Virus record (IMG/VR): IMGVR_UViG_3300037124_000029
Coordinates: 1-54,832 of that record
DNA from: a virus
Taxonomy: Duplodnaviria > Caudoviricetes
DNA: 54,832 nucleotides
Strand: one strand, 5' to 3'
Below, one piece after another: positions 1-54,832 of this stretch. The position numbers and the translations under genes were made by a program. Below the pieces are notes generated by a model that saw only the letters and a program-made list of their open reading frames with translations, ran no database searches and was not told the origin of the DNA. Numbering within the stretch: position 1 is the first letter of the stretch; every line of letters starts with the position of its first letter.

Positions 1-127
1 TTCTGGCAAATTGTTTAAAAATGTCGCGAAATTTTTCAAGTAAACATTGTGCTTTTTGCAATCTTCAACATAATTAGAAATTATAGACATTAAAGATTTT
101 TTTGTCTGTCCAGATTTCAATAATTTT
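1..127. repeat. 127-bp terminal overlap (circular assembly junction), copy 1
   Basis: Identical to 54706-54832; an ORF continues in frame across the junction; implies a 54,705-bp circle. Confidence 0.95.
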
Positions 128-615
128 TCAATCTTACTTTTATCTTTCGAAGACTTACCAGAAGAAGCTCCCCTGATAGGACATTTGCTTGGATAAAACT
201 TATATATTTCTTCTATATCTTCTATTACTGTACCTTTAACTGTTACTGTACCTGTACCTGTAACTATTACTGTTGACGTTTGCTCTCCTTCGTTTAACGA
301 TTTATTACGATTATCAACGGTCGTTGAATTTCGTTCAACTGATTCTTGTTTAGCTGCCTTACGCTTCTCAGCGCTTATTCTACCAGCTTCTTTTCTTTGT
401 TCCTGCTTCTTTTTCCACTTAGATAAATCTCTTTTTAACTGTTGTTTAATCGGTTCAAAAGTTAATTCGATTATTAGATCATCAGTTTTAGGTTCCTTAT
501 CATTAACATAATTCAATATGTGTTTGAATAATTCCCCTGCCTTTTCGTTAGGCATTTTATCTACTGTATGTATCAGATCGCAGTATAGAACAAATCCTTT
601 TTTTTCTTGTGCCAT
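1..615 (-). CDS. Replication initiator protein, 5' part (DUF6291-like N-terminus); continues at 54705..54541, 259 aa in total
   Basis: Own translation from ATG at 615: MAQEKKGFVLYCDLIHTVDKMPNEKAGELFKHILNYVNDKEP...AGRISAEKR, then a low-complexity VIVTGTGTVTV linker; lies directly upstream of the primase-helicase. Confidence 0.75.
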   Translation of the reverse strand, partial: MAQEKKGFVLYCDLIHTVDKMPNEKAGELFKHILNYVNDKEPKTDDLIIELTFEPIKQQLKRDLSKWKKKQEQRKEAGRISAEKRKAAKQESVERNSTTVDNRNKSLNEGEQTSTVIVTGTGTVTVKGTVIEDIEEIYKFYPSKCPIRGASSGKSSKDKSKIEKLLKSGQTKKSLMSIISNYVEDCKKHNVYLKNFATFLNNLPE

Positions 616-650
616 ATTAACATATACGTAAATGTTTTGATAAAAAAAAT

Positions 651-821
651 CTATAAAAGACTACCATATTTTTCCATAATCTTTTTTCTTTCTATAGAAT
701 CAAAAGAATTATTCTCTATTTTTTTTGGAAATGTAACCCTATTGGAGCCAATAAGATCAATAATAGATTGTCTTTTTACTCCATATTCCTCAATTAATAA
801 TTTTACTTTATCTCTAAACAT
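651..821 (-). CDS. Small 56-aa putative HTH DNA-binding protein (below the ORF-track cutoff)
   Basis: Own translation MFRDKVKLLIEEYGVKRQSIIDLIGSNRVTFPKKIENNSFDSIERKKIMEKYGSLL; has its own promoter. Confidence 0.55.
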   Translation of the reverse strand: MFRDKVKLLIEEYGVKRQSIIDLIGSNRVTFPKKIENNSFDSIERKKIMEKYGSLL

Positions 822-841
822 ATTAATTTAATTATTTTACG

Positions 842-872
842 CAAATGTAAATTATTTTTATAAACTTTCAAA
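842..872 (-). promoter_or_regulatory. Bacteroidota-type promoter for the HTH/replication genes
   Basis: TTTG-N19-TACATTTG on the - strand. Confidence 0.6.
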
Positions 873-1175
873 TTTTTCCACAGCTTTTTTTAGAGATCTG
901 AAAGTCCAGGCCCAGACACCAAAGTCTTTCGCCCTTGGATACATTTCTTTCTTCTCAGTGTCACTATAAAGGCGTTTTTCGAAGTCTATGCATAATGGGG
1001 TCGTTTTTCTCTCAAAGACCTCGAAATGGCGAACCCCTTCATCAAAAACGGCATATATAAATCCTTTGTCGTTGAATTGAAGCTGTACAAACCTCATTCC
1101 GGCAACTTCTCCGGTTCCTAAAAATTCTTTTTCTAATACGTGTATCATGATGTTGTTTTGTTCGTTATCGTACAT
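858..1175 (-). CDS. Hypothetical protein (start probably ~1148)
   Basis: Co-oriented ORF; the first codons overlap an intergenic repeat element. Confidence 0.7.
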   Translation of the reverse strand: MYDNEQNNIMIHVLEKEFLGTGEVAGMRFVQLQFNDKGFIYAVFDEGVRHFEVFERKTTPLCIDFEKRLYSDTEKKEMYPRAKDFGVWAWTFRSLKKAVEKFESL

Positions 1176-1198
1176 GGTATTTATTCGCGTGTTAGGCG

Positions 1199-1405
1199 TT
1201 ATTTATACTCTTTTATAAATTTAGCCTTATAAAGCTTACTCTTTTCTGTTAATCCCTTCTTTTCCCATTCATTTAATTCTTTTTTTGTAAGTAAGTAAAA
1301 ATCCTGCCTTCCAAATTCTTCACATCTCTCATGTAAAATAAAACAACGCCTAACACCAAATATAGGCAAATTGCCGAGCCGTTTTTTAAGTTTTGTGAGT
1401 TTCAT
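1199..1405 (-). CDS. Hypothetical protein starting inside an attC-like site
   Basis: ATG lies in the hairpin loop; ORF reads through GTTAGGC in frame. Confidence 0.55.
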   Translation of the reverse strand: MKLTKLKKRLGNLPIFGVRRCFILHERCEEFGRQDFYLLTKKELNEWEKKGLTEKSKLYKAKFIKEYK

Positions 1406-1474
1406 AATTGTATCTTTTTTATCAAGTTTACACTAAATTTCAAGGGCAATCAGCCCATATTATTTCCGTTATGC
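1348..1474 (-). mobile_element. attC-like recombination site (127 bp)
   Basis: - strand GCATAAC-GGAAAT-AATATGGGC-TG-ATTGCC ... GGCAAT-TT-GCCTATATT-TGGT-GTTAGGC: inverse core, imperfect hairpin and GTTRRRY core; overlaps the stop of ORF 1469..1975. Confidence 0.6.
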
Positions 1475-1975
1475 CTCATTTAGTTCAATAACAGTTTTAA
1501 GAACTAATCCCATACCATCAGCTTCTTTTGCAAAATGCTCCATTGCTTCAACTAAAGCGTTACTTTTATCTTTTGCATTCAATATTAAGCACCTGAGCAT
1601 TATATTTGTGGCATTTTGATACACCAGTGAAACAGAAAAACGAGGCATAACACTATCTATATGTAATGCTTCTTTCTCCGTAGTTACACCATTCGCTCCA
1701 TCTAGCGCTTCATGTCCAATTTTATCTCTTATCCAATTGTCTTTAAATTCTTCAATATCAAAACAAGTTACATCAATACTTTGGTAACTGTTTGCATCTT
1801 TCCAGAATTGTATTAAGTCTTGCTCATTAAATCCGCTCATTCCGTATTTAAGGCAGTATTCCGCAAAATCAGTACATTCTGCACTATCATGTGTTGGCTT
1901 GTTGCTGTTAGTTGTGTGGTGTTCCCCGCTCCATTCTTTATATAACTCATCTAGTTTTCCTCTGTTAATTTCCAT
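1469..1975 (-). CDS. Hypothetical protein, apparent chimera with a cassette-derived C-terminus
   Basis: Reads through GTTATGC at 1645-1651 (ALHIDSVMPRF); stop lies inside GCATAAC. Confidence 0.65.
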   Translation of the reverse strand: MEINRGKLDELYKEWSGEHHTTNSNKPTHDSAECTDFAEYCLKYGMSGFNEQDLIQFWKDANSYQSIDVTCFDIEEFKDNWIRDKIGHEALDGANGVTTEKEALHIDSVMPRFSVSLVYQNATNIMLRCLILNAKDKSNALVEAMEHFAKEADGMGLVLKTVIELNEA

Positions 1976-2032
1976 CGCCAGTAAATTGTTTGTTTGTTAT
2001 GTACTATGTTTATTCTCGTGTTGTAGCCAGTA

Positions 2033-2395
2033 CTACATACATGTCTTTATCCATGTTTCAAAAGCATTAATAAACGGTTCTGTATTCTTGCCGCCAGCCC
2101 ATCCTGCAAATCCTATAAACTCATCACCTTTTATACTTTGTGTGTTAAAAGATATAGCCTCTCTACGCTTAAAATAAAAACCGTCAACCATCAAGTAACA
2201 ATTCTTTATGGTTCCATCCTCTTTGTATGTCACATCCTGTTTACGAAGCTTGCACAGCTTCATTTTTAGCTCATTATCTGAATTATTTAGCTCTGATTTT
2301 ATACAACGTATAAGTTGCGCTATATCTTTAGAGCCTATATCACTGTATGTAATTCCACTTTGTTTGTAAAGTTCTCTGGCTTCTTCGTTATTCAT
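2033..2395 (-). CDS. Hypothetical protein
   Basis: 120-aa co-oriented ORF with FIGFAGWA motif. Confidence 0.7.
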   Translation of the reverse strand: MNNEEARELYKQSGITYSDIGSKDIAQLIRCIKSELNNSDNELKMKLCKLRKQDVTYKEDGTIKNCYLMVDGFYFKRREAISFNTQSIKGDEFIGFAGWAGGKNTEPFINAFETWIKTCM

Positions 2396-2415
2396 TTTTT
2401 ACTTTTAAGTTGTTT

Positions 2416-2649
2416 TTAGCCTATTATAATTTTCAATTCCTGTTCGCTTCCGTCATCCCCCTTTAATACCAAGTGTTTACCCTCTTTTACCTGTTTCATT
2501 ATCTCTTTGGCTATTTCGAGGGCTGACGATACTACCCTAGTCCGGCTTTCTTCTCCAATTATTTCCCCCAAGGTAGAAGCGGTTTCCAAGCTTTTTCCAC
2601 TTAGGATCATGCTCACCTTAGATTTTTGTTGTTTAATTTTATTTTCCAT
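2416..2649 (-). CDS. Putative ribbon-helix-helix DNA-binding protein
   Basis: Beta-alpha-alpha pattern (KVSMILSGKS...SRTRVVSSAL); paralogue of 39251..39505. Confidence 0.5.
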   Translation of the reverse strand: MENKIKQQKSKVSMILSGKSLETASTLGEIIGEESRTRVVSSALEIAKEIMKQVKEGKHLVLKGDDGSEQELKIIIG

Positions 2650-2650
2650 G

Positions 2651-2695
2651 TGTTGTTTCTTTATGCAATATACGGACTTTTTTTGGTAATTGCAA
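2651..2695 (-). promoter_or_regulatory. Degenerate copy of the repeated promoter cassette
   Basis: + strand tgttgtttct...caatatacggacttttttt...ttgcaa shared with the copies at 8147, 10363 and 50305. Confidence 0.55.
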
Positions 2696-2716
2696 TAGAT
2701 ATATAACTATAAAACA

Positions 2717-3229
2717 TTATTCAGTCAATCCCGTTATGAATTTTAGTAACCGGGCCAGTTCTTCGTTTCTGTATGCATGTGATAAGTAATTTACCGGGTT
2801 TTTAAGGTTGTGCTTGTTTGCCCGGATATGCTCATCGCAAGCTTTCGATGTTAAAAAAGCGTTACCGTACACATACATTGTATCTTCATTATACACTTGA
2901 AAACCGGCCGTTTCTAGAGCATCGTTTACCCATAAAATATCTGTTTCATTATCAATTGTTTCGGCAACATCTTTATATTCCGTATTTTCAAAACATTCCG
3001 GATTATCCTTTATCCATTTTATTTTTTCTTCATCTGTCCTTATTTCTGTTTCATATTCTGAACTGTACCAAACCTCTTCGCCTGACCCTGAATGAGCAGG
3101 TATTTTTATAGTTTCTTGCACTTGAAAAAAGCAAGGAGATGCAGTATCTCTGTTATCCTGCTCCTTTATTTCTTTTGATAAGTTCATCAAGAACTCATAC
3201 GTTTCGTCTGTTACTTGTATATTTTTCAT
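2717..3229 (-). CDS. Phage hypothetical protein
   Basis: 170-aa co-oriented ORF. Confidence 0.7.
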   Translation of the reverse strand: MKNIQVTDETYEFLMNLSKEIKEQDNRDTASPCFFQVQETIKIPAHSGSGEEVWYSSEYETEIRTDEEKIKWIKDNPECFENTEYKDVAETIDNETDILWVNDALETAGFQVYNEDTMYVYGNAFLTSKACDEHIRANKHNLKNPVNYLSHAYRNEELARLLKFITGLTE

Positions 3230-3453
3230 TTTTATACATTTTTAGTGAGCATTCACCATTATTTTTGCATTTACCTTTTTCCCTGTATTTACAATGAAAT
3301 GTTGTATCTCCACAATAGATTAAATTATCTGCCATTTTTCATGTTTATTTTAAAGATTCATTTCTTCATCTTCAATGATAGGTGCTTTTTCAACTATACA
3401 CACAAACGCAATTGCACATATTACTAATATAACCGCTATAATTATTATTGCTT

Positions 3454-3681
3454 TCATTGTATCTTATTATAGATTTTTAACACTTCTACACTTATTGATC
3501 TTAAATCATCAGACTTTTTCCTTAGGCACTTCTTTATTATATCTTTCTCGGATAGATCAGATACTATTTTTAACTTTTTATCCCCGTTCAAAGTTGCTAG
3601 ACAAAAGGCAAACTGATTAGAAAATATGGTTTTATCAACAACAACACGAGGCTTTATAGGCAATTTACGCTTTTTTATCAT
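3454..3681 (-). CDS. Hypothetical protein
   Basis: Co-oriented, overlaps its neighbour. Confidence 0.55.
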   Translation of the reverse strand: MIKKRKLPIKPRVVVDKTIFSNQFAFCLATLNGDKKLKIVSDLSEKDIIKKCLRKKSDDLRSISVEVLKIYNKIQ

Positions 3682-3883
3682 GGATAGACGTAATTCCTGT
3701 TATTTGGGCGTGTTTCAAAATTATCTCTGGCTCATTGCCGTTAACGTCAAATATGGCATTGAACTTTGTTACAGCTACTAATTTAGCCGTTATATCAGCG
3801 TTAAATGTCGTAGCATTTCTTTTTATAGTGTATTTAAGCCTTACCATTTTGCCTTCAAACACTTTTATTTCTTTTTCTTTCAT
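3665..3883 (-). CDS. Hypothetical protein
   Basis: Co-oriented ORF with A-rich leader. Confidence 0.6.
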   Translation of the reverse strand: MKEKEIKVFEGKMVRLKYTIKRNATTFNADITAKLVAVTKFNAIFDVNGNEPEIILKHAQITGITSIHDKKA

Positions 3884-3907
3884 AGATTTGTTTTAAAAAT
3901 ACCGGGC

Positions 3908-4645
3908 CTATTGACTAAAAGCATCTGAGTTTGAATAAACGCGCCCTAGATGTTGGAACTCCCTAATGAAATTAAATCTTTTGGCCCCAAAATACATTAT
4001 AATCTGAGCCCTGTCATTGCCTTTCTTTTGTTTCCCATTCGGCTGATAAAAACTTAAGCGGCCTTTCGGTAGGCATATAGCGGTTGCATATCCTAATAGT
4101 TTTTGAGATGCAGCCGTGTCCGTGTTGTTATTTGTAAGTACAATTGCCTCAAATCCATGAATAAACCTTTGACTTAAAAAAGTATCCACGGCCCTGTCAA
4201 AGTTACCTCTAGAATATGGCGGGTTCATGAAAAGCGTATCGCAGGCCCAATCTTGTTTGTGGCAATCATCTTCCTTGGAAAAAAACCATTCAGCATTCAC
4301 GAAATTATCGTTCGCGAATTTGCAACTGAACGGATCTAGATCGATGTCGCCCATAACATTGCGGGCCAAATCTGCGATTTCAGGAGGGGTGTAATATTCG
4401 TCACCCGTGGTTTCGTATGCAAGCGTTAAAGAACTGGAAACTACATCCACCTCATAGCCTCCAGAAGCGTTTTTGTCCGTGTAACCGGTTATGTAAAGTT
4501 TTACGGTTCCGCCAGAAATTCCTATAGAATTTTCTTTTATCTGCCGGATTGCGGTTTTTTCGGTAAAAAAAGGTTCTTCCACAAGGAAACCTTCAACTAT
4601 TTCTGATGTCCCTGCCTTTATTCCACTAAATACATTTAGTCCCAT
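3908..4645 (-). CDS. Phage DNA N6-adenine methyltransferase
   Basis: DEYYTPPEI, DIDLDPFS and catalytic FMNPPY motifs, KGRLSF. Confidence 0.85.
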   Translation of the reverse strand: MGLNVFSGIKAGTSEIVEGFLVEEPFFTEKTAIRQIKENSIGISGGTVKLYITGYTDKNASGGYEVDVVSSSLTLAYETTGDEYYTPPEIADLARNVMGDIDLDPFSCKFANDNFVNAEWFFSKEDDCHKQDWACDTLFMNPPYSRGNFDRAVDTFLSQRFIHGFEAIVLTNNNTDTAASQKLLGYATAICLPKGRLSFYQPNGKQKKGNDRAQIIMYFGAKRFNFIREFQHLGRVYSNSDAFSQ

Positions 4646-4684
4646 TTTTTTTGTTTTTCTGGTTTAATAATCAATTAATATTTG

Positions 4685-5095
4685 TTATAAAGCGTACCTT
4701 AAACACGCGTTTCTTTTTTTGTTTCTAGCCTGGTATGATAATTTAGCTTTAGGGCTTTCATTTATGCCATTTTCTAATCTTTTTGAGGCCCTTAAATCTT
4801 TTAATTTAAGTGAAATACTTCTATCTAAGCTATCATATTTATGTTTAAATAGTTTGTCTGTCTCTAAAAGATTAGATATAACTTTTTCTGCATGCAACAC
4901 GGTCGCGTGGTCTTTATTCCCAATCATTTCCCCAATTTTTACTAAAGACAAACATGTATGTTTACGCGCTAACGACATAGCTTCTTGCCTTGCTGTTACT
5001 ATTTCACGCTTCCTTGTTTTTTTTAGCATATCTTCAACGCTAATATCTCTATTTTCCGCTACAGTATCAACAATTATCTTTAAAATTAAATCCAT
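4685..5095 (-). CDS. Stand-alone DnaA C-terminal (domain IV) HTH protein
   Basis: RKREIVTARQEAMSLAR...SLVKIGEMIGNKDHATVLHA matches the DnaA domain IV signature. Confidence 0.85.
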   Translation of the reverse strand: MDLILKIIVDTVAENRDISVEDMLKKTRKREIVTARQEAMSLARKHTCLSLVKIGEMIGNKDHATVLHAEKVISNLLETDKLFKHKYDSLDRSISLKLKDLRASKRLENGINESPKAKLSYQARNKKRNACLRYAL

Positions 5096-5101
5096 GTTTT
5101 G

Positions 5102-7180
5102 TTAAATTTTATAAAAATACCCTTGAAACCTTGTTACATTTAGACCGGGGGCTTTTATCAATCCATCACCATTGCCTGTTAGTGTTTCAGCTCCAGGCTC
5201 ATCGATAACTACTTTAGACGATACTTCTTTATCTACGCTAAAGCATATTTGAACAGGGAAATTAACTTTGATATCACCGCTAACAATTTTAACAGATGCC
5301 CGTTGCGTTGCTGCAACAATGTTAAATCCAGCTGCTCGCCCTTTTTGTGCCAACATCTGAATGTTTTCTTGTAAAGATTTGTCAGTACTGGTATGCACAT
5401 TTTTCATTTTTGGCAGCCCATTTTTGTACATTCCGACTGTTTCCATGCTATAATTTTTTAAAGCATTCCCGCTTCGTGAGAGCATAAAAGCGTCCGCAAA
5501 TTCATCAAAAATTATAAGTTTTTTAGAATATTCACCATTTTCATAACGATCATTCATTTCCTCAACCAACATCATAGCTTCTAATTCTATATCTGATATA
5601 TCAGATACTACTTTTACAAATGAAGGAAGAGGTAGTTTTTTAAATTCGTTCTTGGGATCTAAGATAACAATATCTTTTATCCCGGCTTCAATGGCATACA
5701 TAAGTGTTGATATGAGGCATACAGATTTCCCGGAACCGGTTTGGCCACATACTAAAACGTGCGGAGTTGCTGGACTGTTTAAATCCCAAGCGATAGTATT
5801 ACCAAGATTATCAACACCAATAGGTAAATTAAACCCATTCAATTCTTTGGTATCCCATCGCAATATATCATCACTATTGTGAGCTGTTTCGATTCCCACA
5901 TAAGATTTCCCCTCATACACAAAAAGATTTTTTTGAATCCTAACGTTAGGCTGGTTCAAAGCGTTTGCGATGTCTAAATTATATCGCATCACTTTTGTAA
6001 TAGCTGTCCCGGCACTCACTTCAAGTAAATATGTTTTTGAAGAGTACCCCTCTAATTCGTGAGCCACCTTGGCAGAGATACCAAGCGTTCTCAATACATG
6101 TTCTATTTTTTCGCTGTTGGCCATATTTTTATTGGTTAAATCGTATGGAATAAATTGTTCCGTATATTTTTTAAAGTTTTTCAAAACATTTGGGCTTGCA
6201 GAAGCAAGCGACACATCTCGTATTTTCCTATGTCTTTCCCGGATAAGATCCTGGTTCTCTAAGAGAATGAGATCGTCGGCTTCTGCTAGCATAGTATTTG
6301 TCCAAAAATCGAACAATTCAGCTTTATCTATTAAATTATCTTGATCGTTTATCAGGTAAATATAATCGGGATTTGAAATTGCCTCTATCATTCTTTTTAC
6401 AGCTTCGTATAACATACTTTCGTAAAGTATACGTGACGACTTATCGAGAACTACAGTGTATTTCCCCAATTGCTTGGAACCATCTCGGTTTTTTGAATAT
6501 TTATTCTCAATAAACCAGACCTCGTCTACTTTTACATTGTACCTGGTTTCGTAGCCGATTGCATATGTTATAGCTTGCTTTGAATCTACCAACCCTATCT
6601 CTGATTCGTTTGTAAATTTAGATCTGGACTTGTGATCTATAATAACAACCTTACCGTCTTTTGTTTTAACCGTTAAATCAATCTTAAGATGACAAGGTAA
6701 AGGTATTTCGACTCCATTTATAACAACAAATTCTTTTATATACTCTTCTGCACCAATAATTTCATCTATTTCATCCAGATATACATTTATTTCAGAATAG
6801 AAGTTGTTCAAAAGCGAAACAACCGTTTTTTGTGCCTTATCAATGCAAGATTGTACGGTAGGCGTTGTTTTCTGAATTTTCCATTTGGCTGCATCTATTG
6901 AATCAATGTATTCAAATGCCTCATGTTCTAAGGTTACTATGTCGTGTTTTACGCCTTCATCCTTAAAAGATGAGAAAAAATATTCCAAAGCTGCATGATA
7001 AGCTTGCCCAGAGACTGTTGTAGACGATAGCCTATGTGGCATATTGTATATATACTGCATCTCAAAAGCTTTTTCATTTCTTGCGAATGTAGAGACTTTT
7101 GAATATGACCAGCTATATATTAAATAATTCGAAAAATGTTCTTCAAGCTCATCGTTAGTGAGCAACTTATATTTATTCAT
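5102..7180 (-). CDS. PD-(D/E)XK nuclease fused to an FtsK/SpoIIIE ATPase
   Basis: N-terminus: SYS, GQAYHAALE, KIDL...IIDHKS, QAITY. C-terminus: PHVLVCGQTGSGKS, IFDEFAD, KGRAAG, ATQR, GAETLTGNGDGL. Confidence 0.85.
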   Translation of the reverse strand: MNKYKLLTNDELEEHFSNYLIYSWSYSKVSTFARNEKAFEMQYIYNMPHRLSSTTVSGQAYHAALEYFFSSFKDEGVKHDIVTLEHEAFEYIDSIDAAKWKIQKTTPTVQSCIDKAQKTVVSLLNNFYSEINVYLDEIDEIIGAEEYIKEFVVINGVEIPLPCHLKIDLTVKTKDGKVVIIDHKSRSKFTNESEIGLVDSKQAITYAIGYETRYNVKVDEVWFIENKYSKNRDGSKQLGKYTVVLDKSSRILYESMLYEAVKRMIEAISNPDYIYLINDQDNLIDKAELFDFWTNTMLAEADDLILLENQDLIRERHRKIRDVSLASASPNVLKNFKKYTEQFIPYDLTNKNMANSEKIEHVLRTLGISAKVAHELEGYSSKTYLLEVSAGTAITKVMRYNLDIANALNQPNVRIQKNLFVYEGKSYVGIETAHNSDDILRWDTKELNGFNLPIGVDNLGNTIAWDLNSPATPHVLVCGQTGSGKSVCLISTLMYAIEAGIKDIVILDPKNEFKKLPLPSFVKVVSDISDIELEAMMLVEEMNDRYENGEYSKKLIIFDEFADAFMLSRSGNALKNYSMETVGMYKNGLPKMKNVHTSTDKSLQENIQMLAQKGRAAGFNIVAATQRASVKIVSGDIKVNFPVQICFSVDKEVSSKVVIDEPGAETLTGNGDGLIKAPGLNVTRFQGYFYKI

Positions 7181-7187
7181 AATACGA

Positions 7188-7646
7188 TTAAATATATTTC
7201 AACAATAGGTTCTCGATCTTGGCCCATGTCGCAGCATCAGCAGCAGCATCAGCATCATAAGCAGCAGCAGCCTTCAATTCATCCGGGCCTATTTTCCCGT
7301 CAGCGTAGTCCCTTGCTGCCTTGATTGCCTTGCGGGGCCGGTCGTCTCCGGGGTACTTTTCCTCAAAGGCTGGTAGCGCCAGTTCCGCTACGTCGGCAGA
7401 GAAATGCCTAATCTCCCTTTCGTGCCCGGATACTGCACGTAAAGCCCAAACAGCATCTTTTATCCCGTTCGATTCCAAAATTTGCCGAATCGTTATCTCT
7501 TCGTTCAAATCCTTTGGAGCGCAGCTCTCTAAGAGATTTTTCCAACCTGACTTGCACGGTTTGTGCTTTTTTATCGTCTTGAATGTCGTTTTCATGTTTT
7601 TTGTGTTTTTCAGATTTTTTTTAATTGAGTGCATAAATGCCCTCAC
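7188..7646 (-). CDS. Hypothetical protein with Imm5-like helical region and Ala/Asp-rich tail
   Basis: DDRPRKAIKAARDYADG motif; GCA-rich repeat at ~7230-7272. Confidence 0.5.
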   Translation of the reverse strand: MRAFMHSIKKNLKNTKNMKTTFKTIKKHKPCKSGWKNLLESCAPKDLNEEITIRQILESNGIKDAVWALRAVSGHEREIRHFSADVAELALPAFEEKYPGDDRPRKAIKAARDYADGKIGPDELKAAAAYDADAAADAATWAKIENLLLKYI

Positions 7647-8139
7647 AATGTTTTTCTAATGTATTGAATCCTATTGATAGGTAGTCAAGTGACGCTTTAC
7701 GTCCTTCTTCTCCTTGTTCTTGAAATGTTAAATAGTAATTATGACAAACATCTCTCATATTTGTTATGAAAAAAGTAGAATTATCTGATTTCGAGGGTTT
7801 ATGGCATGAAAATCTTATCTTGACATTATTATCGAAAATTATGTATTTACTTTCAGAATAAGGGGAGCTTTCTAATTTTATTAGGCTCTTATATTTTAAC
7901 CGGAACCAATTATAAATTTTATCATAATCCGTGGCAATTACGGAATTATTTGAAATAAATTTTATAATATCATTCCTTATCATATTTATGATTTTACTTC
8001 TACCTGTATAATATGGTGTTAACTCTTTCAAAGCTTCTGAAAAATCTGATTTGTAATCACATAAGTCTATGTGTTTAGCGTATTTAGCGTATTTTGCCCT
8101 TCTGTGTGCTTCTTTGAATATATGACTTTTGGTTTTCAT
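7621..8139 (-). CDS. Hypothetical protein behind the repeated promoter
   Basis: 172 aa; KIRFSCHKP motif resembles KIRVSDHEP in 49906..50295. Confidence 0.65.
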   Translation of the reverse strand: MKTKSHIFKEAHRRAKYAKYAKHIDLCDYKSDFSEALKELTPYYTGRSKIINMIRNDIIKFISNNSVIATDYDKIYNWFRLKYKSLIKLESSPYSESKYIIFDNNVKIRFSCHKPSKSDNSTFFITNMRDVCHNYYLTFQEQGEEGRKASLDYLSIGFNTLEKHCEGIYALN

Positions 8140-8146
8140 AACATTG

Positions 8147-8217
8147 TTTTTATGTTGTTTCTATACTCAAATATACGGACTTTTTTTGAATATGTTGCAA
8201 ACTTTTTGATGCTTTTT
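8147..8217 (-). promoter_or_regulatory. 71-bp repeated promoter+leader cassette, copy 1
   Basis: 1-2 mismatches to 10363-10433 and 50305-50375; contains TTTG...CGTATATTTG and an A-rich leader. Confidence 0.85.
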
Positions 8218-8770
8218 ATAAAAATTCACCTAATTTATGAAGAGCAAATACAATATCGGCTTCATGAAATGCATCGTCCGCGCCTCTGTGTATTTCATTG
8301 TATTCTTTTTTGGGATAAAAATATTTGTATGCCTCTTCTACTTTTGGCCATTTATACCCACCAAACCTTGACGCTCTACCTATTTTTTGCAACTTGCATA
8401 TATTTGTACTTAAAAGCATAGGGCAAGGCAATTTTTTGAAAAAAAAAACACCATAACTTTCTAAAAAATCAAAATCAAATTTTTGATTATATGCAGTAAC
8501 GCCATTTGGGTATTTACTTATTAAACCTTGCAGATCTTCCTTTATTTCTTCGAATAAAACACCGCCCTGTATTTCTTCAACTGTCATATATCCATTACTG
8601 ACAATCCATGACTTTTTAAGTATTTCAATATCTAGTTCTGGATTTATGATCTTATCAAAAACTATCTCTTTTTCACCTGTGTTTAAATCTAAAGAAACTA
8701 TCCCTATTTCGGCTATCCTCCCCTTGGGAAGAAAACCGGTAGTTTCTATATCAATAATCAATATTTCCAT
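8216..8770 (-). CDS. DEDDh 3'-5' exonuclease (DnaQ-like)
   Basis: IDIETTG (ExoI), AYNQKFDFDFL (ExoII), HRGADDA (ExoIII). Confidence 0.9.
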   Translation of the reverse strand: MEILIIDIETTGFLPKGRIAEIGIVSLDLNTGEKEIVFDKIINPELDIEILKKSWIVSNGYMTVEEIQGGVLFEEIKEDLQGLISKYPNGVTAYNQKFDFDFLESYGVFFFKKLPCPMLLSTNICKLQKIGRASRFGGYKWPKVEEAYKYFYPKKEYNEIHRGADDAFHEADIVFALHKLGEFL

Positions 8771-9558
8771 TATGGCATTTGAGGTGGTTTATTGCCTTTT
8801 ATATCTTTCTTTCTATCCGCAGGAGCTTTATGTGCTACGGAAAACATTTCATTTATCGTAGAATCCCCATCTTTTATTGCCTGCATCATTGATTTGAGAT
8901 CAGCAATGTCTTGTATTTTAACATATTTATCTTCTTTTAGGCCTATAGCTTTTCTTACCATATCCTCAGATACATTTGACTTTTGAAAGTGCGTGTATGC
9001 TGCGTTCAAAGCTTTATTGAGCTTTTCTTGTGTATCCAAATCCCCTACCATAACCTTAATGGCAAAATCCAGTACTGCATTTGTAATAGGATATGGAATA
9101 ACATCGAATACGGCATTTCTATATGCAATAGCACGTGCGGCATTGCCTGTCATCGTTATCATGTCGTCATTGTATCGACCATACCGGCCTATTATTGAAC
9201 GCCTGACTTCAACTTTTATGGCGTTGTTGTTTTCAAGATCAAAACATACGGCCTCGGCAACAACATGTTTGTCAGTTTCAAGCTTGATTCTTGATTCAGA
9301 TCGGCTGTTACCATATTGCTGCATAATGATTCTTGCCAGATGAACGGACGGGCCAGAGACTCTCTTACCCCCTCGGGGCAAAACATATCTACAAGATTGA
9401 GCGACATCTTGGCTTATAGCAACTATCTGATTGCAAGATTCTATTATTTTAGGAATAGATCGCCTTGGGTGCCTTTTCGCTGTTTCAACATGTTTATCAT
9501 ATCCGAAACTTTCAAGCTCTTCAGCTCCCACTTGAGTTATACTAATTTCTTCTTTCAT
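8770..9558 (-). CDS. Phage protein, possibly ssDNA-annealing/recombination
   Basis: YVLPRGGKRVSGPSVHLAR motif; lies next to two nucleases. Function is inferred from context. Confidence 0.4.
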   Translation of the reverse strand: MKEEISITQVGAEELESFGYDKHVETAKRHPRRSIPKIIESCNQIVAISQDVAQSCRYVLPRGGKRVSGPSVHLARIIMQQYGNSRSESRIKLETDKHVVAEAVCFDLENNNAIKVEVRRSIIGRYGRYNDDMITMTGNAARAIAYRNAVFDVIPYPITNAVLDFAIKVMVGDLDTQEKLNKALNAAYTHFQKSNVSEDMVRKAIGLKEDKYVKIQDIADLKSMMQAIKDGDSTINEMFSVAHKAPADRKKDIKGNKPPQMP

Positions 9559-9563
9559 TTTAA

Positions 9564-9770
9564 TTACTTTGTTAAATCGTTTATACTTATGCCTAGAGCA
9601 TTTGATATATTTTTCAACACACCTATTTTGATGTTAACAGAACCGCCCTCAAGCTTAGCGACCTGTTGCCTGGTAAGACCTATTTTTTCCGCTAATTCAC
9701 GTTGTGACATGGCCTTTTCTTTTCTGTATGTTTTAATATTTAAACTTACTCTGTTTATAAAATTCTCCAT
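9564..9770 (-). CDS. XRE-family HTH transcriptional regulator
   Basis: MSQRELAEKIGLTRQQVAKLEGG. Confidence 0.9.
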   Translation of the reverse strand: MENFINRVSLNIKTYRKEKAMSQRELAEKIGLTRQQVAKLEGGSVNIKIGVLKNISNALGISINDLTK

Positions 9771-9788
9771 AAGCTATTTTAATTTAAA

Positions 9789-9986
9789 TCAATTGCATTC
9801 AAAATGTATCATTAAAGGCCTTGGTAGCCTTTTACCTTCCCAATTTTCGCCTTTTTCATCTAAGAAAATGTAATATGCGGCATTCATTGTCCTGTGGCAC
9901 ACGTTTGTATTTGCCAATGTTATAGGCATGCTAATATTAGCTATTCCTCTGGTCACGCCCATTGAGTTAGTATCAAAATTTTTCAT
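9789..9986 (-). CDS. Hypothetical protein
   Basis: Co-oriented 65-aa ORF. Confidence 0.4.
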   Translation of the reverse strand: MKNFDTNSMGVTRGIANISMPITLANTNVCHRTMNAAYYIFLDEKGENWEGKRLPRPLMIHFECN

Positions 9987-10057
9987 AATCTATCTTTTTA
10001 ATCTAGTTAGATAATCTTTGTACTTTTTCATTTTAATTAAATGATCGCTCATTTTTT

Positions 10058-10351
10058 TTATGGTTTCAATAAGTTCCACAATTCAATTTTGGCAGCATAA
10101 ATTTCCTGTTTAGTTACATATCGAAGGTTATTTTTGTTATCATATTCTCTACGATCTTCCATACTTAATCTTCTGTATTCATGATCATAGATATCCTTTT
10201 CTACATTCAGCCATTTACGTTTGCCTTTCTGCTTGTAAAATACATCGACTCGATATTGCATGCTTTCACTTCTATATGAATCAATGTAAGCGTTTACGCA
10301 AATTTGGTATAGCGTACCATCTTCTCTTTTTATTATCTTTTCGTGCCTCAT
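10058..10351 (-). CDS. Hypothetical protein behind the repeated promoter
   Basis: 97-aa ORF directly downstream of promoter copy 2. Confidence 0.75.
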   Translation of the reverse strand: MRHEKIIKREDGTLYQICVNAYIDSYRSESMQYRVDVFYKQKGKRKWLNVEKDIYDHEYRRLSMEDRREYDNKNNLRYVTKQEIYAAKIELWNLLKP

Positions 10352-10362
10352 AATGGTTTGTT

Positions 10363-10433
10363 TTTTTATGTTGTTTCTATATTCAAATATACGGACTTTT
10401 TTTGAATATGTTGCAAACTTTTTGATGCTTTTT
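10363..10433 (-). promoter_or_regulatory. 71-bp repeated promoter+leader cassette, copy 2
   Basis: Near-identical to copies 1 and 3. Confidence 0.85.
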
Positions 10434-10444
10434 TGTGAAAAAAC

Positions 10445-10475
10445 AAAAAAAAGGCAAGATAAATAATCCTGCCTT
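10445..10475 (-). terminator. Rho-independent terminator ending the late operon
   Basis: - strand AAGGCAGGAT/ATCTTGCCTT stem followed by a U-tract. Confidence 0.75.
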
Positions 10476-10500
10476 CTTAATATTAGTCTTTTAGAATGTT

Positions 10501-10914
10501 CTATTCTGAGTCGCTTAGCTTATCTTCCAGGTAAATCAACAATCCTGTTTTAACAAGGTTAAGAAAACTTATAATTATAGTTTTCACCCATTCTTTTTCG
10601 ATCTCGCCTTCAACAATAGTATCAATAATAGCGAATACCTTTTCAACAGAAGTGGTATAATCTTTGTCGCCGTCAAAACAATCATCCACTGCGGCCTGAA
10701 TTTCATCTTTCCATTCATCAGGGATATATGGAGAGGCCAATTTATTCGTTTGCGTAATTGCCGTTTTTATGAGCGGCCCATCAAGGGCTTCTCCTACTTT
10801 ACCCATTATTGTACTTTTGAATACCTTTTCGGCATCAAAACCTTTATCTATCGCTTTTGCAATAATTTTTATTTGTTCATCTGTAAGCGTCAATAATTCA
10901 TTGTCTTTTTTCAT
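10501..10914 (-). CDS. Hypothetical protein, last gene of the lysis/late operon
   Basis: 137-aa ORF before the terminator. Confidence 0.7.
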   Translation of the reverse strand: MKKDNELLTLTDEQIKIIAKAIDKGFDAEKVFKSTIMGKVGEALDGPLIKTAITQTNKLASPYIPDEWKDEIQAAVDDCFDGDKDYTTSVEKVFAIIDTIVEGEIEKEWVKTIIISFLNLVKTGLLIYLEDKLSDSE

Positions 10915-10948
10915 ACGTATAGAATGTTAATATTAATAATAACTACAA

Positions 10949-11185
10949 TTATTTTTTTGATTTGTCCATATGTGCCCTTCCCGCAACTATTCCTAGAATT
11001 GTTCCTCCAAAGGTTATCCATTGCACAGCAGTTACGCCTAAAGCAATAGGGCATATAGGGCTAACAAGCAACAAAGCCACGCTTGAAGCCGTCCCGCAAA
11101 TGTTACGGATCTTTTTCCACTTTGGGCTTATCGTGCTTGACGATAGCCTTTCCTTTATCTCTTCTTTTATGTTTATTTCTCCCAT
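10949..11185 (-). CDS. Small membrane protein (holin-like)
   Basis: Two hydrophobic segments, basic C-terminus, near the endolysin. Confidence 0.5.
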   Translation of the reverse strand: MGEINIKEEIKERLSSSTISPKWKKIRNICGTASSVALLLVSPICPIALGVTAVQWITFGGTILGIVAGRAHMDKSKK

Positions 11186-11613
11186 TTAAGCCACATTACA
11201 AATGTAAGTAGAAACATTCCACCCCTTAATATCATTATCTGCCATATTTTTACCCCGGACAATATATTGTTCCAAAAGTCTGTAGTGCCTATATGGGAAA
11301 TCTGTAGTGCCGTAAAAATATTGAAAGACAGATCAAAAAGGGCTATTCTTAAAAACCAGTACGTAAGGGCCAATAAAACGACTACACGCCAATTTATAGT
11401 ATAACTTCCCCCGCCAAATACTTTAAGGTTCCATACGCGAGCATACACAAGCGGCAAAGCAAACATTACGGCATGCGCCACCTCTTCTATTGCCTTTGAT
11501 ATTGCTTTATGCCCTTCGTAAAAAAGAGCATCCGTAAGGGCTAATAAAATAATTATAACCGAATAGGATACCGGTATTATAAATTGTTTCATATGTATCT
11601 TTTTATTAGCCAT
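11173..11613 (-). CDS. Multi-TM membrane protein in the lysis region
   Basis: About 4 hydrophobic segments. Confidence 0.6.
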   Translation of the reverse strand: MANKKIHMKQFIIPVSYSVIIILLALTDALFYEGHKAISKAIEEVAHAVMFALPLVYARVWNLKVFGGGSYTINWRVVVLLALTYWFLRIALFDLSFNIFTALQISHIGTTDFWNNILSGVKIWQIMILRGGMFLLTFVMWLKWEK

Positions 11614-12254
11614 TCGGCAAAGTTAATTTCAAACCTCTCGTTTTCATCTGAATCCATAAGCAATTCAACGTCACTTTTACATGTCTGGAAAAGCCATTCA
11701 ATTAAAAATGAATCATATTTTGGCTTTACGCTTTTGTACCCAGCGATAACAGTAAAATCAGCTTCGTAATCTTCATCGCCATCGCTGTATTTTTGTTTTC
11801 TGAAATTATAATCAGGATACTTTTTGTACATAAAACGAAACCAATCCGAAGCTATAGGATCTGAATTATCCTGCCCTTTAGATGTCCATACGGCACCCCC
11901 TTTAGCGGTCTCGCACCAGCCGTCTTTATCAGTTATACTGCTAGGCGCAGCATCGTTATGAAGCGGTACCATTAAACAATGGTCGTATGCTTCTGCAATC
12001 TTATTATATTGCTTTACACGATATGTCCTGGGTGTTATTTCTTTTTCTAGCTGCACGTATGGAAAGTAAAAATCCACATCTAAATCAAGTGATATTACTT
12101 TTTTAATTATGCCTATCTCTCTTGACCTACTCCATAAATATTCTCTGTGTTTTCCGTCAGGAGATCTTTTCCCTTTTGTTTCTTTTCCGTGGGCCGGGTC
12201 GAATATGAAAGCGTTGTTCTTTCTTTTACATGCAGGTACTATATCTATTTCCAT
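11589..12254 (-). CDS. Endolysin, N-acetylmuramoyl-L-alanine amidase (Amidase_3)
   Basis: DPAHG...GKRSPDGKHREY, LHNDAA, FLIEWLF Zn-binding/catalytic motifs. Confidence 0.85.
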   Translation of the reverse strand: MEIDIVPACKRKNNAFIFDPAHGKETKGKRSPDGKHREYLWSRSREIGIIKKVISLDLDVDFYFPYVQLEKEITPRTYRVKQYNKIAEAYDHCLMVPLHNDAAPSSITDKDGWCETAKGGAVWTSKGQDNSDPIASDWFRFMYKKYPDYNFRKQKYSDGDEDYEADFTVIAGYKSVKPKYDSFLIEWLFQTCKSDVELLMDSDENERFEINFAEWLIKRYI

Positions 12255-12257
12255 AAA

Positions 12258-12578
12258 TTACTTATTTCTGTTAATTTCACTCTGATACAGGAACTGAACC
12301 ATTTTAAACATTTCGTCAAAACGTCTTTCGGTATTTTTATGAATCTCTTCATGAGAAAGTTTGTACGTTTCGACTTTTAAATCAACTTTGGATATTTCAG
12401 ATTCAATCTTTGAATCTACTTTAGATACTTCTGTGTTAACGTAATCTTTTGAAGCCATGTTAGCCTCATGATCTTTTTTCATCTTCCGGAATGTCGCTCT
12501 TACCGCTACAATAGAAGTCACAACCCCAGTAATTGTGACAAACAATGCTATTATAGATACTATTATTCTTGCTTCCAT
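12258..12578 (-). CDS. Putative holin/antiholin (single N-terminal TM plus coiled coil)
   Basis: N-terminal hydrophobic helix; directly upstream of the endolysin. Confidence 0.5.
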   Translation of the reverse strand: MEARIIVSIIALFVTITGVVTSIVAVRATFRKMKKDHEANMASKDYVNTEVSKVDSKIESEISKVDLKVETYKLSHEEIHKNTERRFDEMFKMVQFLYQSEINRNK

Positions 12579-12870
12579 TTACGCCAATTAAAATAACTGA
12601 TATGTTAAATGTTTTGATTGCAGAATCATATATCATATTTATGATATCTATTATAGACATTGCGCCAAACATGGAAACAGGTATTAAATTTATTGGTTTT
12701 TTTGTGCCTAAATATCTTCCTAAACTTATCAAAGCAATACTAAGACAGATATAAACAAAACATATTTCACTAAAAAATCCAACGAAGTAATGCCCTTCCC
12801 TCATTAAAAAGAAAGGGCATATACCTATAATCGCAAAAACCAGTCCTGATATATAGAATAATTTATTCAT
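12466..12870 (-). CDS. Multi-TM membrane protein
   Basis: 3-4 hydrophobic segments; overlaps the next gene. Confidence 0.55.
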   Translation of the reverse strand: MNKLFYISGLVFAIIGICPFFLMREGHYFVGFFSEICFVYICLSIALISLGRYLGTKKPINLIPVSMFGAMSIIDIINMIYDSAIKTFNISVILIGVNGSKNNSIYNSIVCHNYWGCDFYCSGKSDIPEDEKRS

Positions 12871-12876
12871 AATAAA

Positions 12877-12960
12877 TCAAACCTCTGGTACAGCATGATC
12901 TCCATCATCATCATCTTCATCGTCGTGTGGTAAGCGAAAATGCCATTCTTCATTTTTCAT
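12877..12960 (-). CDS. 27-aa acidic peptide
   Basis: Own translation MKNEEWHFRLPHDDEDDDDGDHAVPEV; A-rich leader; stop lies just before the next ATG. Confidence 0.5.
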   Translation of the reverse strand: MKNEEWHFRLPHDDEDDDDGDHAVPEV

Positions 12961-13016
12961 AATGTCTGTTTTTTAATTAAACGTTATTAATAGCCGTAAA
13001 GTTATGTATTTTTTTA

Positions 13017-13925
13017 TTATAAATCGTAAATAACAGTATAGCTTGTCCAAGGCGATACATCATATCCGGTAGCGCCAACCGGCACATGTATTTCATTTAT
13101 GTTAAACAATGCATTAGTGCCAGTTGATGGAGCTATGTCTATATAAATGTTCAAATCATTTGATATAGTCCCAATATAGAACCAATTAGCCTCTATGCTT
13201 GTAACTTGCGAGTTTATATTTACGTCATTTGCTAACGCTCCGTAAAACATGCCTACAGGCAAAGCAGTTACATTAGCAGATACATTAACGGTTGTTAGAT
13301 TTGTGTTAAACCTGAAACTATTCCGCCCTATATAGGTAATGTTAGCTGGGATATCAAGAACGCCTGTAAGATCGGCATTCCAAAAGGCTGCCGTATCAAT
13401 GTCAGTTATGCCAGTAAAATCGACACTGGTAAATTCAGTGTCCCTAAAGGCATTCGTACCTATATATGTTAATGTAGACGGAAAAGCAGGTATAGGGCCT
13501 GTAGCGTTATAACACCCACAAAATCCACATACTATATCTGTTAAACCAACTTCACCAAATGAGGTTATTCCCGTAACCTTCGCTGTATCGCCCGTAAAAT
13601 CAAAAGACCATGCGGTCATTGTTCCAGTGATAGATATCATATATTCACCTCCAGCAGCGTAAGTATGCGTAATGTCAGGATCATTATAACTAGTAATTTC
13701 TGATTCGTTGCCGTCTCCCCATTCGGCTGTCAAATCGTAAGTACCAGAACTTTTAAGAGGTAAAGTGAACGAATCCCCAGTACCTAGATCAGTATCTATT
13801 GTTATTGCAAAGGCATCTTCATCAATTGCGGCTTCTGTATTGGCCAATAAAATATCAAATGCCTGTCCTTTTACAAAGGAAGCTAATAATAAAAAAAGTA
13901 ATATATTAAAATGCTTTAACCCCAT
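13017..13925 (-). CDS. BspA-type leucine-rich-repeat/PKD-like protein with signal peptide (candidate adhesin)
   Basis: LTYIGTNAF, ITDIDTAAF, ITYIGRNSF repeats; WGDG...THTYAAGGEY PKD-like motif; start 13925 MGLKHFNILLFLLLASFVKG|Q. Confidence 0.75.
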   Translation of the reverse strand: MGLKHFNILLFLLLASFVKGQAFDILLANTEAAIDEDAFAITIDTDLGTGDSFTLPLKSSGTYDLTAEWGDGNESEITSYNDPDITHTYAAGGEYMISITGTMTAWSFDFTGDTAKVTGITSFGEVGLTDIVCGFCGCYNATGPIPAFPSTLTYIGTNAFRDTEFTSVDFTGITDIDTAAFWNADLTGVLDIPANITYIGRNSFRFNTNLTTVNVSANVTALPVGMFYGALANDVNINSQVTSIEANWFYIGTISNDLNIYIDIAPSTGTNALFNINEIHVPVGATGYDVSPWTSYTVIYDL

Positions 13926-14469
13926 TCTCTTGAGCATCAATAAATTCCTCGTCATATTGTCCCATCAATTCTGCTTGCGCAGACATATCTAAAATTTGCT
14001 TAATCTGAGTGCCTGTAAGTATGCTGCCTATCCACATTTGTGTAAGGGTATAACAATATCCGTTATACGTGTAAAGGCCTGCCCGGTTGAACCAAAACGC
14101 GTAATTCATTGTCTGTAATCCTGTTGAGCTTACGTATTGATAATATGGAAGAGATGTTGATACATTAGAAGCCAATGCCGATTCGGGAAATTTTAAAACT
14201 AAAGTGGCACCGGTTACCGATCCGTCATTATTTAATATGGAATCCAATTCTGCTTCGTCCGGGTTCCATTTTATCAGATCCACGGTATACATCGTGTTTC
14301 CGTTGGTTTTTACCGGGTTAGAGAAAGTCCCGTCAAAAACATTGTTATACACCATCGCGAATAGTGAACTGTCAACTTTTGCTTTTTGTGTTTTGATAGT
14401 AACACGTTGGGCGTTTGACGTAAGGCTAATAAATAAAGCCATAAAATAAAAGATAGCAATTTTTTTCAT
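13906..14469 (-). CDS. Signal-peptide protein in the tail-fibre module
   Basis: MKKIAIFYFMALFISLTSNA|Q. Confidence 0.7.
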   Translation of the reverse strand: MKKIAIFYFMALFISLTSNAQRVTIKTQKAKVDSSLFAMVYNNVFDGTFSNPVKTNGNTMYTVDLIKWNPDEAELDSILNNDGSVTGATLVLKFPESALASNVSTSLPYYQYVSSTGLQTMNYAFWFNRAGLYTYNGYCYTLTQMWIGSILTGTQIKQILDMSAQAELMGQYDEEFIDAQENGVKAF

Positions 14470-14474
14470 GATTA

Positions 14475-17400
14475 TTAATTTTGATTTACAAATACTGTAT
14501 ATATTACCCTGCTAGGTGATTTTACAAACTGCACATATGAACCGGCTTCTGATCCTGTATCAAATTCAAGTGTATTGTATTTTGTGCCCCATCCGGAGCC
14601 AACAGATATCGTGTGAGATCCTGTCGCATCCTGGTTTATTTCTAATGTAGAAGTACCATAAGGAAGCCCAGTAATATTTATTGTTATGTTGCCTGTTAAT
14701 GTTATATATCTATTGTGAGGATTTCCATCCGTAAAATCTATGCTTTTAGTTGAGGAATAAGTTTCCTCATACCAATTTATTTCAATCTCACCGTTAAATT
14801 CGGCTTTGTCGCTTACATTCATAGTATCTCCTTTAATTTTATCAATTGTAGCACTATCGGAAACTATACTATCAGATTGCACGCTTTCAGTTATTATATT
14901 ATCTATATTAAAAGTACTAGTACTAGTACTTAATGTTGCTATAGGATTATTAGAAGTATTTCTCCAAGTAAAATCAATTACTCTTACATCTAATTCTCTA
15001 TCAACTAAAGACAAATAACCACCATTAGTACTTGTTAAATATAAGTTTGGCGAATTTATATTTATTTGGCCAACACCTTCACCTCCTAACTGTATATAAT
15101 CAGGTGTGGTTGACGAATAGATTGTTGTATATTCCGTAGTACCAGTAGGTTTTATAATGTATATAGGATTATCAGATTTTGTTCCAATCCACAAGGTATC
15201 TTCACTTGCTATTCGAAAATGACCATCAAGATTTAAATCTGTTGTCAAGTTTGTAAAGCCACCATATGTATTTATGTATAAATTACTCCCAGAACCACTT
15301 CTATTTATACCTAACCCGAAATATTCAGTCCATGAGGGTAGTGTCAATAATTTAATGTCAAAATCATTATCCAGGCCCGTGCCAATATTAAGGTAATCAT
15401 TGCTTCCAAAATATTTTTTTTCTATCAATATGTCGTACCCTTCAGGACTCTTGATTTTTGATGTCGTTACGCTATCGTTAAAAACTGCCTTTGCCGCTAC
15501 TACACTATCAAAGCTGGTGTTATGTACAACGCTCACTACGCCTGCTGAATCTTTAAACGTATTTTCCCTAAATTCGACAGAAGTTTCTGCATTGTTGACA
15601 AATAAAATTTTATCCCCATCTCCTGAATATGAGTTCGGGGTATCGCTCAAATCCAAAAAAGATCCTGCACTTTCACCTCCTTTACTTCCCCCTCCTATTA
15701 CTCCGCCTCGCCAATCTATAAAATCAACTGGATCTCCAAGCTCGTTTGTAGCGCTCACAACCCTAGCTTTAACAGAGTTTGCGTAAGAATCAGAAGTTTG
15801 ATAAATAATCGAATATAACAATATCGATTCACGGCCTGGGATGGCTCTTTTTAATATTTCTTTACCTTCTACTAAGGCGCCATCTTCTGCATCTGCTTTA
15901 AGCGCGTATTTATTTTGACCTACTACAGCAAATATTTTAAGCGAATCTGCAATATTGTTAAGGGCGAATATATGGCATAACACGAAATTGTTATTTGTGA
16001 CAGTTACCAACGTGCCTGTTTCAACATCGTTATAAACCAACCGGCCTGTTGAGCCAACCCCGGCTGTCATGTCTGTTAAAACAGGAAATCCGGGTTCATA
16101 TATCCTTCGTGCTAAATTCAAAGTTCCTGACAAATAATATATAGGAATATTATCGCCTTTTTGAATAGAAGGTGTTGTTTCAAATATATCCTCATTATTG
16201 AAGCCACCTGACGTTACATTAAATTGAGCTGTCGTATCAAAATCGCCATCCCCATCTGGTGTAATTCCCGTTATATTAATTCCCGTGGAATACAAAGCCC
16301 CAAGTGTAAAATGAAGATATTCATGTATAAAAGGATTTATATTATATGTATGCCGTTGATTTCCCAGATATAAATGTACGTCATCGGTAGCATTCCAATA
16401 AATTTGACTTACAATTGTAAAATTACGATATATATCCCTAATTTGAGATTCATTAGCTTGATATATCGTTTTTATAGAATCTTGATCATAATAAATTGTA
16501 TGTAGGCCTTCTATATCAGGAATTTGAATTGAATCAACATCAATTGTATATTTTGAGCCATCTTGATAAAAAAGGAAATCGCCACCAACTGGCTCTATTT
16601 TAAAATAACGCGTTGCATCATCAAAGCTTAAAATTGTATATGAATTTGAATAATCAGGAAACCCGAAAACTTTTACCGGCTCCCCTCTACTGTCTTGCTT
16701 TAATGCCCATGTAGTGTCAGATGTTGGTATTATTGATACGGATGAATTATTAACATTATTAGTCAAAGTATTCACCTCGTTAATAGTTTGACCATTAAAT
16801 GCGTTAAGAGTATATTGCCCTTTTCCGTAAAGTATGAATATAATTTCTTTTACATCATCTGTGTAGTTAACTAAAGCAGCATCAGGCAGATTAATATTTA
16901 TTTCGCCATTATCGGCATTTACTATAAATATTTTGTTTTTTTGATATTCTGAACCTAGCGTTGTGTCATTGTTGATAAATTCAATTTCATTAATTGCCGC
17001 CCCTCTTCCGTAATTAGCCGTATCTACGGTAATACTTCCGCTACCAATACTGCTCATGTCAACGCTTATTTGGCATTCTCCGGTTATTACACCTGAATTG
17101 TTCAGATATTCTACATTGTAAGTAATATAATTTCCTGAATCTGAGATGGGCCCATTTATTTTATAATTTATATAATTTGTACCGTCCGAAATCGAAACAA
17201 AGGCCCCGGTATCAGCTATCACAATAAAATTAGATTTATCCTCTGAAGATTTATCAAAAGCATCAATGTATATTTGCGTCACATTTGAATATGTGGCACT
17301 ATTGAACCTAAAATTACCAGCACCTGGCCTTTCATTAACGATCAATGTGCTGTAATTGTACACGTAATTGAAAGGTAAAAAAAGCTGTGATTCGTTTATT

Positions 17401-17846
17401 AATTCCCTAACCTCTCTTATGCTTATCATAGTATCTGTAGTGCCAAACCTTTGTACTTTTAGGTAATCGTCGGTTATTGACCATTCATTGCCAGCAGCAT
17501 TTACAGTAAAATCCCCATCCGTGTCAAGATTCATAGAAGTTGAAGAATAAACATTAAATATGTTCATACGGTTTGTAGAGGTTCCTAAGTTGATATTGTT
17601 TCCCCCTCCGGTAATGGTTGTGTTTTCATCAAAAGATCCACCAAGTTTAAAATCCTGATCGTCTTTCGTGATACCATTTGAAGCCGTTGTTAAATCTCCA
17701 CTGACAAGATCTAAAATATATGCCCCCAATGTATCCCCTCTAAAATATATTTGATCGTCAACTTCTATGATGTCAATTCTTATCTCTTTCTGCCCATATA
17801 CATAAATAGGGGCTATAAAAGCCATCAAAATAAATAATTTCTTCAT
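14475..17846 (-). CDS. Tail fibre/receptor-binding protein with N-terminal signal peptide
   Basis: Start 17846 MKKLFILMAFIAPIYVYG|Q; fibre-type segments FLDLSDTPNSYSG..., INLPDAA...GQTIN and C-terminal IDFTDGN...TLTGN...INQDATGSHTI. Confidence 0.75.
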   Translation of the reverse strand: MKKLFILMAFIAPIYVYGQKEIRIDIIEVDDQIYFRGDTLGAYILDLVSGDLTTASNGITKDDQDFKLGGSFDENTTITGGGNNINLGTSTNRMNIFNVYSSTSMNLDTDGDFTVNAAGNEWSITDDYLKVQRFGTTDTMISIREVRELINESQLFLPFNYVYNYSTLIVNERPGAGNFRFNSATYSNVTQIYIDAFDKSSEDKSNFIVIADTGAFVSISDGTNYINYKINGPISDSGNYITYNVEYLNNSGVITGECQISVDMSSIGSGSITVDTANYGRGAAINEIEFINNDTTLGSEYQKNKIFIVNADNGEININLPDAALVNYTDDVKEIIFILYGKGQYTLNAFNGQTINEVNTLTNNVNNSSVSIIPTSDTTWALKQDSRGEPVKVFGFPDYSNSYTILSFDDATRYFKIEPVGGDFLFYQDGSKYTIDVDSIQIPDIEGLHTIYYDQDSIKTIYQANESQIRDIYRNFTIVSQIYWNATDDVHLYLGNQRHTYNINPFIHEYLHFTLGALYSTGINITGITPDGDGDFDTTAQFNVTSGGFNNEDIFETTPSIQKGDNIPIYYLSGTLNLARRIYEPGFPVLTDMTAGVGSTGRLVYNDVETGTLVTVTNNNFVLCHIFALNNIADSLKIFAVVGQNKYALKADAEDGALVEGKEILKRAIPGRESILLYSIIYQTSDSYANSVKARVVSATNELGDPVDFIDWRGGVIGGGSKGGESAGSFLDLSDTPNSYSGDGDKILFVNNAETSVEFRENTFKDSAGVVSVVHNTSFDSVVAAKAVFNDSVTTSKIKSPEGYDILIEKKYFGSNDYLNIGTGLDNDFDIKLLTLPSWTEYFGLGINRSGSGSNLYINTYGGFTNLTTDLNLDGHFRIASEDTLWIGTKSDNPIYIIKPTGTTEYTTIYSSTTPDYIQLGGEGVGQININSPNLYLTSTNGGYLSLVDRELDVRVIDFTWRNTSNNPIATLSTSTSTFNIDNIITESVQSDSIVSDSATIDKIKGDTMNVSDKAEFNGEIEINWYEETYSSTKSIDFTDGNPHNRYITLTGNITINITGLPYGTSTLEINQDATGSHTISVGSGWGTKYNTLEFDTGSEAGSYVQFVKSPSRVIYTVFVNQN

Positions 17847-17847
17847 A

Positions 17848-18669
17848 TTAAAATGTTTGTTGATAATTGTTATTGTCATTCCTGGATAAATTTATTGTAA
17901 CATTTGCAATTTCTGTGTTATCAATAAGTTCATAGCTTAAATCACTAAGATTATACCTTTCATCATTATTTATATAAAGATGATCGCAACTTAATTGATG
18001 AGCTAAGTTAGAAAGATACTTCACATGAAAATTTGTCAAAGTCAATGTTGCGTTAAGTTTAGGCGTAGATTTTGTATTAAAAGAATTATTCGGTTCATCG
18101 ACAAATTCGTCAATGTCAAAAGTTGGCGCATCCTCGATTAAGTATCCTGTGTAATATACGCTTGGAGCCCAAATTTGTGTTGTTTCATTAGCAAAATAGA
18201 CCCCTCCGTTTCTGTTAAATGTGTCGTAATATGTTAATTTAACCAAATCTTTTGTTTTTGACCAGTCTTTTACATAAAATGTATCCGATTCAACATATCC
18301 AATACCTTCAACAAAAAACCTATAATAAAAGACCCCTGTATTTTCAAAATTTGTTTTTGCAACAAAAATGCTATCATTCACCCATCCAGAAGGTGTTACA
18401 TCTTCAAATTCAAACGTTTTTACCGCCTTGTTTGTGACAGCATCCCTTAAATATACATTTAAATCTCTCGGGTCTTGATTAGCGATTATCTGTATTTCAT
18501 TTTGAGCATTTATATCAAAATCCGGGTAATAATTAGCCGGATATATCCCTTTTTGATAATATTCATTTAGCCTCATCTTATCAGGTACAGGAAGCCTGTT
18601 TACATAATCTATATCTTTAGTTACGTGTTGATACTTAAGCTGGCTAGATCTTGGAAATACTGTACTCAT
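17848..18669 (-). CDS. Tail tip/baseplate protein
   Basis: Position between the post-TMP gene and the fibre; beta-rich composition. Confidence 0.5.
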   Translation of the reverse strand: MSTVFPRSSQLKYQHVTKDIDYVNRLPVPDKMRLNEYYQKGIYPANYYPDFDINAQNEIQIIANQDPRDLNVYLRDAVTNKAVKTFEFEDVTPSGWVNDSIFVAKTNFENTGVFYYRFFVEGIGYVESDTFYVKDWSKTKDLVKLTYYDTFNRNGGVYFANETTQIWAPSVYYTGYLIEDAPTFDIDEFVDEPNNSFNTKSTPKLNATLTLTNFHVKYLSNLAHQLSCDHLYINNDERYNLSDLSYELIDNTEIANVTINLSRNDNNNYQQTF

Positions 18670-20915
18670 ATGCTCAATCTATTTTCGTTAGCCCTTACTA
18701 ATTTATATTTAGCCGTACCCTTTTCAACGCTCCCGTTAATTTCCCAAATATAACCATATTTTGTTATATTATTTGCATCTACAAACCTAAGTACCCTGTG
18801 TGGATCTTTTTTTATTTCTGTACGTATACTATTGTTGTAAAGCGATGTAAATTCGTAAAATTCTGGCTTTGTCATCTGCTGATCGTATTGTTCTATGTCG
18901 TCAAATTCGTTCACATCATTGCCGGTTAATTGATCTCTATACGAAATATTTTCATCCTTTTCAGAAGACGTAAATTGAGTTATTTCATTAGAATCCTTAA
19001 AAAGTGCAGCCTGATATAAAAGGCTCATATTTCTTTGTAAGTTTTGTCTCGGCGTTTTTTCAAGATTGTAATATTTGTCCAACCCAGAAAACCCACTTAG
19101 GTTTTGTAAGTCGCCCTGTAATGTCTGATAATCATCATCAACACGTGTAATGTATATTTCGCTGTCATATTTTGTATCAGTACTAGAACCTACGCTATCG
19201 CGGTTGCTTCTTCTTGCTAATTCTATACTTATCGAACTGGCATTTATAGGACTTCTAAGATCAAGCTTATTCGATGTTTCGATTGATATCTGATGCGATG
19301 TTTTAGTATTTATCTCTTTAGCTCCTTGAAAGTCCTCATTTTCAAAAGACGGATATCCACTCTCTATTTCATTAAAATAAAAATCCTTTGCCGGGGTTAT
19401 GTCTAAGTCTGAAATTTCAGTTAAAATAAAAGGGAAAAATGAAGTCTTATAAAACTTTTCTATACTGTCAATATAAAACCTATCGTTTTTTGAATCAAAC
19501 CACATCCCGATAGGTGTTATCGATGATAAGCACTGGAATAAATCCCTAAAAGGGATATTCAAAGCTTTATCAACTATCTGTCTTAGTTGATAGCCGTTTG
19601 TTAAATGGTTGTATGATAAAAACCCAGAACTCGTGTATGTCTGAAATTCAGAATCGACATTACCCAATATAGGCGCATACACAACATTACTTGTTGTCTT
19701 GCTTGTCATAAGCTGTATTTGTCGCGTAATAGCCTCATGAACCATCATGCCTTTTATTGTATTGTCAGGCCTTCCGGCTGTTCTTTCCGTAAATTTAAAA
19801 CTCCTTATATAATTTTGGTTCGTAAAGAAATTAAAAGAAGCTGCCACAACTTTATTGGCAACATAAGATCTTAATTGAGCTTTTAGCCTAAAATCTGCTC
19901 TATAACCAGGGGGCATCGGAAACCCTAAATTCCCCGACACGGGATCGAAATTTTCAAGATCAAAAGTGTCTCTTATTGTTATATTAGCGAGATTGGTAAC
20001 AGGTGAAATTCCCCCAGTATATTTAAAAAAATATGAATTACTTCCATTATACAATGGAATATTCGCCGTTAATAACGCTCCTTCATCATCGTAAATATTC
20101 ACCAATAAAGAAAGCCATATATTGTAGTTGCTACTTTCGCTATATATTGAAATATTTATGTTTGATACATAATCAACTAAAAACTCGCGCAAATATGTCG
20201 TTTCCTCTTCAAGCGTATTCTCATATAAATAAGCCGTTTCATTAGTATCAGTAACTATAAGCCGATCGTCCATGTCGTTAGAAACTGAAAAGCCTTTATA
20301 ATTTACATATTTTATGTCACCATTGCCTGTATTGCTGGTAACTGTTAATTGACGTGTATCGTCGGTAAAAGGGTTGTTAAAATACCCTGCTGTTTCAGCA
20401 TCAAGGTAAATATCTATCTGTTTATACAAAGCTTCTCTGTAAGCATTAGAGAATGCTTTTACGGCTATATTATCAGATGATATCAATTTAAACAGATCGT
20501 ACTCTATTTTATCCCTCGTCAATAATTTATTTACATCGCTTGAATCAACAGTTTTAATTTCAAAATATTCGTCCATCCTCTTCCATCCGGTATCAACATC
20601 AAAATCAAATTTGTTATATGAATGTTCTTCGTAAGCATTAGTATATGGATTCAACAATTCAGTTTTCCGGTAAAGATCTGCTTTTACGCCTTTTGCTTCG
20701 TAAGCATCAACAATAAATTGATAGCCACCGACATCATTTGATAATTTTGGGTATTTTAACGATATTTCATCCTCATATAATGTTCCATGATAATCTTCAT
20801 GCCTATATATACGTTCTTCAACGCTGTCCCATCCTCCGGGGTTTACGTCCATAACAAATGATTTGCCACTATCTTTATTTATTAATGTATGCTTCCAACG
20901 ACGTATATTTATCAT
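18666..20915 (-). CDS. Tail tip (hub/distal tail) protein
   Basis: 749 aa, directly after the tape measure gene with ATGA overlap. Confidence 0.6.
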   Translation of the reverse strand: MINIRRWKHTLINKDSGKSFVMDVNPGGWDSVEERIYRHEDYHGTLYEDEISLKYPKLSNDVGGYQFIVDAYEAKGVKADLYRKTELLNPYTNAYEEHSYNKFDFDVDTGWKRMDEYFEIKTVDSSDVNKLLTRDKIEYDLFKLISSDNIAVKAFSNAYREALYKQIDIYLDAETAGYFNNPFTDDTRQLTVTSNTGNGDIKYVNYKGFSVSNDMDDRLIVTDTNETAYLYENTLEEETTYLREFLVDYVSNINISIYSESSNYNIWLSLLVNIYDDEGALLTANIPLYNGSNSYFFKYTGGISPVTNLANITIRDTFDLENFDPVSGNLGFPMPPGYRADFRLKAQLRSYVANKVVAASFNFFTNQNYIRSFKFTERTAGRPDNTIKGMMVHEAITRQIQLMTSKTTSNVVYAPILGNVDSEFQTYTSSGFLSYNHLTNGYQLRQIVDKALNIPFRDLFQCLSSITPIGMWFDSKNDRFYIDSIEKFYKTSFFPFILTEISDLDITPAKDFYFNEIESGYPSFENEDFQGAKEINTKTSHQISIETSNKLDLRSPINASSISIELARRSNRDSVGSSTDTKYDSEIYITRVDDDYQTLQGDLQNLSGFSGLDKYYNLEKTPRQNLQRNMSLLYQAALFKDSNEITQFTSSEKDENISYRDQLTGNDVNEFDDIEQYDQQMTKPEFYEFTSLYNNSIRTEIKKDPHRVLRFVDANNITKYGYIWEINGSVEKGTAKYKLVRANENRLSI

Positions 20916-23900
20916 TCCCAGCGTATTTTTTTGTTAATCAACGTTTTGTTCACGCCTCTTTCCTTATCCCTCAAAGATAGGCCTTTTGGCGTAACTTGCC
21001 AACCGGATGCCTTATTGCTTTTCAAGATAGCCTGCCTTGTTTTTCTTTCTTCCAAGATCAACGTGTTAAATTGTTCTGGTGTTATGCCGCCTTGCAATAT
21101 AGCCTGTGTTTCCGCACTGTCATTACTGAATATTCTTGTTCCCTTTGGTAAAAACATATTTGTTTCTTTATCCGGAGTTAAAAACCCTTCCCCGGACGGC
21201 AATATTCCAAGCTCTGAACCTAGCTCCGATACAGTAGCCAACATATCCTTGTCTGTGCCTGTAGGGCCTGTACCATCCTTAAAAGCTCCGAGAGGCGTAG
21301 CGGCAATTGTAGCAGCTTGAATAGCCCCTTGCGCGAGAACATAGGGTAAAAAAGGAATTCCAAACGTTTTAGGGCTTGCCGCTATTGCTCTTATAGCCCC
21401 TTGCGCTGTTTCAATCGCCACGGTATACAATGCTTTTTGTTTTTCCGCCTTGGCCCTTTTCTTTTCAGTAGCTGCCTCTAATTCCGCAATTGCTTCTTGG
21501 TATTGAGATTCAGATATTTCCCCCTTATCCAGCCTATTTTGCAAAACTTCCGCTTTTGCGTCTTGACTTGTCTCATATTCAGACAATTCTGTATCTATAC
21601 TACTAGTAAGCAAATCAGAGGCATATTCAGCTGCCGAACTTATCGCCTGTTCGGCTAATTCTTTTTTAGCTTCTTCGGTATCCTCTTTTAATTTTATTTC
21701 TTTAAGGGCAGCTTCCGTTAATATACGTAATCTTTCATTCTCAATAAGATTTAGTGAATCTATCACCATATCATATTCTTTATCTACCTGATTGGTTATT
21801 GAGTTCTCATATTCTTGATTTTCGTCTTCAAGATTTTGCAAAAAGGCTGCTTGCTCTTTTTCCCTTATTGTATCAAGATACTTTGCCCTACGTTCTGCCA
21901 ATCTTAACAATATTTCTTCTTTTCTGCTTTCACCTTCAATTTCAGCAGCTATATTTTCGCTTATTTTTTCTTCTTGTTCTTCTAATATAGAAGATATTTC
22001 TTCGAAAGCTATACCATATAATTCACCTATCCTTTTAAATTTTTCTTTCGTGTTATTTACTTCTTCTTCGTTGTTTTCAACCGTAGCTTTATTGATGCTA
22101 TCTACTAAATCAAGGTTTAATTCTTTAACTTCAAGAGCTTGCTGTTCGCCTTGATTCATTATATCAAATCTTTCTTGCTCTAATTTAGAACGTTCAATTT
22201 CAGACTGAACTAATCCCTCTTGAGCCTCTAATTCCGCTTTTAATAAGTCGTTAATTTCTTCTTGAAATGCCTGTTGGATTATTTTTATTCTTATTTGCTT
22301 ATTGACTGCTGTTTGCGCGGCCTCTATTTCTTTAAGGGTAGATTCTTCGGTTAAAAGGTTCGGTAAATATTCTCCATAATCTGAATTGATTTTATCTATC
22401 AATTTATTTCTAGCTTCTTGGGATAAATTAGTGTCTTTTAAGGATGTAAATAATGTGTTTAATTCCTTGTTTTCAAGTTGATATAAATTTACCTTTTTTT
22501 CCTGTGGTTTAATTGATTCAGTTATATTACTAGTAAATCGTGTAAATATTTGTACGGCTTTTCGTAAAAGATTAGTGTTATCTCCTATAGTTAAAACAAG
22601 TCCTTCCCAAGCAGATTTAGCTTTACCAACGTCACCCGCAAGATTATCGGCCATTATGTCGGCCATTGTTTGCGCTGCGCCTGCGGAAGATCTAAGTGAT
22701 TTCTCAAGCCTATCTGATTTTTCTGTATTGTCTGCTAATATCAATGCCGCCGTTGCACCTCTTTTACCAAAAAGATTTAAAGCGGTAACATTTTTGTTTG
22801 TTGAATTATTTATAGCTTCCAGACCTTCATCCCAGGTCATGCCTTTAGCGCTTAACTCTAAAAACATATTTCTTAACGATGTGCCAGCCGTAGAAGCGTC
22901 GAGTCCAGCGTCGCTCAACACACCTAATTGAGCGGTTGTAAATTCAATATCCTTATTAAATGATTTGGCAACAGGCGCAGCAATTGCCATTCCTGTTTTA
23001 AACTTCTCCATATCCAAAGCCGAAGATGTAAATGATTTTGCCATTACATCTACTACTCTTTGAGTTTCTTTAGTATCCATACTGAAACCTCTAATAGTAG
23101 ATGCTGCAACCGTGGCAGATTCGGCTAAATCACTCCCGGCAGCTATCGATAAGCCTATTGTAGCCTCTGTAGCATTTATTATTTCTTGTGTCGAAAATCC
23201 TAATTTTGCAAATTCTTTTTGAAGTTTAGCAACGTCCAGAGCTGATTTTTGAGTTGAACTTCCTAGTTCTATTGCGTTATTTCGTAATTTTTGAAAATCT
23301 CCTATAGTAGCCCCTGTAATAGCTTTTACCTCTGATAAGCCTTTTTCAAAAGATGTTATGGATTTTAATGCGTTTTTGAATACTTTTATCGTTGCCTGTA
23401 TAGTCATTTGTATAACTGCCTGTGCGCTGGCAATACCAATCCCCATAGCTATACCTTGTTTAGCCAAGCTTTTAAATCCCCTAGATCCTTTTTTTACAGA
23501 TGAGTCTATCTTAGATATACTTGAAACTAAGCTATCGATTTCTTTTTTTAATTTTTTTCCTTCGGCTGTATTTTGTTTTCCCTCGGCGGCTAAATTTTTA
23601 TAACTTGAAATTAAATCAGAAACACGACTTTTTTGCTTATCATAAGCACCTGTTAACCCTTGCTCTGCTTTTACAGCTTCACGCGTAGCCTTTTTTTGCT
23701 TTTGTAATTGCTGTCTTAGCCTCTCATTATCTATTGCGGCAGAACTTTGAGCCTGCTTCAATTGTTCTTTTAACTTTATTTGCTCTTTTTCAGTAGCAGA
23801 AAGCTCTACTTTTACTTTTTTTAGCCCTAATTCCTCTTTTGCGGCGTTTTGGGTAGCCTTCTTTTGTTCTTGTATTTTTAATTTTAATTTCTCATTTTCT

Positions 23901-24496
23901 AAAGCCTCTTTACTTTCAGCATCAATAAGCTGTTTTTTTAATTTTATGCTTTCTTTTTCGGTTGAAGAGAGTTCTTTTTTAGTCTCTTTAAGATTTTTTA
24001 CCGCAGCTTGTGATTTTTTTACAGACTCAGAAAGGGATACAATTTTAGTTTCGAGATTTTTGGCTGTTTTGGTGTTTTCTTTTCCTTGTGTTACAAGATT
24101 TTTATATTTTTCCTCTGCTTTTTTTAATTCTTTTATTTGATTTTGGTGCGCTGTTGTAAGGTTAACCTGTTCTTTTGCCCATTCAGAATTAGCTTTTTTT
24201 TGCGCTTTTATTTGTTCTGTTAGTTTTTGATTTTCTTGAACTCCAGTTTTTCTTAAATTAGAAAGTTGATTTAACAATTTTACTCTTTGCTGTTCTGTTG
24301 CACTTAATTCTTTTGTTGTTTTTTCCCCTGCTTCTTGTTTTTTTGTAAGTTCTTCTTGTGATTTTGAAACTTTTTTATTTTGATCATTAAGTTCCAATAA
24401 CGATTTTGCCAATGCGTCAACATTGGTTTTCATTTCTTGCAGCAAAGGAGTTACGCTTTTTACTGCCGATTCGACGTCTTGGAACTTTTCACTCAT
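20912..24496 (-). CDS. Tail tape measure protein (TP901-type core)
   Basis: FEKGLSEVKAITGAT...AIELGSST...AGTSLR...MADNLAGD...SAWEGL; long coiled coils with repeated ELSxTE units. Confidence 0.92.
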   Translation of the reverse strand: MSEKFQDVESAVKSVTPLLQEMKTNVDALAKSLLELNDQNKKVSKSQEELTKKQEAGEKTTKELSATEQQRVKLLNQLSNLRKTGVQENQKLTEQIKAQKKANSEWAKEQVNLTTAHQNQIKELKKAEEKYKNLVTQGKENTKTAKNLETKIVSLSESVKKSQAAVKNLKETKKELSSTEKESIKLKKQLIDAESKEALENEKLKLKIQEQKKATQNAAKEELGLKKVKVELSATEKEQIKLKEQLKQAQSSAAIDNERLRQQLQKQKKATREAVKAEQGLTGAYDKQKSRVSDLISSYKNLAAEGKQNTAEGKKLKKEIDSLVSSISKIDSSVKKGSRGFKSLAKQGIAMGIGIASAQAVIQMTIQATIKVFKNALKSITSFEKGLSEVKAITGATIGDFQKLRNNAIELGSSTQKSALDVAKLQKEFAKLGFSTQEIINATEATIGLSIAAGSDLAESATVAASTIRGFSMDTKETQRVVDVMAKSFTSSALDMEKFKTGMAIAAPVAKSFNKDIEFTTAQLGVLSDAGLDASTAGTSLRNMFLELSAKGMTWDEGLEAINNSTNKNVTALNLFGKRGATAALILADNTEKSDRLEKSLRSSAGAAQTMADIMADNLAGDVGKAKSAWEGLVLTIGDNTNLLRKAVQIFTRFTSNITESIKPQEKKVNLYQLENKELNTLFTSLKDTNLSQEARNKLIDKINSDYGEYLPNLLTEESTLKEIEAAQTAVNKQIRIKIIQQAFQEEINDLLKAELEAQEGLVQSEIERSKLEQERFDIMNQGEQQALEVKELNLDLVDSINKATVENNEEEVNNTKEKFKRIGELYGIAFEEISSILEEQEEKISENIAAEIEGESRKEEILLRLAERRAKYLDTIREKEQAAFLQNLEDENQEYENSITNQVDKEYDMVIDSLNLIENERLRILTEAALKEIKLKEDTEEAKKELAEQAISSAAEYASDLLTSSIDTELSEYETSQDAKAEVLQNRLDKGEISESQYQEAIAELEAATEKKRAKAEKQKALYTVAIETAQGAIRAIAASPKTFGIPFLPYVLAQGAIQAATIAATPLGAFKDGTGPTGTDKDMLATVSELGSELGILPSGEGFLTPDKETNMFLPKGTRIFSNDSAETQAILQGGITPEQFNTLILEERKTRQAILKSNKASGWQVTPKGLSLRDKERGVNKTLINKKIRWE

Positions 24497-24497
24497 A

Positions 24498-25124
24498 TCA
24501 CATAGCTTTATTTAACTTCTTTCTTTCTTCTATAGCTTTTATCCTATTTTCGTAAGCTATGAATTTTGATACCGTTATGTTATAGTCTAATGTGCAATTG
24601 AAATATGTCTCAATTGACACACACATTTCTTCAAATGTCGTAGGCTTTTTTTTACTTTTACCTTTTTCTTTTTCCTGTGCAACTTTCCGGTCAAATATTA
24701 AATTGTTGAGTTTCCTTTGTACTTTTTCTTTGTCGTTTTGCTTTATGCCCGTTTCTTTAACTATTTCAATTGCATCCAAGGGAGAAATATCAAATAGGTA
24801 AAGAAGGCCGTAAAAAAAACGTATATTATTAATTTCGTTTAATTCCCGGCTTTTTTCCATTATTGAATCCACATAAGATGTATCTCCACGGAGTTCGCTA
24901 ACTTCTTTAAGTATCTCATCCATTGCGATATAAAGTTTAGCATCCGTGTACGAATCATCCCAAACATCATCAATCAGTAGATGCCTTACTTCTTGTTCGT
25001 TTAGTGCCGCTATCAGTTTTCGCATTGGCAGCGTCTGACATTTTTTGTGATACTGCAGCTTTATCTGTTCTTTTTTCGGTTTTTCTACCTGTTTTTGGCC
25101 CCTCGATAATAATTTCTTTATCAT
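24498..25124 (-). CDS. Tail assembly chaperone (GT-like, pre-TMP)
   Basis: Directly upstream of the TMP; C-terminal ITVSKFIAY motif. Confidence 0.55.
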   Translation of the reverse strand: MIKKLLSRGQKQVEKPKKEQIKLQYHKKCQTLPMRKLIAALNEQEVRHLLIDDVWDDSYTDAKLYIAMDEILKEVSELRGDTSYVDSIMEKSRELNEINNIRFFYGLLYLFDISPLDAIEIVKETGIKQNDKEKVQRKLNNLIFDRKVAQEKEKGKSKKKPTTFEEMCVSIETYFNCTLDYNITVSKFIAYENRIKAIEERKKLNKAM

Positions 25125-25251
25125 TCGCTGTTACTTTATATGTATATTTTTCCCCGAAAAGCTGAAAACTTTGCAATACGCCTTTTTTTGTCACGTAAAA
25201 TGTCTGGCCAACTGCTTTTACTGCTTTTTGCTTAGCTATAATTAAACTCAT
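24970..25251 (-). CDS. Small tail-region protein overlapping the chaperone
   Basis: ATGA overlap with the upstream gene; 155-bp overlap with the downstream ORF. Confidence 0.5.
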   Translation of the reverse strand: MSLIIAKQKAVKAVGQTFYVTKKGVLQSFQLFGEKYTYKVTANDKEIIIEGPKTGRKTEKRTDKAAVSQKMSDAANAKTDSGTKRTRSKASTD

Positions 25252-25649
25252 TTTGTTATTTTTTTATTAATTAAATCCACTACATCGGCATCGATAATTT
25301 CTACTAGTTGCCTTTCAGTTGTGCCGTATATATCTACAGTATATTTATCCGTAAGCTTATCGCTTTTCCAGTCCGTAGAATCAAAGACAATCCCATCTCC
25401 TTGTACATCTGCAAAAACACCTGAATGGTGATCTCCTGTAACTTCTAAATCCGGAACTTTAAAGCCCTTAAATTCGGCATAAGTTGGCGAATAATCAGGT
25501 TTTATCGGATTACCATTTGAAAGTTTATGGTTTTCCAGATTTTCAACATTGGCGTCGGCAAGCTCCCCTTCACGAGAAGCTGCCGCCTCCAATATTAAAC
25601 TTTCGGCATCCAAGGCCATTACGTTTTTATAGAAACTATCAAATGTCAT
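25248..25649 (-). CDS. Putative tail completion/neck protein
   Basis: YSPTYAEFK...PDLEVTGD motif; position in the tail module. Confidence 0.5.
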   Translation of the reverse strand: MTFDSFYKNVMALDAESLILEAAASREGELADANVENLENHKLSNGNPIKPDYSPTYAEFKGFKVPDLEVTGDHHSGVFADVQGDGIVFDSTDWKSDKLTDKYTVDIYGTTERQLVEIIDADVVDLINKKITK

Positions 25650-26536
25650 TAAGCTGCTGATAATGTAACAGTATCGGAATAATACAAGCTGTCAGCATTT
25701 CCTATTGCTGTTATACTTCCGCTCGTCATTGTTGCCCCTGTATCAGTTATAGTATAAGTGCCTTCGGTTGAAGTAGCAACTACTGTGACTGTTACGGTAT
25801 CACCATTCTGATCAAGAACTACAATATCGCTTGTGCTAACATTAGGCATAGGTACACTTTTGCCAGTTGTAGGATCTACATAAGCAAAAGCACATGTAAA
25901 TGCATTTGAAGCGACAGTGCTAGGTGTTAACGTGATTTTAGTCATTGGCTGGATAATACTTAAGGGGTTCCAGTCCAATTCGGGCCCAATTGCATACCTT
26001 GGCGTTTTGTTAAATTCAAAATGATCGTCAAACATCACCCTTACTACTGAATATTCAACGGTATCAGTAGTGAAAGGCATCTGCCTTTTTTTCACTGTCA
26101 TAGATCCAGAATACCCCGTAACCGCATTTCCATCAGGTGTGGTTCCGGCAATAGTCCCGAAATTGTCAACCATGTAAAATTTAAACTTTTTGTTGTTGTA
26201 AGACAACAAAATACGGTTTTGATCCGGTGTCATAGCCATCATAAATTGAACTCCATATTTTCCGTCTTCTTGCAAGAAAATATTCCCGGCGCTTGATGTT
26301 ACTTCAGTAGCTTCGGTTGAAGCGTCTTCGCTTTCTTCATAAGGGATTAGTGGAAAAATATTTTGGTTAAATATTTCCTCTTTCCATTTGTCCTCATCTT
26401 GAAAATCAGCCAAAGTAGCAAAACTTTGCGATATTTTCGCCGGATGAATAGCTCTAATTGTCTTAAGCAAAGGGGGTTGAAGACACCCGCCATTCCCAAT
26501 GCCATCTACTTGATTCGGGCATGTCCCTAATTCCAT
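25649..26536 (-). CDS. Major tail (tube) protein with C-terminal Ig-like domain
   Basis: 295 aa, N-terminal C...GNGGC, position upstream of chaperone/TMP, Thr-rich beta C-terminus. Confidence 0.7.
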   Translation of the reverse strand: MELGTCPNQVDGIGNGGCLQPPLLKTIRAIHPAKISQSFATLADFQDEDKWKEEIFNQNIFPLIPYEESEDASTEATEVTSSAGNIFLQEDGKYGVQFMMAMTPDQNRILLSYNNKKFKFYMVDNFGTIAGTTPDGNAVTGYSGSMTVKKRQMPFTTDTVEYSVVRVMFDDHFEFNKTPRYAIGPELDWNPLSIIQPMTKITLTPSTVASNAFTCAFAYVDPTTGKSVPMPNVSTSDIVVLDQNGDTVTVTVVATSTEGTYTITDTGATMTSGSITAIGNADSLYYSDTVTLSAA

Positions 26537-26551
26537 AATTATAATTATTTA

Positions 26552-27058
26552 TTAAACATTAAAAAACTCCTTCATATATATGATAGTTGTTGAAACTTCA
26601 CCGCCATTGACGGTAAAAAATAAAGTATCGTTTGTTAATTCGTAATTCCCGGTTATAACTATCCTTTCGCTACCTGTTATTTCTCTTGATGAAACAATGT
26701 CGTCTAGTCCAGATTCTGTACCTACGCTAACAGTTGGATTTGTTGTAGTACTTGTTTTTAACAAACCAATCATAAACAGATAACTGTTCTCTGATTGTGT
26801 GATCTGAAAACTACTAACATCTCCTGTCCTTCTTACAAAAGAAAATTGATTTGAAATATCAGAAATTTGCGTTTGAATAGTTTCAATATTATCTTCATTA
26901 GCCGTAATTCTGTCGCGATCTTCTTTTAGCCACTCTGCTTTAGTTGTTACCGCATCTTCGTAGCCAGACACGCCAACTTCACCTGAATATACAAGCGCGC
27001 CATCTGAAATTTCATTAACCCTGTTAGGTATCTGCTCTATATTTAATCCGACTGCCAT
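26552..27058 (-). CDS. Virion accessory/decoration protein
   Basis: N-terminal IEQIP motif, short coiled coil, beta-rich C-domain. Confidence 0.45.
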   Translation of the reverse strand: MAVGLNIEQIPNRVNEISDGALVYSGEVGVSGYEDAVTTKAEWLKEDRDRITANEDNIETIQTQISDISNQFSFVRRTGDVSSFQITQSENSYLFMIGLLKTSTTTNPTVSVGTESGLDDIVSSREITGSERIVITGNYELTNDTLFFTVNGGEVSTTIIYMKEFFNV

Positions 27059-27059
27059 A

Positions 27060-28631
27060 TCAATTTATTGTTATTTTAATTGAATTTATCAAAATGTCTA
27101 TCACATTATTGTATTCAAAATACAAATCTTGTGATGTAACAGTAAATGTTGTAGTTGATATTCCAGATGTAGTTATAGTAACAAGTACTGTTGTACCATT
27201 TATTACTCGCATATAACCACTACCGTCAACTGTTATTGCTTCAACATCGACTATAAGATCAAAACTTTCTCCTGCAGGTAAATCCCCCAAATACATATCT
27301 GTTTGACGCCCATTTACAACAATATTCCATTTTTCTGAATCTGGATTTGTCATAATTTCACTGCCTGTCAGATCTATTTGTCTAAAAGGAGGTGCATATG
27401 CAACAGGGTTAGATCTCATTAAATACATAGCCTCCATATTTGCTTCAAAAAATAATTCTGTAATATCCCAGGATACATTACCAATATACAATTCTCCATT
27501 TATTGTGATAGTTCCGGTATCCTCAAATGTAGATGGCCAGCTATATACACCATTGTTAAAATATGTAATATTACTTGGGTTTCCGCTTGTTGCTGAAAAA
27601 TCAGCTATGTCAACATCTTCAACAGGGTTATCGTTCACGTCCAAAACCCTTATGTACATTTCACGCCTTCCTCCTCCAAGATCTACGAAGCCTCCGTAAA
27701 CAATAGTGACAGGTAATTTTTCGTCCATCAACAAGAAATTAGTATCATTCATCAATAAAAAGTTGTCCCCAGTCATAAGTAAAAATCCTACACCTTCTTT
27801 TAGGGTGTATGTATATTTAAAAGCTTTACACCCTATATAAAGGCGGCTTTTTACAAATATAATTGCGGATGTAATTATATTATCAAAATTTGATAACGTG
27901 TAATAACCACCACTTGGAACAAAAGTACTAAAGTTTATGTAACCGTTAACCTTATCATAAATTGTTATTTCAGATGCGGTAATGCCTGATACTAATGTGC
28001 CAAGATATTTAACTGTCATGTAAATTGAAGCTTGGGAAAAAGAGAGTTCAATTGTAACAGGTAGCCTATCCATTTTTTTTACCGGCCAATCAACTTCTAC
28101 TTGATATCCATATGTGTTTAATTCGTCTGAATCAGCATGCTCAATAAATATTTCCGAATTACCTGCTTGGTTCTTTTGAGAAAACATAAAAGGTTCTGGC
28201 TCAAATGCCGACAGTTCAAAGCCGGTTATAATTCCATTTTTATTAACCGCCCTCAACATGTAATTAGTTGCATATATTGCGAATAATTTAGAGCTTGCCA
28301 GTTCGTTAACTAAAATGTGGTAAGACATCGCCCAATTGAATAAAGGTCTATGCCTGTACACACCCTTTTTGCTTTTCCAAGTAAAATCCTGCAATGAAGT
28401 GGTAAGTACGTTACTCTCATCTTCAGGGTTAAATTCTTCAATACCGTGAAGCGGGAATATGTTAAGGCCTAAATTATCGTACCAAAAATCCTGATCCTCA
28501 AATTCATCTTCTGTAAATGAAAATCCCTCCAAATGAACAAACAGGCTTTCGGGCGTGTGCATCGTCTCTAAATTGACAGAAGCGCCGCTTAGTGTGTCTG
28601 GTGGTGTTATATATAATTTGCCTACGCTCAT
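27060..28631 (-). CDS. Tail-tube paralogue with C-terminal extensions
   Basis: FEDQDFW...NIFPL..EE...TS...GVY aligns by eye to FQDEDKW...NIFPL..EE...TS...GKY of 25649..26536; triple FLLM repeat. Confidence 0.6.
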   Translation of the reverse strand: MSVGKLYITPPDTLSGASVNLETMHTPESLFVHLEGFSFTEDEFEDQDFWYDNLGLNIFPLHGIEEFNPEDESNVLTTSLQDFTWKSKKGVYRHRPLFNWAMSYHILVNELASSKLFAIYATNYMLRAVNKNGIITGFELSAFEPEPFMFSQKNQAGNSEIFIEHADSDELNTYGYQVEVDWPVKKMDRLPVTIELSFSQASIYMTVKYLGTLVSGITASEITIYDKVNGYINFSTFVPSGGYYTLSNFDNIITSAIIFVKSRLYIGCKAFKYTYTLKEGVGFLLMTGDNFLLMNDTNFLLMDEKLPVTIVYGGFVDLGGGRREMYIRVLDVNDNPVEDVDIADFSATSGNPSNITYFNNGVYSWPSTFEDTGTITINGELYIGNVSWDITELFFEANMEAMYLMRSNPVAYAPPFRQIDLTGSEIMTNPDSEKWNIVVNGRQTDMYLGDLPAGESFDLIVDVEAITVDGSGYMRVINGTTVLVTITTSGISTTTFTVTSQDLYFEYNNVIDILINSIKITIN

Positions 28632-29206
28632 TAACAGTTAGATGCTTGTTTATATACGTTTATATTTTCAGAAATTATTTCTATTCCGTCTAAGTAGTCA
28701 TTAAATATGACCCCAACATTCCCAAATATCTCCGAAGCCCCCCAGGAGTATCTGTCATATTTATCATGGGGCCACAAACTTCTAGGCTCAAATCCAAAAT
28801 ATTTATATTTTTTTACCTCTTCAATCAAGAGGTCGTAAATAGGGTAAAGTATCGGCTTAAAAGTATTGTTAGTCCGGTCTTGTGACGTATATTCTTTTTG
28901 CGTGGATGTTACTATTAACAATCTAGGGGCAAAAGTGTATTGATAGTTTACACTAGTTCCGTGCGTTTCTTTCTGATCAAGTATAAGGCAGATAAGCGGA
29001 TATTTGCGGAATTTATTGACATCGTTGTCATCCTTAGCAGTAAGTTTAGATAAAATATCTAAAATATGCCCATAATCAAAATATGGTTCAAGGTTGTTGG
29101 CCTCATCATATTTTGCTCTGACATTTGCCACTATTTCTTCAAACATATCAACGCTATATCTCATATGCCTAAATAATTTATTCTTTTTTGTGGCTCGAAT
29201 ATCCAA
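28631..29206 (-). CDS. Putative tail terminator/neck protein
   Basis: KYPLICL and RTNNTFKPILYPIY motifs; position. Confidence 0.55.
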   Translation of the reverse strand: MDIRATKKNKLFRHMRYSVDMFEEIVANVRAKYDEANNLEPYFDYGHILDILSKLTAKDDNDVNKFRKYPLICLILDQKETHGTSVNYQYTFAPRLLIVTSTQKEYTSQDRTNNTFKPILYPIYDLLIEEVKKYKYFGFEPRSLWPHDKYDRYSWGASEIFGNVGVIFNDYLDGIEIISENINVYKQASNC

Positions 29207-29763
29207 TTATTGAAATCATCTATTTTAGCTAATAGATAATTAAATGCAGATGGATTTGGGTTTTCATGCCTATAATTTGAACTGTCAAGATATGCTTGAT
29301 AGTTCGAAAGATTTTTAAAAGTAGTCCCGTACCATTCAAGCATATTATTCCAGGCCATTACCAACCTCATCCTTACATCTACGCTTTCGGAGTTTTCCGC
29401 CTTGGTTGATTTATGCCCAACAGTTGTAATCTGGGTGTTATTGAAATTTAGATAATTAAAATACACATAATACGCAATCAAAGATTTTTTAAGTTCCTTA
29501 TCTCGCAGGCCCGGCCATTTAGCATTAACCGTATAACCTTGGTATGTTTCAAAAGTAAACACATCTCCATCCACCAACTTTACAAACCTCTCGGTTTGCG
29601 GATCACCGTCAACAATATCATCGACTAATTCCGCATACAAAGGGTATCCTAACAATTTTATAAGGATTTCTTTTTCATATAAATCGATGTATCCTTGTAT
29701 ATTGTTAAGCATCTGTGAGGTCAAATTAACATCTCCGATGAAGTATGTATTATCTATAAGCAT
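29161..29763 (-). CDS. Head-tail adaptor protein
   Basis: MLIDNTYFIG...YEKEILIKLLG...SLIAYYVYF; follows the capsid genes. Confidence 0.6.
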   Translation of the reverse strand: MLIDNTYFIGDVNLTSQMLNNIQGYIDLYEKEILIKLLGYPLYAELVDDIVDGDPQTERFVKLVDGDVFTFETYQGYTVNAKWPGLRDKELKKSLIAYYVYFNYLNFNNTQITTVGHKSTKAENSESVDVRMRLVMAWNNMLEWYGTTFKNLSNYQAYLDSSNYRHENPNPSAFNYLLAKIDDFNNWIFEPQKRINYLGI

Positions 29764-30023
29764 TATGAAAGCTCTTTTAACTTTTTATTGTAAGCGTTAA
29801 CCACGACTTGCCTGGTATCGCCTTTGTATTTTTCGAGTTCCTTTATATTTGTTATGCCGGTTATTTCTTTTGCGGTTTCCTGCGCTGTTTGTTTTTTTTC
29901 TTCCAAATCTAAATTTTCACCGTCTTTTAATTTTGCGCCTACCTTATCTATAAGGTATTTAGCCTTTAAGGGCGAAACTTTATATTCAATGTTGTTTTTG
30001 CTTATTACGCAGACTTTTTTCAT
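29763..30023 (-). CDS. Small head-region protein
   Basis: 86-aa ORF after the capsid terminator. Confidence 0.6.
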   Translation of the reverse strand: MKKVCVISKNNIEYKVSPLKAKYLIDKVGAKLKDGENLDLEEKKQTAQETAKEITGITNIKELEKYKGDTRQVVVNAYNKKLKELS

Positions 30024-30040
30024 ATCGTAATTTTAAAGTA

Positions 30041-30074
30041 AAAGAAAAAGGAAGGAAGGGTATTCCCCTCCTCC
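30041..30074 (-). terminator. Rho-independent terminator after the capsid and signal-peptide genes
   Basis: GGAGGAGGGG-AATA-CCCTTCCTTCC then TTTTTCTTTT on the - strand. Confidence 0.75.
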
Positions 30075-30078
30075 GTTA

Positions 30079-30537
30079 TTAATTTTCCTTGGTGTAAAGA
30101 TAGAGTTTTGGCACTGTTACAGCAGTCCCGGACGTAATGAATTCATATTTTACGTAAGGGAACAAATAACTGTCAAAATGCAACACCTCGGTATCCAACC
30201 CATCGGCTGTAACCCCTGACACAGTTATGGTGCCTAATGTGGAATCGTAAGCAGCCCCATCTATAGATGCATAAGCGGTCAAAACACCTCCTGCGGTACC
30301 GCTAACATGATCTATGTAAAGTTGCTGCGAAAAATCTTGCTGCACATCACCTTTAACACGCAATGTGTACACTGCCGTATCAACATTTGTAAGGGTGTCA
30401 CTTGAACTTCCCCACAAGTACACATAAGAGGGCCCGTTAATAGTACCATCTGTGGCAACACTAGATACACGTGTTTGCGCTTCTAGATTAAAAGCGGCAA
30501 ACACCAATAAAGTAGACAATAATAGAATATTCTTCAT
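30079..30537 (-). CDS. Signal-peptide beta-rich protein at the capsid-decoration position
   Basis: MKNILLLSTLLVFAAFNLEA|Q; starts 2 bp after the MCP stop, before the terminator. Confidence 0.7.
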   Translation of the reverse strand: MKNILLLSTLLVFAAFNLEAQTRVSSVATDGTINGPSYVYLWGSSSDTLTNVDTAVYTLRVKGDVQQDFSQQLYIDHVSGTAGGVLTAYASIDGAAYDSTLGTITVSGVTADGLDTEVLHFDSYLFPYVKYEFITSGTAVTVPKLYLYTKEN

Positions 30538-30539
30538 AA

Positions 30540-31910
30540 TTATACAGATTTATCAATTACATCGATATCAGTATCCGGATCGCTTGAAACAATAATAGCT
30601 GCAGGTTTGCCAACGCCAAATGCAGCTCGCATTTCAAAGACAATTGTACGCATGCCTTCTGTCAAATCATCCCCATTAAGGCCGATTTCGAAATTAATGT
30701 CTTCGCGCATACCAATTTCAGCAGCTTCGTTCCACATTACTGTAACACGATCAACACCCTGCTTTTTATTCCGGATAACTGCAAGTTGATGAATACGAAC
30801 CAAACGGCCATCATTATCATAAATGATGCCCCGAGCTTGAAGATAGTTTTTGTCCGCATCTTTAAGGCTTTCGATTTCATCGATGCGTGATGGGTGTAGA
30901 ACTACTGCGTTAACATCTTGATCTGCAAGTGAAGCCTGCAATTTCATTTTACGAACCAGATCAACAACATTGGCCTCTTCAACGGAGCTTTCAAAAGATG
31001 CTGCTGTAAAGGCAGTGAAATTACCTGACACATACATACCCTTGATATCGCTTGAGTTATCACCTGTAGCTGAAAGTACTTTTTCGTCAAATTGACTCAT
31101 AATGCGATCCGGGGCAATCCGGTTGAGCTTGCTTTCAAGCCTATCCATATCGGCAAGCTGTTCTTTCGAAACCCTAAAGTGAGTGGCAATTGGAAATACT
31201 TTAAACTCTTCTGTTTTGAATTTCAAAGAAGATTTTGAACTTGCCGATCCTTCGGCTTTAGTTCCTGTACCATCTGTGTAATCATATTCAACAAGCACGC
31301 CCATGTATTTGTCAGATACAGGATCGGTAGGGATAAACGCAACAACATGATCATCCATGGATAGGTTGATCTGCACGTCACGCATTTTGTAATCGGTAAG
31401 GTAACCGATTGATACGCCAGGGGTTCCACCAGGATTCAGGGTGTTGCCAGTTGTCATGTCGATAGCGGCTTTATTAGAAAGCGATACCCGCATGTCTGAC
31501 CGATCATAACCTTTTATCATATAGGATTTACGCCCGGTTTTCGGATCTTCAACTTCTTCCAAAAGTTCCTTTTCCTCTAAGCTTTCACGGAGTAAAGTCC
31601 CAACACCTTTAAGTGTTTTTTCGTTGTTCTTGCTGCCTTTATCCTTAAGGTTTTTAATCTCAAGGTTAGCTTGCTTAAGCTCATCTGTGATAGCCTTAAG
31701 CTCATCTGCTAAAGCTTTAATGGATTCATTATCCTTTAAAGACTCGCTGATTTTTTTTTCCAATTCATTCAGGGATTTATCAAGGTCTTCTTTCTTAATA
31801 GATCCTTCTGCGGCTTTTGTAGCAAGGGCCTTAAATTCATCTTTAAACCCATTAATTGCCTTAGCCGCTTCCTCGTTAACTTTTTTTAACAATTCTGCTT
31901 CTTCTGCCAT
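30540..31910 (-). CDS. Major capsid protein (HK97 fold) with N-terminal scaffold/delta domain
   Basis: Coiled-coil first ~145 aa, KAEG, RVSKEQLAD, VVLHP, LKDADKNY, MRTIVFEMRAA. Confidence 0.9.
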   Translation of the reverse strand: MAEEAELLKKVNEEAAKAINGFKDEFKALATKAAEGSIKKEDLDKSLNELEKKISESLKDNESIKALADELKAITDELKQANLEIKNLKDKGSKNNEKTLKGVGTLLRESLEEKELLEEVEDPKTGRKSYMIKGYDRSDMRVSLSNKAAIDMTTGNTLNPGGTPGVSIGYLTDYKMRDVQINLSMDDHVVAFIPTDPVSDKYMGVLVEYDYTDGTGTKAEGSASSKSSLKFKTEEFKVFPIATHFRVSKEQLADMDRLESKLNRIAPDRIMSQFDEKVLSATGDNSSDIKGMYVSGNFTAFTAASFESSVEEANVVDLVRKMKLQASLADQDVNAVVLHPSRIDEIESLKDADKNYLQARGIIYDNDGRLVRIHQLAVIRNKKQGVDRVTVMWNEAAEIGMREDINFEIGLNGDDLTEGMRTIVFEMRAAFGVGKPAAIIVSSDPDTDIDVIDKSV

Positions 31911-31916
31911 TTTAAT

Positions 31917-32741
31917 TTACAATTTGAAGTTATTAATCAAATAATCATAGTCAAGAGTGCTTTCTTGCGGCTCTATATTTTTACCAGTGTCTATCGACGG
32001 CTGGTTTATTATTCCAGTTGCGTTGTTGCTTCCAAACAAAACCAGGCTGCTTTCCATCACGTTCACGGCTTGCTTGATGCCCCAAAAATATATTATCTCT
32101 TCATTAAAATCATCTTTATTTGCTATCAAAGAATACCACTTTTCGTAATTATCCCTATATTTTTTATCTTCTTTCGCATCAGATTTAACGGCAAAATCAA
32201 TATCTACGTACCGCATCCTCACGCTGGCTTCTATCGAATCCCCGCTTTCTAACCAGCTTTTTGCTTTTTCATGTATAATCTTGTCCTTTCTTACAACATA
32301 AATAAGAGCTTGTGTATCGCCTGAATAATTTTTACCTATAATCGAAAAAGGTATGGTCTTAATAACCATCTTGACATGTTCTTTTTTCGCTATAGTATTA
32401 TCTATACTCAATTGATGATCGGCAACAAGATAGTTTTTGCCCTGTTGTTCTTTTGTCGTTTTATTCCAGATGCCTTTTAGGTGTAAATCACTATGTGAAT
32501 CTAATATGAATGTAGAGTTAACGGCGATATTATAATAGCCTTCTGTGTTAAATTCTGCCTTTTCCGCTTCTGAATATAATTTAGAAGAATCAATGGGCTT
32601 GGTTGAAATACCCAACCCTTTTTCGCACGATTTATATATATTAGCTTTTTTAATGGCTATTAATTCCTCTCTATGATCAATCAAAGCCTTTATCATATCT
32701 TTGTTTCTGTCGAAATCGGCATTTAATTCATTACAGTGCAT
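31917..32741 (-). CDS. Prohead maturation protease (HK97/herpes-type)
   Basis: LDSHSD, VADH, EASVRM, ESSLVLFGSN; lies between portal and MCP. Confidence 0.75.
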   Translation of the reverse strand: MHCNELNADFDRNKDMIKALIDHREELIAIKKANIYKSCEKGLGISTKPIDSSKLYSEAEKAEFNTEGYYNIAVNSTFILDSHSDLHLKGIWNKTTKEQQGKNYLVADHQLSIDNTIAKKEHVKMVIKTIPFSIIGKNYSGDTQALIYVVRKDKIIHEKAKSWLESGDSIEASVRMRYVDIDFAVKSDAKEDKKYRDNYEKWYSLIANKDDFNEEIIYFWGIKQAVNVMESSLVLFGSNNATGIINQPSIDTGKNIEPQESTLDYDYLINNFKL

Positions 32742-32828
32742 ATCGTTTATTTTTTTTCTTTTAACACATCTTTATCCAGCAAAGCTTTCTTCGCTTCAAT
32801 CTTATCCCGCAGATCTTTACTTGTTATA

Positions 32829-34226
32829 TTATTCTTCTTTTCCATTATTCAACAATGTTAAATTATTAGTAATGATTGCCAAATCTTTATTGTCCATCTC
32901 TGTTATTCGCACATCTGCCCACTTTTCATTTATTTCAGCTTCACCTACAGCCCTCAACCAGGTGTTGTAGGTGCACGCACCAGAATAAAATAACTCCTTA
33001 TATACTTTGTTGTTATTTAACCTTGCGACAGAGGCGTTTTTTTTGTCCTCCTGCATAATGGGCAATTCATCAAAACAGGCAACATATTCATAATTGTAAT
33101 CACGCGTTTTGAGCCATCCGCTAAGGTCACTAAGCAAATCGCTCATTTCAGGTTCTGACGTATCCTGAATCATACGCCTTTCACTTGCCTCCTGATTTTC
33201 AAACGTAGCTCCTTGCAAGTAAAGCTTTACCAAAATTTCAGGCGTTTCGTATTTATGTGCAACTATCATCGCATCGCTGGCGATTTCTTCCAATAAACCA
33301 AGCTTCCTAACATCTTGATCTACCATTTGAGCTTTAACGGGTTGATTTGTTACAATAAATTGATTTTGCCCTTTCCTAAAGCCATATCCTTCATTCCCTT
33401 TAAAATCTCCTTGTAATTCTTCTTTCTCTTTAGGATCTAAAGGCACTCTACCTGTAGCATCCCCCATGTCGGAAGAAATAATTCCCCTCATTCCCCTATC
33501 TTGCGCAATAACGTTTCTGGATTCATACGCTATTTTAATGTTGCTCAATGGCATCGTTAAACTTAACAATCTAGATTTTCCCTCGATCAAATCATTGCCT
33601 TTATTCAACTGTATATTTGAATCTTTCCTGTGAAATATTTCATCTACATCAAAATTCTTTGTGTACGCATTCCATTGAAATTCCCATCCAGTAAATATGT
33701 CTTTTTTGGTTAAGGCATTGAAATAAGAGGTTTGCAAAGGCATTATAGGTTTCACATATTGAGGCCATACGGCCCACAATGATTCAATACTTTTTATATC
33801 CTTTTGCTTCAACGCGAAATTACCGTAAGCAAAGCTATTTCCAAATGTATCCTTAAAAATAGATTGAATGGTAAAAAACTCTTTTGTTGATTGTAAAGGA
33901 TTAGGATCTTTGACTAAGCTAAACATTTTACCTAATACCTTATCCTTCATCTTTTCTTTACGGAACTCACTGAACGATATTATTTCGCCTGTTTTAATAT
34001 TTTTTACTTTGATTTTCCCGCTTGTTAAATAACGGGCCCTCAAATCTGCTATTGCTGAATAAACGGGATTTTGGTAATACTCAAGCTCTAAAAGCCTTTT
34101 ATCTCTATTGTAGTTTGTAAACCGAGGCGTCCCACCTAAAACCATAGAGGCTAATGATGTCATGCCTATATTCCCGGTCAAAGCTTTTGCCGCTAAGCTT
34201 AATCTATGTCTAAGATTATTTATCAT
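32829..34226 (-). CDS. Portal protein (HK97-like)
   Basis: PNPLQST..F...FGNSF, GKSRL, ATFENQE; follows terL. Confidence 0.88.
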   Translation of the reverse strand: MINNLRHRLSLAAKALTGNIGMTSLASMVLGGTPRFTNYNRDKRLLELEYYQNPVYSAIADLRARYLTSGKIKVKNIKTGEIISFSEFRKEKMKDKVLGKMFSLVKDPNPLQSTKEFFTIQSIFKDTFGNSFAYGNFALKQKDIKSIESLWAVWPQYVKPIMPLQTSYFNALTKKDIFTGWEFQWNAYTKNFDVDEIFHRKDSNIQLNKGNDLIEGKSRLLSLTMPLSNIKIAYESRNVIAQDRGMRGIISSDMGDATGRVPLDPKEKEELQGDFKGNEGYGFRKGQNQFIVTNQPVKAQMVDQDVRKLGLLEEIASDAMIVAHKYETPEILVKLYLQGATFENQEASERRMIQDTSEPEMSDLLSDLSGWLKTRDYNYEYVACFDELPIMQEDKKNASVARLNNNKVYKELFYSGACTYNTWLRAVGEAEINEKWADVRITEMDNKDLAIITNNLTLLNNGKEE

Positions 34227-34227
34227 T

Positions 34228-34243
34228 TATATTTGCAAATATA
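34228..34243. promoter_or_regulatory. Perfect 16-bp palindrome made of two TATATTTG -7 boxes
   Basis: TATATTTGCAAATATA in the terL-portal gap. Confidence 0.55.
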
Positions 34244-34253
34244 TGCATTTTTT

Positions 34254-35657
34254 TTATATAGCAATAAAATGCGCTCTTCTTATCTCATTAGCCAGTCCAG
34301 CAAGAGCATCTGGAGCGTCGTCATCCTTTTTAGTGGTATGTGTCATCCTTTTTACTTGCCTCATAAATTTTTCATATTCCGGGTTTTCATGTTTTTCAGG
34401 AAAAAATACGTAATTCATTACAAACCCTGCTTGGGCAAATATCCTTGATATCTTATTCGTATGGTTATTTCTTCCCCTCAATGTACATGATGTTGTTTCT
34501 TTACGCAACTCTCTTATTATACCTAACCCGTCTTTATTTGTTTCAATATACATATAATCAATCCCGTGTTCTTCAATAAAAGCAAGAAGTCTTGGTTTAT
34601 TGGTATCCAAGCTATATTGGTTATGTATCACATCGATAGCATAAGCTTTATTGTTAATAACTTTTGTATATATACATGAGAAATAATCCGTGCCCTCATC
34701 TGCCGTATCTGCATAGGCTATTTTTATTCCTTCGTTATCATTGATGCTGCCATAATATTGAAGATTTGGAAATATCAGCCCTTCTTTAGGCTGGGGATTT
34801 TGCATGTACTGCGTTTCAAATACATGAGAAGTTTTTGGCGAATCCTTTAGCTCTATGATTTTCTCCATTGGCATCTTCCACTCCCATAAAGGTTTTTCAT
34901 TGTAGATTACCGGGTAAATCAAAAATTCTGCTTTTGGATTGTTTTTATATAGTTCCATGAAATATGCCGTCGCATCTTCTATCCCCGCCCGTTGTTGTAT
35001 ATTTATTATCGGGGTATCATAACTATTTTTACGGCTTATTATTGTATTTCCGATAACGCGCATAACCTTGTCATTTGTTGAGGTAAGGTTTTCAGCATCG
35101 TCAGTTTTATTTATATCGTCTAAAACAATGCACCCTTCAAAGTCCCTTATGTATTCCTCTAAATCCGGATCTATTTCTTTCATTTGACCCGCCCCGAATC
35201 CCGTTATCTGACCGAAAATAGTTGCTGTCTTTAATCCTCCTCCTTGGGTAGTACGCCATAGATTTTTTGCTTTCTGGTCTTTTTTCAACTCAACACCGTA
35301 CATGGCCTTGAAATGCTCATCGTTTATGATGTCACGTATCCTTGTTGATGTTTCGCTTCTCAACTCGTCCGAAGCAGTAATATAAAGCCAATTTGAGGAA
35401 GGGTTTTCACCTAATTTTTTCGCTATAAAATTTAGCACTAACTCTGTCTTGGAATGCCGGGGTGCAATAGAGATGTTCAAAAACTCTAGATCGTAATTAG
35501 CAACCCTTTCTAATTGTTCTTCAATATCGTAATGATGCCAATTTTTTACGAATTTAACGCCCCTTAAGCGTTTGAAAAAGTAACGCGTGAAAAATAATGG
35601 CTCCTTGTCACACTTTACCCTAGCGGTCTTTAACTTTTTTATTTCCCTTTCAGTCAT
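34254..35657 (-). CDS. terL: Terminase large subunit
   Basis: APRHSKT Walker A, ITGFGA, IVLDD Walker B, IQQR, QYMQNP, ADTA..G.DY, DDAPDA nuclease motifs. Confidence 0.93.
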   Translation of the reverse strand: MTEREIKKLKTARVKCDKEPLFFTRYFFKRLRGVKFVKNWHHYDIEEQLERVANYDLEFLNISIAPRHSKTELVLNFIAKKLGENPSSNWLYITASDELRSETSTRIRDIINDEHFKAMYGVELKKDQKAKNLWRTTQGGGLKTATIFGQITGFGAGQMKEIDPDLEEYIRDFEGCIVLDDINKTDDAENLTSTNDKVMRVIGNTIISRKNSYDTPIINIQQRAGIEDATAYFMELYKNNPKAEFLIYPVIYNEKPLWEWKMPMEKIIELKDSPKTSHVFETQYMQNPQPKEGLIFPNLQYYGSINDNEGIKIAYADTADEGTDYFSCIYTKVINNKAYAIDVIHNQYSLDTNKPRLLAFIEEHGIDYMYIETNKDGLGIIRELRKETTSCTLRGRNNHTNKISRIFAQAGFVMNYVFFPEKHENPEYEKFMRQVKRMTHTTKKDDDAPDALAGLANEIRRAHFIAI

Positions 35658-35662
35658 TGATA

Positions 35663-36250
35663 CTAAACTTCACTTTCTAATTCATCGCTTATTTCTTTTA
35701 TTTCTTCTGGGCTTGGTTTAGCATTAATATTTACAATTGTTCCCTCATGCTTTTCAGGTTCGTGGTATCCAAGCATTTTGTTTATTTCTGTCAAGGCCCC
35801 GAGCTTTGAGTGTAATTTAATCTTTACCTGTTCAATCTCTTTTTCTGAACCTTTATCTGTCTCAATATTTACTACCCTGGTCTCAATTGATTCTATAGCG
35901 CTTTTTTGTTCTTCCGGGATTTCCTCAAGCAGTTTCCGATCTATCCACGTGTTGTGAAACATAGCTATTGAGCAATAAGCAATATTAGAAAGCTCTTTTA
36001 GTTGCCTCAGCTTTGTTATTCCGGCCTCCTTTTCAATATCCTCCTTTATAAAGTCTATATATTGCTGAATTTGAGGTTTTTTCATGTTTTCTGCACCTGT
36101 CGCATAAGCCGTTTTTTTGCTATATCCTGCCTTTAATGCAGCCCTTGTATAATTCCAGTCTATTATGACTTCGTGACAAAAAATCTTCATTTTTTTTGTC
36201 ATTATTTTTTCTAGTTCTTTTTTAGAATACTTTACTGCTTTTTCATCCAT
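35663..36250 (-). CDS. terS: Terminase small subunit
   Basis: NYTRAALKAGYSKKTAYATGAENMKKPQI HTH; KIKLHSK..AL. Confidence 0.9.
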   Translation of the reverse strand: MDEKAVKYSKKELEKIMTKKMKIFCHEVIIDWNYTRAALKAGYSKKTAYATGAENMKKPQIQQYIDFIKEDIEKEAGITKLRQLKELSNIAYCSIAMFHNTWIDRKLLEEIPEEQKSAIESIETRVVNIETDKGSEKEIEQVKIKLHSKLGALTEINKMLGYHEPEKHEGTIVNINAKPSPEEIKEISDELESEV

Positions 36251-36495
36251 AACTTATTTTTGTTAGTCTTTTTTTTTCTTAATTCCCTCATAGTCGTATT
36301 AAATTCAGTTCTAATACTATCTATGTTTTTTTTCCTTTCAATAGCTTCGGTTCTCCAAGTCGACACTTCTTTAGAAGCTATCTTGTTGATTTTATCTAGT
36401 GACATATGTTATATGATACTTCTAATTTTTAAAAAAGATTCAATTTACTCTTATATGTAAGCTTATTATCGGTAATAACACAACACAAAGGTAAT

Positions 36496-36527
36496 AAAAA
36501 AGGCTGCTATGTTTATACAAGCAGCCT
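36496..36527 (-). terminator. Terminator before the packaging genes, adjacent to a TACCTTTG box (36486-36493)
   Basis: AGGCTGC/GCAGCCT stem plus U-tract on the - strand. Confidence 0.65.
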
Positions 36528-36588
36528 AATAATTGTTATACGTTGCATCTATTTACGTGTTAGTGTTCATTTGCCAATGCGCCTCTTT

Positions 36589-36807
36589 CTAATCTGGGGT
36601 AGTAATAGTTTTATTTTTCCCAAACACACCACCCATGTGTTTATATATCAGCAATAACATTTGTATTATTTCGTTAAATAAGCCACATACAAATCCAACC
36701 ACTACCGAAACTGGTAATGCTATTTCCCAGTTAAAACCAATCATCATTAGCGCAAATGTTGCAACCGTATAAATTGCCCAGGCTGTTAATCTCCATTTTC
36801 TACTCAT
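36589..36807 (-). CDS. Small membrane protein
   Basis: Two hydrophobic segments. Confidence 0.6.
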   Translation of the reverse strand: MSRKWRLTAWAIYTVATFALMMIGFNWEIALPVSVVVGFVCGLFNEIIQMLLLIYKHMGGVFGKNKTITTPD

Positions 36808-36833
36808 TTTATTATATTTTATATTTATTATCG

Positions 36834-37142
36834 TTATTGCCTATAAAGGCAATCCATGTCATGTGCATCTTCAAACCCATCGCACCCGACCTCTACCTCT
36901 TGTGAAATCTCTTTTACCGTGTCGTCATCATTCAATATAACCGTAACCCTCCATGCTCTTGAGTCCATGGTAAGCGCACCCTTGGTAACTCTAATACAAC
37001 TTGGTCTTAAGGCATGTATGTAGTTTAATATCGGCTGTCCCCACCCCCATCCGTATAGGAATTTAAGAGGTTCTATTGTTGTCCGGCTTATGCTATTTGG
37101 TTGTTCGTATGCAACAAAGCATTTGTTTGTATAATCTTTCAT
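36834..37142 (-). CDS. Peptidase-inhibitor I78/potato-I-like protein
   Basis: IRVTKGALTMDSRAWRVTVILNDDDTVKEI resembles the R...TMDxRxxR reactive-loop pattern. Confidence 0.5.
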   Translation of the reverse strand: MKDYTNKCFVAYEQPNSISRTTIEPLKFLYGWGWGQPILNYIHALRPSCIRVTKGALTMDSRAWRVTVILNDDDTVKEISQEVEVGCDGFEDAHDMDCLYRQ

Positions 37143-37405
37143 TTACGTACAATTTTGTAGCCATGATCATTCAAGTATTCAAGTATTCCAGAAGCTAATT
37201 TGGTGCACTCATATGTGAAAAAATTTCCTGTGCCGTGTAAGGCATTTTCTATCGGTTCTCTAACTTCTTCTTCGGAAGGTAACGATATTGTCGGAAATAA
37301 TTTTACTACCTCCTGCTTTAGCTCTGTAAGTATCTCGTTAACTTCATCGCCATCAAATTTAGCGCATTCGTTAACATTGTGTGTTTCAAATAATTTTTCT
37401 ATCAT
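37139..37405 (-). CDS. Hypothetical protein
   Basis: Co-oriented, ATGA overlap. Confidence 0.6.
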   Translation of the reverse strand: MIEKLFETHNVNECAKFDGDEVNEILTELKQEVVKLFPTISLPSEEEVREPIENALHGTGNFFTYECTKLASGILEYLNDHGYKIVRK

Positions 37406-37422
37406 TATTGTTTTTATGGTTA

Positions 37423-37665
37423 TTAAAATTCAAGGTTAGGAAAATACCTCCAATGTGTTACATTTTTAACCGACATTGTGTTCAGCAGTCTTTCTGAATT
37501 AATTTCCCCGTTAGGGTAGACAAACAATTTGTTCTCGATAAACCAGGCTTTTTTAACGTCGCAATAAAACCCGGTTTTTACCCAACCATCGGTTTTATTA
37601 CAAATAAAACAAAGCTTGTAACATGTTGGCCTTTTTTTTGCTGACTTCCACTTTTTTGTTTTCAT
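37423..37665 (-). CDS. DUF551-like protein
   Basis: WKSAKKRP...NVTHWRYFP. Confidence 0.65.
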   Translation of the reverse strand: MKTKKWKSAKKRPTCYKLCFICNKTDGWVKTGFYCDVKKAWFIENKLFVYPNGEINSERLLNTMSVKNVTHWRYFPNLEF

Positions 37666-37675
37666 GTTTTTTTTG

Positions 37676-37969
37676 TTAACAACCTAAATCAGGAACATCA
37701 TCTTCGTACAGGATCACCATGCCTAACTCCTCAGCTATAGCCTGCTCGAATCTGGCCACTATAGAATCTTTCCAATTTTTCTGCATGTAAATATAAGAGC
37801 AGTCCTTCAAAATCCCTACTATCTCGGGTTGGGTCAATTGCAATTCCACTGTGTTTATCACCACGTAACCTGAGTTGGCAAGTTCCCTTGCTGATTTGTC
37901 AAAATTCATCCTGACCTCATCCCGGGTAAGCCCGGATCTTTTGCCGCTTATGTATACCTTATCTGCCAT
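37676..37969 (-). CDS. DUF4406-like protein
   Basis: KVYISG..SGL...F...CSYIYMQKNWKDSIVARFE..IA..LG. Confidence 0.75.
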   Translation of the reverse strand: MADKVYISGKRSGLTRDEVRMNFDKSARELANSGYVVINTVELQLTQPEIVGILKDCSYIYMQKNWKDSIVARFEQAIAEELGMVILYEDDVPDLGC

Positions 37970-37989
37970 AATTTTGTTTTATTAACGTG

Positions 37990-38328
37990 TTAGAGTGCAT
38001 TTTGCCCTAAATTAGTTGGGCATTTATCATTTGTACACATGCTTTTAACAATTCCGTCTTCTAGAGGTTCCCAACAAACTTGGCAAAACGCGCGCTTCGT
38101 TGTTTCTGTTTCTGTCCCTGCAGAACCTTCCATTATTGCCAGATATTTATCAATAGTGTTCATGTCTGGGTTGTCTTTTTCAAGCTCTTCTTTAGCTAAT
38201 AAATGCAGGTTGTGCATATAGCTTTTATGACCTTTATACCCGAATGCAATTCTGACAGTATGTTGCATTTCAAAAGCTGCTACGCTAATAGTAAAAAACT
38301 TTCTGAGTGTATCAATTGTTTTTTCCAT
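37990..38328 (-). CDS. Hypothetical protein with C-terminal Zn-ribbon
   Basis: CQVC...CTNDKC; stop lies inside CTCTAAC. Confidence 0.6.
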   Translation of the reverse strand: MEKTIDTLRKFFTISVAAFEMQHTVRIAFGYKGHKSYMHNLHLLAKEELEKDNPDMNTIDKYLAIMEGSAGTETETTKRAFCQVCWEPLEDGIVKSMCTNDKCPTNLGQNAL

Positions 38329-38617
38329 CCTTGTCTTTATCAGTTACAGCATTCAAAAAATCCATAAAATCAACATAATAAACAGCCCTATCCATCTCAT
38401 CAACCCAACTAACAATCTTGCTAGAAACACCTAAGCAAAATGGAAATTTATTTATTGTTCTCATGAATCCGGCTACTTCTTTGCCTTGTTCATCGCACCA
38501 GGCTAACACGTAAGCCAATTCTGCCTTATTGTTACACACAATTACTGAGTTATGTACCTTTAAAAAATCAATTGTTTTGTCTTTTGTTGTCATATATCTT
38601 GTTTTTACGTTACACAT
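38312..38617 (-). CDS. Hypothetical protein
   Basis: Co-oriented ORF. Confidence 0.6.
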   Translation of the reverse strand: MCNVKTRYMTTKDKTIDFLKVHNSVIVCNNKAELAYVLAWCDEQGKEVAGFMRTINKFPFCLGVSSKIVSWVDEMDRAVYYVDFMDFLNAVTDKDKDGKNN

Positions 38618-39077
38618 TCACAAAATGTACCGAGTTGAAACCTATACAGGGGATTTCTTTTAAGAATACCCTTGTATCCCAATTCGTTACATGAGTATGC
38701 AGAACAGTATATGTTCTGTTAATTTCCAAATGCTTATTTGCGAGTTCTTTATCGAATTCATCACCATTTTTCCCGGTATACTTTACTTTGTAGTCTTCTT
38801 TAGAATGTATATCCATTGTTCCGTCAAGTTCGCAAACAAATTCATCTTTATCTGTTGCTGTTTTTTCATCCGTACTTTTTGCGACGGGACAAATCGAATC
38901 CTTAAACTTTCGATACGCTTCTTTGATATCGTCTACAACTTGTATATAGGCAAATGCCTCATCTGGTTGATCTGATAATTCAGCAGCGCAAACCTGACGA
39001 TTATAGAGATACTTGTAAAGATCGTTAATCTTATCAAGCGTTTGTTTGTGATATTTATCAATTTTGTTTTTTCTCAT
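38610..39077 (-). CDS. Hypothetical protein
   Basis: Co-oriented ORF ending FNSVHF. Confidence 0.65.
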   Translation of the reverse strand: MRKNKIDKYHKQTLDKINDLYKYLYNRQVCAAELSDQPDEAFAYIQVVDDIKEAYRKFKDSICPVAKSTDEKTATDKDEFVCELDGTMDIHSKEDYKVKYTGKNGDEFDKELANKHLEINRTYTVLHTHVTNWDTRVFLKEIPCIGFNSVHFVNV

Positions 39078-39250
39078 GGTTCATGTTTTAATATTCCTGT
39101 ATTTCCCGGATCTTTGATGCTGCTATTGCCAGACCTGTACCGTCCTCCCTGCTGAAAAACCACAGCTCGAACTTTTTTCTGTACCGGGCGCGATCATAAC
39201 CTGAATAAACTTTCCCTGTTTTGGTTATTACTTCGTACATATTTATCAAT

Positions 39251-39505
39251 TTAAGATATATTTATTTGCATTTGGGATTCGTTGTCATTCTCATCTTTAA
39301 AAATAATCTGGTGCCCTTTATTTCTGTGTTCCAAAATCACTCTGGCACACTTTAATGCAATAGCAATTACACGAGTCTTATTGCTCTCACCAATAACTGC
39401 TGAAATGTATTCAACATTTTTAACGCTCTTCTGGTTTAGTGCTAAACTCACCTTTTTAAGACCGCTTGAATCGGGAGTGTTTTTTGTCTCTGGTTCTTCG
39501 TACAT
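39251..39505 (-). CDS. Putative ribbon-helix-helix DNA-binding protein
   Basis: Paralogue of 2416..2649 (KVSL.L..KS...IGE..TRV...AL..A). Confidence 0.5.
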   Translation of the reverse strand: MYEEPETKNTPDSSGLKKVSLALNQKSVKNVEYISAVIGESNKTRVIAIALKCARVILEHRNKGHQIIFKDENDNESQMQINIS

Positions 39506-39650
39506 GGTTATGATTGTTGTTTTGTTGTTGAATTAATTATTCTGCTTATTGTAGAAACAATTTTTTTTATCTCTTCCCTAGAATAAAAAGCAAGGTTATC
39601 AACATACACCTCTCCTGTTTTCTTATATCTTAAATCAGATTCCGCCATAA

Positions 39651-39902
39651 CTAAATGTTTTCAAGGTGATTAATAAACTGCTCAATTTCGCTTTTTAACA
39701 ATTTCATCTTATCCAGAAAATCTTTGTCGCTGTCATCGCTTGTTTTGTGTAATCTTACTTTATTTCGACAATCAGCTATCTCTAGAAATCTCTGGGTGTA
39801 TTCTTCTTTAGTATCTAAGTCTGTCACTTTTCCATCGAAAGCCACAATAGATCCGGTCGAATCACAGGTCTCTGAATTTAGCCAAGTTCGTTTGTTGTAC
39901 AT
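39651..39902 (-). CDS. Phage hypothetical protein
   Basis: RTWLN...LEIADCRNKVRLH...FLDKM. Confidence 0.7.
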   Translation of the reverse strand: MYNKRTWLNSETCDSTGSIVAFDGKVTDLDTKEEYTQRFLEIADCRNKVRLHKTSDDSDKDFLDKMKLLKSEIEQFINHLENI

Positions 39903-40230
39903 ATTTATTCGATTGGTTTTATCAAAGTTATTTCTGCTTTGTCATTTAAGAAAGGGTTATCAATATCAATGTCACCTTCTTCGTATAGGCAGAAGCCTAG
40001 ATAAGCGAATAATTCGGCTTGGGAATGATCCCCTTCTGTTTCTATTGTTATTTTTGCTTTCATGTTGCATTAGTTTTCGTTTATTTGATCCTCATCCTCC
40101 CCAAGTTCCTTAGCATTTATACGGCTTATCGTTTCTTCGTCCCGCATTATGACGACATCCTTTTTTAACTGTTCTTCGTTTAATGAATTACAGAAATCTT
40201 TTAGTTGTTTCCAATACATATTTTTCGGCT

Positions 40231-40527
40231 TTATAAAACTTTTTCTACGTTTTGTAAAAATATTGTAGTTATCTCACCTCCCCGGTAAGGTTTCATGGCT
40301 TTGTTTAAACGATCGCACTTATACTGTATCATGTAAGTCTGTCTACGTACATTTACTTTTATTATAATATCCGTCACTTTACCAATTTGGTAATGATCTT
40401 GCAAAATATACCCTTTTTTGTAAGGGTTTCTTTCTTTAGCTTCTTCTAATATTAGATTATATACAGACTCTTCATATATGGTCTGCAATGCTTCCAACTT
40501 TTCTTTTGTTGTTACTGATACCTCCAT
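40231..40527 (-). CDS. Hypothetical protein
   Basis: Co-oriented ORF. Confidence 0.6.
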   Translation of the reverse strand: MEVSVTTKEKLEALQTIYEESVYNLILEEAKERNPYKKGYILQDHYQIGKVTDIIIKVNVRRQTYMIQYKCDRLNKAMKPYRGGEITTIFLQNVEKVL

Positions 40528-40528
40528 T

Positions 40529-40744
40529 TTACATGCTTATTGTCTGCCAAATTAGAAATCCTAAATAAATTATAGTTACCCCTGCAAAAATCAGGGTGGA
40601 TGCCGGATCGCTGCCGGAATTTAGCTCTTTGTATTCTTCGCTTTTATTAAACTCCTTAACCATTTCATCTGTTTTTGGAAGGGTACCGGTGTTTACGCCT
40701 TTTTTTAACTGCCATTCAAAGGCTTTTTTTATCAATTCATCCAT
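40529..40744 (-). CDS. Hypothetical protein with C-terminal TM
   Basis: Hydrophobic C-terminus. Confidence 0.6.
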   Translation of the reverse strand: MDELIKKAFEWQLKKGVNTGTLPKTDEMVKEFNKSEEYKELNSGSDPASTLIFAGVTIIYLGFLIWQTISM

Positions 40745-40771
40745 AATACTTTTTTTACGTGTTTTATATAA

Positions 40772-41023
40772 TCAAAATGGAAGATCCTTAAAAAAAAACG
40801 ATCTGTACCAATAGTGTATCCTTATAGGCAAATATTTAATCCACCACCAAGCCCTGCGAAAAGGTATTCCATTATAAAACCTATCGTAGTCATAATATTC
40901 ATGCATTCCGCACCTGTCGCAGATACAATATACACGATCTGTTGTTTCGCTGATTTTATGACCAAACAGCCAGCAAATTATATTTCTTTTTACCTTTTTA
41001 GTTTTTTTATCCATATCATACAA
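40772..41023 (-). CDS. Small Cys/His protein (CWLFGHK...CDRCG)
   Basis: Common phage small-ORF motif. Confidence 0.6.
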   Translation of the reverse strand: MYDMDKKTKKVKRNIICWLFGHKISETTDRVYCICDRCGMHEYYDYDRFYNGIPFRRAWWWIKYLPIRIHYWYRSFFFKDLPF

Positions 41024-41867
41024 GTTTATAATTATTTTCCGTCATTTGTATTGTTTTGAAAATTTCATATGCCACTTGAGGGACTATTGCGTTTCCGTAA
41101 GCCTTTATGCTTTCCCGTCTCCACTTTGAAAAGGCAATTCTGTCCAGCCCGGTGGAAATCCCATCATTTCGGCCACAAACCGGGGATTGAGTTGGGAAGT
41201 TTTGCCAGTCATGTTTCTCGAAATCTTGACCAAACTGTCCTGTTTTTCTTTCCCTGTTACTTTTTCCCCCGAATCGCTGGCCATCGGTGTCGGAAGCAAG
41301 ATTTTTGAATACTCTGGACGTTTCGAACGTTGATATTTCGCTTGTACGAAATCCTGATATGTTTCCATAGAATTTGTCGGAGTGGGCAACAAACCAGACC
41401 CGGTCCCTGCGATGCGGCGCGCCAACGGCACAAGCTGGAAGTATAACCGGTTGTACTTCGTAGCCTTGAGCTTCCAAGTCAGATTGCACCTCGTTGAAAA
41501 CCAGTCCCCCGTTCCAATTAACAATTCCATGAACGTTTTCCGCCACAATGTAGCTTGGCGAAATTTCCCGAATTGCTCTAAGCATTTCTGGCCAGAGATG
41601 TCGTTCATCTTCTTTACCTTTCCTTTTTCCCGCAACGCTGAACGGCTGGCAGGGGAATCCTCCTGTGAGGATGTCAATTTGTCCTCTCCAAAAAGAGAAG
41701 TCTGTTTGTGTGATATCTTCATAACTTGTCGCATTTGGCCAATAATATTTAAGCACATTTCGTCCGAACTCATCCAATTCGCAATTAAAAACGTTGTTCC
41801 AGCCTATCCAATCGGCCGCTAAATCGAAACCGCCGATCCCGCTAAATAAAGAAGCGTGATTAATCAT
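41016..41867 (-). CDS. DNA cytosine-C5 methyltransferase, main (alpha-like) chain
   Basis: FSGIGG (I), GFPCQPFS (IV), ENV (VI), HRRDR (VIII), YGNAI (X); no clear motif IX in this frame. Confidence 0.92.
   Translation of the reverse strand: MINHASLFSGIGGFDLAADWIGWNNVFNCELDEFGRNVLKYYWPNATSYEDITQTDFSFWRGQIDILTGGFPCQPFSVAGKRKGKEDERHLWPEMLRAIREISPSYIVAENVHGIVNWNGGLVFNEVQSDLEAQGYEVQPVILPACAVGAPHRRDRVWFVAHSDKFYGNISGFRTSEISTFETSRVFKNLASDTDGQRFGGKSNRERKTGQFGQDFEKHDWQNFPTQSPVCGRNDGISTGLDRIAFSKWRRESIKAYGNAIVPQVAYEIFKTIQMTENNYKLV
41105..41773 (-). CDS. Nested alternative-frame ORF, putative beta chain of the C5 methyltransferase
   Basis: LLPTPTNS/LLPTPMASD TRD-like segments and LNPRFVAEMMGFPPGWT (motif IX-like). 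Confidence 0.7.
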   Translation of the reverse strand: MSSDEMCLNIIGQMRQVMKISHKQTSLFGEDKLTSSQEDSPASRSALREKGKVKKMNDISGQKCLEQFGKFRQATLWRKTFMELLIGTGDWFSTRCNLTWKLKATKYNRLYFQLVPLARRIAGTGSGLLPTPTNSMETYQDFVQAKYQRSKRPEYSKILLPTPMASDSGEKVTGKEKQDSLVKISRNMTGKTSQLNPRFVAEMMGFPPGWTELPFQSGDGKA

Positions 41868-41896
41868 TACACAAGTTTATAATTATTTTCTTTGGT

Positions 41897-42118
41897 TCAT
41901 TTTATTTGAAATTGTACTCGCAATGCGGAAGGACTTAATAATCCTGTACATCTGCTGCTTAATTCTATTATACGCATGCATTCCTGTTCGAACAAATCCT
42001 CGTCTGTTGTGTTCAGAATCACATCTACCTCCGCTACGAGACTTCTTGTTTCATAAATATTGAACCTGCTGGCAACGGCTGTTTTTTTAGCTATTTTTTC
42101 TTTTTGGTTGTCTGTCAT
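41897..42118 (-). CDS. Hypothetical protein
   Basis: Co-oriented ORF. Confidence 0.55.
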   Translation of the reverse strand: MTDNQKEKIAKKTAVASRFNIYETRSLVAEVDVILNTTDEDLFEQECMRIIELSSRCTGLLSPSALRVQFQIK

Positions 42119-42356
42119 GCTTGTATCCTTTAAAATTCGATTTTAGCTGTTTTTTTATAAGGGTGTACGTTTCGTCGAATGATATGTTGTGTAGGTGACT
42201 ACCTTCAACTATCATCGTTATAGCAGCTCCCCGGATATCTTCCGGAATGTTTTCTAGAGATACCCAGATTTCCATTGGAAGGTTATTTATGCACTTCCTT
42301 GCTTTTCCTAAAGAGGTTGGGCTTATTTGTTTGTTCATTTTGCTTTGTAGGATCAT
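42087..42356 (-). CDS. Hypothetical protein
   Basis: Co-oriented ORF. Confidence 0.55.
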   Translation of the reverse strand: MILQSKMNKQISPTSLGKARKCINNLPMEIWVSLENIPEDIRGAAITMIVEGSHLHNISFDETYTLIKKQLKSNFKGYKHDRQPKRKNS

Positions 42357-42437
42357 AACCTAACAGTTAGTTTTTTTTAATTCAAGTTCTCTGCCAGTAA
42401 GCGCAAAAAATAGATTTTGCAAATCATGTATAGTGCA

Positions 42438-42695
42438 TTAGAGTCCTAAAGCTTTTCGGATTTTGTATTGTGCATCTTCAAAGCCTTGGTTTTTTGCTCG
42501 GTGCGCTGTGTAACTAAACACCCCCGCTAAAGTTGAGAAATCAAATTTGCAATTTTCATTACTACCATAAAACTCATACCCTTCTTCATCATAAAGAACT
42601 ATATGCCCATCTCCCACATCTTCAAAATTAAATCCGAAAAGGGTATGTACTAAATCTTGTTGTTCTTCCTGTGTAAGTTTCTTTGTAAGTATCAT
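42438..42695 (-). CDS. Hypothetical protein
   Basis: Starts right after a conserved attC-left-arm-like element. Confidence 0.7.
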   Translation of the reverse strand: MILTKKLTQEEQQDLVHTLFGFNFEDVGDGHIVLYDEEGYEFYGSNENCKFDFSTLAGVFSYTAHRAKNQGFEDAQYKIRKALGL

Positions 42696-42742
42696 TCTGT
42701 CTTATTGTTTTGTTCGTTATAGTACATTACGTTTATTCTCGT

Positions 42743-42838
42743 GTTGTAAGTAATTGATTATTCGTCAAATCCTACACTCCCCATTTGCTCTATCTGCTTT
42801 TTCAGTTCTTCATTTTCTTTTTGCAAACTACTTACAAC
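42743..42838 (-). mobile_element. 96-bp cassette bounded by complementary core/inverse-core sites
   Basis: + strand gttgtaagta (42743) and tacttacaac (42829-42838), a 10/10 inverted match; encodes the C-terminus of 42758..43036. Confidence 0.55.
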
Positions 42839-43036
42839 AATGTTTGTAGGCAAAGATTTTTTGTTTATTTCAACATCAAGATCCAAGGGCCCCAGGAATT
42901 GTTTTAGCCATTCGACTTTGTTCTCTACAGTAGAGAGTTTTGAGGCAAAGTCTTTTGGCTTATAGCCCCTTTCTTTACAAAAGGAAGCCTTACTACCGTA
43001 AAGCTCCTTTATTTTTCGTTCGATAAGTTTAATCAT
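42758..43036 (-). CDS. HTH-like protein with cassette-derived C-terminal tail
   Basis: GSKASFCKERG HTH-like start; reads through GTT GTA AGT. Confidence 0.6.
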   Translation of the reverse strand: MIKLIERKIKELYGSKASFCKERGYKPKDFASKLSTVENKVEWLKQFLGPLDLDVEINKKSLPTNIVVSSLQKENEELKKQIEQMGSVGFDE

Positions 43037-43263
43037 CAGGCTATTTGAGTTTCAGTCCCGTTTAATAAAAAAGCATATATTTTATTTCCTCTTTTATATA
43101 CTTGATCAACATTGCTGTCATTGAAAGCTTCAATAATAGCTTGTTTTTTCACTTCGCCTAATCTGCTTTTCTTCCATCCAGTGCGAGTTACATTACCAAA
43201 TGTTCCGTTTCCTTTAGTGCTGAAGCTTGGATTTTTTTCTGATGTTTCAAATAAAGTTTTCAT
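43036..43263 (-). CDS. Hypothetical protein
   Basis: TGATG-coupled to the downstream gene. Confidence 0.65.
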   Translation of the reverse strand: MKTLFETSEKNPSFSTKGNGTFGNVTRTGWKKSRLGEVKKQAIIEAFNDSNVDQVYKRGNKIYAFLLNGTETQIA

Positions 43264-43361
43264 GACTTGTATTTTTTGGTTTGTCGAGGAAAATCCCTCA
43301 TTGTTTCTTTAACAAATATCGGGATTATTTTCCGAATAAAAAAACTTTTTCGGGTTTTTTT

Positions 43362-43871
43362 TCAGATTTTTTTCATTGCAAGCAATTCACGGGCTGCCTC
43401 GTTGGTGTTTATGTCAATAGCCAAGCCTTTCTTTATTAGGCCATGAACATCGAAATGCCATTGTAAAATAGTCTTTGTCCACCAGTATGGCATATCGCCT
43501 AAATTTGAATACTCTCCCCCATCAAGATCAATTGAACTACATATTTTAAACCATTGTTTTTCTGAAACAAAGGATTTTAAAGTGTCGTAAGGGATAAACT
43601 TTATCCCATCAAACTCTATTTCTTTGTCTATATCCGACAATGGCCGGAGTAGAGGTTTTATTTCATCAATAAAATAATCGACCGGCATATCATCTTTTTC
43701 AAACATTACTCCAACGCTGGATGTGTAATCAACACAACTCCTCATTCGGCCTATTTTATAACCAAGTTGCTTTCCTTCTTCAGTACATGTTCTTGTGCAG
43801 ATTTGTAACAGAATACCGTTATCCTCATCGATAGGATAACTTTTCAAAAGTTCTATACTTAATTGTTTCAT
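43362..43871 (-). CDS. Phage hypothetical protein
   Basis: IKPLLRPLSD...WHFDVHGLIKKGLAIDIN motif. Confidence 0.75.
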   Translation of the reverse strand: MKQLSIELLKSYPIDEDNGILLQICTRTCTEEGKQLGYKIGRMRSCVDYTSSVGVMFEKDDMPVDYFIDEIKPLLRPLSDIDKEIEFDGIKFIPYDTLKSFVSEKQWFKICSSIDLDGGEYSNLGDMPYWWTKTILQWHFDVHGLIKKGLAIDINTNEAARELLAMKKI

Positions 43872-43891
43872 GTTGGTAATAATTATTGTTT

Positions 43892-44098
43892 TCAGTTCTT
43901 TTTAAATCCTTTTAAGTGAATGCCTCTGCCTTCAATCTTTCTTATTTCTACGTCAAAATAACATTCGTACTTAGGTTTTGATACGAAGCCTTTTTTACTC
44001 CAACGGTAAATTGTCATTTCGCTAACGCCAATTATCCTGGCTGCTTCCGCATGACAACATTTTATAGCCTTTCTTTTCGATTTGTCAATTATTATCAT
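43892..44098 (-). CDS. Small HTH DNA-binding protein
   Basis: AEAARIIGVSEMTIYRW; promoter TTTG-N20-TAGCTTTG at 44123-44154. Confidence 0.75.
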   Translation of the reverse strand: MIIIDKSKRKAIKCCHAEAARIIGVSEMTIYRWSKKGFVSKPKYECYFDVEIRKIEGRGIHLKGFKKN

Positions 44099-44151
44099 TT
44101 TGTACTTGTGTGTTTATTTACACAAAGCTACAACATTTTTTTGGTTTTTTC

Positions 44152-44178
44152 AAAAAAAAGAGGGGCTTTAAACCCCTC
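44152..44178 (-). terminator. Rho-independent terminator
   Basis: GAGGGG-TTTAAAG-CCCCTC-TTTTTTTT. Confidence 0.8.
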
Positions 44179-44230
44179 CTCAGAAACCAACATAAAAACA
44201 AAATCCAGCGATAACTATCTATTGAAACCA
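44152..44230 (-). ncRNA. Candidate ~80-nt small RNA
   Basis: Promoter TTG-N19-TACCTTTA (44237-44266) and terminator GAGGGG/CCCCTC+U8 with no credible ORF between them; contains a U-rich segment antisense to phage mRNA leaders. Confidence 0.45.
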
Positions 44231-44309
44231 GAGTGGTAAAGGTAATAATAATGTTGTATTATACAATAGTTAAACACAACATTTTATAAAAAATAGCTGT
44301 AATTGTTAA

Positions 44310-44615
44310 TTATTTATATTCCCTATAAATCATTTCAAGGGCATTTTTATTTGCTTCCCCAGACAAAATGGCTTCAACCATTAAGTCGTATATATGCTTT
44401 TCTCCATTCACGGCATATTCTTCTTCATCTTCAAGTAGTACAATATCGGTTATGACATAATGAATTTTAACGTTGCTGAAATCTACCTGTTCTTCTTCAA
44501 ATAATATAGATACTTTTGCGGGGTAACCGTTTATGTCGATCTCTGTAGTATGTATCATTTCTTTTTTGCTTTTTCTAGTTATATCTAAAATAATATTTAT
44601 CCGGGCCAAAAACAC
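44310..44615 (-). CDS. Hypothetical acidic protein
   Basis: Co-oriented ORF; start probably at the internal ATG (MIHTTE). Confidence 0.55.
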   Translation of the reverse strand: MFLARINIILDITRKSKKEMIHTTEIDINGYPAKVSILFEEEQVDFSNVKIHYVITDIVLLEDEEEYAVNGEKHIYDLMVEAILSGEANKNALEMIYREYK

Positions 44616-44793
44616 ATAAATATAATTTAAGGCTTTTCCGCATTTTCCTTATAAAGGATGAATCTGACATATCAATGTAAATTGAATAAAAATAGTTTTT
44701 AATTGACTCCGGAACATTGATATCAGTAACCATATGATTTACTATCATATCAATAATTTCAGTTTTGCTGAATAATTTAGTAGGATGATTCAT
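44575..44793 (-). CDS. Hypothetical protein
   Basis: Preceded by TTG-N20-TATATTTG (44825-44855). Confidence 0.6.
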   Translation of the reverse strand: MNHPTKLFSKTEIIDMIVNHMVTDINVPESIKNYFYSIYIDMSDSSFIRKMRKSLKLYLCVFGPDKYYFRYN

Positions 44794-44866
44794 AATGTTT
44801 TTAGTTGGTTTTATATCGTATACGCAAATATATAAAAAATGTTACTGTATTGCAACGTAAAGATAA

Positions 44867-45577
44867 CTATTTTTTACAAAAGCAGTTGTATTCTACTGTG
44901 TTTTTATATATTCCTAGCTCTTCATTTATTTCATCCCTGGTACTTAACCTTTCTATCTTGCTCATAACCTTGCCTTCTTTTCTCAGCCTATTGGCTATCA
45001 TGCAAGCTTTTTTGTAAAATTCTTTGAAATCTGAATTAGTATACTTTATTATTTGTGTTTTTCTCAACGAAGAAATATATTCAAGGTAATCTTTACCATA
45101 TTCTTTTTTTATCCCTTCTCTGAAATTTGCATCATCGTTTTGAAAATGATTGCTTTGTGCTGATTGCCTGTGTATATTATGTAGGTTATATCTTATATTT
45201 GAATTGCCTCCCCTAGAAAATACGTGGCCGCCATGCATCTGCTTGGCATGTATTTTTTTCGATAAACAAGGCTGGCCAACATCTATCAATCTTGCTATTT
45301 CTTGTACTTTTTGTTGTAGCTTTTTGCTGTAATCTACATTGTTCTCCTTTTCTTCTTTCTTTTTTGCAACACTTTTTTTATGCTGAATCTTTTTCCCTCT
45401 TATAGAAGCCTTATTTAACACTTCTTTGCCCTCTTCTGTAGATATTAGCCATTTTTGATAACATCCACACTCAAATCCTAGCCCGTATTTTCTCCTTAAT
45501 TGCATCGAACCGCAACCATGTCCGGATGCTTTGCCGGTTCCACGGCATTTTTTTGGTTTTATTTGTATTGAGCTCAT
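44867..45577 (-). CDS. ninG: NinG/Rap-like recombination endonuclease
   Basis: ARLID.GQPCLS...HGGHVFSRG...IRYNLHNIHRQ...N...Y. Confidence 0.75.
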   Translation of the reverse strand: MSSIQIKPKKCRGTGKASGHGCGSMQLRRKYGLGFECGCYQKWLISTEEGKEVLNKASIRGKKIQHKKSVAKKKEEKENNVDYSKKLQQKVQEIARLIDVGQPCLSKKIHAKQMHGGHVFSRGGNSNIRYNLHNIHRQSAQSNHFQNDDANFREGIKKEYGKDYLEYISSLRKTQIIKYTNSDFKEFYKKACMIANRLRKEGKVMSKIERLSTRDEINEELGIYKNTVEYNCFCKK

Positions 45578-45897
45578 TAATTCAACATAAAATTAGCCTT
45601 GTATATTTTACCTGAATTTATGCACGTGCCATAAAAATGATGTGTTTTATAAAATCGAATCAACGATACATCTTTTTTTACAGAAATAATTCCAGTTTTC
45701 GATATAAACAGATCGCCTTTTTTAAATATTATCTTAGTCCAGGGAGCAATATGAATTTTAGCATCAAATTTAATCTCAAAATTATCGAAGGATTTGTTTA
45801 TCCTTTCCATGTGTTTTTCATATTTACCTTGATAGTTATCTATTTTAATTGGCTGATAAAATAGCCAATCTTTTATTATCTGCTTAATACTTTTCAT
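45577..45897 (-). CDS. Hypothetical protein
   Basis: TAATG-coupled to ninG. Confidence 0.55.
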   Translation of the reverse strand: MKSIKQIIKDWLFYQPIKIDNYQGKYEKHMERINKSFDNFEIKFDAKIHIAPWTKIIFKKGDLFISKTGIISVKKDVSLIRFYKTHHFYGTCINSGKIYKANFMLN

Positions 45898-45962
45898 TTT
45901 TTTACTGTATATCAGATGTTAGCCACAATTGAAGCGTGCTTTTGGGTTAAGTTTTTTTTTAT

Positions 45963-46370
45963 TTAAAACAACGTCAGTTGTTTAGCTACATCTTTTGTAA
46001 TTTTCTTAAATTGAATTGCATCAAAATTATAGTTTACTATATCAGCAATAACGATGGCGAAAGGATCGTTTTCAAATAAAGCTTTATAGTATCCATTAGC
46101 ATCATATTTCTCTTTTACTTTATCAAGTGTTTTATAAAAGCCTTCCCGGATATTTTTATCACCTAATTTTATAGTAAAATCAACTTCATAAGAATTATAC
46201 TCATTTCCTAAATTTTTTATAAAACTTTCGTGATCTTCTGTATAAAGTAGTTCAGCGAATTTTTCAGATTTTAGTTTATAGCAAAATAGAAATATAGTTG
46301 CAATTCTAAGTTTATCTTCTAAGTTATAAATAGACCTTGTTGTATCGTATATTATTTTTTCAATTTCCAT
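45963..46370 (-). CDS. Hypothetical protein
   Basis: 135-aa co-oriented ORF. Confidence 0.7.
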   Translation of the reverse strand: MEIEKIIYDTTRSIYNLEDKLRIATIFLFCYKLKSEKFAELLYTEDHESFIKNLGNEYNSYEVDFTIKLGDKNIREGFYKTLDKVKEKYDANGYYKALFENDPFAIVIADIVNYNFDAIQFKKITKDVAKQLTLF

Positions 46371-46534
46371 TGTTCTTTCGAGTTAAGTCTGCTTTTGTAA
46401 TTAGCCCCGCAGCCCTCACAATCCTCGCCGGGATTTGTTTTGTAATTTGGGTAATCCTCGCAATTACCGCTTACGCAGCACTTTGTTTTATAACCGCATG
46501 CTGGGCATAATGTTGTTTTATTCGTTATATCGAA
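46352..46534 (-). pseudogene. Headless Cys-rich open frame
   Basis: 60 open codons with no in-frame ATG: ...CPACGYKTKCCVSGNC...CEGCG... Confidence 0.35.
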
Positions 46535-46855
46535 TTAAGCCGACTTAATAAGTTTAAGGCTTTCTTCTCCGAAACCCGAAAAAGAATTAAAATTATAGCA
46601 TGTGTTTGGTTTTACAAATGCTTTTTGCCAAAGCTCCATTCCCTTGCTTCCAAGTACGTATAAAGGAGTTCCGTCACAATCTCTTACACATCCAATTACA
46701 TAAAGCCTCATACCTCCATATTTACAATCATCTCCCCAAGATATAATTTCAACCAGGTCATCTACTTTGTACTTGTGTTGTTTAGCATTATTTTCTTCTC
46801 TGTAAGTTTTACCCGTTTTAGGGTTTTTAAGATCTGCAATATTTATAAATTCCAT
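46535..46855 (-). CDS. Phage hypothetical protein
   Basis: GKTYREEN...DLVEI...RDCDGTPLY. Confidence 0.75.
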   Translation of the reverse strand: MEFINIADLKNPKTGKTYREENNAKQHKYKVDDLVEIISWGDDCKYGGMRLYVIGCVRDCDGTPLYVLGSKGMELWQKAFVKPNTCYNFNSFSGFGEESLKLIKSA

Positions 46856-47085
46856 GTTTATTTTTTTTTTACGTCAATAACTGTCCTGCATCAAAAGGCT
46901 ACAGGCTTTATCGATTTCATATGCGTCGAAATCATTTACTATCATGCCTCTTTTAAGCGCCTTTTCTTGTTTTTTTAGTAATTTTTCGGCCGATCTTGAG
47001 GCCTCGATCTGTTCTTCGTGTCTTTTTTCTAATTTCATTTTATTAGGGTAAAAAAGCCTTTTATTGACATGCTCAGGTCATATTG

Positions 47086-48168
47086 TTATTTCATTTCGTC
47101 TAGTGCCAAAATTAGCATTGCTGTCGCCCACCCAAGGGGGGTGTTGTCATTAGGCGTGTCTGTTTCTGAATAATAAAGCTCCGGGACTTCATTGTTCTTT
47201 GTTACCGTATTTAATGCCAAATCAACGTATTCATTTGCAATTGCATTGCAACCTGTATGTTTTAATGCCAATGCGATAAACGTAAAACCAAAACACCACT
47301 CGGCTTCATTGCCTTCGTATTTAAATTTTTGACTATCATGAAATCTACCATATCTTACAGCATCATCATGATTTGCAATGTTGTAATAGGCGTCACCTAC
47401 GTATCTAGCAAAACCATGTTCTTTCTGTAAAACCCGGATGCAATTAAAGATAACAATACGCGTTTGCTCTTCATTTAATACATTGAATGGATAAATCAGC
47501 GTAATAAGAGCTAAATCCGTGCATTTCGTTTTAGATTCCCTGAAAAAAGAATTGTTTATTACTTTTTGACCGTTATCGATCAAGTGTTGAGGCACATGAT
47601 AACCTACAGTTTGAATAGCTTTTAATCCTCCCAAAATAGCACCTACGGAAGAAGTATGTACTTCTGTGTTTTCTTCCCAAATGCCTTGATCTTGACAATC
47701 ATGATAATTTATACTGTCAATAACAGATATCAGCTTGTAGATCATATCTTTGTCGGCATCATGCCGGATTATTTTATATCCAGCTTTTATTCCATCAGCA
47801 ATGCCTAGTAATAAATACCCTAAAGTATCGAGTTGAACGTTTCCCCATTCCGGAGTAATTTCGTTCAAATCTGAGTAAAACCTTGGGTGTATAAATTCAT
47901 GCGAATTTACAGCACCCCTTCCTTTATTGATAATATTTGTTATTTTACCGTTATAATTATGCTCGATGTGGTGAAGATAATCAAGCAATGAATGATACGT
48001 TTGCGTATACATCTCCTCATTGTGATATAAATGTTGCCGTACTTGGTAAAATGTATCCCGTATCCATACATAATTTCGATAATGTTCGCCAGTTGCCGCA
48101 ACATAAAGGCCATTATCAAGTCTTAATGTTTTGTTTGTTCTAAGCAATTCTTCTCTAGTCGTTTTCAT
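47086..48168 (-). CDS. Glycoside hydrolase family 15 (glucoamylase / phosphorylase-kinase-like)
   Basis: YVWIRD, QLD, DQGIWEE, HTSSVGA, RYVGDAY, EAEW, PELY, TPLGWA. Confidence 0.85.
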   Translation of the reverse strand: MKTTREELLRTNKTLRLDNGLYVAATGEHYRNYVWIRDTFYQVRQHLYHNEEMYTQTYHSLLDYLHHIEHNYNGKITNIINKGRGAVNSHEFIHPRFYSDLNEITPEWGNVQLDTLGYLLLGIADGIKAGYKIIRHDADKDMIYKLISVIDSINYHDCQDQGIWEENTEVHTSSVGAILGGLKAIQTVGYHVPQHLIDNGQKVINNSFFRESKTKCTDLALITLIYPFNVLNEEQTRIVIFNCIRVLQKEHGFARYVGDAYYNIANHDDAVRYGRFHDSQKFKYEGNEAEWCFGFTFIALALKHTGCNAIANEYVDLALNTVTKNNEVPELYYSETDTPNDNTPLGWATAMLILALDEMK

Positions 48169-48199
48169 TTTATTTGTTAGTTATGATTTACTTTTTTAA

Positions 48200-48736
48200 C
48201 TATTTTGACTCATATACTGGAGTTAACTCTAGTTTTCGTCCCGAAGAACCATATCTCAGGTAGTATTCAAGTGTTTTGTCTCTTGATAAAATTACATTTA
48301 CACCATCGGCATTTATATCAACATTGTTGCCGTTTTCATCTATAAAATGTGAGATATGAGGCACGACAACATGTATATTGTCATTACTTTTTATTCCCTC
48401 TTCTGATTTATTTGAAGCAAAACGGTTACAATTATTTTTAAGCACCTTAAATCCTTGCTCTATTGTATCAATTTTATTCATAATATTGTCTATTATATTT
48501 ACAACAGAACTTTGTTGTTGCTGTCTTTCAATAGCACGCTCAATATCAACAATAAATGCTCTGTATTCAGCAGCTTTAATCTTTAAACGAACTTCTCTTT
48601 TTTCGTGCATAAGACTACCATTATTATCTTGCTCATACATAAGAGCCTCTACGTTTTTTAATTTACGTTTGTAATCTTCTAATAATGTTTGCATTTTTTT
48701 TATATTAAAATTGACTTCTTCCTTGACGCCTGTCAT
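48200..48736 (-). CDS. Hypothetical coiled-coil protein
   Basis: Co-oriented; contains a degenerate core-like junction NIHVVVP. Confidence 0.6.
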   Translation of the reverse strand: MTGVKEEVNFNIKKMQTLLEDYKRKLKNVEALMYEQDNNGSLMHEKREVRLKIKAAEYRAFIVDIERAIERQQQQSSVVNIIDNIMNKIDTIEQGFKVLKNNCNRFASNKSEEGIKSNDNIHVVVPHISHFIDENGNNVDINADGVNVILSRDKTLEYYLRYGSSGRKLELTPVYESK

Positions 48737-48989
48737 TAGATATCAACATTTCACCAGGTCTTTTTAAGTGACTTTTATCTATTCTGACAGGAGTTTCTTT
48801 TAACCCGTTACAAGCATTTATAACTTTATACTTTTTCATATTCTTAGAATAACCAACAATAATTCTATCGTTGTAATTGCATTCGCACAATTGTTCTGTA
48901 GATGCGCATGAAAGACACATAACGCCTAATATTACCAATAACAACATCAATAATATAATTCTTTGCCTATGTATGTATCTCAGTTCCAT
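48705..48989 (-). CDS. Putative lipoprotein
   Basis: Hydrophobic stretch ending in a CLSC lipobox-like motif. Confidence 0.5.
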   Translation of the reverse strand: MELRYIHRQRIILLMLLLVILGVMCLSCASTEQLCECNYNDRIIVGYSKNMKKYKVINACNGLKETPVRIDKSHLKRPGEMLISNDRRQGRSQF

Positions 48990-49194
48990 TTAAATGTTTA
49001 ATTTGGTTTATTTTTAAAATTAGTTCATGCTGTGTTGATATACAGCTTACAACAACATCGTGTGTCGTAAAATCTTTTATTATTACAGTATCTTCACTTT
49101 CAAACAAGACATATTTCCTGTCTATTTTATATCCTATATTAACTTTTTTTCCTTGTAAACTTTTTAACTTTAAAAATATTGCATTGTTTTGCAT
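48967..49194 (-). CDS. Hypothetical protein
   Basis: Co-oriented ORF. Confidence 0.55.
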   Translation of the reverse strand: MQNNAIFLKLKSLQGKKVNIGYKIDRKYVLFESEDTVIIKDFTTHDVVVSCISTQHELILKINQIKHLNGTEIHT

Positions 49195-49465
49195 CGCTTA
49201 TGATTTTATTAACTTTTACGTTAGATGGTATTTCACTTAATTTTGATAAAAATCGTATCCAGAATATGATATGTTTCCTGTATTCTTCTTTATTTGTTAT
49301 CATCTCTGAAAAAAGGGCCCAATCTAATGAGTCGAAATTATTCATCTCATGAAGAGTTATTTTTTCAAAATTTTTTCTTGCTATTTTATTTGTATAAATA
49401 GCATGCCCGTAGTTTATAAATTTTATTCTTGTTTGAATATCCATATTAGCAGCAGTTTGGCACAT
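49139..49465 (-). CDS. Hypothetical protein
   Basis: Co-oriented ORF. Confidence 0.55.
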   Translation of the reverse strand: MCQTAANMDIQTRIKFINYGHAIYTNKIARKNFEKITLHEMNNFDSLDWALFSEMITNKEEYRKHIIFWIRFLSKLSEIPSNVKVNKIISDAKQCNIFKVKKFTRKKS

Positions 49466-49477
49466 AAGGTAAGGATT

Positions 49478-49714
49478 TTAATAGTTACATTCAAGAATGA
49501 AATTCTTTTCTTCGCAAAACATAAATGCTTGCTGGAAGATGCTGTCAACTTCCCGGATAAAATCGTCCAGATCCATCGAACATTCTTCGAAAGGATTTAT
49601 AATAGTCAAATGAGCTGTTTTACTGCTGTCTACAACTAGACAGCCTACCAAAGGATAAAGATCTTTTGATTCTGAATCAAAATTTTTTATTTCTAAAATT
49701 TGACGTGGTCCCAT
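49478..49714 (-). CDS. Hypothetical protein
   Basis: Co-oriented ORF. Confidence 0.6.
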   Translation of the reverse strand: MGPRQILEIKNFDSESKDLYPLVGCLVVDSSKTAHLTIINPFEECSMDLDDFIREVDSIFQQAFMFCEEKNFILECNY

Positions 49715-49905
49715 GGTTTTAGTTTTATTTTAATAATGTTAATTGTCTTTGTATCTGTTCCTTAAAATAAGAACGGCAAGCATCAAGTTCTTCCGCTTGT
49801 AAAGAGAATAATTTGTTTAATTCTCTAAACTTTTTGGTTTCTGGTGATTCAGGTAAATAATACATTTTTTAAACATCTAAAAAATTGTTATCAGTAGGTA
49901 GTTTC

Positions 49906-50295
49906 TTATTTTACTATATAATTACCTTGCGATACTTTCCATTCATCCACTCCGCGTTGTTGGCAGTAGCGATCTTTTTTCTTCATTGAGCCTTTTCCAG
50001 AAATAGCACGATAACCTTCAATAAATTCAGTAGTTACTTCTACTTTTGAAATAATAATTGGTGGTACATATTCTTCATCTGGAAAATCATTTATTATTTC
50101 TGAAAATATTTCAACCTCTAAGTCGTGTTTTTCACAATATCTTTCAATTTGACCAACAACGCTTAATTTATTTCCGCAAGCATCAATAGTATAAAGTTCT
50201 ACATCACTAGCACCTCTAATTCTATCCATTGAAAAATTAGGCTCGTGATCTGATACTCTAATTTTTAATCCGTTTATTTTATAGTAAGTGCTCAT
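49906..50295 (-). CDS. Hypothetical protein behind the repeated promoter
   Basis: KIRVSDHEP motif; downstream of promoter copy 3. Confidence 0.75.
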   Translation of the reverse strand: MSTYYKINGLKIRVSDHEPNFSMDRIRGASDVELYTIDACGNKLSVVGQIERYCEKHDLEVEIFSEIINDFPDEEYVPPIIISKVEVTTEFIEGYRAISGKGSMKKKDRYCQQRGVDEWKVSQGNYIVK

Positions 50296-50304
50296 TTTGA
50301 TTGT

Positions 50305-50375
50305 TTTTTATGTTGTTTCTATATTCAAATATACGAACTTTTTTTGAATATGTTGCAAACTTTTTGATGCTTTTT
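50305..50375 (-). promoter_or_regulatory. 71-bp repeated promoter+leader cassette, copy 3
   Basis: Near-identical to copies 1 and 2. Confidence 0.85.
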
Positions 50376-50695
50376 TAGTTTTTTATCATTTTAAATATTA
50401 TAACATCTTCATCACTGTTTTTCATGTCAATTGTATAAAGGCCTATAGATATTTTTTCTGATGTAAAATGCAGGGTGCAATAATTTTTAGATAATATTGA
50501 AAACCTGTGTGTTTTGCCTCCAAAATCCAAAATAGGAAAAGTTATATGCATAATATCTTGATAGAAATGAAGTACAACACTTGCATCTTTTCCTACATTA
50601 AAATGCTCCAAAGCCGTAGCTGGAATATGAAATTTGCGCCCGTATTCTGAATCTGATTTTTTTAAGCATTTACAAATAAAACTTTTTTGTGTCAT
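50375..50695 (-). CDS. Hypothetical protein
   Basis: Co-oriented ORF. Confidence 0.6.
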   Translation of the reverse strand: MTQKSFICKCLKKSDSEYGRKFHIPATALEHFNVGKDASVVLHFYQDIMHITFPILDFGGKTHRFSILSKNYCTLHFTSEKISIGLYTIDMKNSDEDVIIFKMIKN

Positions 50696-50946
50696 ATGTA
50701 ATGCATTTTTAATTGTTAATGTTGTAAAAATGTTTTATCTTTCGAGCTTTTTTCGCCATTTTCAACGAAATTAAATTTCGTTGATAGCTTTTTGCACTTT
50801 TTTCTTTATGTCATCAACATGTCGGCTCATCATAGCTTTTAACATGTTGGTTAATGTTTCTTTTTCTTCTCCCCCAAACTTGTTTACTATTTCATTGAAT
50901 ATTTTTTGTTGAGGTGTAATATCTTCTTTCATAATTATTAAATTTT

Positions 50947-51276
50947 TTACTTATCTTCTTTACATTCAACAGCCTTTAAGCGCAATGTTAATTTTTCACC
51001 GTGGTTATATGTTACACGGGAATGATAACGGCAAATGCCGTTAATCCAATTTCTAGGTGAATAATCGCTACAATCAGATTTCCCGCATAGTAAAAAATCT
51101 TTATCTCCACAAAACTTATGTTTTTTGCACCAAAAAATACCACCTCCTATTATTTCCGGAATTGCTTCGTATACTTCGATCTCTGAAAGATTATTATCTT
51201 TCATATACTTATCAAAGTATTCAATACTTTTACATGTTATAGATGATTTCCGCTTAAAATAAAATTTTGTTTTCAT
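50947..51276 (-). CDS. Cys-rich hypothetical protein
   Basis: FWC...CGKSDCSDYSPRNWINGICRY. Confidence 0.7.
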   Translation of the reverse strand: MKTKFYFKRKSSITCKSIEYFDKYMKDNNLSEIEVYEAIPEIIGGGIFWCKKHKFCGDKDFLLCGKSDCSDYSPRNWINGICRYHSRVTYNHGEKLTLRLKAVECKEDK

Positions 51277-51333
51277 AATTGTTTAAATATTAATTGATAC
51301 TTTTATGTTAGAGGACGGAATATACCGCCAACT

Positions 51334-51570
51334 CTAACTAATATCATCAATCTCAACCTCCCAATCCATACTGTCACGCTCACTGATATTTGTATCTAAC
51401 CACTCTGATACTTCTACATTATCTATCTCACTAGGGTTAATTTCTGTGCCGGTTTCACATGCTTTTACCATTTGATCATAGACTTCTTTGGGAATATTTA
51501 ATTCTCCTAGCCCAACTCTGTATTTTACTGTTACTGTTAGTTTATCTACTTTTATTACACTTTTGTTCAT
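51334..51570 (-). CDS. Hypothetical protein
   Basis: Starts after a conserved left-arm element. Confidence 0.7.
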   Translation of the reverse strand: MNKSVIKVDKLTVTVKYRVGLGELNIPKEVYDQMVKACETGTEINPSEIDNVEVSEWLDTNISERDSMDWEVEIDDIS

Positions 51571-51822
51571 AATATTGTTTGTTAGTTATGTACTACGTTT
51601 ATTCTCGTGTTAGCCACGCTAAAATCTAACATTACAATATCCACTTTCCCACATTGCACGTTCTAAAGCTTCATAAGCTTCATCTTCTGTCATTTGCTCG
51701 TAGTCTTTTACTGTGCATACACAAAACTCGCACTCAGATCCTACTTTGTTCGTTGAAACTGTACCCATCACATAACCATTTTTTACTGTTATTTTCATAT
51801 TTATTTTTAATTACTGTTAAAA

Positions 51823-52038
51823 CTATTCTGTGTAAGATACTAAGTCTTTAGGCTGCATACAAAATTTAGCCGAATCGCTTAAACGTATAACTTTTATTGG
51901 GTGATCGTAATCCCAATAAAAACCTAGTACTCTCATCTCACCATTGCCTTTCCAATTCGTCGTGCAGGAATCGCCAACACATAACACGGTGTTATCCGCA
52001 ATAGTTACTTTATTTTTTGTGTAGATACTTTTAGCCAT
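51823..52038 (-). CDS. Hypothetical protein
   Basis: Co-oriented ORF. Confidence 0.6.
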   Translation of the reverse strand: MAKSIYTKNKVTIADNTVLCVGDSCTTNWKGNGEMRVLGFYWDYDHPIKVIRLSDSAKFCMQPKDLVSYTE

Positions 52039-52083
52039 TTATTTAATGAATTTATTTTTAATTACTGTTTTCCCGGCCCTATG

Positions 52084-52275
52084 TTAATCATGCCAAACCA
52101 CTTCATGTGTTTTTGCCTTATATTTATGCTGTTCAATATACTTTATAGCATCCTCTAATTTTAGGAATATCATCGGACTACGCATTAGTCGCCAAAATGG
52201 CCACCATAACTGAAAGACTTGGCATTCATAAACTGAATAACTCATACGTACTACTCTGTAGTTTACTAATTTCAT
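52084..52275 (-). CDS. Hypothetical protein
   Basis: Co-oriented ORF. Confidence 0.6.
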   Translation of the reverse strand: MKLVNYRVVRMSYSVYECQVFQLWWPFWRLMRSPMIFLKLEDAIKYIEQHKYKAKTHEVVWHD

Positions 52276-52287
52276 TTTTATTTGTTT

Positions 52288-52689
52288 TTAAAATATTTCT
52301 CCATCATCAAATATACCGTATTGTATCATTTTAGGTAATTTAGGACATTCAATTTGTCTCATAATATATGAAGCATTAATTTCGAATATTACTGGGTTTT
52401 GTTCAGTAACAAAAAAATAATACATCATATCGTTTAGTTTATTTCCTGTCAAAGGTGATTTATAACAAATCTCATATATATGCTTAAGCCCATTATCGTC
52501 ATAAACTGTTATGTCAGGTTTAAACATTATCTTACCTTCAAGGATAAAGGATTCTTCTAATCTCAAAGAATGTATATTATCTAAATTAAATCTTTCCGGA
52601 AAAGATAATATCCAATTTGATAAAACTTTTTTAGAATGCAAGTGCATGTAACTTTCTATCTCTTTAAAATGGTGCTGTTTCATTTTCAC
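52288..52689 (-). CDS. Putative PD-(D/E)XK nuclease
   Basis: LEE...FKPDITVY...IYEICYKSP. Confidence 0.6.
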   Translation of the reverse strand: MKMKQHHFKEIESYMHLHSKKVLSNWILSFPERFNLDNIHSLRLEESFILEGKIMFKPDITVYDDNGLKHIYEICYKSPLTGNKLNDMMYYFFVTEQNPVIFEINASYIMRQIECPKLPKMIQYGIFDDGEIF

Positions 52690-54544
52690 CTCCTTTTTCT
52701 AGCCATTCATCTGGGTTATATGTCAAATCTTTATTAGATAAATCTTTTAACTCTTGTTGTGTTACGTTATCTATAGTGTTAGTAATCCAATTATTATTAT
52801 TCCATAAAATTTCAAAATTATTGTTGGCTATATCTTCGTAACTATTAGCTTTAATAGGGTCTAATCGGCCATTGTTAAGATTATATTTAAAATAACATTC
52901 TTTGTTAGAATCTCCCAAATGCGCAAATTTCACTTTCAAGGTTTTAACAATAGTAATATTCAAATCAAAATCCCTATGTACAGCTAATCCATGAGGCATC
53001 ATGTCATACCATTCTCCACCCCCTTTTACATCGTAAAAATCAGGTATAACCCGTTTCCCAGAACCATCTTTTTCCATTTTGTTTGGATGCGCAACAATTA
53101 TAGGAATAATATCATATTTAACACAAAAATCATAAATTCTTGTTAAATAATGATTTGTATAATCATTTATCCGATTACCTGTTACTGAATCTATTTTTTC
53201 CTTACATCTAACTTTGTTGAAAGGATCTATAACTAATATTTTTATGCCTTTCCTGTATACTAATTCCTCTGCTTTTAAAAGAACCTTTTCTAGTGTATAA
53301 CTTTTTTCAATATCTATCATATAGATGTTATCTTCAACAAATGCTTCACAAGCTTCAAAAGCTTTGTTAAAATGACTCTTTTCTTTTGGAACAGAGCCTA
53401 ATAATTTACGCATTATTTTCTGGAAATGCAAGACATTTGGTTTGTTCTCAGGAGATGCGTATGCAGCCTTAAATCCATACTTTATTATCCAACTCAATAC
53501 TATTTGATCTACGACTTCTGATTTACCCATTGAAGGTATCCCAGTAACAAGAATAGGCTGACTAGAATTAACGCTAAATATCTTATCTAAATTTGGCATA
53601 GTGCCAGTTACATATCCTTGAGGCATGCCATTAATGAAAAAATCCCTAACATTTTCCTTACAATCATTATATGTAGAAACGTTTTCAAGAGGAATTTCAA
53701 TATGTGTCTCAAGAGCTTTTTTTAAAGCTTCCCTGCCATATTTCAATAAATAATCGTTTGAATCTTTACAGTCTTTTAAATCTACCAAAAAACATTTATG
53801 GGCGCCAAATCTCCGAATAAATTCTTTTGTGCCATTTTGACCAGGTTCATCCTGATCAAAAGCAAGTATTATTTTTTCAGCATTCAAAAAATGATCCACA
53901 TCATTATTAAGCCAATCAAGGTTAACATTTCCTTTTGATGTAAAACCATTAGGAGGACTAGTTACATTGTGTAATCCAGACTCCATAACTGCTAATACAT
54001 CCATCTCACCTTCAACACAATAGATTATATCTTGACTTTGAATATTGTCAAGGTTATAGGCCATCCTTTCAGCTCCTTTGTACAAATTAAATGTTTTATC
54101 GCCAGCTCTATACTTTATGTCAACTATTTCACCGTTCCTAAAATATGGGAATTGAATAGTGTTTTTGTTTCTCCCTTTTTCTTCTTTGCTGTTAGGAGGC
54201 ATAAAATGTACTCCTTCTCCAATTTTCATCAATCTTAACACAAACTGGCTTATGCCTCGTTTTTCAAACCATTTAACAGCATTATCGCTTAATTTTGTAT
54301 TATTTTCCCATTCCGGTATTACATAATTTTTATCATTATCGTTATTTCTTTTTTTGAATGTATGAAGCTGTAATATTTCCCCGCAATGAGCGCATTTGGC
54401 AAGACCACTGCTCCAGTAAATAGATAGGCATTTTTGTGTTTTCTTTTTCCTTGTATGGCTACATACCGGGCACGTATGCGATCTTGCATTTTCAGGAAAA
54501 GAATACTGATTAAAAACATCTATTTCAAATCCATTTATGGTCAT
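52664..54544 (-). CDS. Primase-helicase (T7 gp4/Twinkle-like)
   Basis: CPVC...CAHC Zn finger, VEGEMD and DQDEPG TOPRIM motifs, TGIPSMGKS Walker A, LVIDPFN, VAHP, KVKF. Confidence 0.92.
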   Translation of the reverse strand: MTINGFEIDVFNQYSFPENARSHTCPVCSHTRKKKTQKCLSIYWSSGLAKCAHCGEILQLHTFKKRNNDNDKNYVIPEWENNTKLSDNAVKWFEKRGISQFVLRLMKIGEGVHFMPPNSKEEKGRNKNTIQFPYFRNGEIVDIKYRAGDKTFNLYKGAERMAYNLDNIQSQDIIYCVEGEMDVLAVMESGLHNVTSPPNGFTSKGNVNLDWLNNDVDHFLNAEKIILAFDQDEPGQNGTKEFIRRFGAHKCFLVDLKDCKDSNDYLLKYGREALKKALETHIEIPLENVSTYNDCKENVRDFFINGMPQGYVTGTMPNLDKIFSVNSSQPILVTGIPSMGKSEVVDQIVLSWIIKYGFKAAYASPENKPNVLHFQKIMRKLLGSVPKEKSHFNKAFEACEAFVEDNIYMIDIEKSYTLEKVLLKAEELVYRKGIKILVIDPFNKVRCKEKIDSVTGNRINDYTNHYLTRIYDFCVKYDIIPIIVAHPNKMEKDGSGKRVIPDFYDVKGGGEWYDMMPHGLAVHRDFDLNITIVKTLKVKFAHLGDSNKECYFKYNLNNGRLDPIKANSYEDIANNNFEILWNNNNWITNTIDNVTQQELKDLSNKDLTYNPDEWLEKGGENETAPF

Positions 54545-54832
54545 GTTAATTTCCTCACATTAGTTGGTTCAGTTCCCCCAAAGTCATAATACATTTTTCT
54601 AGCTTCCTCTTCTGTGTCACATTCAAAAATCTTATAATGTTGCTGCATAAAGTCACATTCAAAACGGTTCTTTTTTTTCTTTAACACATGCTCAACTGTT
54701 TCTTCTTCTGGCAAATTGTTTAAAAATGTCGCGAAATTTTTCAAGTAAACATTGTGCTTTTTGCAATCTTCAACATAATTAGAAATTATAGACATTAAAG
54801 ATTTTTTTGTCTGTCCAGATTTCAATAATTTT
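54541..54832 (-). CDS. Replication initiator protein, 3' part (joins 1..615)
   Basis: In frame across the 127-bp overlap; YLKNFATFLN motif; ATGA overlap with the primase-helicase. Confidence 0.75.
   Translation of the reverse strand, partial: KLLKSGQTKKSLMSIISNYVEDCKKHNVYLKNFATFLNNLPEEETVEHVLKKKKNRFECDFMQQHYKIFECDTEEEARKMYYDFGGTEPTNVRKLT
54706..54832. repeat. 127-bp terminal overlap, copy 2
   Basis: Identical to 1-127. Confidence 0.95.

Follow-up and report, generated by a model that had tools for sequence, protein, structure and literature searches.

The window, by which we mean the whole 54,832-nt stretch of phage DNA that was analysed, carries two units that, with a probability of somewhat more than one half (roughly 0.55), belong to a gene-cassette family that is widespread among phages of Flavobacteriia and related Bacteroidota and whose junctions would be structure-specific recombination sites. 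The best reading of the family as a whole is that of a new, integron-like cassette system that is defined by structure.

An earlier note, made from the letters of the window, had described two cassette-like units with self-complementary ends, and this description is borne out: all four complementary 10-mers are present at the positions that it gave, and they extend to repeat pairs of 16 nt in unit 1 (1189-1204 and 1341-1356, 15/16 complementary) and 14 nt in unit 2 (1468-1481 and 1638-1651, 13/14 complementary). Both units, the spacer between them and their two ORFs lie on the minus strand. Unit 1 (1191-1354, 164 nt) encodes residues 18-68 of a 68-aa ORF (1199-1405), which is thus made of a spacer-derived leader and the unit 1 body; its 5' arm (1341-1354) is GTTAGGCGTTGTTT, read V-R-R-C-F, and its 3' arm (1191-1204) is AAATAACGCCTAAC, in which the first TAA is the stop. 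Unit 2, also called module C (1468-1651, 184 nt), encodes the last 61 residues of a 168-aa ORF (1469-1975); its 5' arm, in sense orientation (1638-1651), is GTTATGCCTCGTTT, read V-M-P-R-F, and its 3' arm (1468-1481) is AAATGAGGCATAAC, read N-E-A-stop. As had been claimed, the stops lie in or beside the inverse core (TAA at 1469-1471, within TAAC, for the 168-aa ORF; TAA at 1199-1201, 8 nt inside unit 1, for the 68-aa ORF), and in both ORFs translation starts ahead of the junction and continues across it, with GTT as an in-frame Val codon.

Between the units lies a spacer of 113 nt (1355-1467), an attC-like imperfect hairpin bounded by TAAC (1468-1471) and GTTA (1351-1354). Its stem halves (1445-1461 and 1359-1375), which were placed by the fold centroid and by covariation over 20 spacers, form an imperfect stem of 17 bp with 14 Watson-Crick pairs, two G-T pairs and one mismatch. 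The loop (1376-1444) contains the ATG (1403-1405) of the 68-aa ORF, and the 3' stem half encodes the end of the 17-residue leader of this ORF. The array of the window is minimal, as it consists of two cassettes with a single spacer; the upstream one of the two cassettes is fused to an N-terminal part of 107 residues. Elsewhere in the window there is a third element of the same architecture (42743-42838, 96 nt), which has GTTG...CAAC ends and G/T at position 11, and in which GTT is again an in-frame Val, at codon 67 of an ORF at 42758-43036.

Inverted pairs of this size can arise by chance, and the note had accepted that their being common in shuffled sequence would count against it. A bare 10-bp pair is indeed not beyond chance, the window having 32 perfect 10-mer inverted pairs (merged, gaps of 50-300 nt); pairs of 14 nt with at most one mismatch number eight, vs. 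4.1 ± 1.9 in 30 shuffles. The specific architecture, however, is not common in shuffles, and the objection does not refute the observation. With ends of GTT...AAC, a G/T mismatch at arm position 11 and pairing at 12 or more of the 13 other positions required, three elements were found in the window, all on the minus (coding) strand, whereas 40 shuffles averaged 0.225 and never gave more than one, so that this combination of ends and fixed G/T is far beyond chance. A search of the window for the arm motif gave four exact matches, which are the four arms, and five matches with one mismatch, i.e. nine in total vs. 4.4 expected.

The 168-aa ORF is a mosaic of three modules, A (residues 1-45), B (46 to about 92) and, after a linker of 15 residues (about 93-107), C (108-168), each of which is found elsewhere with other partners. 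Module C (183-184 nt) is present at 10 further loci, where homology ends at both arm ends, and it stands behind at least nine unrelated upstream sequences, rather than having homologues collinear across the GTT, which would have spoken against a cassette. Partners are thus swapped at GTT, but in the closest relatives of the 168-aa ORF the shared block begins 45 nt upstream of GTT rather than at it. Within the arms of module C synonymous sites are frozen: invariant residues use 1.17 codons per site there vs. 2.35 in the interior. Neither ORF has a family in Pfam or PHROGs, an exhaustive search for homologues of the 68-aa ORF returned the ORF itself and two repetitive matches, tblastn of module C against GenBank phages gave no match, and the AlphaFold model of module C is one uninformative long helix (pLDDT 73, pTM 0.39).

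Elements that follow the pattern T-GTTA-N6-G-N3 ... N3-T-N6-TAAC-R, in which the first and last 14-15 (up to 16) nt pair, recur in related phages. A relaxed scan of 280,805 nt of related phage DNA yielded 73 unique elements vs. 1.4 per shuffle, with 14-nt arms that form 11-13 Watson-Crick pairs; when arm position 11 was left unforced, it was G/T in 69 of them. A pattern search of IMG/VR with three free positions per arm found 23 loci, at 22 of which all three free pairs are complementary, with at least seven arm variants and with bodies that encode unrelated peptides. The record L038, for instance, holds an element with the arms of unit 1 but another body. More than 25 different arm sequences occur in the family, the variable positions of the two arms covary, and it is their pairing that is conserved. 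The junction falls within an ORF in 51 of the 73 cassettes, and GTT is an in-frame Val in 37, the motif being translated in three different frames. Tandem arrays are common, their cassettes being separated by imperfect hairpins of 56-123 nt bounded by AAC...GTT, and the arms that face each other across a spacer are no more complementary (3.52/9) than random pairs (3.57/9), as expected of chimeric sites in an array. Contigs from one DNA data set, probably that of the source sample, matched the window only through the source contig itself and through an intergenic repeat present in copies. A GC-richer phage group (L019, L033 and L039) holds a single element; there, a neighbouring gene is replaced between direct intergenic repeats in a manner that is PeSL-like rather than hairpin-like (PeSLs being the promoter-early stem-loop motifs of T4-like phages, reportedly treated by Arbiol et al. 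in 2010, PMC2839356).

The hairpin that the note had placed between the two units was upheld by the family rather than by its own fold: folded as a single strand of DNA, the spacer segment (1345-1477) has z = -0.15 on the plus and -1.01 on the minus strand, which is not significant, but this single-sequence result is superseded by covariation. In an alignment of 20 spacers 86.5% of cells are paired, vs. 66.7 ± 1.8 in shuffled alignments and 33-51% in slid controls, and the covariation score is 0.512 vs. 0.172, neither observed value being reached in any of 500 shuffles; 11 of the 16 stem pairs changed on both sides. Similarly, among 27 unique spacers the two halves of the same spacer score 24.4, vs. 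12.3 ± 3.1 for halves taken from different spacers, and for 25 of the 27 the own score exceeds the 95th percentile of scores between different spacers. In the MAFFT alignment TAAC and GTTA alone are invariant, and the scan by design took spacers that run from TAAC to GTTA. Mismatches in the spacer stems, read on the sense strand, are 45 G-T, 18 A-C and 14 others, and in 57 of the 63 transition mismatches G or C is on the 5' half and A or T on the 3' half. Because of this skew, the G-T bias may reflect the AT-rich leader rather than selection for wobble pairs.

Judged from the genomes compared, cassette bodies and spacers, the latter with the start codon and leader peptide included, are shown to be exchanged between phages as separate modules. 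Since the global identity of 120-nt flanks has a noise floor of about 60-70%, the comparison was confined to pairs whose bodies are at least 94% identical, and bodies that are 94-98% identical were found with both flanks at noise level. A given body occurs with different leaders or N-termini and a given leader with different bodies, one leader type standing ahead of four different bodies. A spacer plus leader module of 188 nt is 91.5% identical between a Cellulophaga phage and a Polaribacter phage (Freya), and the homology stops exactly after GTT. The Cellulophaga phages phi13:2, phi19:3 and phi18:3 share flanks that are 96-98% identical around arrays of 4650, 1946 and 2961 nt, respectively; in all three the right flank begins exactly at TAAC, two cassette blocks common to phi13:2 and phi19:3 are in opposite order, and one block (block X) spans AAC to TAACGG. 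Out of seven sets of breakpoints, four are at AAC or GTT (the right flank, both ends of block X and the end of the block shared with Freya), and three are elsewhere, one directly following a conserved ATG, one some 14 nt ahead of an ATG and one within a leader, which fits short-homology recombination. A 75-nt difference between the otherwise identical L021 and L029, considered as a junction event, proved to be an ordinary deletion, by which a 5' arm and one half of a spacer were lost.

Bodies assort independently of spacers: there is no linkage between a body and its downstream spacer, and the upstream spacer moved together with the body in one case, while in another a spacer moved alone. What moves thus differs from the integron unit of a gene plus its downstream attC. 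In most cassettes the junction is within a reading frame, so that exchange joins a leader or an N-terminal domain in frame to a body and creates a chimera.

The main rival of the cassette-system reading, which we regard as possible but rather unlikely, is that the stems have a role in RNA or in regulation by DNA (in mRNA stability or processing, as terminator plus promoter, or in translational coupling) and that the modules are swapped by ordinary relaxed or short-homology phage recombination at small conserved motifs (TAAC, GTT, AATTATG), as a structure-conserved analogue of the PeSLs of T4-like phages. Under this explanation selection would purge recombinants that break a stem or a gene, so that only breakpoints at junctions survive. 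Elements do lie on the coding strand of their own locus, the exception being one 1208-nt match in L037, which has the weakest score. The excess of G-T over A-C in the spacer stems would also suit RNA, the arm variants of module C include three wobble-compatible changes, and RNA folds of the two window units have z = -4.45 and -3.25. Part of the breakpoints are at the ATG region rather than at AAC or GTT, phi13:2 has an annotated RecT-family protein, and PeSLs show that intergenic stem-loop/promoter motifs can mediate modular shuffling (PMC4122927). However, the spacers of different cassettes share no sequence able to support homologous recombination (the 12.3 vs. 24.4 above), an RNA stem alone needs no invariant GTTA/TAAC ends, and G/T is fixed in 69/73 elements although a synonymous T-to-C change would pair better. 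No role is known for a stem around a loop as long as about 700 nt that has the start codon outside, the G-T bias may stem from an AT-rich leader instead of wobble selection, and no Rfam family matches, the scan of window positions 1-4000 having given one sub-threshold, unrelated match only.

It is very improbable that the units are miniature, MITE-like transposons with terminal inverted repeats, which would insert at the ends of genes and thereby provide them with another C-terminus and stop codon. Their ends are indeed inverted repeats, the homology of module C stops exactly at the outer edges, and the 3' arms of both window units carry stops in all three frames; however, the same arms enclose unrelated interiors, the variety of arm sequences leaves no single transposase-binding end, no target-site duplication or flanking direct repeat was observed at the ends of the 73 listed elements, and spacers, whose ends are of the same type, are mobile too. 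Least probable of all, by our estimate, is a switch of the protein C-terminus by inversion of the segments, as in intragenic invertons or a shufflon: inverted repeats inside genes of Bacteroidota are a hallmark of invertons, and inversion of unit 2 would truncate the protein with a stop after seven codons (a plus-strand ORF at 1408-1491 ends ...SVMPHLVQ-stop), but the window phage has no invertase (no match to PF00589 or PF00239), copies across loci are in coding orientation save for the weak L037 match, the reverse strand of the bodies is closed, and arrays, spacer hairpins and partner swapping are left unexplained by inversion.

If the units are cassettes, the junctions would be structure-specific recombination sites that act when the DNA is single-stranded and folded, like integron attC sites or the hairpins used by Xer, and the fixed G/T (A/C on the opposite strand) would label the strand. 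The recombinase could be a tyrosine recombinase of the host or, in some phages, the product of the gene that follows the array. The window phage, by the two Pfam profiles named above, has no tyrosine or serine recombinase, and a tyrosine recombinase is absent in 3/5 other array-bearing records; a host enzyme acting on single-stranded hairpins would explain why most array-bearing phages lack one. In phi13:2 (gp038), phi19:3, phi18:3 and L027 a tyrosine recombinase gene does stand after the array, on the same strand. The recombinases next to arrays are of the Phage_int_SAM_5 type or a short, Xer-like protein that stays below the integron-integrase cut-off (145.6 vs. 265 bits), and they may serve just for lysogeny. 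Tentatively, and with less confidence than in the cassettes themselves, we suggest that Flavobacteriia phages may own a cassette system in which bodies and promoter/start/leader hairpins are independent modules, joined at AAC|GTT and recombined in single-stranded form by a tyrosine recombinase. Such modules would also pass between phage families of different host genera and, because the junction is inside the frame, protein parts would be shuffled as well as genes.

If this is true, the integron problem would have been solved a second time, again by structure-defined sites at which unrelated genes can be stored and rearranged, but in phages, both virulent and temperate, instead of bacterial chromosomes, and junctions within coding sequence that make in-frame fusions would be a feature that integrons lack. 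A cassette system would provide a concrete mechanism by which marine flavobacterial phages come to have "ORFan arrays" and a fine-scale mosaic structure, and would explain small phage proteins that share leaders or termini but not folds. Unless the nucleotide constraint on their first and last five codons is recognised, such genes will also be treated wrongly in gene calling and in the clustering of proteins. Cultured pairs allow direct testing, i.e. Cellulophaga baltica with phi13:2, phi19:3 and phi18:3, and Polaribacter with the Freya phages.

Among known systems, a canonical attC site has 5-6 nt between its inner and outer triplets and is about 57-141 nt long. Its most conserved positions are AAC and GTT, its loop has 20 to 100 nt, and sites within an array are chimeric (Cury et al. 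2016, PMC4889954). The phage arrays resemble integrons in their co-oriented, unrelated small genes, in palindromes of about 60-120 nt that vary in sequence while conserving structure and in which only AAC and GTT are fixed, in a spacer length that fits the attC size range, and in a cassette start that is complementary to the inverse core at the cassette's own end. They differ in an outer stem of 14-15 nt with a fixed G/T mismatch, whereas the canonical one has 7 nt, and in triplets that are 0-1 and about 4 nt apart. They also differ in that the start codon and leader are supplied by the spacer with the junction mostly within an ORF, that body and spacer are unlinked, and that there is no IntI, any recombinase following the array on the same strand.

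CALINs, i.e. attC clusters lacking an integrase, have been reported in lytic phages, and DNA methyltransferase cassettes occur both there (Qi et al. 2023, PMC9892861) and in L022 (array at 2038-6923), L037, phi13:2 and phi18:3. The Polaribacter phage P12002L, one of the CALIN carriers of Qi et al., has no elements of the present architecture. The stem-bounded family is apparently undescribed: no description of these elements was found in the literature searched, although the phages named here may overlap with the 17 CALIN phages of Qi et al., and in the accessible part of the Freya phage paper (PMC8776804) the terms "inverted repeat", "hairpin" and "cassette" have zero occurrences.

PeSL motifs (Comeau et al. 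2014, PMC4122927) are sequence-conserved and act by homologous recombination. They too are stem-loop and promoter-like intergenic units that flank small variable genes in hyperplastic regions and mark points of modular exchange between close relatives; in contrast, the spacers described here differ in sequence, with pairing and the AAC/GTT triplets alone conserved, and the gene bodies are stem-closed as well.

The CTX phage and other Xer-exploiting elements rely on Xer-dependent integration of folded single-stranded phage DNA. That system differs from the present one in integrating a whole phage rather than cassettes, and no dif-like site was identified here. The Mu G segment, the P1 C segment and the R64 shufflon change protein C-termini by inversion between fixed sites, and the Rickettsia palindromic elements are copies of one palindromic sequence inserted in frame. 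What they share with the phage cassettes is that modules defined by nucleic acid create protein variants from within reading frames; in the phages, unlike in any of these, the bodies are unrelated genes and their order changes.

The inverted repeats that the earlier note read as the ends of two tandem cassettes (its four 10-mers) lie where it placed them, and its stops, the GTT read as an in-frame Val codon and the ATG within the intervening segment are all as it described. The first pair extends to 16 nt (1189-1204 and 1341-1356, 15/16 complementary) and the second to 14 nt (1468-1481 and 1638-1651, 13/14). In the coding orientation, that of the minus strand, both read GTTA-n-GC-n-T-n-GTTT ... 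AAAT-n-A-n-GC-n-TAAC. Unit 1 (1191-1354) and unit 2 (1468-1651) have different bases at the three n positions, with compensation inside each unit, and the lone mismatch, a coding-strand G opposite T, falls at the identical place in both. Inverted pairs as such are weak evidence, because they are common: the window holds 32 ten-base pairs, and its eight 14-nt pairs that have a single mismatch compare with 4.1 +/- 1.9 in shuffles. The full architecture, in contrast to the 0.225 elements expected per shuffle, occurs three times, always on the coding strand. The third element (42743-42838, minus strand) has GTTG...CAAC ends, lacks a hairpin spacer alongside, and sits inside an ORF (42758-43036) with a weak PHROG match to 'transcription factor'.

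Among IMG/VR records the pattern, with 130-160 nt between its two halves, was found at 23 loci that enclose mutually unrelated peptides; all three free pairs are complementary in 22 of them, and the arms come in at least seven variants, that of unit 1 being one. A relaxed scan of the window and loci L004-L040, related phage and metagenomic DNA (280,805 nt in all), brought up 73 unique elements, 84-1241 nt long, where shuffles yielded 1.4 each. Arm position 11 was left unforced, and it is G/T in 69 elements, T/T in three and T-A in one. In 51 elements a frame already open upstream continues across the 5' arm as far as the 3' arm, with GTT read as Val in 37 rows, TTA as Leu in 11 and the third frame in four (one element counted twice), while the other 22 have no through-frame and the gene starts within the cassette. 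Each of the three frames is thus used to read the motif, which makes the motif a nucleic-acid signal. Only three contigs from 185,579 species genomes carry the pattern, all in MAGs, whose labels are Flavobacteriales, Cytophagales and Clostridium. Phages are essentially the only carriers of the family, with Bacteroidota as the likely hosts.

Elements often stand in tandem: ten in L022 (2038-6923), six in L016, and three to five in each of L040, L031, L027 and L037. Cassettes with a DNA methyltransferase gene occur at L022 2038-2775, L037 8702-9406, phi13:2 15597-16372 and phi18:3 (L050) 2934-4106, and such a cassette is usually the final one in its array. The spacers between cassettes are mostly 113-123 nt long, some 56-85 nt, and each is an imperfect palindrome: its stretch behind TAAC corresponds to the reverse complement of its stretch ahead of GTTA, and the stem sequence is different in every spacer. 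The two halves of a spacer score 24.4 against each other, whereas halves taken from different spacers score 12.3 +/- 3.1; the 95th percentile of such cross comparisons is surpassed by 25 of the 27 spacers. Twenty aligned spacers, including window 1348-1474, share a consensus of three helices. The TAACG/TGTTA helix is near-invariant (no variation at 4/5 pairs), and at 11 pairs of the two inner helices both partner positions have changed. Paired cells make up 86.5% (66.7 +/- 1.8 in shuffles) and the covariation score is 0.512 (0.172 in shuffles), neither being reached in 500 shuffles; slid controls gave 33-51%. Unpaired bases flank the outer helix asymmetrically (5' side about 5 nt, 3' side about 1 nt). 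The loop and the 3' half of the stem often hold a start codon and a leader of 14-30 residues, which explains recurring leader ends such as ...EQCTIPS and ...ALNKGA. Arms flanking one spacer are complementary at the random level (3.52 vs 3.57 of 9).

The virus record (54,832 bp, direct terminal repeats, rated complete) carries nearly all its ORFs on the minus strand. Those of 105 aa (858-1175), 68 aa (1199-1405), 168 aa (1469-1975) and 120 aa (2033-2395), all on that strand, have no Pfam or PHROG family. The closest cultured relative at the DNA level is Cellulophaga phage phi13:2, at 68% over 129 nt only. This sole match of the region to a cultured phage (window 1300-1428 to phi13:2 11115-11261, i.e. 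L001 2501-2647; E = 4e-8) spans the leader, the 5' arm and the beginning of unit 1, and on the phi13:2 side lies within gp022, the true protein homologue of which is the 120-aa ORF (49% identity); protein similarity between the 68-aa ORF and gp022 was not significant. Elsewhere the window encodes a Dam-family methyltransferase (3908-4645) and a 692-aa protein (5102-7180) with a PD-(D/E)XK nuclease domain and FtsK/HerA-type ATPase domains. An intergenic motif, AACACG-n-GAATAAA on the minus strand followed by a conserved GTAC..ATAAC..AACAAA, stands 20-40 nt upstream of start codons. The 14-mer has four exact copies (1180-1193, 2009-2022, 42732-42745 and 51598-51611, plus-strand coordinates, read on the minus strand) and 11 with at most two mismatches, against 4.2 expected (reached in 0/100 shuffles). 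Unit 1 and the third element each have the motif immediately behind their terminal AAC, and a string resembling it comes after module C in L011. Its probable role is that of a phage promoter or another kind of regulatory site.

A search of 1.84 billion representatives brought up no relative of the 68-aa ORF. Three modules make up the mosaic 168-aa ORF: residues 1-45 (module A) have other continuations in proteins P0015 and P0033 and in an ORF of L005 (2992-3354), the part from Met-46 on has other C-termini in P0009 and P0026, and module C, its last 61 residues (VMPRFSVSLVY...ELNEA), follows many unrelated N-terminal sequences. The exact 168-aa protein is on two contigs, the longest of 402,633 bp as against the 54,832-bp phage record; a concatemer, a misassembly or a contig that carries a prophage might account for this. 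The copy of module A in L004 (3001-3141) has an in-frame stop (...HDSA*CTDFAEY...), so the module there is broken or separately translated. Module C DNA was compared in two viral and 10 metagenomic loci. In 11 of them the conserved block starts at T|GTTATGCC and ends at GGCATAAC, the flanks on either side are unrelated in wide comparisons, and the codon preceding the Val always ends in T although its residue varies. The twelfth, L015, has diverged arms with 11/14 positions paired, including one double compensated change. At residues invariant in 10 loci, 1.17 codons are used per site in the arms vs 2.35 in the interior; the arms are under nucleotide-level constraint. The window and L008-L011 have an extra 45 nt upstream of module C in common, and therefore the breakpoint among these closest relatives is not at GTT.

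Other modules change partners likewise. Four different bodies (L014, L035, L026, L016) stand behind the leader type KKTETEQCTIP-, further leader types precede two or three each, and conversely one body follows different leaders in L018/L035, L021/L024 and L020/L040. Where bodies are 94-98% identical (L009/L010/L011; L021/L024), similarity of the 120-nt flanks is at the noise level on either side, and one of the L022 spacers recurs in L040 between other bodies. Phage phi13:2 has at least seven elements (12437-16372), the last containing a DNA methylase, with gp037 and then the tyrosine recombinase gp038 downstream. Phages phi19:3 and phi18:3 have both flanks 96-98% identical to its own, enclosing 1946 and 2961 nt respectively, compared with 4650 nt in phi13:2, and two cassette blocks common to phi13:2 and phi19:3 (99.2% and 96.3% identical) stand in reversed order.

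Seven sets of breakpoints were inspected. The right flank starts exactly at TAAC in all three phages, behind three different 3' arms, and one common block runs from the preceding cassette's terminal AAC to its own cassette's TAACGG. Polaribacter phage Freya_1, which belongs to another virus family and has another host genus, also carries one 188-nt spacer-plus-leader block (at 91.5%); the block begins 4-5 nt past CAAC and ends exactly after GTT, with different bodies downstream. The remaining three sets break right after a conserved ...AATTATG, about 14 nt upstream of an ATG, and within a leader. The conserved right boundary of these arrays, TAAC-AAT-GTTA-TA-TAAC (phi13:2 16369-16385, L048; phi19:3, L049 from 3742; phi18:3, L050 from 4745), brings AAC and GTT almost into contact without an intervening cassette. 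It lies a short way ahead of gp037 and the tyrosine recombinase gene and might be an empty or founding site.

These comparisons show that stem-closed cassettes and hairpin spacers are under nucleotide-level selection for pairing, and that modules have been exchanged and reordered at the DNA level, often breaking at AAC or GTT, with in-frame chimeras as the outcome. The earlier note's observation thus holds and extends to a family, and its interpretation, a phage-borne cassette exchange that creates in-frame chimeric proteins and may use a host IntI-like enzyme, is partly supported. In the main alternative the stems would have an RNA or regulatory role, and modules would be exchanged by relaxed short-homology recombination with selection as the filter. 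This would account for the breakpoints near ATG and for the excess of sense-strand G-T pairs (45 vs 18), but leaves the invariant GTTA/TAAC ends and the fixed mismatch unexplained. By analogy we infer for enzyme and substrate an attC-like site-specific reaction, in which the fixed G/T (A/C on the opposite strand) would mark the strands of the folded site apart. A tyrosine recombinase is absent from the window phage and from 3/5 other records. Those that stand behind an array are of the SAM_5 integrase type (phi13:2 gp038 and the L027 protein, 36% identical) or a 267-aa Xer-like protein below the integron-integrase cut-off.

Qi et al. 2023 (PMC9892861) reported attC clusters without integrase in 17 phages, one a Polaribacter phage, and IntI1 acted on 5/6 sites; that Polaribacter phage has none of the present elements. 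The literature searched yielded no account of flavobacterial phages that have stem-closed cassettes with junctions in frame. The likeness to attC sites as published (PMC4889954) is fourfold: AAC and GTT are the sole fixed letters, hairpin structure is kept where sequence is not, sites within arrays are chimeric, and the start of every cassette is complementary to the inverse core of that cassette. Unlike in integrons, gene and downstream site do not move together, the geometry of the sites differs from that of attC, and most cassettes read across the junction; for these reasons, and with a recombinase lacking or non-IntI, we file the arrays as integron-array-like, not as integrons. The closest functional analogue is the PeSLs (stem-loop/promoter motifs) of T4-like phages (PMC4122927). 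The stem-closed cassettes are a new, integron-like variant for which a cultured system exists.
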